DNA from: Trichosphaerium sp. ATCC 40318
Lineage: Eukaryota > Protista > Tubulinea
Length of the DNA stretch: 64,000 nucleotides
Assembly (NCBI GenBank): GCA_038496445.1
Contig: JALMLS010000253.1
Span: 118,298 to 182,297, forward strand
Reading direction: 5' to 3'
Position 1 is the stretch's first letter, and each line of letters opens with the position of its first letter. The notes under the pieces were generated by a model. That model saw only the letters and a list, made by a program, of their open reading frames with translations, did not search any database and was not told the DNA's origin. Below, piece by piece: positions 1-64,000 of this stretch. The position numbers and the translations under genes were made by a program.

Positions 1-3000
1 TTAGCTTACTATGGTTTTTTCTGTATACCCTCCATGCATATTCTGCTTGAGGAGTACCGTACATGCCTTTACCATACCAACCTTCATCTAACCGCTGCAG
101 AGAAGCGAATCCTGTACTACAAATTTTAAGAGCAATGTCAAGTGAAGTACAATGCCAGAAAGGTACAAGAGTTGCATTAGTTGCTACGAAACAAAGTAAG
201 CATAAACCAATCTAACGTTGTCCTACCTTTTGCGCTACTTGATCGCATGTGCCATTTACGTAACCTCTCTATGGCAGTTGTACGAGCCACAAGTTCTTCT
301 GGTGTTGATTCGTCGGGCCTAATAAGATATCAGCCAAGTAAGTATGTTCAACAAGCTAACCATTTTGGCTTAAAAGCATCTTTGAAATGTCTTCCATGTA
401 GCTTTTTAAGCTCGCTTTTGAATTGTTTAAGGTGTTCACCATTTATAACAGCGATGATGTCTTTCACAGCAAAGAGTTCTTCTCCTAGAGTAGTACGGAG
501 TAGTTTCATTAAGCTGTCATATTCCTTCACATACATTAATAGTTTTTTTAATTCTCTATTACCTCTGTAAATGTACTACGCTTTATGACCATACTCTTGA
601 AGCTCTGACTTTCATCTAGGGCCCATTTTATACTCTTCATTCTTGATGAAAACTCGTAAGGGCAGTGCTTGTTCCCTAAATGACATCCAACTTCCACATT
701 GCCACAACGAGGACAACTAACTATTTCCACTTGTTCAAGAAAGAATCCACCAGTTCGGCATTTGCTACAAATAAGTGGAAGCCTTTATTGCGAAGAGTCA
801 ACATGGAGAAACGACTGTTTAGGCGGACGTACTTGGCATTGACAAGGTTATTATCTTCCAAGTGTTTAATCACCTTATACCATTTGTTATTACTACTCAT
901 GACACGTGCGTTTCCGAAAATATACAGCCCACATTTGGCCCTAGATAGACCAACACACATACGTTGCTCAGAGGATAAGTATCCCAAAGCCTTGCTGCGT
1001 ACCTAACAAAAACGTTCACTCATTAGGAACAAAGAAGAAAACGTACCAAAGACACAATAATGTACTCGTTTTCTTCTCCCTGGAACCTATCAATCGTTTG
1101 AACGTTTATATCATTCAGCTTCATATTGTTGCGTTTGAGCCTCAAAATCCTGACCTAAAAGCAGTGTTGGAAGAATCCAGTATTAAGACTAACCTGTCCA
1201 AGGTATGCTCCCAAAATTGTGATTGATGTTTGTTTTACACCATTACCAACCATCCAATTTGCAAGAGTGAGAACTAACTCAGCTTCCTTTACGTTTTCTT
1301 GGCTACGACTTCCAGTTGAGTTTTTTTCTTTATGATTGTGTGATAAAAAGAACAGAGAAGGCTCAACACACGTGCTCCTTGAGTTAGTTGAAACCTGTCG
1401 CCAGTCAGATGAGTTTTAAGAGAGCATTAGTACCCTTGGGCTGTCCTTCAAGTGCGGATATATTCCTGCAACACGAAGTAGTTCTGCAAACTCAGGACGC
1501 ATTCTATTTTGTTGTCCAAGTACAACAAGAGGAGCTAAATTGTTTACTAGACGCTCAAAAATAGATACATCAAAGTTGTTATTTCTCTTCAAATGATGCT
1601 CTTCTAAGTTTGGTCTCAATTGCTTGTGATCACCTGTTATTAAAGTTAATGCAGTTACCACGTGAACAAATGAGAGTTAATTACCAATTAATATTATGTG
1701 CTCAAGTGTAGGTTGCAGAGTAGCAATGAAGTTTGACTCTAACACTTCTGCTGCTTCTTCAACAATCAATACTTTTGGCTCTATCATAGCCATCAATTCG
1801 ACATTCAATGCAAATCCCGTAGTTGTCATTCCAATAATAGAAGAATCTTCAAGGATTTGCTCGTGAATTTGTCTCTTCAATTGTGCATGATCTTCTTGAG
1901 CTTCTTCGTATGCTTTGATTAACTTAGTAGATTTTTCTTTGGCTTTTTGCAGAAACCTAAAAAGCGAGTTAAGTCAATAAACTTAAGCGATGTTCCTTAC
2001 CTTGCTTTCCATATTGTAAATAGACGAATTCGTTGCTCCATATGCAAGTCTGTTAGATCATCTGTTGTTAATAATATTGAGTCTTTTGCACCATTGCTTT
2101 TAACGTTCACAGATAGATTCGAGAGTCTTACACGTCTGTAGTCAACATGAGTTCTACGAGCAAGTTGCCTGTGTTTTTCGATTTCTTCAACTTCTTCTTC
2201 ATCTATTTCTTCATGATCTTCCTTAGTTTTGAGATCATTCATATTAGAACTAATATACATCATTGTTTGAGTCGAAAAACCGTTTTAGTAAGACGCACTT
2301 TGGAGTCACGTGTGGTGATTGACTTTTTAAAATTTTCTTCAAACGTTTTGCAGGAATCCATTGTTTGAAGCCTTCAAACAAAGCGTTTCGCGTATTTTTC
2401 GTCAGATGATCTCTATCAACATCACCTACACTTAACTGCACAGTTGCGAGACTTCGTTTTTGTGCTATCGAAGCAGAAACCATAAAAATATCAAAATTTG
2501 AAGGGCTGGATAGCTTGTTAAAGTTAGTGGCAATCTTGGTCTCCAAAGTTCGTAGTGTATCTTTTGTGTTCATATAATCGCTGTAAATATCACGATCCAC
2601 TTTTCTAGAACTGAACAGAGATGTTTCCTTCTTGTATAGCATGTACGGTTCAAGAATCGGAAGCTGACAACTAAGCAAACATAAGTATTTTCAAAAGTAG
2701 AACTCATACCGTCCTCCAATACGCGTCATTGCCTTACAAAACTTTAAGCACGATGAAAGAAATTGATCCAAGCAGTGATTCTTGTAAGTTACAACAACAA
2801 CAGGGCCATCAGGATTAGCACTTAAGATCATCTCTGTCAACTTCAACGCAACATATGTCTACATAAAGAATAAACATTCTTGTAGCACGTAACCAAAAAT
2901 TTTAGTACTACCTTTCCAGCGCCTGGAGGACCTTGTATGAGAGCGATAGGATTTTTCATTACATTGGCTATAGCTTCAAACTGTGTATCATCTACCAACG

Positions 3001-5076
3001 TGCTAAACTACTTGTTAAATCTATTACATTAATAAAGTTATACCAAACGTGTTTATAGCTTGGAAGCTGAGATGAACGAATAATCATTGAATGCCCAGTG
3101 AGAGGTTTTATGTCTACTACACCTAAGTACTCAGGTATCTTTTCGTAAAATACACCTATGGGATTTATTATTTTCTAGTAGTACTACTTGAAACAACTTA
3201 CCATCTACAAGAGACTCTGAGAAAGGTAAACTATCAGAGGAGAAATCAAGCAATCTTTTCAGTACGGGCTGATATGCTCTGTAATATGCTGGACTTTCTA
3301 CCATAACAGCATTCTTCCATTTTGACATAGTTTCCAGGGCTTCATACGTGTCCATTTCTTCCACTTTGACTAGTATCGTATCCTTTTCTATCACGCAATT
3401 GACATTAGATTTTCCTACAAGAACAAAGAAAAGTACGTACTTGGGTCTGGTTCCTTGTTTATTACTGTAGCATAGACGACATTATCATCAAAAGTTCCAC
3501 TTCCAGAAAAACATAACAGGTTCCCTTGCATCAAGCTTCTTCCCTTTCTCCAATCTTTGCGTGCTTTGTGCGCTTTAGCTGTTAAGGCAATACCATATCC
3601 GCGACAATGAGGAGCAAAATATACACCAGCAAGGTTTACGTTTGTAAATACTTTAATATCACGTGGATCATATTCCTATTTTTTAGCGTAAGTATATACC
3701 TGTATACTACTAATGTCAAGTCATACGGCAGCAAGAATATTCTTCATGCCACGTGCAAGTGCAGTGAAGCAATCAGCTCGAAGTAATCGAAAATATGTAT
3801 CCAAATATTCATCGGCGTCGTCATAAGGCCCACTTGTTTTCACAATAGGTAGAGGCGTTTCTAAGATCGTCTCTTTGCCAATAAATTCTTCTAATAGTTG
3901 GAGTTAACACCACAACGGATAACAAAAGGACAGCTGAAATACCTTGAGCTGGAAATAACGACAGCTCGTGCCATTCCAAAAGTGACACGTGTTGAGTTGG
4001 AAGAATAGCCGAAACTAAATATTCAAGAACCTTGTTACCGCTTTCAGTATCAAGGCTCACCAACATCTCAAACAAAGGCATCACATTCCTGACATACTTG
4101 GGACAGTACTTTGCGAAAAGACCAAGAAATTCCCATAAATATTCTAACTCGCCACCCTGCTCTAATAAAGCAGCGTATGGATATACTGAGGATTGACTAA
4201 GCAGTGAACTATCTACTGTCGCTAGACCTTCAAAGAGTTTACTTCGTCTAAAAAATAATAGTGGTGAGCCTGATTCAACCAGCTGTACAAGTACCTTGAT
4301 GTGTCCTTTATTATTTGGAGCATTATAAAACATTTTCTTAGTACTATTGCAGTGACGGCAGAGTTCCATGATTTTGATACCATAAAGCCTTTCCAGACGT
4401 GCGGGAACTAGTGACATTAACAAAGAAAAAGAGGATACGGTGCATAAGAGGTGGTTACCTGAGTGATTAATGAAAAAACTTGAAGAGGTGTCTTTTTCAT
4501 GAGGATATTACCGAAAGCTCTACAATCTTCAGCGGCCTGGCAACGCACCCAAGTAAGAGATTTAGCCCAAAAAGAGCCCTTGTGTTCTCGGTAACTACCG
4601 CTGATGATATTTCCTTTTTGGAGTAACTCACGTAATAAAGCTAAAGCGACAGGATCCAAAACATTAAAATTAGAAGCCCTGGAAATAAAAAAAAATAATT
4701 AAAAAACACCAAACAAACCTTTGTCAAGAAAAAAAATCACGTGCCTGAACTTAATTTCGACTGTACTATCGTTCAAAAGAACGAGTTTGCCGAATAAGTC
4801 GTCATTTTGTTTGTTCAAGACGATGACTCTCCCTTTATTGAAATCTACGTTCGTCGACCTCTTGAAAGGTGATTTAAGCAATGGAGGATCGAACTTGTTC
4901 TGTTTCACTTTGTGATATGCGTTCGGCTTTTTTCCTTGCTTGGCGCTGTTCCCTTTAATACCTTTCTTGGCGTTTCTTTGCTTATTGGAAGCCTTTGGAG
5001 CCTTTGAACGCTTTGCGTTACGCTTACGATTATTGCGCTTCTTTGGAGGCGGTTTATTAGGTTGTCGCTCTGCCAT
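1..5076 (-). CDS. ZNFX1: ZNFX1-like Upf1/SF1 RNA helicase with Cys-rich segment and C-terminal PARP-like ADP-ribosyltransferase domain (multi-exon, 3' end outside window)
   Basis: Spliced exons give Walker A IALIQGPPGAGKT (~2912-2950), VVTYKNHCLDQFL, IIGMTTTG..VLIVEEAAEVLE..ILIGDHKQLRP, TIDRFQGEENE and RMCVGLSRAKCGLYIFGN, all typical of the ZNFX1 helicase. Then LICSKC..CPRC..C..HC. Exon 10-183 reads FWHCT..ICSTGF..DEGWYGKGMYGT..EYA (PARP-type). Confidence 0.88.
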
Positions 5077-5252
5077 GAGATAACCTTGCTCTCAGAGACT
5101 TAACTACACTACGGCGTCAAAAACAATCAAGAATAGTTTTGACATTTTGAAGCTGTCAAAACCAAGCCTGATAATTTTTTGTCTGATACTAATCTATCCG
5201 TAAGTGTACTTTTTCTGTTACTTACTTCTTTGCATTCCCTTTATATATCTTA

Positions 5253-6143
5253 ATGATTGCAACAACAGAAATTAAACCAACGCTGAAGAGCATGAAACCA
5301 ACCAAAAAGCAAAAAACAGCCAAAACACTGAAGTTAGCTCAATATTTTTATTAGAGCTAGCCTTGCTTTATATGTAGTTTACTTGTTCTTTAACTACTTC
5401 TTGCAATTTCAGAGAAACGCTCCAACTTAAAGTGCTAGCGAATAACAGCCTAATATACTGGAAAACCAGATTTCTTACCATGTAAACAAAGGTCAACTAT
5501 TTTCAACAAATTAAGAGAAGAATTGGAATGTAAACAACCTCAGATTACAATGTTTGGTAAGAAGGTTAATATACCTCGCTTACAGCAATGGGTGGCCGAT
5601 CCAGGTAATACTTCATTGTCAGCAAGAAATACCACGAGGCTCAGTTTTTCCTCTTTTTTTCGTTCTTTTTGATTGATAGTTTTCTATAGGTGTTAAAGCG
5701 GAGTTATTTCTGAAAACAACACAACTACCTTGGTTTCCAGAGATTTTAGAAATCAAGAAACAAATTGAAGGCATTCTAGACTTTAAATTCGATTGTTGTT
5801 TGATACAACTGTACAAAAATGGAAAAGATAGCAATGGATACCACAGTGATCGTGAAGCAAATCATAAAGTAACTTACAATACCTCTATAATAACAACTTC
5901 ATAAATATGGTATTGTATTAATCATACGTTTAGGGAAAGAATGTAATTGCATCTGTATCTGTGGCCACAAGACGTTTTGTTTATAAGGATAATTATGATA
6001 AAAAGAATTAAGTTGAGTATAAGCTTATATCAAGTAGCTTGATTGTTATGGCAGGTGATACACAAAAGCACTGGAAGAACGCTATCCTCAAACAACCTAA
6101 AATAACAGAACCAAGGAATAATCTAACGTTCAGAAAGTCTTAA
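5253..6143 (+). pseudogene. AlkB-family (ALKBH2/3-like) 2OG-Fe(II) dioxygenase, apparently disrupted
   Basis: Motifs MFGKKVNIPRLQQW, FDCCLIQLYKNGKDSNGYHSDRE, IASVS, SLIVMAGDTQKHWKNAI and EPRNNLTFR. There is a +1 frameshift at ~5462-5465 (ggaaaacc), an in-frame TAA at 6009-6011, and the distal Fe-ligand His of the usual WKHAI reads Asn. Confidence 0.8.
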
Positions 6144-6416
6144 CATATTCAATGTACATTAGGTATGCTATTTAATAAAAGTATGCTTATACGCTTTGAG
6201 GTTTCTCGTGGACGACAAACATTCTGGAGAAGTCATGTTGTTGCTGTACTAGGCGAAAGAAATTGGTATCAAAAGTGCAAAATGACAGCTAAAACACGTG
6301 CTTAAAATACTAGACAGTCATGATGGCATTCAGGTTTCACTTGTAGCGATTTATGATAAAGGTACATTTTATTTCTACATTGCAAAGCACGTGATGTGCA
6401 TTGTTGGTTATACGTT

Positions 6417-9400
6417 TTAGCACTGGCTATTTCCTATGATTGTAATGATAGTTACAAGAGGGAATCCAGAATCACCTGATCCATTTTGTTGACTGAAAGG
6501 TGTTGATACAATAGTAAGATCCACTTCATCGTTTTGAGAGTCACAAATAGGATTAGCGTCCAAAGGCAAAGATATACTCGCAGGCACATTAACATTTCTA
6601 TTGTATCAAACGTCAGAGTGAGCAAAAACCATTAAAATGAATCGAATCGTGGACTTACACTGAAATTGGTGATCCTGCTCCGCTTATGTCAAACTTAACT
6701 GATCCAACTGGACCTACTACAGATGCTTCGATAGTTATACTTGCTGTTTGAACAGCAGTAACGTTGATAATATTCCCATTGAATAATGCTTCTTTCAAAA
6801 CAGTTGTTCCACTTAACAATTTGATACTTGGTACTGTAGAGCAAGAAGCATCTCCAGAAACTGGTGCAGAAAAAGCATCATCTGGTACAGAACCATCCGT
6901 ATTCCGCCTGATAATCTCGGCCATTGTAACTTGACGTACTTCCTCAAGTTCCTCTAGAGAAAAGGTTGTTAGATTATCAAACCGCTATAGGGTCTTCTGT
7001 AACTTGGTTTCGTACGTTGAGTAAGACCAGGCTCATTTACACCTGGTAGATTGCCAAAAGAAGGTAGTCCCTCATACCAGAACCTATCGCCATCTCTAGC
7101 ACGTCTGAACTGATCAAGAAGAATTCTTGATGATGTACGACCAAGTACTGATCCTATTTCTCTCTTTTCAGCCATCGAAGCAAACCATGGATCCAAAGCA
7201 GAAAGTTTCTTGTATATCTTTAAAAAGTAGTAAGTACGGCATGCTTCAATCGTCTCATTCATCGATGCGTACCTCTCTTGTGTTTGTGGCTAAGTTTGGT
7301 ACGTCAGGGAATTGATCAAGCCATGATTCGAAACAAGCAAGATCGTCAATTTCTGACTGAGGAGTGGAATTACAAGTATCATATAAACTCTTTGTCCCAG
7401 GAACCAATGGATTCCAGCTCTTGAATACAGTTTCGAAATCTGGTACACCATTATCACGTGCACGTGCCATGTTCAAAGATACAACATCTGAAATAATCAT
7501 TAGTAGAGCAAGACGGTGTTGAAGCGGCGTAAAAAACTGTAACGTGTTGCGTACCAATGCCGGTATTTGATTCTGTTGGAATGTTGAAGTTTCGTAAAAT
7601 ATCTGAGACCATGTGATCAACTTCCTCTATTGGTGTGTACAAGATAGCACGTGCAATATTATCTAAAGTGCCACCAGCACAAGCCTTTCAAACAAACAGT
7701 GAAAAAAGACAAACGTGTGAACAAGTCACTTGACTTTTGGAAAGAAACAACTAGGGAAAGCAGGTAAATATAGTGTACCATTCTTAATGGGAAGACAGGT
7801 CCACCGTTTCCTGTTCCTTGTATAAGAATACCTCCCCACCCCAGAGTACTATCGAGGTTGCCACATTTATCGACTGTAGGTGTTAAATCAAGGATAGCAG
7901 AATGGCCGTAACGTGCTGAAACAGCGCTGAAAAGAATGGAAACACGTGGATCGACAGACGGTTTGTGTCCATGCCACTTTCTAGAAAAATGGTAAGAATA
8001 CCAAAGTAGGAAGCTTGTATTACCCAACGTATCTGGCCATTTGATAGTCTCCAATGAGCTTAGGTAACCACTCGTTGTAAACAACGTGTTGATATTGAGC
8101 TATGTTCAAAGTTCTTGCTTTTTGGAATAACTGCTCATCAGTCCAAGAAGGGTGCTTTAAAAACAATGTCAAAAAAACAAAAAGGAGAATCAGTTAAGTT
8201 GATTGCGTACTTTGGCTTTTTGTTCTTTTGCAAGTCTATTGTGTTCAAGGTGCATTATATGATGTACTGAATTAAGCCCCTGTTGGGAGGACCCTCTTTC
8301 ATCTCCACTAGTAAACACAGTCTCTAAAGGGTCGCCAGTATGTGTTCCTGCGACAATTGGTGTCTCTAAAAACAGCGATTAACAAAAGAATTAACATGTT
8401 TGATGGCTAACGTGTCGTTACTACGCTTGGCATAGTATTAAATAGCTTCCTTCTTTCTGGATTTTCCACGCCAACTCTAGGGTTATCAGGATTATAAGCG
8501 GAGGTCCATTCATGATCTTCTACAATCATTTCACCGCCAACATCTGAAAGGGTTTAGTACGCAGAGAAAAAAAGCAGATAGCAGCTACAAGCAAACAAAC
8601 GCTACTCTCCTAAAATGGCGTTCTGTATTGGTGTTGTAACGTACTTGTTCTGAAGGCGTCTAAGTATGTCTGGTTGTTCCAATAAACAGTTGAAAGGTCA
8701 AGATATGGTGTTTGTTGGTTTAAAGGATCTCGTACACCATCAACAAACACTACTTTTGATTTTCCAATACTTATAGGCGTTTTAAAGGTTACGTTGGTCT
8801 TTCTTCTAAATGGGGGGAAAGCTAAAACGAGAAAAAGTAAATACAACTCATATTTTTGGAAGAGGTAAAAACCGAGAAAAAAACTTCTTGTTCTTGGTCT
8901 ACACAATCACAATGAGAATAATTAACTAACGTACGAAAGAAAAGAAACGGATCATCGTCGCGCACGATAAGCGTATCCATATTTTCGGGAAGATTAGGGT
9001 TAGAAATTGTATCGAATTTGCTGGTCTAAAAAAAGTTAAAAATAGATCCCATATTGAATCTATTTTGTGAAACAAAAACATTTTAAAAGATTAACTTTAA
9101 AAAATGATCACGTGATTTAAAAATTTAAAAAGATCTTCGAACTGAATAGATAAAAAGGCCGTTGATGAAAAAAAAAGCCTACATAAACGTACTAGGGTCA
9201 TATCGTGCATAATGAACTGCCCAAAGAACGTATGAAAAAGATTTATCCTCTTGATGTTTAATTGAGCTCTTGGGTTTTGTGGCTTACCAAGAAGCCCTAG
9301 AGTTACATCTCGTACTCTAGGTCTTCCATTAAGTGTCGGTGTTTCGAAAGGAGGCGATGTATCGTTGTAACCAACGCCCTCTTTTGTTCGTAACATAACA

Positions 9401-9558
9401 GTGTTAGGAGTTCCCAGTGTTGGGTTCGCTAAGTTGTTACAATAGCCGTCTATAGACCTCAGCGTTAGGTCTGATCCTGTACATACAGTAGATAAAACGC
9501 TAGACGAGAATAGCGATAATACTACTAGCAGTGTGATAGATGAGTAGTTGTTATGCAT
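6417..9558 (-). CDS. Secreted animal-type heme peroxidase (peroxidase-cyclooxygenase superfamily) with extra C-terminal beta-rich domain
   Basis: Signal peptide, then RSIDGYCNN, FGQFIMHDM (distal His), NQQTPYLDLSTVY, GDER..HLEHNRLA, RYGHS (proximal His), DVVSLNMARARDNGVP and DQFRRARDGDRFWYE. Stop TAA at 6417-6419. Confidence 0.92.
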
Positions 9559-10299
9559 TGGATGATGTGGGAATATGGAAAAGAATAGAATTTTCTATCC
9601 AAACACTGAAAACACAACATCGAACAAAAATAAAACGCGCGCTAGCGGCGTGAAAATTGAGCTCAACCGAAACAGTCCTCGAAATAGCTTAAAGAACACA
9701 TTGGAGAAAACTGCAAAGCTGTACACAAACTTGACGGCATGGCGTGTAATTTTCTGACAACGTACGAACAGCAATAATATCCAAACATACAAAGATGTAA
9801 GATAATACAAAGTCTGATATTATCAAATAATAACAAAGTGCACAGGTAGGTGCTTTTCTAATGAAGTTTATTTATTTTTAAATCTCCATATTAATCACTC
9901 TAATAACACTTGTATAAACTACTAGAAGGTCGAACCTATAAAAAAAAAAACCGTTAAACACGTCAGAGTTTTGAGCCAACGCACAAACAATTTTCTGAAA
10001 ATTTTAAGAGTTGTTTTCTGACACTACATAATACCTACAACGTTGCCACGTGTTTTTTTAACTATTTCTAGGTGGCACTCTTATTTCAAAAAAAGCACCA
10101 CACTATTGTGGTATTGCTTTGAGCGTATTTCTACGCGTGTAGCAAGGTAATAGCTTCGCCCTATTTAAATCAGCCCCAAATTTGTTTAAAAAAGCCTTTG
10201 TACGCGTATGCTAAGCGCGCCCTCGCGTATGGAACGTTAATTCAACGGTTTCGTATATATTTTCTTACACGCCTGTGAATGGTGAATCTAGCAAATCAC

Positions 10300-10675
10300 A
10301 AACGGAACAAAGGGATTTATTTCTCCTTTTTTTTCGACCTGAGGCAGATATATTACAACAAGTTGTTGATGTGAATAATCTTGTTATTGCTATTGGCCAA
10401 TTTGACTCAGCGCAAAAAGAGCAGGCTTAGTAGTTGTTTTGGGAAATGGTAATTAGCTACTCTGCGAAGGGAGCTCACTGCATTTTGAAACTGCACGTAA
10501 CCCTGAGTTGTAATGATTGTGGTACCCTCTGCATTGAAATTACATTTATTGCCGGACATTTTACATCATACCTTGGCTAGACTATTTGCCCCTTGTACCT
10601 TGACCCAGATACTATTTATTACTCTTATTGGCCAATACGTTATTGATTCATCACAGGCTAGCTTCTTTTTTTAAT
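10300..10675 (+). other. Candidate structured non-coding RNA in intergenic DNA
   Basis: More GC-rich than its flanks, no long ORF, TATTGGCCAAT at both ends (~10392 and ~10627) able to close a long stem, and ends in a T7 run. Confidence 0.25.
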
Positions 10676-10776
10676 TCTGTTTTTTTTTTAATGTATTTTT
10701 GTTTTACAAATATGTGCTATGTTCGAATAGTGTAATTTTTTTTTGTTGCTGTTTTGCTGTCAGTTTTTTTATTATT

Positions 10777-13700
10777 TTACTCTACTCCCACCAATACAAA
10801 TGTGTATTTTAGTATGAATGCAGTATCTCTAAGAACATTTATAAACGGTATATTTTCCTTATCTTCAAGAGTGATACTGTGAACTGTAGTGGCACTTGAA
10901 AGTTCAAGTTGCATCATAAAATGTAAAAGTGTCGATAACGCATTATCAAGCATTACACGAACAGGAGAATCCTCAGACTAAAAAAAAGCGTTAACAAGAC
11001 AAATACCATACCACAATAAAGAGGGCGGAAAAAACAAAAGGCCACAGGGTAGTGACAAAACGTGTAACGAAGAGAAAGAACAACAAAAAAATAATTCGAA
11101 AAAAAAAAATAAATCGAAAATGTCAGGTGATTTGTTGTCAAATGACCGTGTTTCATAATATTTTTTGGTAAAACAAAAGTTCCGTTTAACAATAACGATA
11201 GTATGGTAATGCTTAATAACAAAAAAGGCAAGAAAGACAAAATAGGACAGTACCTTTGTAGCTGAGAAATCATTCAAGGATAAAATAATACCATCCAAAG
11301 TTTCAACAATACTCAAGGCACCAGTCATCCATTCAAAAGCATTAGAAGTAAGCTTATCCTTGTAATTCTTCATCCCTTGCATAAGACCAAGTAATAAAGA
11401 AGATTTATCAAGTGCGTCCTTAATATATCTATTATCAACCTTCTGATCACTCAGTTTCTTTAATTCAAAAAACTTAGCCTCTGTAGAACGCCATGCTTGT
11501 GTACTATTTGCTTCTGAGCTAAAAACAATAATACGTTCTAAAAGAGCGAATATTTGTCTATTGATTTCTTGTGTATCTGCTGTCTTTGTTTTTAAAACAG
11601 CGTGGTCTTTTGTATTCTCAAAGAATCCAACAAGAGATATCGTAGATGCTTTAAGTCCAACAAGTACTAAAGACAAACGTAAGAACAAATAAGAACAAGC
11701 TGAATTAAAGTAGTGAAGATAAAGCAGAAAATAATGATGTCAATGAAGAGGCAGTCAACAATGAACGCTGACAAGTAAGAAAAAAATGTTGTTTTTTTGA
11801 TAAGTTCTGTTTTGTTTCTTCTTTTCTGTTAGACTAGGATTTATAAGATAAAAAAAATCGTGTGGGTACCATCATTCAAAGGCTTGGGTAGTTTACATTC
11901 AAGTGTAGACTCAAAAAGAGTAGCAAGCTAAGTAAAATTTAGTTAACATTATTTTCAGTGAACACATGAGTTTCTGACTAAAGGTAGTACCTTTGCACAT
12001 GCATAGTGTAGTAGCTCAGGTGATACTTGATCTGGAGCCTTTTTAAAATAATTAGCCTGATGAATTATGACAATTTTAAGACGTACATTCATAATTGATA
12101 CTAAATCTTGACTTGCTTTACCGATTTCGTGTTGTTTCGAAACAGCTTTACAAGTAACAAAAAACTTAACTGCTGCTATAGAAAATCGTTTTGTAGCATC
12201 AAGAAGTGGTCCTACACAAAAACGTCAACAACAATATAATCAAGAGTACAAAGTTTCTTAAAAAGAGCACAGACAAAAAGGAGAAAAAAGTTGAAGTTTT
12301 TTTGGGTTTCTTACGTGCTGTTGTTGCTCGCAATGTTTGAAGAGATTACTGATAAAACAGAAATTTATTTGAATAAATTGTTTTAAGTGTTAAGAACGAT
12401 TAATTACTAAGCAGCGTTTGCTGCAACAAACTTATAAAATGAATAAAACACATTACCTGATCCTACTTCTGATCCTTCATTGAGACACTTGACAGCTATA
12501 ATCAGACCCCGAATATGCTCTTGCATACCCTTAGCACTCACAAGTATTACTTGTCGAATACTATTAGGAAACTTTGTAGCATAGGTCTTAATAAAATCTA
12601 CAAAGAAAAGTAAATCACTGCACAAAAGAAAAATTTGATTTAAGGCGTACTAAGCATGGTTCGTATACTCTGAGCTACAGACTTCAATCCTTTATTTAAA
12701 TCCTTAAGTTCTTGTGAAGCGAACTGCTTCGCAGATGCAGCACGTGAAAATTGACAAACAGAGCTAGTAAGATCTACAGAGAGAAAACTATGTCAGAACA
12801 AAAAAAAAACAACTGACATTTTTGTTTGTTTGCTTACCTCGTAATTGAAAGTACTCTGATTCTGTTGGACTACTATCAACACCTCGTAATGAATTATCAT
12901 ATTGAGATATTTGAGTATTATAAGGGGCAGAAGGAAGTGAAGAAATATCCAAGTTTGGAGGTGCTTCAGTTTTAGGAGCGGGCCGACGTGGTAAAGGCCT
13001 TGACTCCTTTCTTTGTTGTATGATAGGAAGCGAATCTTTCCTTGGTGCTCTATTAGCTATAAAAGGAGAACATAATAAGTATATATATAAATATTTACGT
13101 ATGTAAGACATCTCCAAAACTAGGAGATGATTTGAAAGTAGATTTGGCACCTGGACTTCTCTTTGGAATTCTTGGAGGCATTGCATTTGGAGAAGGTGGT
13201 AGTGTCTTTGCAGCTGTTGGTCTTGCCATTGGAGACACTGAAAGTTTATCATCCTCAGCAGCACGATCTCTAGAATGGCCGGTTAACTTCAACAACAATA
13301 ATCTAAGAAATTAGAAACCTTGACATGAAGTGACCTCGTCGTGCTTTTCGTTTAGTAACATTAAGATCTGTTGAAGCACCAAGCCAAGCTTTAGGTATCT
13401 AGTAACAATGTTAATACAAACACACGTACAAGAAAATCATCGTACACCATGACCACCGTATTGAAGCATGTCAATTGATATCCCTTCCTTTAAAACAAAT
13501 TAAAAATCAAAAACAATTTATCACTATTCATACTCCGAATATCTCCTCAAAACCGGTTATCATATCAACCATAATTGCGTTTGCCTATGTAAAATAACTG
13601 TTAACATACACCAAAAGTTTGCAATGATTTTTAATAGCACAGGTAGGAGAGAATGAGGCAAGATTTTAATGTACCTTCGAAATATTCTTAACCATAGTCA

Positions 13701-16093
13701 TCGGATTAGGATCCTTTTCGTACAATAAGCTGGGACACAGCACAACAGCTAAATACCATAGATTAGTTACAGCAGCCATCACATTGTTTGTATTTACGTA
13801 CCAACATTTGTAGCATTCATCTTATTATCTTCAGAATACTCAACAATACGAACACACATTGCGGCCAATTTTCTGAATAATTCATAATTTTCCTTTGGCA
13901 GTTTTCCGAGAATGGACTTGAGTTTCTTCATACGCTCTGGTTTTTCTAATTCTGATAATCCTACAAAATCGGTGTATAACTCGTATGTAAGCAAAGGCGC
14001 TGGCAAATCCCTTAAAAACGTGTAAACAAGCGACAAGAATACTGAAAAGTCACTGAAGTCTAGGGTATTTTTCTTCACTATCTAGCGTACCTCAAAAACG
14101 CTTTAATAAGTCCTGTAACAGTGTGCACGTCTAAAGAAGCAATATCTACAGTGTCTCCTTTATTTGCCTTACTTCTTATGGCATCTAGCTTTGGTTTTGG
14201 TGCAGACACACGGAAAATACCCTGTTGCTTTATAAACTGTTCTAAAAAATAAAAAGTCAAGTCTTCGAATAACTATCAACAAACTATTGTCACTATACCT
14301 GTATTTACAAGGTAATCAATTGACTGAGATATCAATGCCGGTATAGGCTCATTCAATCGTTTACACAGTTCATTATAATTAACGCCAAAAACCTGTGTAG
14401 ACTACATTGTTCAAATTAACAATGCAATCAATACACAGGAAAAAAAATCATTACGACGCACATTTTTTTCAGATTCATGGGCTGGATGACCACCACCAGC
14501 AACAAATTCAGGGATCCACGCTCCTAGAAAAAATATTAAAAATCACAGAGCCCAGCAACGGAAAAAACTACAAGGACTGCGAAATCACTGTGATAGAAAA
14601 AAAAATTGTGTACAACACATACCTTTCTCCCTTTTTTGTTTCTTCTCTTCAAAGGCTGTTCGCTCTTGAGCTATGTGTCGCCTACAAGGTATTTAATAAT
14701 GGTTTATCGCAAAGCGCAAAGCGTTAAAGTACCTGTAGTCAACAAACTTCTTATGAAGTTCATTAACTCTTCCCCAACCGCCTTTGTAGAACTGATAGTA
14801 ACTCTCAAAGAAACAGCACATCTAAAATGAAAAAACCATCAATACATGCCTGTGTCACAAAAAAGCAAAGAAATAAATCATAAAAAAATACCAGCACGTG
14901 GTAGAAGCGTCTAAAACTGAAAACCGGAAAGAGGTTTTCAGAGAAATCTTTCTTCAAAAAAAACAAAAAGAAAGTAGCGCTCAAACAAAAAAATAAGCAC
15001 GTGAACATACTTTCTCTAACTGCTCAAATTCATTCATCTCATTAACATCCAATAGGTCATTCCAAGCTTCTTCACCCCTAAAAATGTTATGAGAAGCGAG
15101 AGACACCACAGTACGCGCTTGGCAAGATATATTTCTTTTTGTTTTTCCATCTCATCTTCAGCTTCTTTTACTTTTTCATCTTTTTGTTTTTTACCTCCTA
15201 TGACAGAAGCTACTTTAAATATAGCCAAATCATAATTTCTTCGGGCTTGATCATGTCTCTTTTTAGTAGCCTACACATTCCACATGTCAAAAAAATACTC
15301 CAAGATCTCAAAAGCGACAAAAATAGAAAGAGAACTTCGCCTTTGTTTTTTTTTTTTTTCAGTTGGTTTTCCGTCCGGACAAATGTGCACACACCTGAGC
15401 TTTTGGGATTTGATCCTTTGTGAAGTCTACCATCGGGCCGCTTAAATTTTTAGGTTACCAATAGGTTAAGATAGTACAGGAGGCAGCAAAACTGATGTGT
15501 ATGCACGTGAATGCATACAATCCAAAAAACGTGAAAAAAAAAAAACATTGTACCTGACCATTGTCTTGAGTGTCGTTTCCTGTCACAACGTTTAGCGAAT
15601 ACAACAACACAACCAATCAACACGTACAAATGCTCCATACAAGTATCTTGTGTATTCCTCTATTTCAGCCATTTGTTCAAGACACATACCTCAAAAATAA
15701 TAACGTCAGTGGTTGCTATGTAATGTTTTTGATAGTACTAAGTTTCGAATTGGGGTCGTAGCGTTGTAAGGACTGCGAAAATTCTACAAGCGTCTGTGAC
15801 ATCGTAGGGCCGTATTCTCGCAATTCTATGCAAATATGTATGTCCGGAATACTAAACTGACGTACGTGCTGTGTATTTAACGTATTTGTTTACTTTTTTA
15901 GCAACCTCCGTAAGGTACGCCTTTGTTTCCGCTGCTCTCTTAACGAAAAAATGAGTTGGAACTGTTCTTGCCAGATATCTTCACTAACCTTCTCTTCGAA
16001 GTTTATTTTATGCGCTTCTGTATCTGGAGGCTTCTTTGCAGAGGCTGCATTCATAATCTGTGCTCCCCAGCGCTTCAAATTTATATTGGCCAT
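10777..16093 (-). CDS. BAR-like domain + RhoGAP + proline-rich linker + talin/vinculin-like helical C-terminus
   Basis: N-terminal helical exons (MANINLKRWG..). RhoGAP motifs QGIFRVS, VTGLIKAFLR-DLPAPLLTYELY, NKMNATNV..VLCPSL. PxxP linker. Amphipathic helical exons (12788-10777) spliced to stop TAA at 10777-10779. Confidence 0.8.
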
Positions 16094-16374
16094 GATTTAA
16101 CGAAAACAATAGTTTGTTGATTTTACAACAACCAGTTGGTGTGACACTACACAATAACGTCTTATTTAGGGCGGAATTACAAATAAAATGATGGAAGGCA
16201 AGTCCCATGTCATTGTAAGTTGTTGTACCCAAAAAAAAATCAAGCACACACGCGTGAAAGTATTGGTAGTTTAACCTAAACTGACCTTTGTGTAATTTTC
16301 TTAAATTTCTGTCAGCAAAAAAGCAAAAACAAAAAAAAATTTAAACAGCTTTTTTATCGTTAAACGTTACCATA

Positions 16375-19300
16375 ATGGCATCTGATCGTGGTTATAACGT
16401 TGCGTCTACGCTAGATGCTGCCAATACACTACAAGGAATAGGTCTAGCGTCTCAAGGGCTTCATGGTGCTCAAACTAGGGACACTCAATTGGCTGGAGTT
16501 AAAACTCAAACAGTGCAAGCTCCTGTATTCGAGCAGCCTAGTATGAACGCTTTAGTTTCGCACGTACAAACTATTACAGCAAACCCGAATTTTATGGCTC
16601 AAGAAGGTACGTTAGCATACTTTGACGCACCTTTGGCATACCAGTAAATTGAAAAAACAAATTTGTTTATTTTGGTATTGCGTAGTGCCCAGCACCATAC
16701 TTACATCCTGCTGAGTGTCTATACCACCGCCACAAAATGACATAGCCATTTCCAACCAAACACCTCAAACAATGCGATCTCTCGCCAGTACTCCTGCAGA
16801 CGTTCAATTAATGTCTGGCACGGTATCAAACACCAAACCTATGCACTATCCTCCAATGGAACACATTCAACCTCGCCATATGCAGCATCCACAGCTCATA
16901 CAACCAACAGGTATTTAACTGCCACGCGCGGTTGGAACTTTTTGAATTAAAAACAACACTCGAAATTAGATAAAGTAACCAAACAAACAAAACTAACATC
17001 CTCCTCTAGTTGTTGACGCAAACGGTATCCCAGTGGCACCATTCAGAGGAGGTGTAGCACAAGCAGCATCTGGCGTACTTGTACAAGGCGTATCTGTGAA
17101 GCCAGCTCTGTATAGATCTAGAGATATTAACCGCGTGGTACGTAATAACGTTTTGTCTTTTTTTCTATTGCAGTTTATGCTTTTTTGTGAAATTTTTTTT
17201 ATCAGTTTTTATCTCTTCTTTCATGTCTCTTATGAGCTTGTAAACTTGTGTTTACCTTCTTGAATGCTTACTAATTTCACGTTTAGAAAAACTCTTATGC
17301 TCAGACATTACATTCTTACAGAATGTTACAACAAGTAAAGGAATTGATGGAAACTGAAATTACTAGATTGCGTCAAAGTGGTGGTAGTCCATCAGTTATT
17401 CAGACGTTTCAAAGTGCCCTAGGAGAAGTCAGTAGTGCCCTAGGTTCCCTTAAGTGTGGTGGGTTTGTTGAGTGGCTCGCTAAGCAAGGGATTGAGCAGG
17501 TATGCGTTTTACTAAGCAAATATGTCCATTGACAGTTCGGTTTTTTTTTTGCAAAGTATTTCCTTGTTTATAACTTTCTCGATTAGATACTTCCTCGTGT
17601 TAACAATGCACATCTTGGACCTGCAAAATTTATATCAAACCCTGTAGAGAGAGGAAAGATTTATAGGTCTATTCTTCACCCAGTACAATAGCTTTCTTTA
17701 TTTTCTTTGATTTACTTTTTCAACCAAATCAACCTTTAATGCTAACATACCTACTAAGGTCCAAAATGCTCTTGCTGTATCAGAGGAGATGAACCTCATG
17801 GATTTTATTAGTTTCTTGCCGGAATACGCCGAACGCGTTTTTCCTGCTCCTCAAAACGGACAACCTGTTCAGTTTGTAAGTATTTTCCAAAAATTATTTT
17901 TCTAATTTCTAATTCCTTTACTTTCATTCACTGTACAAATTCTTTTCTACTGAAGGAAATCAATATGCGTTATAAAATAGAGGAACTATATTTTACTGTT
18001 ATTAGCTACACATAAATCATAAACAACCGTTTTTCTATTTTTTTGTTATGAAGTTTTTTTGTACTTACTTTTTTATTATTAGTTTAGCAATACACCAGAG
18101 GCTGTAGCAAGTAATAATAATTACGCACCTGTCCTTGATACTTCTGAAAACGTATCTGCACCTATTCTTCCAGGCACGTGATTAAACTCGATTTTTTTTT
18201 GAAAACACGTGCGTGTGGAATAATGGTAATAATTTTTTGTTTATTTTAGGAAGTTCATTCTCTCAACCACTTAAAAAACGACCACCGATGCCATTACATC
18301 ATGCATTTACTAAGCGACAAAAGACACAACATGTGCCATCTTATTTTAAAATCTCACCAGCACGTGCGTAGTTTTTTTTGTGTACTCTTGTTTGTACATC
18401 TCTAACTCTACCTTCGCTTACTCACTTTCACTTATTTAGCAACTGTTTTACAAGATTATAATCCAGGAATGTTCACACCACAACCTATGGTACGTTGTCT
18501 TCATATATATTAAATTTTTTTGTTGTTTTGTTTGTTGAGTTCTTATGTATTTCTATTAAGACTGTCCGTATTCAACCTGAACCTGGTTATGACAGTATAT
18601 CTCCGAATTATACAAAACGACGTAGACGAAGATCTGGGGATAATACTCCTAGAGCACGATTTCCAGATAACACAAAAGAACTTTGGGGTTTTGATGCTGA
18701 TGACATTCGCAATGCACTAATCAAGTATGTTTTAACACCTTAACCTCATCTTATATAATAAGACTCTAATGATATTATAGAGAGCATGGTATCGATCCTG
18801 CAAGACCACACAAGCCAGATAAACGCGGATTTCATTGGGCAAAGTATGTTTTTTTTTCTTTTCATTGTGATTTATGGACTGTAGGATCGCTAAAGAGATT
18901 GCTAATGACACATTTCTGGAGCTTGGTGATTATGGTCCTAAGCTAAAAGCAATATTACGCCGTAAATACCCTCAGATAATCGGGAATAAAGTCAAGGTAA
19001 TTCAGATAAAATATTCGCATGTACATAGATGTTTACTAACTTAAAATGTTTAAGATTCCACAAAATCCAAAGGTGGAATGGGGATTTGATGCTGATGATA
19101 TTAAACGAACAATAGAGGAGCTATCTGCAAAAGAAGGTGTTGCAGTAGGAACACCAAACAAAAATATATCTCTTTCTAAAGTAGGCAAAATATTGGGTTT
19201 GAAACAAGTACGTCATCCTTTTGGTCTTTTTTCTGTTGTCGGCTTACACCTTACTTTATAGTCACGTAACCCAAAACACAAACCGTTTGCTGAGCGTAGA

Positions 19301-19384
19301 GATAGAGGACAACTCGTTGCTGCATTACTTCGTCAAAAGTACCCTGCGCTTGCTTGTAAATTTCAAAGAACAAGAAAAATGTAA
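16375..19384 (+). CDS. Uncharacterised, probably nuclear protein with Q/P-rich N-terminus and two tandem WGFDADDI..LR(R/Q)KYP domains
   Basis: Exons join by GT/GC-AG introns into one frame. Basic NLS-like tracts (PLKKRP, KRRRRR). Duplicated motif at ~18683 and ~19079. Confidence 0.7.
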
Positions 19385-19797
19385 TTTTACAGATTATACT
19401 CAAAAAAAAAAAACCCAAAAAAATCAAAAACTAAAACTTCTTCATTTGTGTACAACTTGTACCTCTACGCGAAATGCAATTACATGAATTGTCTCAAAAC
19501 ATTGTCAATTGCACTTTTGTGAAATTGTTTCGTAATTACATTGCGCCATGTGTTATTCCGAGGCAGCTTTAGCCCACCGTGTACTGAACGAATAATTGTG
19601 TTTTCTTGGTTGGTATGCCTTTTGTTTTTGCTGTTACTCCGCCCTTTTTAGCTTACTAGTATATGGAACTACTGTGTAGTTGTTACCTGAATATGACAAC
19701 TCAGAGTACGAGACAAGAACAACAAAGGTTTAGCTACTTTATTTAAAAAGGGCAAATTCCTTTTTTAGGTCTATTTCTCCATTTCGTAAATTTTACT

Positions 19798-20151
19798 ATG
19801 CTTAAGGCCACACCTCTAGTTTTTCTTGTAATCGCCGTAGCATTATTGCTATGTGTAGATGCAACACGTACAAAGAACATGAGGTCATTGCAAAGAGAAG
19901 TAAGCGATGAAGAAACAAGCAAGCGTAATTGGCTTGATAACGCTTTTGTACAGCCTTGCTGTAATTGTGGTGGCAACCTTTATAGTATTTCAACTTGCTG
20001 GTCTCGTAACAGACACGGTAGAAACTGTTACGTTGATATGGTAGATCAACTCATTCAATGCGGTACAGCAAGCTGGGCAACAAGGAGAAATACTAGAAGT
20101 TATGCAAGAGCCGGAAGAAGAGGAGGAAGACGCACTTACTACAATGCGTAA
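19798..20151 (+). CDS. Small secreted Cys-rich prepropeptide (intronless, 117 aa)
   Basis: Hydrophobic signal peptide, acidic spacer ending in KR, six Cys (CCxC..C..C..C), Arg/Gly-rich tail. Confidence 0.7.
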   Translation: MLKATPLVFLVIAVALLLCVDATRTKNMRSLQREVSDEETSKRNWLDNAFVQPCCNCGGNLYSISTCWSRNRHGRNCYVDMVDQLIQCGTASWATRRNTRSYARAGRRGGRRTYYNA

Positions 20152-20706
20152 TAACCTTAAAAGTGTATAAATAAGGGGGCAACCCCCAACTATGCTATAC
20201 CCTATAATAGAGTGTAACAATAAACGATACAAAAACCGTATCAACCTTATTACAAACTATCATTTCTCAATACCTTCTCTCTTTACGTACCAATTGAATG
20301 ACTACCCACAGTGGAGCAAGCCACTTCTACGTTATAAGGTAAAAATTGTGGCTATCAGTGGCTCATAATTCCCGTAGTAGAAGTCCATCATGTAGCGGAT
20401 AAATTTCTGTCTATTTTTTTTTTTTTATTCTTTTTTACATAAACACGTGCCAACAAAAAGTTGCATACACTTCAAGACAAGACTCACAAGTAAAAGAAAA
20501 CACTACTTTTCAACAACAAAAAGGTTCCTACCAAGGTTTTTTTGAAATCACTCAAAGAAGGGTAGGTGGGTAGCACTTTGTATTCTTTCAAAATTCTCTT
20601 CTTGCGTTTTTTTTTCTTGGCGGTTTTTTTTGTTGTAAAGGAAAAAATGTTGATGATTTTTTTTACCATACTGTACTTGCTGCAAGCCTTTCTTCTTCCA
20701 TTCGTT

Positions 20707-23700
20707 TTAATCTTGATCTTTTGCACCACTGTCTTCTAGAAAACTAGGATGAAATGACTCAGACAGGACCAACGGCGTTCGCAGACTACCTGCCTCTTCT
20801 TCATCAGTTGTTGAGGGCGTCTCATCGCTATAACCACAATCTCTAACAAAACTCTCGAAATCACTATCAGATTCGTCTGAATAATCCTCAGCAGATGTAT
20901 ACGATGATACCAATGAAGTTCTTAGTGTTTTTTGTAAAAATCTAGGAGATGCTTTGAAAAGTTCTATTTTTTCAAAAAGAACATCTGCATGCTTTATAAA
21001 TGCTGGTATAACAGAACGAGCCCAAGGAAATATTAAAGCTAGTTGTGATATAGGCATAGTAGATTTCTTGGAAATATCAGAGAGGTGGTGTATGATATAA
21101 GCGACAGTCTCTCTGTTGACTTCATTCAATCCGTTTAAGAATTTCTTAACAGTCGCTATAGCTTTACTCTTCATATTGCCTATGATCAATAATTAATTCT
21201 TTTTCAATATGTTTAAATAAGTATATAGATCAGATGGGTTCTTACCAACGGATAAAACAGACGCGATATCGTCAGGGCTTAACAAAAAAATTAGATCTTC
21301 TAGTCAAGAAAATAATAGGAAAAAAAACCACGTGCATTATTATAAGAGGTTCTGGGAGGTCTTTTAAGTATTTTTTAAGTAGCCCAGCTACATCAATACG
21401 TGATACATTCATTGGTATAGTCTCATTGCAGTTAAATAAATATTCTAAATCAAGGACATGTTTCTTTGGAGCGATTTTTGTGTATGCCGTCATTCTGCCA
21501 CTATCTATTAAAAAAAAAAATTAGCTCTTTGATGTTTGATGAGTCGTGGTCCACGTTACATATTTGTAGGAAATCTACACACTCCTTAACTGGTCTTGGT
21601 ATTGGATATGAATCGGATAAAAGTGCTGCCTCGTCTACAGGTAATCCAAAGACTGAAGAATACCATGATCAGTAAAAAACTTGACTGTTTTTTTACTTAC
21701 GGCATGTTTTGGTTAGTATTGTTGGTTCCTTTACAATTTCCATTATAACACTATTAATATTAGTTTAGTGTTGGCTGGTTTTTTCGAACTAGACTTACTT
21801 TGCAACAGCACCAAGCATGATTTGAAAAGTTTTTTTAGTTGCTAATTCAGTCATTTTGTTATCCTCTTGATTAGCTATAACAAGCCTTAGATGATCCGTA
21901 AAGAATCTCAATGTCTCCCTAACAAACGAGTTAGAAAAAAATCCAAGTATTGAATAAGAAACGAAGACGAATCGAAAAGTTAAACCAACCACTTTGAATG
22001 TTTTTAAAAACACAAGAACTTTGATTCACGTGAGTTTTCTCAAGCGAAATCAAGTACGGAAAATCACGTGGTACCTGTTTGCTAATGGAAGTTTGTCTGC
22101 TAACTCTCGAAGCTTCAGATGCCTGTTTGACTCGGAATCCAACTTCTGAGTGCTTACAAAACTTGGCGCAAGATCATGTGTGAAAATATTCTCTGGTAGA
22201 GTTGTTAAATACTTTACAACAACCATTGCAACATTTTGAGGTTGTCTTTCTCCTTCTGCTTCAAAATCTACTCTCTTTCCTATTTAAAGCATCAGGTATC
22301 TATATGTGAGCTAATTTTAAGTAATTACCTTGCAGATATAGTTCTTTGTACTTACTAAACCGAGTTTGATCTCCAGGAACCCTACAAGCAATGTAAAAAA
22401 AAAAGTAACTCAAAAATGTGTATGACAAAAAGTGCTAATTTTGCACGGCTATTTTGATGATCACGTGATAAGGGTTTAAAAACCACTAACGGACATGCTT
22501 CTCATACGCAAACGTTGAAAATTGCGTGACATGTAGCGACATGTGCGATCTTTTGTGTTAAAACCCGTAGAAATACTATATTTTGCGGTTTTTGTTAGTA
22601 CCTATATAACCCTGGCTCTTTCAGTCCATGTTTATTTAACCATATTATAGAATCTCGAAGAGGTGAAGGAACACATCTTTTAGGGTCTGATCGTTCTACA
22701 GAAACATCAAGAGGCACAGCCCACACTGACGTAGTCGCAGCATTCTAAATAAAACGTTTCTTTTGTTGTACATTTGTCCAAAAAAGACTACTTCTCCACG
22801 TACGTCATTTATCTCAACGACAAGTGACCTAGATAGCATAACACGCCTATATAATACCATTGCCGACGCAGAATAAAATGCACGTTGAAATTCAGAGTAA
22901 CTACGAAGAGATGAGCTAAAAACATGTCTAACTGCCAAAAACAGAAATATCACGTGGGTTTTGAAACACTTTGTATGAAAAGGGCTTTGTACTCGCATAA
23001 TAATAACGTACTTTAATCGGCCGTTTCCGTCAGCATCACATGTATTAATTATCTGTTCGGCAGCTAGATAGAAGTTACAAGGGTTGAAGACAAAAAAAAA
23101 TTACATCAACCAAGATTACTTGCGGTTTGCTCAGACATGTAGTTTGTGGATAGACGTACTTGTGGCGTTATAAGTTATACCAGCTTGTACTGCTAACATA
23201 TTCAAAAATTTATGCGCTTGCTCCTTTGTTAGGCCTGGGAACACGTGAGTCTAGCGGGTAGTACTAAAATAAGTTGTACCCTTCCTTTCTTTATCGATCC
23301 TCTCGTAAATCAGTTTAAACTGCGCTCTACCTATTGGTGTTTGAGGTTTTATACCCAATTTCTTCAATTGAGACTGTTTTCCACCCATTGCGTCGCGATA
23401 GGGCACTTTTTATTTGTAAAAACAACATAAAAAAAAGCAAACACGTGTTCATAATGGTCAACACAATTACGAGCTGTTTTGCTGAACAATTCCTGATCAG
23501 GGCATTATTTTTAGCCAATACCAGGCACAAATATTGATACGATATGCGCAGAGGGAGCGAAGAAAACATGTAAGACAAGAGCGTTTACAAGATAGAATTT
23601 TTTTCACTTAATCCAAAAAGAGCTTTCGCCACGTTTTTATCTATTATTTAAGACAGATCACCTCTGTTTTTAGTTTAGGTAACGTCTTTGTTACCGGCCT

Positions 23701-26700
23701 GGGTTGTTCTGGAGGTGGCTTTGTTGATTCTTTTATAGCTTTTATCCAAGACTGATAACTCGTCTCTGTATAAGCAGCCATTGTTAATTTTTTCTTTGTT
23801 TCTTGAACCCAGAAAGTGAAGTATCTTTTATGTTTTATCCGTTCTTCTAATGTGAATTCACCTGCATCTAAAACATCGTAGTAACCATATGGATGCTTTG
23901 CTTTTTCTGATTGGTATTTAAATAGCACATTGCCACGAAGAGAAACCCTTCAAGGAGTCAATCAAATACCCAAACAAGCGAAATTCTTTGAAAAAAAAAG
24001 TGGTACCAGATCCTCTTCCAGCCTCCAAAATTATCCTGTTTATTCAACCACCTAAGAGGTTTTTTCTGTAAGTACTAGCATGAGTGACGATTTAAGTAAG
24101 GTACCCTGTGTATATCTTTGACTCGGGGTTGTTTATTTCCTCTTGATTATGAGCTAAGAAATTTTGAACAAATCTGTTCTTTAGAAGCTCCTTATCAGAT
24201 ACAACCATTTGAATCCTAACATAGTGAATATAAGCAAAACAAAAAATATTGCGAAACGAAAAAAATCAAAACAAGGACCGATAGCAACATTGGTGTTTTT
24301 TTTTTCAGAAATAGAAAAAACTATTTATAAAACAAAACGTGACGATTTCTCTCTTGCTCCAAACACATACCATGCTTGTAATTTTTCTTGACGCTTATCG
24401 ACAAAATGCGGTGATGTATTATACAATAATTTTTTACCTGGAAACTTTGATGTAACGTGACGAGAGTTCGGGAGTAATCTCAACTAAGTAATCAAATAAA
24501 TAAAAACTCCACTGCAAAAACGCCATAAATCACGTTTTCAAGAAAGAATATCTGGCTTCCCGGATTACTTACCTCCTGATTCAATTTACTAAATTGGCTA
24601 TACCTCCTGTATATAAACCACCTATTATGAGGCATATCCACCAAAATTTTGTAGCACTAAAGGTTACAGAAATTGTAAGTTTTTTACGAAGCTAAGAATT
24701 ACAATAAAAAAAGAAAATCCTGTCAATGACATACAGAGTATCGTGAGTGATCATGCTTGAGTAATTGATGAGCAAGAAGACTAACCGTCACTGGTAACTT
24801 TACATAGCAACTATAGATGTTATTAACAGGTGTTGTAAGAACGTTACAATACCTAGTATCCTCTCTACTGACGTTTCTAAATGAAAAGGAGCTCATTCGG
24901 TATAAATGCTTTTGTTCTTGTTCGGATGTGCTGTCACCCTCCTTTTTCAAGTTTGTTATAAAATTATATTCTATTATTGTTATTCACGTACGTCTTCTTC
25001 GCTCATGTACTCAATTTCATCCATTTTGTCTAACAGAGTCAACACTTGAGTTTTTTTATCAAAAAAGTCTTACCATCTAGAAGAGCAAAATCAAGACTTC
25101 CTGATCTTCTTCTTACACGATTCGGTAGTGATTGTTTTGGACTTACTTGTAATCCATGCTTAAATATTATTTAATCCAAAATTGAAAAACAATAGCAAAT
25201 TCACGTGATACTGTGCATGACAAAAACCACGTGGTTTTTTGGGGTTTTTTCACGAAATTTAAAAACTTTATGTCGAACCTTTCTTCTACTATTGGAACCA
25301 CGAAGCGATGAACTTTGTTGTTTTCTGTGAGTATTAGTTCTCTTCCTTGTTGGTCTTGAACCAGTCCGGTTTTTAGGTCGAGATGAAGATGAATTTGAAC
25401 CTCTTATTGATGGTTGTGTTATACTTGATTTACTTTCTGTATCAGGTCCTGTTGATGAAGATCCAAGAGATTTTGGTATCAAAGAGGCTTTATTAACACT
25501 CGAACTTGGACTCATACGGATTGTTGGTTGCCTCTATACTTTAAAAGTTAACAAGAGTGAACAAAGTAAGCATAAAAAAACGTGAAAAAAACGGGTGCAT
25601 ACAATCAGTGATGCTTTGTGTTTTGATAATGGTTTTGGCCTTGCTCTTTTATTTGATTTCATATCAATAGGTGCACTTGACGTTCTAGAATGATTCTTCT
25701 TTCGCAAACGGTGCTGCAAAACTCCTAATAAATAAAATCATTAAAACTTCTCCTATGACAGTAGACTAGCATGCAAACAGTGCCACCGTTTTTCTCAGGG
25801 TGTTTTGTGTAAATATTCTAGATGAATAATCGTACTTGCATGTGTAGGAGGCGATTCAAGAGAATCCGTTTTAAAATCAAAGCCATCAACTAACACGTGG
25901 GTGAGAATGGGATGAAAAAACCAGCCAAAAATAAATTAACATGTGATGATTCTTTTTACCTGTCATTTCACGCTTTCTTCGAGCAGATGTCAGAGTAGTA
26001 CTTGATGTTGCTCTTAAATTATCAAATACGAATATAGATTCCTTTTTAGTAAGTCCTGGGTTATCAAATATAAAAACTGATTCCCTATTTGAATCAGTAT
26101 CTTCTTCTCCACTATTGAATGAATCACTGAATGAGGGTAGTGTATCGCTTGATTCAGAAGCCTTCCTTGTTGGTAAATAAGCTATAGATCAGTATTAGAC
26201 GAGTCATAGAAAGTTCACTGTTTGTCAAAAAAATAACCTTCTTCGTTGACATTTTCGCCTTTTTTGTCCGACAAATCTGATTGTTGATTCAAAAAATCAT
26301 TGTCAAGTTCTTTAGGATCAATAGTCAGCCTATAAGCAGAATGTTGTAAAGAAGCAACAGCCACATCAGGTGCTATAAAAAAAGTTAATTATAAAAGAGG
26401 TATCAAAGACAGTCACTACCTTCAGTAACACCAACAGGACAACTTTTGTTTGAAGCACTCAGCTCTTTTGATAGCGAAATCTTTACACTTGCTATCTAGA
26501 ATCAAAATGTAAGACAAACATTCGCACGTGATTTCAGTATTGTTATATCCACTAATACGCACCTCAGCACGCTTTATAGCGCGTACAGAAAATTGACGAA
26601 CAATACCAGGTGTTATATTTTGCATCACTTTTTTTTTGAAACGTATAGATTTACGATCAGCACTACCAATGTTTCCACCCATCCGGAGAATCTCTCCACT

Positions 26701-27610
26701 ATTTAAGTTATCATCTTCCTTATTAGGAGTTTTTGGAAGATTTCTTGGCTCTGTTCTTGCAAGAGGTCTTGTTTTGGGTGGTATTCTAGGTGGTGGAATT
26801 TTCTTCTTTGGTGCTATTGTTGGTGATGCTATTTGCTTTGGTACCACTCTGGGCGGTGCTTTTTGCTTTGGTACCACTCTGGGCGGTGCTTTCTTCGGTA
26901 CCACTCTAGGTGGTGCTTTCTTCGGTACTCTTGGTGACTTTGGAGCAGGCTTTGACGGTCTTCGTTGTCGTAGCGAAGGCAATCTATCTCTAGATGGTGG
27001 TGGCGGAGGTCTAGAACCAGGTGCTTTTGGTGAAGGCCTTTTTGGTGGTCTCGATTGAGGCATAGGCGGAAGTTGCTTTTTCTGCGCTGTAGAAATCACG
27101 TGTTATAAAAATACGTATGAAACAAATATTTTTAGAAGGTATTTTTACATACCTGGAAGTGGCGGTAATTTTTTAACAGGTGCAGAGAGGCTACCAAACC
27201 TGGGAGAATTTACTCCAAATTGACCCGTGCTTGGTTTTGGATGACGCCTAAACTTATTTAGACGCAGTTTGTTTAAACTGTAGTAATGATACGGTGTGTC
27301 CCATGCAGTTTTTGAAACAATAAAAAAAACAAAAAAAAAAAAAGGCCTTGCTTTCCATTACTCATGATCGAGGTTATTTATAAATATTCTGTTCGAATAA
27401 TGTTTAATAGCAGTATTTTGTACCTAAGTGAAGGAGGTGCACGGGTGAAAGAGCCACCTGCTTTTGGTCTTTGGTTCTTGAAAGCCATACTACTTCTGTT
27501 CTTCCCTACGGACACGTGTTAGTAATAAAATCTCACTCTTTGTTTAGTATAAACGTTTAGTATGTACCTAATGGTCTACTTGTATTTGTACCGCCTAATA
27601 CGTCTGCCAT
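20707..27610 (-). CDS. Pro-rich + PX + PH + two RhoGAP-like domains signalling protein
   Basis: PX: WFIYRRYSQFSKLN..FPGKKL..FVDKRQEKLQ. PH: GWLNKQ..GGWKRIW..LFKY..SWIKAI. GAP1: GLYRVPG..VKYLTTLPE. GAP2: VAGLLKKYLKDLPEPL. ATG at 27608-27610. Confidence 0.8.
26834..26932 (-). repeat. Coding tandem repeat of 27-30 bp units encoding KAPPRVVPK(Q)
   Basis: Three to four near-identical copies of (t/c)ggtaccactct(g/a)gg(c/t)ggtgcttt. Confidence 0.85.
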
Positions 27611-27911
27611 ATCACGTGATGGATTGGCAAAAGTGTATTTGATTTTTTTTGTAAAACAAAAGTACTGATTTCGGTTGTTCTACGTTTGCTTGGTATCTGA
27701 TGTCCAAATAAAGTTATATTTAATATACCGTGGGTTATGGCGTGTTACTTACAAGACTCTACAAAAGCCGAAAATGTCGTCAAGGCGAAAAAAAAAGAGA
27801 CGGACATTTTCACACAATGTCAACCAAAAAAAGTTTTAAAAAAGAACTTCACGCCAATACAAGCTTGTGTGTTTGTACTTTTCGAAACAATTAATACCTG
27901 TTTCTTTCTTT

Positions 27912-29667
27912 ATGCACGCAAGGGCTCTAAAGCACGTTGATAGATGTTGTGATGATTTGCTAGAAAAGCTACGCCGGTTAAAAAGTAATAACATTATCCG
28001 ACACGCTCTTAAACCATATGTACGTTATTTTGTAGCTTATTTGATCCAGTTTGTGATGAGTATTGATTTGTTAATCTCCACGTCTAGGAATACGACTCTG
28101 ATTTTGAATTGCTTGAGTTCTATGGCGACGCCGTATTGTATCAACGAATCTCAAACATGCTAATGGTAATTTATTACAAATCGTTTAAAACCTTACAATA
28201 GTAGACTACACGCAGATTTATGAACCCACATCTACTTTCTAGCCTTCGCGTGGAGTGTGTACGCAACAGCAATTTGGTGCGTTCATAAAGCGTTGTATGA
28301 GCTTACTTACGCCGTATAGATCCATGTTTTTGACAAACTGCATTTGGGAGACTTACTACCGTCAAACGTTAAACTGACGTCGCCTAAAACCAAAGCAGAT
28401 ATTGTAGAATCCCTCATAGGTACGCTTGCTTGTTTCTTTTTGAATTAAAACGTCATTTCTTTACAAAACTCGCAAAGCGATACCAACGGCCCCTTTCGAA
28501 CCATAAACAACGAAAACAACAAAATGTAGATTCGTTACAAAACATTTCGTAATCTCTTTCACTAGGGGAACTATGTGAGGCAGTTCAAAGTGATGATACT
28601 ACAGCATCAAACCATATTTCAACGGCGTTGAATGAGTTATTGACATTTATTTGCTATGAAGGAGAAAAGAAATTTCTAGTCGGACTGTCAAACCATGAGA
28701 AGACACGTAATACAAAACATGAGGTACTAATCTACAAAAAGAAAACCAAGATAAGAGAATAGATACAACTAGTTTTTACTCAATAATATTTGGAAGCAAG
28801 AAGCCAAAGAGCTTTCCAAACAAGAGAAATCTCGCAGTTTTTGACATTTTTTTTTGTTCGCTCTTTTTTTGATGGTTTTTTTTAGAGGAGTGATAAGGTA
28901 TCTGTAAAGAAATCAGATACCCCTAAGACTAAAAAGATTAATCCTCATGCATACAGATCACACCAGTCTCCTAGTACGTCCAAAAAAAAGCGATTTTTCA
29001 ACTTCTTTGACTGCGTGTCAATAAAAAATAACTGAACTCAAAAAATTATTTTTTTCTTGCCTACCTCGTACTCTTACCCTCATTTTAACGTGTTTATTAA
29101 TTAACATTAATAGATAAGCGTAAGACTCCTAAAAAACCACACAAATCACCAAAAAAGCCAGTACACGAATACGGATCAATACAACTTGTAACGAACCTTC
29201 AAAAATCACCAACTAGAAAAAATCATCCTTCATATTCTTCATCACCACAATCACACTCTCCTTCAAATAAAAAGAACCAACCAAAGTATACAATAATAAA
29301 AAACCCACATACACGCCAAAGACATCAACAGCAACAACAACAGGCGCCAGAAAGACGTTCCAACAATTTTGAAACAATACATAAAGAAAAAGAAAGAGAA
29401 AATGTCAATGATGGAACATTAAACGGAGGTATAGAAAGAGATGCTGTTATACAACCTAAAAGAGAACCAAAGCTATTCTTAAACAAGAATACTCTTATTA
29501 AGCCTATTATGAACGGATATCATCACCATGAAACAAACAATACATCAACAAGTCCAACTAAACAGATTAATATACCTCTTAAGAGTCTATACACAGCAGA
29601 CCATAAACCTGTGATTTCTAGATCACCAGAAACGCCAGTGTTGATGTTCTATCAACCTAATTCTTAA
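27912..29667 (+). CDS. Single-domain RNase III protein with long low-complexity tail, no dsRBD/PAZ
   Basis: Spliced exons give FELLEFYGDAVLY (RNase III signature), LSSLRVECVRNSNL, KTKADIVESLIGEL. The start may lie further upstream (ATG 27774). Confidence 0.8.
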
Positions 29668-30192
29668 CAAGAAAGTAACTGGTCTTCTAGACACGAACAA
29701 CAACAACGCGACCAAAAAAAAAACCAAAATATTGACAACTTTTTTCACGTGTCAACCATAGGCCTGTCAAAATAATGGAGCTATAACAATGCAGGCATGT
29801 AAATACGAATTGGTCCAAGAGATGCCTATCAGATGATGCAGAAAGTATTTTTTTAGCTTTTTGAACATCAACCGATCCAACAAGAAAAATCTGCATTCCG
29901 TAAGAGCGAACAAGAATCAACTATCGCTAGTGTTCCGACAAGGAAAACAAACAAACTTCCTCCTTTTGGAGGACCCAAAATAAGCTGTTCACAAACGTCT
30001 ACTCAGAACGACATCACATAAGAGTCCTGAAGGCCGTAGAGTCCTATGTGAACTGTAGGCATTATTGATATTGTATTCCTTTCGTAGCAGGTTCTTGTCG
30101 TTGGAAAGTGTTAATAGTACTGACCTATCACTAACAGGTTGTCCATGGTTCGTACGTAATGCTCAAATGGTGTTGCTAACTGTCGCTCATAC

Positions 30193-31387
30193 TTAAACAG
30201 GATTTTTGCAAGTTTGTAGATACGAGAAAGTTCGTTCTTTATTAGTTGCAACATTGATAAAGATTTCTAACTAGCATAATCGTATTTCTTCATTCTACGT
30301 CTGATAACTATAACACCTACAATAACTAAAAATATATTAGTATCACGTATTTCTTACTGGGTCATTGCAATTTGTTGTCAGTTTAAATGAAGTCTCGAAA
30401 AAGTTGACGAAAAAAAAAAATAGGTGCGTACTTGCTACAATGATGATAACGACTACTACTGCTCCAATTGCAATACCTACAATTGCGAGGGTACTTAAGC
30501 TACCGCATTTCATGCTTGAACTACAGGTGCCACCTGATTTCTTGCACTCTTTCTGAAGTATCTCATTAGTTAAAACTACTCAGCAAAAAAAAAAGTAGAA
30601 CACTAATTGAATAAAATGACGTACAAGGGTATCTTCAGCAAGTGCTTTTGTATCAGCAGAGTTGGAACATGCCTTTGGTGTACAGTAATCGACTTTAACT
30701 TTTACTAAAAAGAGCCATGTAAGCAAAAAGAGTTCATTCAATTTGTTTTTTCTTGTATTGCCAAAAAAACCAACATTTGGTTTGATGCTTACCGCTGAAA
30801 ATGATGACATTCATCTTAGATTTGAGAGTGCACATCGATCCTTCAGTTGCTTTACATTGACTCTTGTAGTCGGATGAAGCTTTTACGTTACAAGTAGATA
30901 CGTCTGAGCACTATAAAACAAATGTGAGGCCATGAAGTATGCAACAAACTGCAATAGTACGTCTTTGGAAACTGTCTGGGTATAGTCTTTTAGCGCTTTA
31001 CTGTACTCTGTATTCTTTTCAAGATCCTATAGACCGTGTTAGATCACTCCTTAGTTTGTTTATGTCCGTAAAGTAGCATATATACAGAAAATGTTGTTGC
31101 AAACAACAGAGACACTTTTGCTATTTGAAAACAACATACCTCGAAAGCTGCTTTACAACCTGCAGAGATACCTTCAGCGTCTTTTCCTGGTAGCAAATTC
31201 GAATCCTCTTGAGATATTGAATGCTCTAACCGAACAAAGAAATCAACAACAACCGCACAACAACTAACAAACTTTTTTGGTTTGCAGGTTTTCGAAATTG
31301 AAGAAAAAAAAAGTACGTACTGCTTGATAACGCAAACATTATGCAAAAGGATAAAAAGACTAGGAAGCAGATATTTGAGGTGTTCAT
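30193..31387 (-). CDS. Type I membrane protein with Cys-rich ectodomain
   Basis: Signal MNTSNICFLVFLSFCIMFALSS, Cys-rich exons, TM LAIVGIAIGAVVVVIIIVA followed by stop-transfer RRRMKK and a short tail. Confidence 0.65.
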
Positions 31388-32542
31388 GTTGATAGCAAGT
31401 AAATTCTGGGATAATGACAAACTGAACAAAAGTGGCAGATTTAGACAGCCAAAACCCCGGGTTTACGATTCCCAAAAAAATACGTGTACACCTACACATA
31501 AATTCTTGTAATTTATAGCACTTGTCAACTCGAATTCTGGGACGTATTTGAAACTGTTTTACAGCGTCCAATATACATATAGAAGAGGTTTTACCCAAAA
31601 GTAGCAAACTCAGTTTCACGGTATTACACTTTTTAACACGACTCACCTCGAAACCTAAGTTGCTTTTTTAGCATGCAATGACAAATAGAACCCTTGTTTG
31701 TAACAAAGTACTACAAGTTAACTTCCCGTACAATTTATGGCAAACTTGGAAGGAAAAGACAATATTTCGCCAAAAATTTTGACTTTACCGGAGAATGCAT
31801 TAGACTTCAACATGAACGAATGAAAGACCTCGCAGAAGCACACTTCGCTATTGCAATGTTATTAAAAATACGGTGGCCATCAGCTTAGCTCTTGAAAGTC
31901 AGCCAAAGGGACAAATTGTTGGCCATGAACCTACTTCTACACTCTCAAACTGTCGCATCTATAAAACACTGTGTTGGAGTGGGGTGGGCCCTTGTACGAC
32001 AACACACCGAACGAACGAGAAATAAATTCTCAGTTCAACCTCCACTTCTGTGGCTTGGACGCTACTCATCGCCTTTACAACTCGCATCTTGGGGTATAGT
32101 ATTTTGTTGATACACTTATAAACCACTAAAGAAACCACCCCTTGTAAAAAAACAACTACACAGCAGCAAATAAACAACGTAATGTAATATCTAAAGTTAT
32201 GTTTCTTCTTTTTCTGTTGTACTTGAAAGTCTGTTTCAATGAATCAACCTTGATACCAAAGTATTTTGGTTTCTGAGTTCAAGAGCGATGAAGACCCTAA
32301 CTCGGTACAATGTTGTTTTACAGCAAGTGTCAAGAAGACTAGAAAACACATGCGTAGCTTTTGTAAGGCACGTTTGGCTCAGAACATTACACGGCACAAA
32401 GAATCCGCACGACTTGTATAGTAACACAATAGCACTATAACATACACCTACAGCCACGGCATAAGCGTACATTACCTGAAGCAATAAAGGAGACCCAATT
32501 CTCAAGATCGCTATAACCACGTGACCTATTACGTAGCTCAGT

Positions 32543-34561
32543 ATGTTTACGCACGCGAGAGCAAAAAACAAGATAAAGGCAAGTCAAAACAAAAAAGCCT
32601 TATAGAGCTTTTGTGGTACAAGTAAGCTAACACGATTCCTCGTTTATAGTATGGAGCAATGGTCATATTAGGAAGCTGTTTGGTGTTGTATTGTACCACG
32701 TGCCTCCGTGCTGCTGTCTTTCCGCAACGTTTATTCCGCTACCCTCAAATACAAAGCCAAAAGCCGCCTTTGGCGCCGGCTAGGTTTGCCCCTTTCCAGG
32801 TATGTCTTCGACGGAAAACAAAATGATGTTTACCCGGTGTCCCAAACAGGCTGACACTAAATCACGTTTTAACAACGTGTTCGCTCGGTACCAAACGTGG
32901 CACGCGTCACAAATGACAACAGAGTACGTTATAAGAATCAAGAAAAAACTAGAAAAAAAAAGTGCCCAAGTTTCGCGTTTTTGTTTCGTCTCTGTGAAGA
33001 TTTTGTGGTCTAATTCTTGGGTTGTAGTGGTTGTGAAACACGTGAGTTCATAGTATGGAAGCAGATAGCTGGTTTGGGCAATAGGTATTACTCATTGTAT
33101 GCTGCAGTGGACTTGGCAATTACACTTGGTCGGGTTCTTGTTATTGAATGGCCTGAGTTTGAAGAAATTATTGATTTTCCTTTTGAAGAGTTTTATTGGC
33201 GTGACAGTAAGTAATAAGAATGCAATTTATCAACAAAAAAATAGTTTTTGAATCGTAGATCCACGTGGATCTTGTTTTTTCCATTTTTCTGACATCTTAT
33301 ACAGTTTTGGAGAAAGGATATATCTGTCACCACGACATCGTAGGTGTATCTGGGTTAGAATTTAAAACCTCAAAGTATGAATCTATATCATCGGGGTTTT
33401 TTATTAATCTATCCAAAGGGCAGATCCGTGGAGTGACTATCCTATACACTACAATGGTGTATCGTACATACACGACGGGTACTGTAACATTTGTAGATTA
33501 TACAAAGTGAACTAACAGCCATGGTAGAGTAAGAGAAACACTTACATCTCGTGCCAAAGGCGGAATGAGTACCCTTCCTAAAGTGCTTGTTGTATGTCGA
33601 TAATTTTGAGGTTTTGTTCATATACTAGTTTCCTTTGGTGCATCTAACCCTTGTTTAGCTACTTGATTATATTAGTATCCCACTAACTAAGGAATTATCT
33701 CCAATACAGCACATACTTGGCGACGAAAAAGCTATGTGGGGAGAGTACGAATATGACAACTGCATGTGTTAAGGTTTAATTTTGTGAAAGGTTTTACACA
33801 GAACTGTTTATACCTTCTGAACGTGTACAAAAAGAGATGATAGATCCTGCTTTAAAAAAATTCAAAGGCCACTTTGTTGTTGGTATGCACATTAGGACAG
33901 GGTGGGAGAACAGCTTGTGTACGTTTTAGAAAGTACTTTGGTTTGTGTGCCAGTTTGGCTATCTTTTTTCTTTGATCGTTTTTGGACGTGTTGAGTGCTT
34001 GTACTTCGACTTTATTTTATCATAATTATTTGCTAATTGGGTTTTAGTGCCATGGAAGATTCTGTATTATAAACGTGAGCTTGGTAAGGAAGATATTAAC
34101 AGGTTTGAAAAGTGCTATTTGCATTTTGATAAAACCAATAAAAAAACTGTATTGTTCGTTACATCAGATGCTCAGCATATTATTGATAAATACAAGAAAA
34201 AATATGGAGATAAAGCAATTACTGTAAAATCCAAGATAAGACATGTTGGTACGTTTGCCATGTTACCAAAGAAATCAGTCGAGACCTACCTTTTTCTTTC
34301 CTTTTTTCTTCTTACTTTTAGAGCTTTTTTCTCAAACTTCTCTTAGATACTGCGTCTAGTTGGCATGATAAAGCAAAAATATTCTCTGATAACTACCTTT
34401 TAAGACAATCAGATGTATTGATACTATCAAGACAATCCAGTTACTCAGCAGTAGCTTCATTTGGTAAAAAACATTATTTTATCAAAGATTCAAAATGTGG
34501 ACAGCCATTACATTTTAGATGCTTTGGAACGGAAAATGATATTGAGCCAGATTTTTGTTAA
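32543..34561 (+). CDS. GT-B fucosyltransferase-like protein (NodZ/FUT8/GT37-type motifs), type II membrane
   Basis: Signal anchor, GLGNR, LGRVLVIEW, VGMHIRTG, LFVTSD, DNYLLRQSDVLI..SSYSAVA. Confidence 0.8.
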
Positions 34562-35153
34562 CCTACATCACATGAACCTCAAATAACTGATGTACACTTG
34601 TACATAAATAAATACCAAATCTAAAACTCAGTCAACCGTTAACTTGAACAAAAACAAAACAAAACAACATTACAACTACATCCTTATTGAAAAGCAAAAA
34701 TGTCATCTCAACTAATTGACTTAAAAAAGCACACCATGAATAGTTTTTTTGTTTTTATTTGGAATATGTACAAATGTCTTTTCATGAACCAAATACATAG
34801 TGAGCCTCTCGAAAAGCGCCAACAGATATAAACAAACACCAATAATTTTATTTCCATTTCTTTTTTCCCTTATTTTTTTTTGGCACGAGACGTCTCAACA
34901 TAAAAGCAATATGCTCCAACACTGCAGTAACGCGATAGTTACCATATATGAATAACACCACATACTAAAAAAAAGCAAATCGCCAATATCCATTACAACA
35001 GATGAGAAAACAATAAGAAGAAGAAAAAACGAGGAATACAACTTATTATGAACCACCTAGTATTAAGGCTTTAATAAGCTTCTTCCTTCTTCTTTCTTCT
35101 TTGTTCGCCCATGTATGAGTGTTTATATTATTTGTGCTGGCGTTGAGGCCTCA

Positions 35154-38100
35154 TTACGATTTCTGTGACTTGGCAAACCGCACGAAAGAGTCTGTTTCCA
35201 TAAGAACATAAATCGATTTTTGAGCTTCATCAAACAAAGAAGGAGGGTAATCTCTTCGTTTGACACGACTAGTAATCTTAGCCTTAATATCTGCACTACA
35301 ATTGACCGTTTCTGAATAGAAGAATTTGTTGAGAATGTGCTGTGCGGCCGCCGCAGTGGGATCGGATCGGTACTTTGCTGCAGCGTCATAAAATTCCAGA
35401 TTTTCTGAACTGTGTTCTCCTTTGAGGAATTCGAGAAATTGACGGCGTTTAGCGCCATCCTGGAGATAACGCCTAAGCGGAGCAGTACCCAAACGCTCGA
35501 TGATAAAGTCAGTCGAGGCGTAGTCTACATAGAAAGTCAACAAAAAGCTCACATTTAACAAAAAAAAATCGAGAAAAAAAACTCAAGCTGGGTACTGACC
35601 TAGTTCGTCCTGTAAGATATGGTACAAGTGTTGAGACGCTAGTTTCGCTTCCTTGTAGAGTACTTTAAGTATTTCAATGAGCTTAGGGCGGCTCTCGCCT
35701 TTATCGCGACATTGTTTAATGATTTTGACAATGCTCTTTGGTATGCCTTTTGGAAAGTCAAGGTCACTTGCATAATCGTCATCCGCCAACTACAAAAGAA
35801 AAAAAATGTGAGTAAATCATTACACTCTTTCAAGCTACAATAGAGTAAAAAGCACATACAGGATCCGCTTTTGCAAAAATTTCATACAAGACACTACCCA
35901 ATTGGAAGATATTATCAGCTCTTGTGTCATTGAAGGTTAAGTTTCTATTAACCAACTGAGTCAGCGAAGGACAATAATAATTAACATGTAACGTACGGTC
36001 CATCTAGACCATATGCCAAGACACTAGCTTGAACAATACTTCTCTGTACAAATGCAACCTAAAATAAAGGTAAGTTGTAAAGTATTTTATCGCTCGTGAT
36101 TGAGGTACCTTTATGTTCTGTGAAGATATGTTCTGCGGAATAATACGTGGTTCGGCATAGTGCAGAGCATATAAGGCCTCACAAATTCCAATAGCGACCT
36201 TGATTTGGACAATCTTGGTGAAGTTTTTACCCTTCAAGCTTATCACAGTTCTTAGTGATTTGTCGGTAATATCAGGAGCTATCAATGCATGTTCTGTCAC
36301 AGAAACACCAACAAAAGATAGGACATTAGGATGGCCAAATATTCTTCAAAGAAAGTGAGCAAAAATAAATCCTTGTAAAACAAGAGATATCATACCCTTG
36401 GAAGAATGGCAACTTCTTGACTTTAGAAAATATATCTTTCTTCAGTACTCTAACAAGCACAAGCTCTGTGCCAATAGTGGCTTGGAATACTGCAGAATCT
36501 GGATAATCCGCGTACTGAAGTAAAAAACGTTAAATTTGATGGGAACGAGAATAAAAAAAAGAATGCGTACTTTGACTAGATTCTCCATACTGCCTTGCGA
36601 ATATGTCTTGAGAGGCTGAATAGAATCTGCATCATCAGACATAACACGCTTTGCGAGAATCCAACGTGACCAACCCTAAATGGATTCAATAAGTAACCGC
36701 GGTACCTCTAGCGATATCAATGGTACTTACAGCGCAAAATACGTAATTTTCGCCAAGTCCAATACGTTGCTTTACAATTGGGATAGGTAAGGTTACAGTA
36801 GGCTAGACAAGGTGTATAAGCATGGTATTATAAGTATGTAGATTCGCGTACGCGATCTTCGCTCTCGGCTGGTTGTACTGGAATATGTTGAGGGAAACTC
36901 TCAATCGAAAAAGTACCACCTTAAAACAAAGTCAGAAAGACCGTTGATAAATAATTTATTTCCCACGTACCAAAGTAGTAACCTACACGGGCAAGAGACT
37001 CCATAATTAAGTCCTCTAAACGTTGTCGTGCCCACCGATCCTTGAATTTAAATAAAATACGCAAGCGGTCTCCTTCAAGAAGTTCTACCCGCGCGGAGCA
37101 GTATTGGCCACGGCCAACGGCGTATGCCTCGCCCTTCATCTCTACGATGAAACCTGTTCTCCAGTACTCGCGGACTTCTCCGCAACGGAACATATCAACC
37201 ATCAACCTCGCAAAAAATCCGTTTGGTATGCGCTAGGCGGCGTTAGTGATAGGACACCACATTAAAACCATTTATAAAAAAAAGCGTACGCGGAAGCGGA
37301 GGAGGACATGGAGATTAGCAAACTTGAGCCAGCTCTTTGTGTTGTGTTCTTCTTCCTCCTTACGGGTAGCATCAAGTTTTGGAAGAAAGGCAGGGAACAA
37401 GTCATGGTCATCCGTTAGAGAAGTAGAGAGCATGAGTTGATGCAAAATTTGTCTGACCTACAAAACAAGGTTAGGTTAATCATTTCATATGGTTTCTTTT
37501 TGTACCAAATCATCAGCACCAAAATTCCAGTGCCTTCTTCTCCAAAATTGGTCCATTGTTGGTGGTGCTACCAACACTCCTTCCTTGTTTACTTTGTGCA
37601 CTTTTGTGAGTATCCTAGATAGCCAGGTAGGATCAAGAATAACCAACTGTGTAGGAGGAGGCATGTCAATGATGATTCCCTTCTCGGATAAAAAGGTCAT
37701 GGCACGACGAAGCTGTGGGTCATGGGTAATGCCGCATTCGTTTCCAATTTTCTACGTAATAATTAATGCCAAGAGAGCCTAAAGTTTACTAGCAAAAGAA
37801 TCGCTTACCTTAAAGTCTTTCCAACTGAGCAATGGATCTTCGAGGTGCGACAATATTTTTCGCAACTGAAAGTACTTAAACGGAAAGTTTTCTTGAAACA
37901 CTTTGTTTTTGACGCATTTCTTACTGATAAGCTGTCGAAGCTCAGCCATACCAGTACCATCCTTTGCTGAAACTGCCTCTACACCAGTAATTTGTTCCAT
38001 GAACTTGGCACGAATCTCCAACAAGATCTACAAGGGCATAAGCTCTCAGATGAGGAAAAGAAAAATAAGATTTTCATCCTTAGCAATACTATACCTTCTT

Positions 38101-40260
38101 CATCTCAGCTTCACTCACAACATCACGATGTGTGACTGATATGATAATATTAGCGTTAATAGTACGCGAATGAATCAACTGAACCCAATATTCAAGCCCA
38201 GATACGCCATGCTTGGCGTATTCTTTCGCGTTCCAAACAACTACGTAAAGCACACGTCCACCAAAGAATATAGGCATAAAACGAGTTACTTCAGGTTTTC
38301 CCACAAAGTCCCATGTTGTAAAATGGATCTTCCACTCTTGATCACCTAACAAACAGTGAGAATTATTGCACTTTTCACAATTTTTTCTTTTTTTCTCTCG
38401 AAAGTAAGTTGAAAAGAAAAAGCTCGAAAACGAACGTTACCTTTCGCCATCTTTACTTTTACAATCCAATCATCTACTTCTAAAGGTGCTTTATGTTTTC
38501 CAAAGCCGATACCTGCATTTCGTAAGCATACGACCGATTTTATAGGAATTTGGGGGTTTTTGCGTTACCTGCAACGGCATGCTTGTTTTTCTTTAAATAA
38601 TATTTTACGGCCGACTTTCCAGCACCTTCGTGACCCAAAAATAACAACTTCATTTGGTACGAAGGAGCGAATTTCTTCTCAGCTCGTGAGCGCAGCCATT
38701 CCAGTGTTGGTTGCAAACCCTAGTAAGAAGTGAGAAGGCTAAAAACAGGTATTAGGAGTAAATTTTTTTTTGGAACCTTTTTGACAACGTCAAGCGTTGG
38801 CGATCGTAGTTTTGCGTTGCCAGAGAGCTTTAAACACTTAAGCGTTGTTGTGTAACCCAAGGTAGAAGTTATTTCCACAAGGTCGTTATTTTCGAGATGT
38901 AAACCTTGTAAACGACCTAAACCGCCAATATCGTGGTAAATATACTTGAGCTGGTTATTGTTTAAATGCAGTTCTTTGAGGTCTCCCAAGTTTTTAATTT
39001 CTTGAGGTAGTGTTGTCAAGAGATTACTATTTAAATATAGACGTCGAAGTCGTGGTAATAGTGTGAGTTCGATAGGCAATTTTGCAAGTTTGTTGTGTGC
39101 AAACGACACGGATACAAGACGCCTACAAAAAAAATTCAACGATTGAACTTTTCTTCTTTCAAAAAAAAACAAAAACAAAACAAATGTTTTAAACTTGGTT
39201 AGCAAGGATCAAAATATCTTGAGGTTAATACCTAAGAAGGGCTATTTGTGGGGGAATGACTCTTAGTTTGTTATGAGCCAATTGAAGCATTTCCAAGCGA
39301 CCAAAAGCAATAATCTCAAGAGGAAATTTTGAAAAATCGTTATGACTCAAAGAGAGCTCGCGGAGCATTTTCAACTCAGTAATACTTGGCGGAAGGGTAG
39401 AAAGACGATTTTTGTCTACATCTAGGATTTGAAGTTTGACAAGTTGGCCTATATTATCCGGTAGATCTTTTAACTTATTATCGTGTACATCAAGAAGCTC
39501 CAAATGCCTGCAACAGGATTAAGCGAAAAAAAATACAAAACGGTACGAATTTTTTCGCCAGGTGTTATACCTCAGATATCCAATTTCCTTTGGAAGGTGT
39601 GTGATGCCCGTACCTGGGAGCATGAGCGTTTTAAGAGTCCTAAGGATACCAATAGATTGTGACAACTTGGGAATACCCTTTTTCAACTCTAGCTTTCTCT
39701 TCTCGTTTACTAGAACATCCAATATATCCCTAACATCAGGGCCAAAGTTATTTCCCTAAGCTGCGTCAAAAATAACACTTCCCCAAATAACGTTAGGCTT
39801 GCCGATATTTTAATGATCTCTAGTGAATCCATATCAGCAACACCAAGCGGCAGCACTACCAAAAGATTTCCTTGTACATCAAGTTGTTTTAATTGCTTGA
39901 ATTTGCCTATCCACTCTGGCAAGCTCCTTAGTTTGTTATTCTTTAGAGAGAGCGCTTCTAAGCGACCAGCTAAGCTGAGCAGCTCCTTCGGCACAGACGT
40001 CAATTGGCATGAACTGAGATCAAGAGAGGTGCCAGTGCAGTCCTTTATGAGTTTCTCTATAATAGCGTAAAAATAATCATCACTCGAAGCAAATTTATGG
40101 CTTTAAACGCAAAGGTGCGAAAAGAGTGTTTTCCGAAACGATCCTAGAAGCAAGAGACAAAAGCAAGCTAGAATATCGACAGAGTGTTTAAAATAATATC
40201 TGCTATGTCTCCGAATTGCTAGTTGCGCTAACAGACCACTGACGTGCCTGCTCTCCTCAT
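35154..40260 (-). CDS. Roco protein: LRR - Roc GTPase - COR - degenerate kinase - RGS domain (5' end approximate)
   Basis: Many LxxLxLxxNxL repeats, P-loop LFLGHEGAGKS, TWDFVG, THRD, COR VILDPTWLS..MPNGFFARL, kinase remnants HPNVLSFVG / ALYALH, RGS FLEFLKGEHSSENLEFY..LMETDSFVRF. Confidence 0.88.
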
Positions 40261-40795
40261 CAGTGAGATCAACTAATTCAGCGGAGTTATTGTGTGTGGT
40301 CCGCGTAACGACGGCTCTGGGTGATGCACGATATGCTTAACTCGCTATGAAGTGTATACGTGATGACGCTATAGTCTTCTCACCAAAAATGATTTTGAAA
40401 AAACTTCTGGAACTAATTTGACATGACATTCTGCAATCGGGTTACATTACATTGTAGCGCGCACACCGTTACTCATGCGAGTTCTGCCGCGTTATTCACT
40501 TTTGCCCGAAATACAAACACTTATCTAAAAGGAGAAGCAGCTATCAACATTTCAGTAGCGCGTCTACGTCGCATAACATTGGCAACAACTGTGGCGACAG
40601 TTGATGACTCTAAATTGCGCTGGCACCTCAAAAATTGGCGATGACTACTATAATCATGCAAAAACGACTAGGTTTACAACAATAAGGTTGGGGGTGAATT
40701 TGAAGAAATGAATGAAAGAAAGTGCAAGAAAAAAAAAACCAAAGACCACGGTTGAAATCACGCATTCCTTACAACTTGCCCACAGTGAATTCAGA

Positions 40796-42106
40796 ATGCG
40801 TATTACGCGTTTTCTCCGCGTTCAGCCCTCTAAGGAGGCTGTAACAGAGTTTACAAAGCAAAAAGTGGGAAATGCTGTTGTAAGCGAAATCCAGGATGCC
40901 GCTCTCCAAGCAGCGAGGACTGGCAAGCCTGTCAAATTGTCACAGCCCGGCTTGGGTAATATAGAAGTAAAAGGTTCACACGGCGACTTTTTTCATTTCC
41001 ACGCTGGCCACCCAGATAGGGTAGCACGAAAGCTCTCTAATCGTTGGTTTGCTCCAATAACAATTAATTCTGTTGCTGCCCCATACAACAAATTTGCGAC
41101 TGTAGAGCATTACTTTAACAACAGAAAGTTTGCTGCTCATCCAGAATTTGCTAATCGTTTGGCGATTGGACACCCTCAAGTACGCTGTTTTACTATCATT
41201 ACGCTCTTATTTCTCTCGTAGTATATTGGTGACGATGCTGGTGTTGTAAGACGCGCCTGTACGAGTTTTATGTTTTTATCTGTTTTGAATGGCTTGGTAT
41301 CACCGTAGATTGCTAATACTTACCAGGCCAAAAGAAAGAAAATGCATTTTCTACAGAATTACGGGATGAAAACGTACAACCTGACCCTAAGTTTAATGAC
41401 ATACAGGATAGAGTGATGGCAGAAGCACTCAAGGCATGCGTGAACGTCAACCCCTACAACTTTGAAAAACTAGATAGAGTTGTCATTTGACACATTTTTT
41501 TCATAATTTTGACAACACTTGCAGGCTAAATTCGACCAACATCCAGACTTGAAGAAATTATTACTCGATACAGGTAGACGTGGGTTGTTATATAAAGAGA
41601 CTACCGGAGGCTATTGGGGATGTAAATACTTATATACCGGTAAGCCCATGTCGAAGCGATACGTTTGTTACGCCAAGCAGTGAAAAAAAGTTTGTTCAAA
41701 AAATGTCGTACTGACAAGACTCAAATTAGGAAAAAAAATTGATGGAGAAAGAGCAAAACAACTTGTGGGTGTTAACTTGCTTGGTTCTATGCTTGAAGGA
41801 CTTCGAGCAGAGTACGTGCGCGAACTTGACGAAGCAAACCCTGAACTTGCTGCAATACGTAAGGCTGAAGAAGAAAAGAAGAATGCAGAATTAGAAGAGG
41901 GCATTAAGAAAGCGTTCTCGAATGTTAAATTTGATATTACTAAAGTTGATCGGAAGAAGTTGCCAGAAAATATACAACAAATGATGGACCTTGAAATGGC
42001 AGGTGAGCAAGGTGCTGCAGATGCTATACGTGCGCAATTGACACCTAAGGATGATTACGAGCTTGTGAAGCTTGGTAATGAAGGCAAGAAATCCAAAAAG
42101 AAATAA
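40796..42106 (+). CDS. NADAR-family (YbiA/DUF1768) protein, possible mitochondrial presequence
   Basis: LSNRW, FATVEHYF..KF, MAEALK-AKFDQHPDLKKLLLDTG, YWG, GVNLLGSMLEGLR. N-terminus MRITRFLRV. Confidence 0.85.
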
Positions 42107-42186
42107 TAAAAAAAAGCAAGAAAACTTTTGTAGAGTGTATTTTTGTTGTTTGCATAAATTACAAGGCGTCACGTGAGTAGTGTCTA

Positions 42187-42678
42187 TCATACAAAATGGC
42201 CTATTAATCCTTGTAGTTCTTGAGTTTCACTAGCTTTGGATTAGTGACAGAAAGTAAGCTCAAAGTGCACCTGATAAGGAAGGGATTAAGGACTCGAAAA
42301 TAGCAACGTCTTTTGTGAGTTCTATTGTATTATTTAGCGTATTTTTTAAGATGCGAGCGTACTTTTGTGGCTATCTAAGTATCTGGCTTGTTTTTCTCGT
42401 AACGCTAACTGGGTTTTTGCGCTTTGACCGTTGTAGTACTAGTTTAAATGTTAAAATGGATTATTAGAGGCAAAATAAATAAAATAGCCGTTGGTTACCG
42501 TTTGCAAAGCTTCGCTTTCATTCCATAGTGAAGCCACGACGGAAGATACTTTAGTAATAGGAAGAACTGTTAGTTCTTCTTTATACTTCTCCTTCACATC
42601 ACGATTAAATGTAAAGTATGCACTCATAGTAGTTTGGTGAAGTACTGGCGCGAGCGATTTAGTCTTTTTCGTTGCCAT
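42187..42678 (-). CDS. Small divergent HMG-box protein (~125 aa, 4 exons)
   Basis: MATKKTKS..TTMSAYFTFNRDVKEKY..PITKVSSVVASLWNE..YY follows HMG-box spacing. Three GT-AG introns give an open frame ending at TGA 42187-42189. Confidence 0.6.
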
Positions 42679-42769
42679 CAGGAGGTTTCTTTGATTGGAA
42701 AAGACTGTAACGAAAAAGGTCGACTTTTCAGCATTCTCCGCCGCAGAAATACATATTAGTACAAACAAT

Positions 42770-43730
42770 ATGGGTTCGAAATCATCAAAGAAAGCAAAGA
42801 CTGATAACTCTGATAGTTCCAAAACTTCTAAGTCTGCACCTGCAAAGGAGAATACGAAGAAAGAGAAAAAGTCAGCAAGGTCGAAAAAGGATTCAAAACC
42901 TGAGGTAGCTCCTGAAGATACTCCAGATGCCGTCGAAGAGCAGGAAGAAAACGATGACGACAATGAAGAAGAACCTGAAACAAAACAAGACAGCGAGCCT
43001 GCAGAAGATGCTAGTGAGCCTGAGGAAGACGCCGAAGAGTCTGGTGACGATGAAAACGAGGAAGAAGAACAAGAAGACGAACCAGAGGAGGAACCGGAGA
43101 AAGAAAGTGAAGAAGAACAAGAAGAGGAAGCCAAAGAGCAACCTAAGAAAGAGGGTCACATGAGCGACGCGACTGCAGCAGAAGACGACAAGAAATTCGG
43201 TCCTATGCGTAAAATTATCGATGACCACGCAAAAGCTCGCGGAAAGTACTACGATGAAGCTAAAATCGCTCACGATGCTGGGGATGGCGCAAAAGCAAAG
43301 GAGCTTTCCGAAAAGGGAAAGAAAGAAGGAGAGCTAATGAAAGCTGCTCAAGAGAAGCTAGCAGAAGATGTATTCCACTACAAGTACGTTCTTGAAAAAA
43401 AACGAAAAAAAAATCGCTAACGAAACACAGAAACGATAAACTTGAAGAAAACGAAATTGATCTACATGGATTATCGAGTACGTTTCCATAAACGATTATA
43501 GCGGTTAAAACTAACTAATTAATGTAGCTGATCAAGCTTTGGACTTTTTGAATAAGCGTATTGAGTCTCGTGGCGAGGGTAGCGGTGATCTCAATGTTAT
43601 CACTGGAGCAGGACATCACAGCGGCAAAGGAGGTCCAAAAATCAAGCCTGCTGTACTCAAGTTTCTTAAAGAGGGAGGATATGACTTCAAAGAGCATGAT
43701 GACGGTGGTTCAACTGTTGTGACACTTTAA
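42770..43730 (+). CDS. DUF1771 + Smr-domain endonuclease with N-myristoylation motif and acidic linker
   Basis: MGSKSSKK, long E/D tract, AKELSEKGKK, EIDLHGL, VITGAGHHS..KIKPAVLKFL. Confidence 0.88.
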
Positions 43731-43820
43731 GTGAATTCACGATGGAAGCAATAAACCAATAACTTATTTATCAATTTGATTCAGTTACAATGCTTCAACT
43801 TACTACGTAATAGGCATTAA

Positions 43821-44495
43821 CTATGTTGTGAATATTGAGAGTAATGTATCTTGTTCTTCCTTTGTATATGCGACCATTGTTACTTCTTCTAGCCCTTCAT
43901 AAGCATTGTTCCGTATTGCATCAAATCCAATCTGTAGTACATCTTTAAGACTTCGGATTCCTCTAAAAACGCCAGCACTGAGCAAGGTAAAACCAAGTTT
44001 TTTTACACCAAGCTCTTTGGCACGTTCTAAAGCTGCCACATAAGTGGCTGTCAACACAATATCTTTTTCAGCCATCATCTCCTGTACTCCATCATCGTCT
44101 TCCTTTGTTCCAAAAGGTAGTCTGTACACAGGACCAACAGCGTGTATTATCTAACATGTTATTATTAATGTGCATTTTCAAAACTTGTACGAACCCAGCC
44201 AACATTTTTGTGGTTAAAGCTTCGTGTCACTTTGGCATTTCCTGTTTTACAGCCACCCAAGCCTTTTCTCGCTTGTTTTAACTCAAATCCACCAGCTTTT
44301 TTTGTATAAGTGACAGTTTAAGCTCTTTTTTTACTAAATACCTCTATTTACAACCTCATCAACACCAAATCCGCCTGTACACCCCTCGTTCGCGGCGTTA
44401 ACAAACGCATCACCTTTGTAGTCTAGTATGGATCCTCCAGCCAACGTAACTATGCAATTTGAAGGTAGCGTGATACTACCCAGTTGTTGTAGCAT
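43821..44495 (-). CDS. Macrodomain (MacroD/YmdB-type ADP-ribose hydrolase)
   Basis: GSILDYKGDAFVNAAN..GGFGVD..AGG, GNAKVT, IIHAVGPVY, LGFTLLSAGVF. Confidence 0.9.
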
Positions 44496-44632
44496 TATTG
44501 GTGGCAATACAGGTTATTGCTTAATTGATATGTGAAATTCAACTAATACTTCTTTGTTGAATCAGTTGCCACGTGAATAAAGCTTCACCATTTGGTGAGG
44601 TGTCGTTAATAGCATACATACGCAAAGCGCAT

Positions 44633-44897
44633 GGGAAAAAAGGACGAAATTCGTTGTGGCGCGAATTTCCGCGACAAAGTTGCCGGTGTGAAAGAGGAAG
44701 TTCTGTGATGGGTTATTGCAATAATGTTGGCAACTAAAAGTTCTTATCCGGCTTGAACCGTTTGTACTTTGTCGGCTTGAGGCCGAGCCAGCATTTAGCA
44801 TCACTATTGCACAAGTGAATTATACCCTCTGCACAGCAGCAGGCACAGACGCGAATAGGTACCCTGTAGATAGGATTCAGTCTTTGTCTCATTTCCT
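44633..44897 (+). ncRNA. Candidate RNase P (P/MRP family) RNA, ~265 nt
   Basis: CR-I-like GAGGAAGTTCTG (44694-44705), CR-IV-like AGGCACA (44841-44847), CR-V-like ATAGGATTCAGTCT (44870-44883). Helices in the expected order: P1 GGACGAA/TTTGTCT and GGAAA/TTTCC, P2 ATTCGT/GCGAAT, P7 GTGATG/CATCAC, P10/11 CTAAA/TTTAG. Confidence 0.55.
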
Positions 44898-45025
44898 TCT
44901 TACCAGCACGTTGTGATTGAGTTTCTCGAAGTCTGATACACCCTTGTCTTTCATGTGTTACACGTGATTGGCCAATTAGTCGAACAAGTCGTCTTTTTTA
45001 AACACTTGACATTGTTATTTACGAC

Positions 45026-45808
45026 ATGGCAACTGATACACGGTTCAGAGGCATAGAAGTAAAGCAGGATCCTTCCAAAGCACCTACATTTTTGGGTATT
45101 AGACGCTCAGATGTAGAAATCAGCAATTTGTTCAAACTGTTGGAAACTGGCATTGATCAGAAGTTACTTCGCAGGGTGCTAAAGTATGTGCTCGAGTACA
45201 TGAAAGGCGTAGAAATATCAAACGAGTTATGGGGCGAACTACAGAAGGCGCTAGGCGACTACAGTGAAGAGAAGCTAAAATCACTGTTTGTGGGACTGTT
45301 TTTTGTGCTGAGGATCGCGGTACGAAAGCGTGTTGAAAGTGAAGTATTCAAGAAGGATTTAACGAACATTGGCGTGCCTGAGGCTCATGTATCTGATATA
45401 ACGGCTGTGTATGGCAAAAGGTAACGAAACCACAACATTTGAAAGCTCCTTTTCCTTTTCACTGGTATTGTACGCTAACGTAAGTAGTTTGCAAGCGCTT
45501 TCTAACCTAACAGACAAGCGGTTCAAATTTCCTTCTGTTACAAGCCTTGATTGGCGACTTGACATTACAATCACCACTAGCGACCTCAAAAGGTATATTG
45601 AGTAGATTTGGTAGCAAAATAACGCCTCTTTAGAGTGTTTGAGCCAAGTATTTTGTGTCGCTTGACAACCACTGATGGCAAAATTCGCACCTTCGAGATG
45701 TCAACCAAAGAATTTCATAAATTACGTTACAATGTGGCGCGCGTACTAAAGGAGATAGATAATGTAGAAAAGCTTCCAATTTTAAAAATTGATAAACAGC
45801 AACAATAA
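45026..45808 (+). CDS. COMMD5: COMM domain protein (COMMD5-like)
   Basis: FPSVTSLDWRLDITITTSDLKR-VFEPSIL..DGKIRTFEM..FHKLRYNVARVLKE. Confidence 0.85.
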
Positions 45809-45948
45809 TTTAAATAGTCACTCTTGTAGTTGTATTTATGGTATAAAACAAGTTATGACAGAGTTAGTTTGGCCTTACATTGCCAATATGATGTAGATTT
45901 TGAGTGGCAAATAAGTTGACTTCACTTGCTATTGTTTGTGTTTGTATA

Positions 45949-47342
45949 ATGTTCGCCAGAAGTGCGTTGGCGCGTGTAGGGTGCAGAAGAACAACATTAT
46001 GTGTAAAAAAAGGTAGTTTTGCGGGTTGGAGGTTTGAAGCAACGCAAGAAGCTAGTAAATCCTCTGGGGTACAAAATGAGAGCGTAGATAATGGTTTCTC
46101 AAGCTCTGAAGCAAATATTGTACAAGAAACAGAAGCAAACGTTAACATATCCACAACTGTAAATACTCAGGACATTGAATCACCTGGCGCTTCTTTGGGC
46201 GCTGAAACTGAACAACTTAAACCAAAGATCGAAGGTGTCGAGGACGCAATACCTACTGGTAAAGACGCTAATCGCGTGACCGAGGCTGAAGAAAAACTCG
46301 TAAACAATGATGCTGAAGAAAAGTATGAGATAAACGACCTCACTGCGTCACAAGAAGGTTCAGATGGTTCACTCCTCGAAAGTGTAGAGACATCAGGAGG
46401 TGTGTTACCAATTTTTCGCCGTCACTAATAATTACAAGAGCCACCTGCTCACATCCGCCTACAACGCGTACCAGTACATGCAAACGAACGGTATAAACTT
46501 ACATTTTTTTTTCGAAAAATTAATGCCTAAACTTGATGTAGGGACGTATATCGTATATGGGAAGGACTTGAGGGCATTGAACCACAATTTGTAGTGCCTC
46601 TCTTTGATAATTATTACAATAAACAGGTAATAAAATTACTTTCATATTTAATACAAATGACACCGGTTTGTAACGCGATTTTTAGCGCGATTGGGTTTGT
46701 AAATTCTCTTCAGTACGCGTTGCAAAGGTACGTAAAATTTGAGTGACACTTGAACAAAATTATGACGTTCTCTCCTACTGTTTACTTTGTGGACTTATAT
46801 CATTATAGATCGCTCTAAATCACGCGCAAGGGTTGTCTAGAGGTGTTTGGTTTATTGCTGCAACTCCATTTAAAATAGATCGCCTTCGTGGTATACCTAG
46901 AGCACAGTATGTTTGATACAACTTTGGAATCATTATTAAATATTTGTAGTGTTGGGCGTAATGCTTCAAAACACGTTGTTGTAGAGAACTTTCCTGAAGA
47001 ATGGAAGATTCCTGATATAGTTGACGCTTTTGAAGAAGAACAAGGAGTTCCTGGTGCTTTACCAATAATCAAAATCAACATGTTAAACAACCAGTACGGA
47101 TTACATTTCAGCTTTGTGTTTTATGTTTTTTTTTTTTCTCCTAGAGCATGTACTGACTTTCATTACCTAGATCGTTTTCTGAGCTATTCCCTGGCGCTAG
47201 TCCTTGTAAATTCAAAGCCCGTGCGCTCATACTTTTCGCATCTGATATTGATGCGTCTGTGTTTTACACACTGATGCATAATCGTGTTTTTAAAGATGAC
47301 AATGGTGTTGATTATGCTTTGAATGTCAGAATGTTAATGTAA
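45949..47342 (+). CDS. Putative mitochondrial protein with two degenerate RRM-like domains
   Basis: Arg-rich presequence MFARSALARVGCRR, acidic linker, HIRLQRVPVHANERDVYRIW and HVVVENFPEEWKIPDIVDAF..ALILF (RNP2-helix pattern twice). Confidence 0.55.
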
Positions 47343-47522
47343 AATATCGCCTACAAATAAACTACTTCTTGTACAACCACCAACTTATCCAGTCTAAATA
47401 GTAAACAGCACTCAAGGTCACAGAAAAAAAAAAAACCAAATGTGCAATGTGTTGCAATTAAGGCATGTCGTTTTGCTAAAACCTATTTAAATCAGCGTGT
47501 TAGTGTACCTCTGTTAAAGCTG

Positions 47523-49334
47523 ATGGAAGGAGGGTTAGCACCACCTGTTGTTATCGACTCTGGCTCTGGGTTCTGTTATGCAGGGTTTGCAGGTATGTAA
47601 CGTACGCTGCGCGCTATGTTGACGTTGAATAGGAGAATTGGTGCCGTCTGTTTGGCTGCCAACAGTAATTGGGAGACCTTTGCTTACTGAAGAAGAAGAA
47701 GGTGCTACAGCGGAGTACATTGGTATGACAGTTCATTATTAACCGCTTGTCACTCAAAATAAGCGAAATAGGCTACGATGCGCAATTATCGCGTGGACTC
47801 GCTCACGAAAGGCCTATAGAAGGCGGTAGAATTACTGACTGGGACTCTATGCAAAAAATATGGTTCGCACTATTATTTTTGTAACATTGTGCGTACAAAT
47901 CGCCTAATAGACTACCCAAGGCAACATATATTCGAAAAAGAGTTAAAAGTAAAAAAAGACGATCACAATCCAGTTTTGCTTACAGAACCACCGTTAAACC
48001 CTACTCCACAACGTGAACATACATGCGAAATTATGTTCGAGACATTTGGTGTACGTACAAGAGATATTTCGATTGTTTTCGACTTTTGGCTGACAGTTAT
48101 TTTGCACGTTGTCCTTCACCTTTGTTCTCTAAACACTGTACTAGGTACAACAAATGTACTTGTCAATGGGTCCTGTACTAGGATTATACGCTATGGGGAC
48201 CACTTCTGGATTAGTGTTAGACTCTGGTTATGGTGTATGTACTTGTTTTACTTTGTCGTTAAGGCTTTTGGCTTGTTTTCAACAAACAATTTTTTACGAC
48301 GTTAGTGTCACCACGTGGGGATTAATTTAATGTTTTAGAGTACGTTTGCAGTACCTGTCGTAGACGGACTCGCTATTCAGCATAGTATTTCTCAGTTTAA
48401 GTACGGCATGAGTAAAACAAAACCATTTGTTTAGTTTGAAATCCCTAGTTCTTCTGTTTGCTGTTTTAATTACTAACCTTTAGTTTAGAGTAGCTGGAGA
48501 ACAGTTAACTGAGTGGTTACAACGGTTACTACACACAGAACGTGGTGTGAGCTTTTCTAGTCGAGTTGCAGGTGTTCCTGGAGCAGATGTTTGCAATGAT
48601 ATAAAAGAGAAGCTTACTTATGTTGCTATTGATTTTAAGCAAGAACAAGATATGTATAGGGATGATAAAAGTATAGATAAGCAATATACATTACCGGATG
48701 GTAAAAAAATCACAGTAGGTGTACGTACTGGTACTCTTATTTGAGTGTTGTGATTGCTTTTCTAAGCATAAATTAGGATGAAAGATTTCGTTGTCCTGAA
48801 GCGTTCTTCGCCCCAGAACATCTTGGATTAGAGCATGGAGGTATACACGAACTTGTACATACAGCTATACAAAGATCACAACTTGATGTACGACGTTCGT
48901 TGTATTCGAATATCGTTTCTGTTGGGTACCCTTTTTCGAATGTTTTTTTTTTGGGCTTTTACTTATTGTTTTTTTTTCAAAGAGGGTCTCTTAGGATACC
49001 AGGTTTTACTGATCGGCTAGAGAAAGAAATCATAAAACTTGCTGAAGAAGCAATGGTTAGGCATATTAGAGTAAAAGACACTCTACAAGAAGAACGTCAA
49101 TACTTGAATTGGATGGTACTTCACCTCAACTGGATCTTTTTTGCTATTGTAAAGTTATTAACTTTTTTTTAAAAGGGTGGTTCAATGTTTGGCGGTACGC
49201 CACTTTTCCGTGACGCGTGTGTCACTAAGGTATGCCCTTTCATTATTATAATACATGACTTATTGAGAATACAGGAGAGTTATGATGAAGATGGTCCTTC
49301 TATAATTGCTGATACTCTTCAAGTACATAAGTAA
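47523..49334 (+). CDS. Divergent actin / actin-related protein
   Basis: VVIDSGSGFCYAGFAG, PIEGGRITDWDSMQKIW, VLLTEPPLNP..EIMFETF, VLDSGYG, DIKEKLTYVA, YTLPDG, ERFRCPE, WMGGS, YDEDGPSII. Confidence 0.92.
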
Positions 49335-49574
49335 ATTTTTGTACTTCAAAAAAAAAAAGGGTGTCACTGTGTACCAATGTTACCTTTCTATCCAAATAAA
49401 TTGGATTGTAATTATATACAATATATAATTTTACTTTTATTTAAGAGGTAAATGGTCATTTACAATTTGTCTGTCGTGAGACTGTGAAAGCAAAATAAAA
49501 AAAAGAATGTCCGTTAAAAAAATGTTCCTGGTTTGACTTATTTAGACAGTTAATATAATCTAATCTTGCTAAGA

Positions 49575-51999
49575 ATGGCGTCTACAGGTGCAATTTCCTT
49601 ACTGGCGCTTGTTTTAGTTGTTTCAGTACAATTTGTATGTTCTTCAACAGTACCAGAGCAAATTCATATTACACTTACTGGTACGTCTACAAAACTTCGT
49701 TACGTAGCTTTTGTAATACTTTGACAGGTAAAAATTCTGAAATGGTTGTAAGCTGGCTAACACCTAATAAAGTGTCAAATCCAACAGTAATGGTACGAAA
49801 AAACGCTCTTGTTGGCAGTAAAAACCCTTTTGGAAAAAAAACGCCACCAAAAAAATTTGTATCAACTTCTCGAGGTCTTCATCGTCCACAATTACCTCTG
49901 CGTCAATGTCGGAGACTGTTGATTTTGTAAAGTGATTCTGAACATTACTAAGAGTTCTACAGTTGGATATTTAGCTACCTACGCTCGTATGTTTTGACCC
50001 ACGTGGGTCGAAACGCTTTACACTTTTTTTGAGCTTAGTTGGCCATTTTTCTTCTTTTAGTTAGTTAGTTTTCGCACATTTAACTTGGGCGTTTGTTTTC
50101 GTATTAGTTGTATCCACACTCACGCGATCCAAAAGGGCAACACTTGCTCTGCCTTCCTTATGGGCCTATTACCTCAGTTTTTTTCTACTTTTTTGTGTTG
50201 ACCGAATTTAATTTTTTGTTTTAGTATGGAACCTCTCCTACAAATCTATCTCAAAAGGCCTCTGCTTTCAAATCGACATACTATGTCTATCCTCCAGATT
50301 TTTATGAATCAGGAGAAATCTATCGTACGTTGGCGTGTTATTCTGAAAAGTTTCTTGTTTCTGATCCGTTTCTTTTTTTTGTTTAGATGCGATGTGTACT
50401 GGTCTGTCTCTTAATACAGTGTACTACTATAAGGTTGGCGATGCGTCAGGTGGATACAGGTACGTGATATAAGCTTGCAGTTGAAAAAAAGTGGACTAAC
50501 TATGTCGCAGTAAAGTATTCTCGTTTAACACTGAACGTCAACTGCCAGGTACATTTGCCAAGTTTTTTTTTTTTGATTGAATAGTTTGCATCTTGCCGTG
50601 CTATAGAGGTTAACAAGTTGAGTTCTTTTGTTTAGTTGAAATTATCTGTGTTGGTGATATTGGTCACTCAAAGGAATCTGATATTACGATATCACACATG
50701 ACGAATGCTTCCAAGAGTAGACACATTGATTATGTTTTCCATGCAGGCGATTTAAGGTAAACTGATTTAATAGAGTCTTACCCAAGACAAGCCACCTCTA
50801 ATCTATTTATAGCTATGCTAATTTAGACCAACCAATATGGGATACATGGATGAATACTGTACAACCACTTGCTAGTACCGTACCATACATGGCTGCTGTT
50901 GGCAATGTACGACATTAACAAACCAAGTCTAAACTTTTATTTATTTTTTATTGTAGCACGAGTTGTTTTCTCTTTTCCTTGCCTATGACACAAGATTTCA
51001 CAATCCAGGTACGCTCCTATTTTTTTCATATCAACACAAAAACAATGGGCTGTCGAGGACCTCAAAAAACAATTCAAGATAAAAAAAAAGATCTTGGTTT
51101 TTATGCATGTTGGATGGAGTTTTCACACTTATTAGGTACAAACTCTGGATCTCACAGTGATACCTATTGGTCTTTCAACTATGAAAATGTACATGCTATA
51201 GCTTTGAGTAGTGAACAAATATCTTATGGGTACCCACAGCAAATATAGAACCAAATATTTACTTTCTACATAAAATGCCAAAACTTCCTTCTTCTGTTCA
51301 TTTGGATCAAATTATTTATTCTTCTAGACACTGGACGGATCAATACACATGGTTAGAGAAGGACTTACAAAGTATTGATCGTAAAGTAACACCTTGGGTT
51401 ATACTAAGTTGGCATAGTCCTTGGTATACTAGCAACAAAGGTACAAAGAAACTAGAGGTTTGATAAAAAAAACCGAAACTTAAGTTTTCTTGACTCAATT
51501 TGATCATCTTCTTAACGATTATTATCAGTACATACCCATGATGGTGACTCTATGCGTGAAGAACTTGAAGATTTACTTTATAAATATAAAGTCGATTTGG
51601 TTCTTGTTGGTCACGTGCACGCTTACGGTAACGTTCTTTTCAAAATATTTATCTATCCTATTTTGCAGTGTTTTTTCTTTAAAACTCATTTCTGCCCCAG
51701 AGCGTACCACTACTGTCTACAACGGTACAGTCACTGCTGATGCCCCTGCATACATACTAAATGGTAATGGTGGCAACGGTGAGGGCTTATACAATAGCTG
51801 GATAGATCCTCAACCTGCATGGTCTGTAAAACGGTATGCCTTAGCTTTGTTATTTTGCTTTAGTGATTTATTTTCTAGTGATGCCTACTATGGCTACGGA
51901 AGTTTGACAGTGTATAACTCTACGCACATGTATTGGCAAGCATTTAATGTTATCACTGATACTGTTACTGACGATTGGTGGTTTGTAAGACAGCATTAA
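49575..51999 (+). CDS. Secreted purple acid phosphatase (FN3-like + metallophosphoesterase)
   Basis: Signal peptide, PEQIHI, YYYKVG, GDIG, HAGDLSYA, GNHE, WHSPWY, GHVHAY-ER. Confidence 0.92.
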
Positions 52000-52214
52000 T
52001 AAACATAAACTTTATTATCAGCGTCGGGACTAATAAGTCTTGGGTTAATCTTCAATCAAGATCTTTTTTCTCTGTTGGCTTTTCTTAGCACTTCTTATCT
52101 TAATACACTATTTAAAGCATGTACAATATAATTTTATTGCTCATTAATAAATACAAGCAAGTAGAAGGAAGGACTTAAGTCCAAATAATTGAAGGGTTTC
52201 ACCAAAAAAACAAA

Positions 52215-55200
52215 CTAATGTTTGCTTCGTGCTGATTTTTTAGGCGACTTTGGTGACTTTTTATGTCCTGTAGCTCTCTTGCTCTTTGATGCATCCTTTT
52301 CATTAACAGGTCTTGGTGTTTGAGGTAACTTGACAGGATAACTTCGCTACAGAAGTGAAGATGTCAGCAAGCAATTGAAACATTGAAAAAACTTCAAAGA
52401 CTGACTTGAAGTACCTTTTTTGTTACAGGTTCAGATGGTTTTTTATGGACCTTTGGCTTTTTGACATGTAAAATTGCTGCTAGATACTAGAAAACAATAT
52501 AAGTCAAAAAAGAAGTTCAACAAGACCACAACAACAAGAAACTCGCGAAAAAAAAGGTTGCAATGACTTAAAACGTACATCAACTATATCTTCATGACCA
52601 AGCTTTGCAGCTAGTTCCAAAGGAGATAATCCACCTGCAAATGTCTTTAAAGTCAAATCAGCACCCTCACGTACTAACTCCTAAAAGCAGTATTTAGTAA
52701 ATGTTGATTTCTTTGTGGTTGTAGATGTACCTTTATAATAGAGTTTCTTTTAAAGTAAATAGCAAGATGTAAAGGTGTATAACCCTTTCCTTTTGTTTGT
52801 ACATTAATATCAGCATGGAAGTCTATGAGCTGTTTTATAAAGCTCTTCTGATGAGATCTCGGTGTATGTGTCAAACTGACAACTATATGAAGAGGAGTAT
52901 AACCTAAAAAATACTTAACCAAACTTATAAATTTTTAAGGGAAAAAGCAAGCTCAAGAACAACTAAAATGTACCTTTGATGTATAGATTTCTAGCACTTG
53001 GGTGTGCTCTAAACTTTAGTAGTACTATAGCACACTCAAGACGCGCTTTAGAGCATGCACCATGTAGAGGTTTCCAACCGCCCTAAAAATGTGTTTGTTA
53101 AGTTTTGTACTCGGGTCTTCACTTGAATGAAGGGTGGAGTTACCTTTTTGCCTTTGTTTGGATCTGCACCTTTACGTAGTAAATATTTTACAACATCTAC
53201 TCTTCCTATGTTTGAACATCAGCAAGCAAAAAAGAAAACAAACGAGTCTTGAAGATTCTTTGCTTAATTTGAAGTAAAACCTTCAACCTTTAGCGTTCTA
53301 CTGTACCTTGTGTTGCAGCATAATAAAGGGGTGTAATGCCCTTATTTGACATGGCATTAATACTAGCTTTACACTCTACTAGGACTCTAAAAAACCTCTG
53401 TTAGTATGAAAGGAAAAAGGATACATTTACGTACTTTGCAATGTTTATGTGGCCTTTGCAAGATGCTGCGTGTAATGCTGTCCAACCATTTTCTTCTTTA
53501 GCGTCAACATCGACATAAGAACCAAGGCCATTAAGTAGATGCAATACTTTATCATAAGTGCCAGCGTAAGCCGCCATAAAAAGAGGTGCCTAAGAGGTCC
53601 AGTGTTAGTAAAAACTCATTCATTAGTTTTTTTTTTGTTCCAAACTTTTTTTAGCGTACACCGTGCTCTCCGTTTGCTTCTATTTTGTTGAATGTATCGA
53701 GTCCATCATCACCTTTTCTTGATTTTTTCTTTACACGCACCGTTTTTTGTGCAAGAACCGTATCATTGGTGCTAATTGTGATGGAATGATCACCACTTTC
53801 AAGCGGTATATAAGTAACCTCAAATTTACCATTCTCTAATGATTAATGTCATAAGTAAATATTTTATTAGAGTATCTAATGTACCTCCAGGGACTTCTGC
53901 TATCTTAGATTCAGGAGTAATACTTTGTGGACCTTCAATGACGACCTAAAGACGAACGAATTAGAATTCTTACTTTTTTCCGACGACAAAGAAAGGAAGG
54001 TACTTTGATATCTGGTACACCTGTGAATTCTGCATCGTCTTTTGCTTTTAACTGCATAACAAATTTTGCAATATCACCTTTACTCTTTAATTCGAAGATA
54101 TCAGCGGAAACAACTAGAGATACAAGCCAACATTAGCGAGGTAAAAAAAAGCAAACATAAAAAAAAAGATCTGTTGAAAGTTTTTTACCTTCTGGTTCTC
54201 TATACTCGTCTTGAGAATCCTCAGATGCTTCTGTATCATTAGATACCTTATTTTTCTTGTGCTTTTCAGGTTTAACTACATACAGGGATGAGATAGAGCA
54301 ATTATGCTGAGAACTTACCTTTGACATCTTCTCCTGACTCTACTGCACGTTCCAAGTGCGGAGAAGTCATACGGAACCTTGGAGACTCATCTGAAGTACC
54401 ATCGTACCGACTAGACATTAAAAGTTCAGGAATATTTTCCACATTATCAACTACATCATCGTCATCTTCTTTTTTATCTTCTTCTTTGTTAATAGCTATT
54501 TCTGGGACTTTAACTTCTTTTTTATCGTTCGTTGTAGCATTCTCGTCTATGCTAGCAGTATCACTATCACTGTCGATACTAGATTTATCACTCCAGTCGT
54601 AGTTATCGCCTTCTTTAGCTCGTTTAGCGAGCAGCTTCCTTAAGGACGAATCAATCCTTGGTTTTGCTTCGGATTCATCGTATACCCATTCCTCCTTGAA
54701 CCCTTCTGATATCACAAGCTTTAGAATAGCAATGTCAGTGAGGATAGTCATTGTTGTTTCTTTGACAAAAAACTGTTTTTTTCTCTTTTTCAAGAATTTG
54801 TTGCCTTGAGTTTCGGTACTTTCCAAGGTTGGAAAGCGATCGCAAACGTACCTGAGATAGCCTGTGAATAGTGTGTACTATACGCTTTATGTTTTTCTCG
54901 TTAACGCAATCGTTAACGTCGAAGAGATCTACGCAAGCGTCAGTACGCGTAAAGCGTTTAAAAAACTGGCGTGTTTGGAGTTTGTGTTGTTACCTGGCTC
55001 TTTGAAACCGATTAGTTTGCAAGACTCTATGAAGAGTACTACGTTTTCTCGCAATAGCATCGTCTTACTAGACGCTGGACGTATTTTTTTAATAGCATGT
55101 TTGTTTGGGGAAATTGAGCGAACTAGCTTGCACAGTATAATGCCGTCCTTGAGAACAGACGATAGCGAGACATTTTGCTAAATTGACGGATTAGTACATA

Positions 55201-57653
55201 ACATCACCAACGTCAAAAAAGAATTACAGCAATGCGTTCGCTTACGCTGTTGACTAGCGAAAACGAGCCCAGTTCTTATTAAGAAAGCGTACCTCAAATT
55301 CTGTTTGTAGAACTCTCTGTAACCAGTCTAGAGCTTGTTTACAGCGTAAGTCTGTATTTTGTTGTTTATTACTCGAGTGTTTACTCATAATGCTATACTT
55401 ACGTTAGCTACACGTTAGCTACAGCCGCGTTATACAACGCTGCGGTAAACTAGTGCGAGTAATTCGCATACCTGTAATGCAATGACCCTCTGTGCAATGT
55501 TGGCACTCGGCCGTAGCGTAAGGTTGTGATAGAAGAGTATTTGGCTAGTAAAAAGACAATTTCGGAATTTCAAAATACTTTCAAAAACGGCAAGACCTTT
55601 TAAGTACGTCCTTTCTTAGCAGTAATTTATAAATGTCTTTGTACAAATGGGTTTTTATTGTCAATGTTAAGCGGTGGGGAGAATTACAAGACAATCACAG
55701 TATTAAAAATAGTTCGGATTCGCAGGACTCGTAACCTTCCTCATCTACTTCATTCCTTTCATCTTCTGTTTTGTCTTCTATTGGCTTCTTTATTGTAACA
55801 ACTTCTGCTGTTGTAACAGAAGTAGGTTCATCATTATCCTCACTGGCTTTAGGTGATTTGAAAGATATAAAATGCTCTGATGACTCCTCGGAGCCTTCTT
55901 CATCTGTATCATTGTCTGAGGGTTTAGGATCATTACTCTACAGCTTTAGTTAGTGATAACTGACTAACTGATTGCATACCTCAACTGCAACTTCATAGGG
56001 ACTAGCTGAAGTTAAATCTTCAGCTTGTTTTTCAATGTTTTCTTCTTCGTCATTTCGTGATTTGACATTAAATGTCATAAACAATTCAGAATCATGGCTA
56101 TCTTCAATTAAAGTAATTTCTTCACTTGACTCTTCTTTAGAAGTTTTTTCTTTTGATTGACGCTTTGTTTCTTCTCCAGGACCTTCTTGTTCATCAGCTC
56201 GTGTCAAAATATCATCAATAGCGATTTTATTGACTAAATCTTCTTCGCTTGTAACTCTAGGTTTCTTTACTTCTTTGTCACCTGCGCCCGTGACTACTAA
56301 TTTAACTCCATGAGACTTTTTCTTCTTTAGTCTCTTGGTTTTCTTCTTTTTACTCTAGAAACAAGAATCAAAAACAGAGCAGTTGAACGTCCATTTGAAG
56401 AAAACAGAATTTTTTTCACATACACTATCTTTTTGTGAACTAGTCACAGACTCTTCCTCGGCCTTCTTTGCGGCTTCAATAAATTCTCTAGTTTTTATCC
56501 TACCGCCACCTGTCCTATCTGTAATAGAACGTGTCTTTTTACCAACAACACGTTTCTTTTTTCCTGAAAACAAAACTGTAAACTTGCAAAAAAAAGTAAT
56601 AGAAACCACTAACGCATTCGAACTGTAACTGCTGATGCAACTGGTTTAGAATTAGTCTTCTCTCCTATTTCCAATGACAATCGACGAACTTTTTTAACGC
56701 CTTCAGTATCTGTACTGCCATCAACAGACATTTTAATAGGCGATGAGTGTCCAAAATGTATTGAGCGTCTTTGTCCTAAAAAAAAAAAGTCATTCTTTAG
56801 CTGAAACCCTCCATTCTCTAAACAACGCTAACAACAATACTTACTTTTTTTTTGTGCTGCTGTCAATTTAATGCCAAGATCAGGGGCAGATTTAACAGGC
56901 TTTCTGATTACATCTTCAATGAATACAGTGCGTTCCTGTGTAACACTGTTAGTGACTGTACGATACTTTATTAAGTTTATGAGATGGTACCTCTGCTGCT
57001 GATTGGTTGTCTTCGCTGGTGAGATCCTCTGTATCAACTGTACTAAAAGCAGTATTAGAAAGACTGTACATAGTTAAAGGCGTACCGAAGAAACACTGAT
57101 TTTTCCGGCTTTTCCGCTTCTGCGACAGTGTAAAAGCAACGCTTTAGCTGCGTTTCCCACTTGTCACGCTCTAATGTTGTTGATGCAGCGAATACATACG
57201 ATTTTGTGCCATCACGTTGTCTATTACAGTAATTGGTACAATATAGTGGGTAAAAATGTGCGTAGTAAGCCAGCGAAGTGGCTTATTTTTAGTTAAATTG
57301 ATAGTGCAACTTACCCATTAATTTTAAAGCCATGAGTCCCTTTTTTGCCTTTCCAGTGTTCAAATAAATCGTATACGTGCAGTCTAACCAGAGATGATGG
57401 CTCTTCGACCTAAACCAATCAATAAATTACCAATCAAGCGTCTATCTGCGCCTGAAAGGCATTGATAGCGTCGGTGCAGGTTTAGTTTGAAATTTCTATT
57501 ACTTACAGTATTATTTCGGTAAATGTACAAAGCGCCACCGTGAAGGATGCAATAGCGTCTTTTCCATGATCTACCAGCTTTACAGAATAAAAACCCAGTG
57601 TGCTGCGGATCCACTTCAAGATTGGACCGGAGGATGTTAAAGTTCCAAGACAT
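52215..57653 (-). CDS. PH + acidic linker + calponin-homology + filamin-type Ig + ankyrin repeat cytoskeletal protein
   Basis: PH: GFLFCKAGRSWKRRYCIL..ERDKW. CH: DWLQRVL..LKDGIILCKLV..RENVVLFIESC..DLFD. Filamin: VIEGP..GKFEVTYIP..GDHSITI. Ankyrins: GWTALHAAS, GYTPLHLAI. 3' end uncertain. Confidence 0.75.
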
Positions 57654-57851
57654 TGTACCCTTTTGTTTATTGTAGTAATTCTACTCAAATCAAGACTGTA
57701 GGACTTTATTTTTTTGCCACAAAATAACGCCCAAAACAAGAAAGTCTTCTTTTGTTTGTTTTATTGTTTTTACTTTATTTTTATACATTTGAAACGAGTC
57801 TAAGCAAAATCCAACTACGCTTCACTAATCTACACAATGTTGTATTTGAGT

Positions 57852-59538
57852 TTACGCCTGAAATGCCCGCAACTCCACGCAATTCATATGAATGGTGTTG
57901 CGTCCATCATCCGAGCCTTCAAGAAGACGTTGACTCCTAGTGAGAGGTGCATCCAACATGAAGTGCTTTTTGCTAGAAACTGTAAAGACGAGATTCGGTA
58001 TTCTGAAAAAGAAAAAAATAACAGTAAAAACTGACAAACCTTTGGTTCTCGATTGAGGCGATAATGGACTCCTTATCTCCTGGTTTCCACCAGTATGGTA
58101 TTACAACTATTGATATACCTTGTGCATTGTTAGAATAAGAAAATACGTCAGTCTTTGTTAATCACCTAGAGAGCTGCATAATTGAACTTTTTCGGCATCT
58201 CTCTTTTCTTGTATTGAAACTGGATCAAATCGTTGTATTACATCTTTGTAATGTTGTTCACCGTGATACTCCAAACCGATACTGAGATGTGGTATAAATA
58301 CATCAATAGTAATCCACTCCTCAAGGGTATCACGTTTGACACCTGGTCGATATTCTTCAAAAATATCATGTGTTGGGTATATCTCACAAACACAATTGAA
58401 TAGCGACCTAAAAGATTATTACATCAGCGACACAATAGTAAAATAGAGTGAGTACCTTTGTATGGCTTTTTTATCAGTCATGAAAAACGAGCTAACGTTC
58501 CAAGAACTTTCAGGGTAAAACGACATTAAAGTTTGAGGCCAAGATGATAGCAGACCTCCACCTCCTAAAGCTTGGATTTGAGGCCTAGAAATGCGATACC
58601 AATCTGAGTATTTTTTGATATTTAGTTTGCGTTCTACTTGATCTACAAAGCATGATACATTATCCCTCTTTGACCAATAATATGGTGGTTTTCTGTCTAT
58701 TGCTTGTTGCCTTTTTTATTAGCGTTAACAACGTTTCTTACTGTTGTTGTATTTCTAGTTACCTGAACTTATCCTTGTTCCACCTATAGTATGGAAACAC
58801 ATTCTTAAATAGTATATGTGGTTGACGAAATCTAATAAAGTTAACACAAAGCAAAATCAATCAGCCAAACAAAAAAAATCGGCTTTTTCTAGAAAAAGTA
58901 AGTACTTTTTGAGAATGAAGGTGACACCTTCATTTGCCAGTGCTGTATTACCAATATCGTAGAACTGATCCAATGTCTTAATACCCTTACGTTCAGCAAT
59001 CCTCTCAAAGTGAGTGCGATAATACGAGTTGGCTCTAAATACTCGTATAAGGTTACAGTTGTTTTTCTTGGTTCTTGGAACGTACTTGTCTTTGATTGGG
59101 TCGATTAGCTTTGAGAATCTATGCCATTCTTTTTGTTTAAATTTCTTCTTTTCCCAGTGGGTTTCTGGATATATCTTCTTTAATGCGCTTTGTACACTGT
59201 TGTTGTACCTTTCAGCTGGTGAGTTTTTGACGTATTTTTTTGTCTGATTGTATTTGACACGTACTGCAAAAGTGCGCTGGACCCATTTTTGGACAGAACA
59301 TCTCTAGATGTAACATTGTACCAATCTTGAGCATTTTTAATATTTAATTGGGGACCAACAAGCTTGTCAAATAAACGACGCTGGTTTTCAATAGATTTCC
59401 AGTATCTAGGAGCTTTCTTGGGTGTTTTTTGTCTTTGTTCTGAATTAAAAGTCGTTAAACAGCTATTGACACTACATTGTATTATATACCTCCAGGTGGC
59501 CTCGATTTAATAATTCTCGCGTATCTACTGAGGCTCAT
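57852..59538 (-). CDS. YW..DWY..YP repeat protein with C-terminal PD-(D/E)XK (RAP/DUF559-like) domain, possibly mitochondrial
   Basis: Repeats YWKSIENQRRLFD..DWYNV..LKKIYPETHW and YWSKRDNV..DWYRIS..FYPESSW. C-terminus IDVFIPHLSIGLEYHGEQHY..RDAEKVQLC..GISIVVIPYWW. Confidence 0.75.
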
Positions 59539-59654
59539 CAGTATAATCTATACTCAACACGCGTGTGCATCGCGTATTGGATGGCCAGAAGCATATGCGA
59601 CGTTTTAAAGAGCGTATAAGCCAATTCCGCTTAAGGCCAGTCAAAACAAGCCAA

Positions 59655-60752
59655 ATGGCAAAACCACTTCTAGAAATTTGCCATAAAGTACTTGGGCCAT
59701 CGCAAAAGCTTATATTTGCTCAATATAGTAACAAAAAACAATATAATGTGCTGTGCGCTTACAATAAGGTTCATATCATCGGTGTATTCGCAGCAGATAT
59801 AAAACAAGGCATGTGAAAAGAAAAACAGTTTAAAATCCCATCACAAGCTCTAAACCAAACCAACAGAGCTCGGACTATTTCCAACTGACGATAGAACGAA
59901 TACACTCTATGGGTAAGCTCAATATCAACGCCCAAACGTCACATTTACAACGTAAAGGAGTTAACAAACTTTAGAGAGCATGAAGGTATCAAAATACAGC
60001 TGCACGAATGTAAAAAATTCTGTAAACTCCTACATCGAGGAGGTCCTGGCTACGTCGAGGTCTGTCATTCTTTATCGTAGCCTTGTGTACTGATGCATCA
60101 ATACATTGTAGATGCTCTATGCCTCAGAAGATATTTACTCAACGCCAGAGTGGCAAGATATTGTCAAAAGCAGAAAGCAATACATAACACCAACTTTTAT
60201 GGAACAAGTATGACTTCTTTTAGTAGTTGACAAGATTCTGCTTCTTTACCAACTTGAACCATTCAAAGTGTAACATCATTGTAGCTATTACAAGTAGGTA
60301 AAGCCAACTTGAAATTCTTACAACAGCTTCATTCAAAGAAGAAGAAAAAGAAGCCTGTAGAAATATCACCAGAAATTATTAGAGATAAGTTTGCACGTGG
60401 TTTATTAGCTTTTGAAAAAACAGATTATATGGCAAAGGCACGTGATCAATAAGGCCCTCTGTAGCATAACACAACTATTCACTTCCAAAACCCTTACACT
60501 TTAAAATAGCACATGGACATCATGTTGTGTTCTTCAAACGAAAAAACTTTAAAAGCTCTTTCAACTGAAAGTTTAAGCAAGATGGAGACTTCGGAGATGC
60601 AAAAGATTTTAGAAGAGCAATATACACTATTAGAGAAATACTCACATAACTGGACATTCCTTGATAAATCTGTTGATACCAGAGCAATATCAGCAGCATG
60701 GTTACAAGAAGTGCGCGAAAGTCATCTCCAAAAAATAATACAACAAGGTTGA
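59655..60752 (+). CDS. Degenerate Pol-beta-superfamily nucleotidyltransferase-like protein (YcgL/RlaP-like)
   Basis: Spliced frame contains LIFAQY..IIGVFAAD, HECKKFCKLLHRGGPGYVEML..STPEW and WLQEVR, resembling PF10127-type motifs. The GS and DxD catalytic motifs are not seen. Needs two GC-AG introns. Confidence 0.55.
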
Positions 60753-61155
60753 TTTTCTACTTGGCTTGTTTTGTTTTAATTCAAATACCTTCATGTGACC
60801 AGGTTTGTACTATGTTAGATGCTAGTTTGACGAATACGTCACTACCACTCTTTTTTCCTCTGTGATTATAGTGGTAGGTAAGCAGCACAAGATATTCAAT
60901 ATTATCTTCTGTATAAAGTTGCAACTAGGCACTCAACAAAACAACATTTCCGAGCATTGTTCCTCAAATGACAACCAGCAGAGTAAACGTTTTATGTTCT
61001 CGCAGAGCCGTTTTGAGGAATGCACGTGATCACACCATTTAGCTGACACTGCTTTTGGGATAAAAATACGCTTGACAACCGTTCCAAAGTTATAAAACAA
61101 ATTCAAGACGAAAACTAACAAAAAAATAGTGTCTATCGATCTAACACTGTATTTA

Positions 61156-62016
61156 TTAGCCAATGACAGCCTCAACATCGGCTCGAGTCTTATCTGCAGA
61201 CTCTACTAGACCATCCAAGTGATTCGAAATCAATTTTGTCAGTTGTTTGACCTTGTTTTTAGATTCAGCCAGTTCCTGACGCAAGCTCTCAACCACTAGG
61301 TTGTCCTCCTCCAAGGTAGCGTTTGTGTCTTTTAACGTTTCATTCTCCACCTTTAGCGTCTTAATCTCAATCTGGAGCTCCGCTACCAAACCCACCAAGT
61401 CATTAATGCCATTTTGAATTTGTTTCATGTTCGTCTTGTTTTCATCAAGCCGCTGCAAGTTTTGCGTCGTTAAACTCGTCAGGTCATGAGCACCATCGCT
61501 CGCCTAATAGTGTCAGAAGGATATCAAACAAGGCACCAAGCAACAAAAAAATCAAAAACGGGTCGATAACGGCGTGTATGATCAAGGTTGCATCGCGCAA
61601 CCATAGGCGGAAACCTCGATAATACCATACCTAATCGTACATACGCTGGTTATTAAGCAGCGCGCCGCTCAGTATGTGCTGTTGTCTGTAACAATGTGGC
61701 CACAAAGTTAGTACCAAACAGAAAAGGCGCGAACATTTTTAAAGCGAGTTTTTCAAACAAAAAAAAAATTGTGGTTATTCAAGAAGCGCCTTTTGAATCA
61801 ATTTTAGCACGGTTTACAAAGAACCGGCGAATGCTAAGCGTGTTTGCTCTATAAGGGTACAACTAAGCACGTTACACTTTTAAAACAACAAAAGCCGCTA
61901 CATTACGGCCAGGTAACGTTAAAGCCACTTCTAGCACTTAAAAACAACTTGGATATACAAAATAACGTTACCTGACTAATTCTTCTCTTCTTTGCTGCAC
62001 GAGTGGTGGTTGCCAT
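61156..62016 (-). CDS. Hypothetical coiled-coil protein
   Basis: Last exon is heptad-rich (LVGLVAELQIEIKTLKVENETLK). Probable first exon MATTTRAAKRRELVR with GT donor. Middle exons unresolved. Confidence 0.5.
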
Positions 62017-62394
62017 TGTAGGATAGATTATTCAACGCTAACGTCAACTAAATTCGTTTTGTCAGTCTGACAGAATTGTATTGGAACTTTTCCCATCTTA
62101 TTGTGTCTTACATTGTAATTAGGTTCTAGTAGCACCCGTGCTCGGGTGGTGTGGTGTCTGTTCATAGCGGACCTGCGTTTTGAAAGTCAACCCAGACAAT
62201 AAACTGCCCAGATAAACTACTAAGTCATTTGCAAAATCGGTATCAACCAATCAATAACAGACGAAGACATCAAGGTGTTATCGATTTGTGTCTTAGATTT
62301 ACAAACACTTCCATTTAGCTAAAAGCCTCCAAAAACTTACGTACACATACTACATTATAACACGTGTACAACTTTAATTTTATTTTTGGGGAAC

Positions 62395-64000
62395 TCAATC
62401 CAATTCTACAATTGGCGCTTGTCCAACATTCACTGCGATATTCAACGCAGCACTTGCAGCCGCGTTTAATGATAAATGAGAACACGCACTACAAACTGAC
62501 TTTAGCGAACACAAACTATAAGAATAACGTACTCAACAGGATGTAGACTTGCATTCCACTTTGTATTATCACGCCCAGGCGCATGTGTAAAAGACTCCAA
62601 TCCTAAACAATCATTTAAAAACCTGATTCACATAAAATACTCGTACCACAGCACAACAGGCGTCCAAAGGTAGATACTACGACCAACTGAAACCTTCATA
62701 AAACAATTAAAACAAACAAAAACTAAGAAAAAAACAAGGAAAAACAATGCCTCATGACATCCTCAACATTCAACGATCCTACAGCAATAAAAAACAAAAA
62801 TATGACGTACGCAGCAAAATGTGCCTCTTTTACCTTTTCATTAGGCATAAAGAACTCTGTACAAACAGGTTGTGGAGACCACGAATTTGAGATTTTTTAC
62901 CATTTCCAAGGTGAAGATATTTTCCATTACCACAAGTATAAAGCGTCTGTGATTCAGTAATAAACAACGACGCATAACGTCCAGCTTCTATATAAATAAC
63001 ACGTTCATTGGAAGGTATCTTAACTCTCGTCGGTGTTTGTACTACAAGACCTGAAGCAATGTTTTAATAAACAATTGAGCGAACAAGAAACGCACCAGAC
63101 TCAAATGAATTATTAGCAATATCTCTTAACTCAAACTCTTCACCCAAGCCAAGTCTGCCTATAGTAAAATATTAAATCGTCAATATCCATAAAAAGTAGC
63201 AAGGTCACAAACATGCAACATAGAAAAAGACAGAAACTTGCAGTTCTTTGTATAAAAAAAAACCTTTCAAAAAAAAAACCTGAAGTCCGTTTTTACATTC
63301 TCATAGTGACCTTGAAACTGATAAAACTAATCCGCACATACCACTTTCAGCCAATCCCCAAGAGTAAACTGTACCATCCCTTGCTAGTGCTACAGCGTGG
63401 TCATCACTACAACTTATACGCACTATTTCTTTGCCATCACATTCTATTTCTGTCCAATAATTTCCAGATAAAGGAAATAAGAGTGTATTGTCACCTTTTC
63501 CATATATTTTATGATTTGCAGTGATACCCATCATAGCCTATTAGCAAGAACAATACATCAGTATAAATATCTTAATGACACCAAATAGACTAAGGTACTA
63601 ACATTGCCACATTTACAAACTTGTAAAAATCCTCTGACGTTATCATTCAACATCACACCATCATCTCTTTATATAACAAATTATTAGAAAATATTTTGAC
63701 AAAGCTTCCTTTCTCTCTTCGTACACTACGCTTACTTGGCATGCGCCATCCTTGAAAGAATCTCTATCTATTACATTTACCATAACAGCCCTTCCAGATG
63801 CCGTAGTAGTCACTAAGTAGTGATCTAGAAATCAACTTTGTCAACATCATTTAAAAAAAAATAAGAAAAAGATAAGATAAAAATCATTTACCTGTCAAGG
63901 CTACTGTTTTAATTTTATGGTTAGTCAAGCACTCCATTCGTCTTGCAACAATTTTTTTTTCTTCTAAATTAGCTTGAAATACTTCCCCACTAGCACGAAG
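62395..64000 (-). CDS. RCC1/BLIP-II repeat protein (5' end outside window)
   Basis: ISCSDDHAVALARDGTVYSWG..GMCG, RLGLG, IEAGRYASLFITESQTLYTCG, HYLVTTTASGRAVM. Confidence 0.8.

Follow-up and report, generated by a model that had tools for sequence, protein, structure and literature searches.

The window analysed here is a 64,000-nt stretch of the genome of Trichosphaerium sp. ATCC 40318 (GenBank assembly GCA_038496445.1, contig JALMLS010000253.1, positions 118,298 to 182,297), and the gene described below occupies its left end, with the features collected in Table 1. In a manual splice model, the open frame inside the window encodes 1374 aa and runs off the edge at position 1; with the continuation read from the JGI transcript contig L001, the full-length protein is about 1454 aa. 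The predicted first exon gives the protein a basic N-terminal tail, K and R making up 35% of the first 75 aa, but it had no RNA coverage in the RNA runs aligned to the gene, so the 5' end is a prediction only. The intron following the residues NAK is 50 nt long (832-783, RNA joint), which leaves LPLICS and a CxxC knuckle in the protein. The last exon in the window (183-10) encodes ATNATLVPFWHCTS...AEYAWRVY and is followed by a GTAAGC donor at 9-4.

Table 1. Features of the helicase-PARP gene (window coordinates).
Feature	Position	Strand	Basis or remarks
Gene body	5076..1	minus	21 exons and 20 GT-AG introns of 38-72 nt; manual model
Predicted exon 1	4751..5076	minus	ATG at 5076, in-frame stop upstream; Lys/Arg-rich tail encoded
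ZNFX1 N-terminal domain exon	3442..3675	minus	Pfam PF25396, E 3.4e-11, 43.5 bits against a 27-bit cut-off
Helicase motif I, GPPGAGK/T	2856..2932	minus	Split by intron 2911-2859; AAA_11 match on exon 3007-2912
Helicase motif II, VEEAAE	1746..1763	minus	AAA_11 on exon 1955-1686, E 4e-8
AAA_12 half of SF1 helicase	835..1631	minus	GDHKQLRP, QQNRMRP, DRFQGEE and motif VI; Pfam on exons
Helicase motif VI, VGLSRAKCGLYIFGN	954-910	minus	Sequence
Post-helicase Cys/His cluster, CSKC-x14-CPRC-x6-C-x6-HC	662..769	minus	Zinc-ribbon-like; sub-threshold zinc-ribbon matches only
Intron joining zinc-ribbon exon to PARP-like exons	525..562	minus	38 nt, in frame; run X1 joint and L001 alignment
PARP catalytic domain, first two thirds	10..524	minus	Exons 524-361, 318-227 and 183-10; Pfam, profile, model
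Triad His1327 codon	152..154	minus	Alignment A1
Triad Tyr1358 codon, in GKGMY	59..61	minus	Alignment A1

Transcripts were available from two independent assemblies, run X1 of a 2015 study and the JGI sample containing L001, with contigs rather than single reads being aligned to the gene. The run X1 contig has joints at 1192/1153, 1046/1003, 832/783, 562/525, 360/319 and 226/184, is spliced from 1152 to 10 and extends 254 nt past position 10. L001 is 100% identical to the exons from 2249 through 10, and its positions 1863-2104, beyond the window edge, extend the protein by 80 aa to a TAA stop, after which comes an AATAAA-like signal. Its single ORF encodes a 700-aa product (P0001) bearing AAA_11, AAA_12 and PARP in Pfam. 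RNA contigs and L001 back the introns between 4458 and 184. The helicase and PARP parts are thus confirmed to be encoded by one expressed gene, in one mRNA and one frame. A preliminary description, made from the sequence of the window, had placed motif VI, the GT-AG introns, the Cys cluster and the 183-10 exon where the sequence and the RNA joints also place them, and its claim that a ZNFX1-type helicase and a PARP-fold domain share one chain is borne out by run X1 and L001: the exons between 560 and 10 are joined to the helicase exons, and the transcripts do not end before them. One RNA run also contained odd skips at 2514-2561 and 3259-4104.

From its sequence, the N-terminal two thirds of the protein is assigned as a ZNFX1-family SF1 RNA helicase. 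Motifs I, II, III, V and VI are all present, leaving the SF1 ATPase/helicase motifs intact, and AAA_12 matched P0001 with an E value of 2.2e-34 (Pfam). The best full-length helicase relatives carry the name NFX1-type zinc finger-containing protein 1, the named ZNFX1 proteins among the best matches sharing 35-40% identity, and one relative is named 'helicase required for RNAi-mediated heterochromatin assembly 1'. The small Cys/His cluster that follows was considered as an NFX1 or RZ finger, and neither assignment found support in Pfam: zf-NF-X1 gave no match at E ≤ 10 in residues 380-500 of P0001, and the RZ finger PF20173 gave none in P0001, in which the chain terminates with the PARP domain. 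The expected lack of an NFX1 finger array therefore holds, and the RZ finger is likewise missing. PF20173 does occur in some of the helicase relatives.

By sequence and model, the C-terminus forms a complete PARP-family ADP-ribosyltransferase domain (PF00644 fold). The region includes VKDIIAVINGEHLKQF (467-420, minus strand). A 57-aa exon matched Pfam PARP on its own (E 0.017), and a search with it among 1.84 billion proteins retrieved 554 cluster representatives at E ≤ 0.001, with Pfam PARP matches in all 9 of the representatives scanned. On P0001 the Pfam PARP match had an E value of 7.6e-6 and, at 26.0 bits, fell just short of the 26.7 cut-off; this cut-off was passed by 6 of 8 scanned subfamily relatives, P0012 and P0016 falling below it. 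When the family profile A1 was compared with the PDB, only PARPs were found (ZAP at 4e-8, PARP12, PARP2 and PARP10/14/15), and PARP2 aligned to A1 as far as the strand carrying the Glu, which in this search lined up with the C-terminal strands of both PARP2 and ZAP. The best single-sequence PDB match was the inactive PARP domain of ZAP. An AlphaFold2 model of the domain (pLDDT 90.3, pTM 0.87) gave PARPs throughout the top Foldseek matches in the PDB (ZAP, PARP1 and tankyrase, probability 1.00), so that the fold proposed at the outset was recovered. VIA-align Z scores over about 150 residues were 15.4 to tankyrase 2, 14.7 to PARP12 and also about 15 to ZAP, and the AFDB cluster matches were PARP catalytic domain proteins throughout, with a TM of 0.82.

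The catalytic triad is retained. In alignment A1 the His is conserved in 46 of 48 sequences and the Tyr and Glu in all 48, and the protein has all three. The third residue, which the preliminary description had expected to the left of position 1, is Glu1436 in the 80 aa read from L001. The subfamily-invariant G-x-G-x-Y and Y-x-E-x-V-V-F elements are also kept. The motif pattern that had been read in this region stands only in part, as the triad His and Tyr are present but H-C-T replaces H-G-T/S: the glycine of this nicotinamide-binding motif, found in 43 of the 48 relatives, is Cys1328 here, the sole Cys in that column.

The domain belongs to a large subfamily with the consensus WHGT..GFANL..D.GFFGKGIY..AEYA.RVY...Y.E.VVF, whose members match it over about 200 aa at E values of 1e-20 to 1e-40 and share the same invariant residues. 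A word-indexed protein search with the PARP part recovered the protein alone, which reflects the limits of the index and its length window. The nearest named relatives of the PARP domain are from Mastigamoeba balamuthi (EP00727_P013680) and Copromyxa protea (EP01127_P016970). In other amoebozoan and metagenomic proteins of this WHGT-GFFGKGIY type, the partners are kinases, STAND-like TPR/WD40 proteins, Sel1, FG-GAP and a SidE-type phosphodiesterase (SidE_PDE), and none of the 149 other best subfamily representatives had a helicase partner. Such varied partners, judged from domain content, are typical of an effector module that moves between proteins.

The architecture itself is not unique to this gene. 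Public ENA, JGI and Logan contigs hold at least 12 more ZNFX1-like helicases fused to PARP domains, among them P0280 (1903 aa), P0293 (2317 aa) and P0203, and some of them sit in uninterrupted ORFs. They share the order of ZNFX1 domain, AAA_11/AAA_12 and C-terminal PARP with the Trichosphaerium protein, but their PARP domains, often in tandem, are of a different subfamily (KFHGT..GMYGKGIYFATDSSKSA..NDEFVV), and some of them keep NFX1 fingers or Cys/His-rich arrays where the Trichosphaerium protein has no array. Against its own subfamily the window PARP domain scored 190 bits, compared with 16 bits for the other subfamily, and these helicase-PARP proteins were absent from the 152 matches obtained at E ≤ 10 in a phmmer search with it. 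Since the PARP subfamilies differ, the two kinds of fusion are probably of independent origin. A quick helicase tree had placed the window protein, which sits on a long branch, next to the PARP-bearing helicases; the likelihood was higher for a tree that held it with the canonical clade (p-AU 0.83). A common origin of all helicase-PARP fusions, as drawn from the quick tree, was dropped after the AU test and the PARP subfamily scores. A literature search found no paper describing a ZNFX1-PARP protein, and helicases are not mentioned among PARP partners by Perina et al. 2014 (PMC4245714). The view that the architecture was undescribed thus survives as regards the publications searched, while its uniqueness was overstated.

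Like animal ZNFX1, the protein combines on one chain PF25396, a UPF1-like SF1 helicase in which EEAAE and GDHxQLRP are present, and an enzymatic effector at the C-terminus, in that order. The effector differs, the PARP domain occupying the place of the NFX1-finger/Z-RING/RZ ubiquitin-ligase module, and between helicase and effector there is one small zinc-ribbon-like cluster where animal ZNFX1 has an NFX1-finger array and an RZ finger. In human ZNFX1, the C-terminal E3 ligase is under the control of RNA binding; deficiency of ZNFX1 causes severe immunodeficiency by a mechanism that is only now emerging. Known RNA-binding PARPs include ZAP, PARP12, PARP7, PARP10 and PARP14. ZAP/PARP13, PARP12 and PARP7, which are the closest solved structures to the window PARP by profile and fold, likewise have an RNA-binding module and, at the C-terminus of the same chain, a PARP-fold domain. 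However, they bind RNA through a CCCH finger array instead of an ATP-driven helicase, identity between the window PARP and these CCCH zinc-finger PARPs is only 15-23% over aligned residues (VIA-align), and the ZAP domain lacks the triad that is complete in the window domain.

These comparisons suggest a protein in which the helicase would bind RNA that is aberrant or foreign, or else an RNP, and this binding would recruit or activate the ADP-ribosyltransferase. The activated enzyme would then spend NAD+ to ADP-ribosylate itself, nearby proteins or possibly the RNA, and the modification would mark or silence the RNP to which the helicase is bound. Such a protein would follow the same logic as human ZNFX1, an RNA-regulated E3 ligase, but with the effector chemistry exchanged. 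RNA-coupled ADP-ribosylation is a reasonable reading of the domain order, and a role in defence is possible. For the explanation as a whole, that of an expressed ZNFX1-helicase/PARP protein working as an RNA-coupled ADP-ribosyltransferase, in which the coupling is deduced from the architecture alone, we regard the chances as even.

An artefact of the gene model or assembly, with helicase and PARP-like exons belonging to separate genes or to a chimeric contig, is close to refuted and can hardly be credited. The RNA evidence does consist of contigs rather than individual reads, and run X2 has non-canonical skips resembling reverse-transcription artefacts; yet the same six in-frame canonical junctions cross the helicase-PARP boundary in both assemblies at 100% identity, the gaps between exons are merely 38-50 nt, and the 700-aa ORF closes at a stop ahead of its AATAAA-like signal. 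It is rather doubtful, though worth serious thought, that the PARP-like domain is catalytically dead, like its counterpart in the long ZAP/PARP13 isoform, and serves the helicase in binding, localisation or regulation. The Cys in place of the conserved Gly after the triad His, the inactive ZAP domain as best single-sequence match and the Pfam score slightly under its cut-off would all fit an inactive domain. On the other hand, His, Tyr and Glu are retained together with G-x-G-x-Y and Y-x-E-x-V-V-F, whereas triad residues are lost in the inactive human PARPs, and the AlphaFold2 model is confident across the predicted NAD+ site.

If the enzyme is genuine, it might still act in endogenous RNA biology, such as small-RNA inheritance, heterochromatin, RNA surveillance or granules, and not in antiviral or antiparasite defence. 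C. elegans ZNFX-1 and S. pombe Hrr1 set a precedent, and both the helicase relative named for RNAi-mediated heterochromatin assembly and the expression of the gene in ordinary culture transcriptomes agree with a function of this kind. Against it, the PARP subfamily is found elsewhere on kinases, STAND-like TPR/WD40 proteins and SidE-type proteins, partners typical of conflict systems, although this argument is circumstantial; we consider the endogenous role unlikely. Far more improbable is a domain that acts mainly as an RNA-triggered NAD+ hydrolase and not as a transferase, depleting NAD+ in the style of abortive infection. Defence systems of other kinds often work by depleting NAD+, but in the known cases this is carried out by TIR, SIR2 or SEFIR domains and not by H-Y-E PARP domains, for which NAD+ consumption is less likely, and nothing in the window protein points toward it.

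More broadly, ZNFX1-type helicases may be a general eukaryotic chassis for RNA sensing on which the effector has been swapped repeatedly, being a ubiquitin ligase in animals and a PARP domain of at least two subfamilies elsewhere; the Trichosphaerium protein would then be an ADP-ribosyltransferase that is activated by RNA and places its tag on the bound RNP or on the RNA. We offer this generalisation as speculation and would not expect it to hold in full. If both the RNA-activated transferase and the swappable chassis were true, they would amount to a new class of eukaryotic immune protein, with nucleic-acid sensor and effector on a single chain. A natural ZNFX1-type helicase with a PARP domain would mean that the helicase serves as an RNA-sensing module that can be moved between proteins, and that ADP-ribosylation is able to replace ubiquitination as its output. 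The protein would add a helicase-driven member to the RNA-binding PARPs and offers a compact system in which to ask whether RNA binding switches on a PARP.

The helicase exons and the PARP-like exons at the left end of the window belong to one transcription unit on the minus strand. The manual model contains 21 exons and 20 GT-AG introns in a single stop-free frame of 1374 aa, which exits the window at position 1, with a GTAAGC donor at 9-4 just before. Assembled contigs of RNA runs were mapped to positions 1-5200. A contig of 1224 nt from run X1 connects 1152 to 10 and then extends 254 nt past position 10; all six of its joints are CT..AC on the plus strand, i.e. GT..AG for the helicase-PARP gene. 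It confirms an unusually short intron of 38 nt (562/525) and fixes that at 832/783 as 50 nt, which adds LPLICS and the first CxxC to the protein. Independent evidence came from phmmer: queried with the last exon, it retrieved, at 100% identity, a 700-aa protein (P0001) encoded by only one contig, the JGI transcript contig L001 (2116 nt). L001 is 100% identical to the exons from 2249 through 10, with boundaries exactly as in the manual model, and its additional 242 nt beyond the window supply 80 residues, a TAA stop and a short tail with AATAAA, giving a protein of about 1454 aa. The X1 record and the L001 match therefore place the helicase and the PARP-like part, whose joining had been proposed in the preliminary description from sequence alone, in one mRNA and one reading frame.

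A contig from run X2 skips 46 nt (2514-2561, minus-strand ends AT..AA) and 844 nt (3259-4104, with a 6-nt overlap), neither of which is a canonical intron or preserves the frame. Since its loose end at 4608 is the reverse complement of a SMART template-switch oligo, these skips are probably reverse-transcription artefacts, an odd isoform being possible. The adjoining minus-strand ORFs (6969-8084) hold RARDGDRFWYEG and related stretches, presumably typical of animal-type haem peroxidases. Farther away, overlapping opposite-strand ORFs at 42454-43417 show a DUF1771 match on the plus strand (E 1.8e-13) and a weak HMG-box match on the minus strand (E 0.001).

Features of the helicase-PARP gene (window coordinates) and of other ZNFX1-like helicase-PARP proteins
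Feature	Location	Strand	Description
Gene body in window	1-5076	minus	many short introns; exon model built by hand
Exon 1	5076-4751	minus	in-frame stop upstream; predicted, no RNA coverage in runs examined
Helicase motif VI	954-910	minus	VGLSRAKCGLYIFGN; read in manual model
Cys cluster	769-662	minus	CSKC-x14-CPRC-x6-C-x6-HC
VKDIIAVINGEHLKQF stretch	467-420	minus	manual model
Last exon in window	183-10	minus	encodes ...LVPFWHCTS...GWYGKGMYGTPQAEYAWRVY
X1 splice joints	1192/1153, 1046/1003, 832/783, 562/525, 360/319, 226/184	minus	6 joints in one 1224-nt record
P0280			1903 aa; ZNFX1 domain, helicase, two PARP domains
P0293			2317 aa; ZNFX1 domain, helicase, PARP domain
P0203	L002, 1-5868 (ENA ERZ24900295, contig ctg6625l, 1.5-Mb)		uninterrupted 955-aa ORF; helicase-PARP-PARP

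The helicase part begins with a ZNFX1 domain (Pfam PF25396, E 3.4e-11) on exon 3675-3442, followed in later exons by AAA_11 and AAA_12 (the latter E 2.2e-34 on P0001), and retains all helicase motifs (I, GPPGAGKT; II, VEEAAE; GDHKQLRP; QQNRMRP; DRFQGEE; and VI). Its best relatives in a search with P0001 include named NFX1-type zinc finger-containing protein 1 of molluscs, cnidarians, vertebrates and fungi, with 35-40% identity for the named entries and a maximum of 46% across all relatives. The Cys cluster is the only one between the helicase and the PARP domain; it gave only sub-threshold zinc-ribbon matches, and no NFX1-type or RZ-type finger was matched by Pfam in P0001. All the features described earlier (motif VI, Cys cluster, VKDIIAVINGEHLKQF and the last exon) are present.

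Alone, the last exon matches Pfam PARP with E 0.017, PARPs make up its nearest clusters in the ESM Atlas, and phmmer aligned it with 554 cluster representatives at E <= 0.001; P0001 reaches E 7.6e-6 (26.0 bits, just below the 26.7-bit cut-off). With the C-terminal 230 residues, 149 of the 150 best representatives align at E values of 1e-13 to 1e-40. In an alignment of 48 full domains of this subfamily, G, G, Tyr and Glu are invariant and His occurs in 46 rows; the triad columns correspond to His1327, Tyr1358 and Glu1436, the last being the third residue expected to the left of position 1. The catalytic pattern read initially holds for the triad His and Tyr, while the Gly of its HG(T/S) part, found in 43 of the 48 relatives, is replaced by the Cys adjoining His1327 (WHCTS). 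Searched against all PDB sequences, the alignment profile matched PARPs only (ZAP, 4e-8; PARP12, PARP2, PARP10, 14, 15, 3, 1 and tankyrase), aligning with PARP2 through the Glu strand. An AlphaFold2 model built from it (mean pLDDT 90.3, pTM 0.87) retrieved ZAP, PARP1, tankyrase and PARP3 from the PDB with Foldseek, each at probability 1.00, gave VIA-align Z scores of 15.4 (tankyrase 2), 14.7 (PARP12) and 14.5 (ZAP), and matched AFDB clusters of PARP catalytic domain proteins (TM up to 0.83). Since profile, model and fold matches are all to PARPs, the domain has the ART/PARP fold on which the proposed fusion depended.

Members of this subfamily, named ones being from Mastigamoeba balamuthi and Copromyxa protea, join the domain to protein kinases, TPR and WD40 arrays with STAND-like parts, Sel1 repeats, FG-GAP repeats and, in two cases, SidE-type phosphodiesterase domains; a helicase occurs in none of the 149 others among the best 150 representatives. 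This PARP-type domain behaves like a portable effector module. In P0005 (743 aa) and P0006 (847 aa), the SidE phosphodiesterase (PF12252, E 1e-26 to 1e-29) directly follows the PARP-like domain, and in one of them a protein kinase precedes the pair; the ART-PDE pairing resembles that of Legionella SidE, but the ART is PARP-type, not R-S-E-type. Two copies of the domain per chain occur in P0002 (M. balamuthi, 1529 aa), P0004, P0034 and P0020, which also bear FG-GAP, TPR or other repeats.

The architecture, at first not known to have been described, recurs in unannotated public data: the search with P0001 revealed at least 12 further ZNFX1-like helicases for which a PARP domain had been precomputed. 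Every one comes from an ENA, JGI or Logan contig, and longer cluster members display the full architecture. Three of them retain arrays of Cys/His-rich fingers ahead of the PARP domain. On L002, an AAA_11 ORF of 540 aa lies 1.4 kb upstream of the P0203 ORF on the same strand. It probably represents the N-terminal half of a single gene that an intron or a frameshift divides. No account of a ZNFX1-PARP protein turned up in full-text literature searches, and a eukaryote-wide survey of PARP architectures does not mention helicases (PMC4245714).

Whether these proteins share one origin was judged from both halves. In a quick tree of the helicases, the query fell on a long branch beside the PARP-bearing ones, as a single fusion would predict; a tree constraining it with the canonical clade had a higher likelihood (p-AU 0.83), so that, given the long branch, the tree lends one origin no support. 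The PARP domains of the other proteins form a tight group in another subfamily: the window's domain reaches 190 bits with a profile of its own subfamily from which it was left out, versus 16 bits with theirs, and none of them was among its 152 phmmer matches at E <= 10. Independent fusions are therefore the better, though not a settled, reading.

An intact-motif helicase and an intact-triad PARP domain lie on a single expressed chain, and the architecture is catalytically plausible. The chief reservation concerns the nicotinamide-binding motif, where Cys in place of Gly could impair catalysis or eliminate it. RNA binding is known from several human PARPs (ZAP, PARP12, PARP7, PARP10 and PARP14), and because some PARPs ADP-ribosylate phosphorylated RNA ends in vitro, RNA itself may be an acceptor. 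RNA binding by the helicase may position or activate the ADP-ribosyltransferase, with a precedent in human ZNFX1: a 2025 preprint reports that this RNA helicase also has E3 ligase activity, located in its RZ and RING-like parts and regulated by RNA binding (10.1101/2025.09.05.674436). Animal ZNFX1 carries this E3 module where the window's protein has its PARP domain. Only the partners of the PARP subfamily suggest the defence role proposed initially, and a part in endogenous small-RNA biology or in surveillance is just as possible. This functional account would be a reasonable one. The protein itself joins two known kinds of protein, the ZNFX1 helicases and the RNA-binding PARPs, in a new form.
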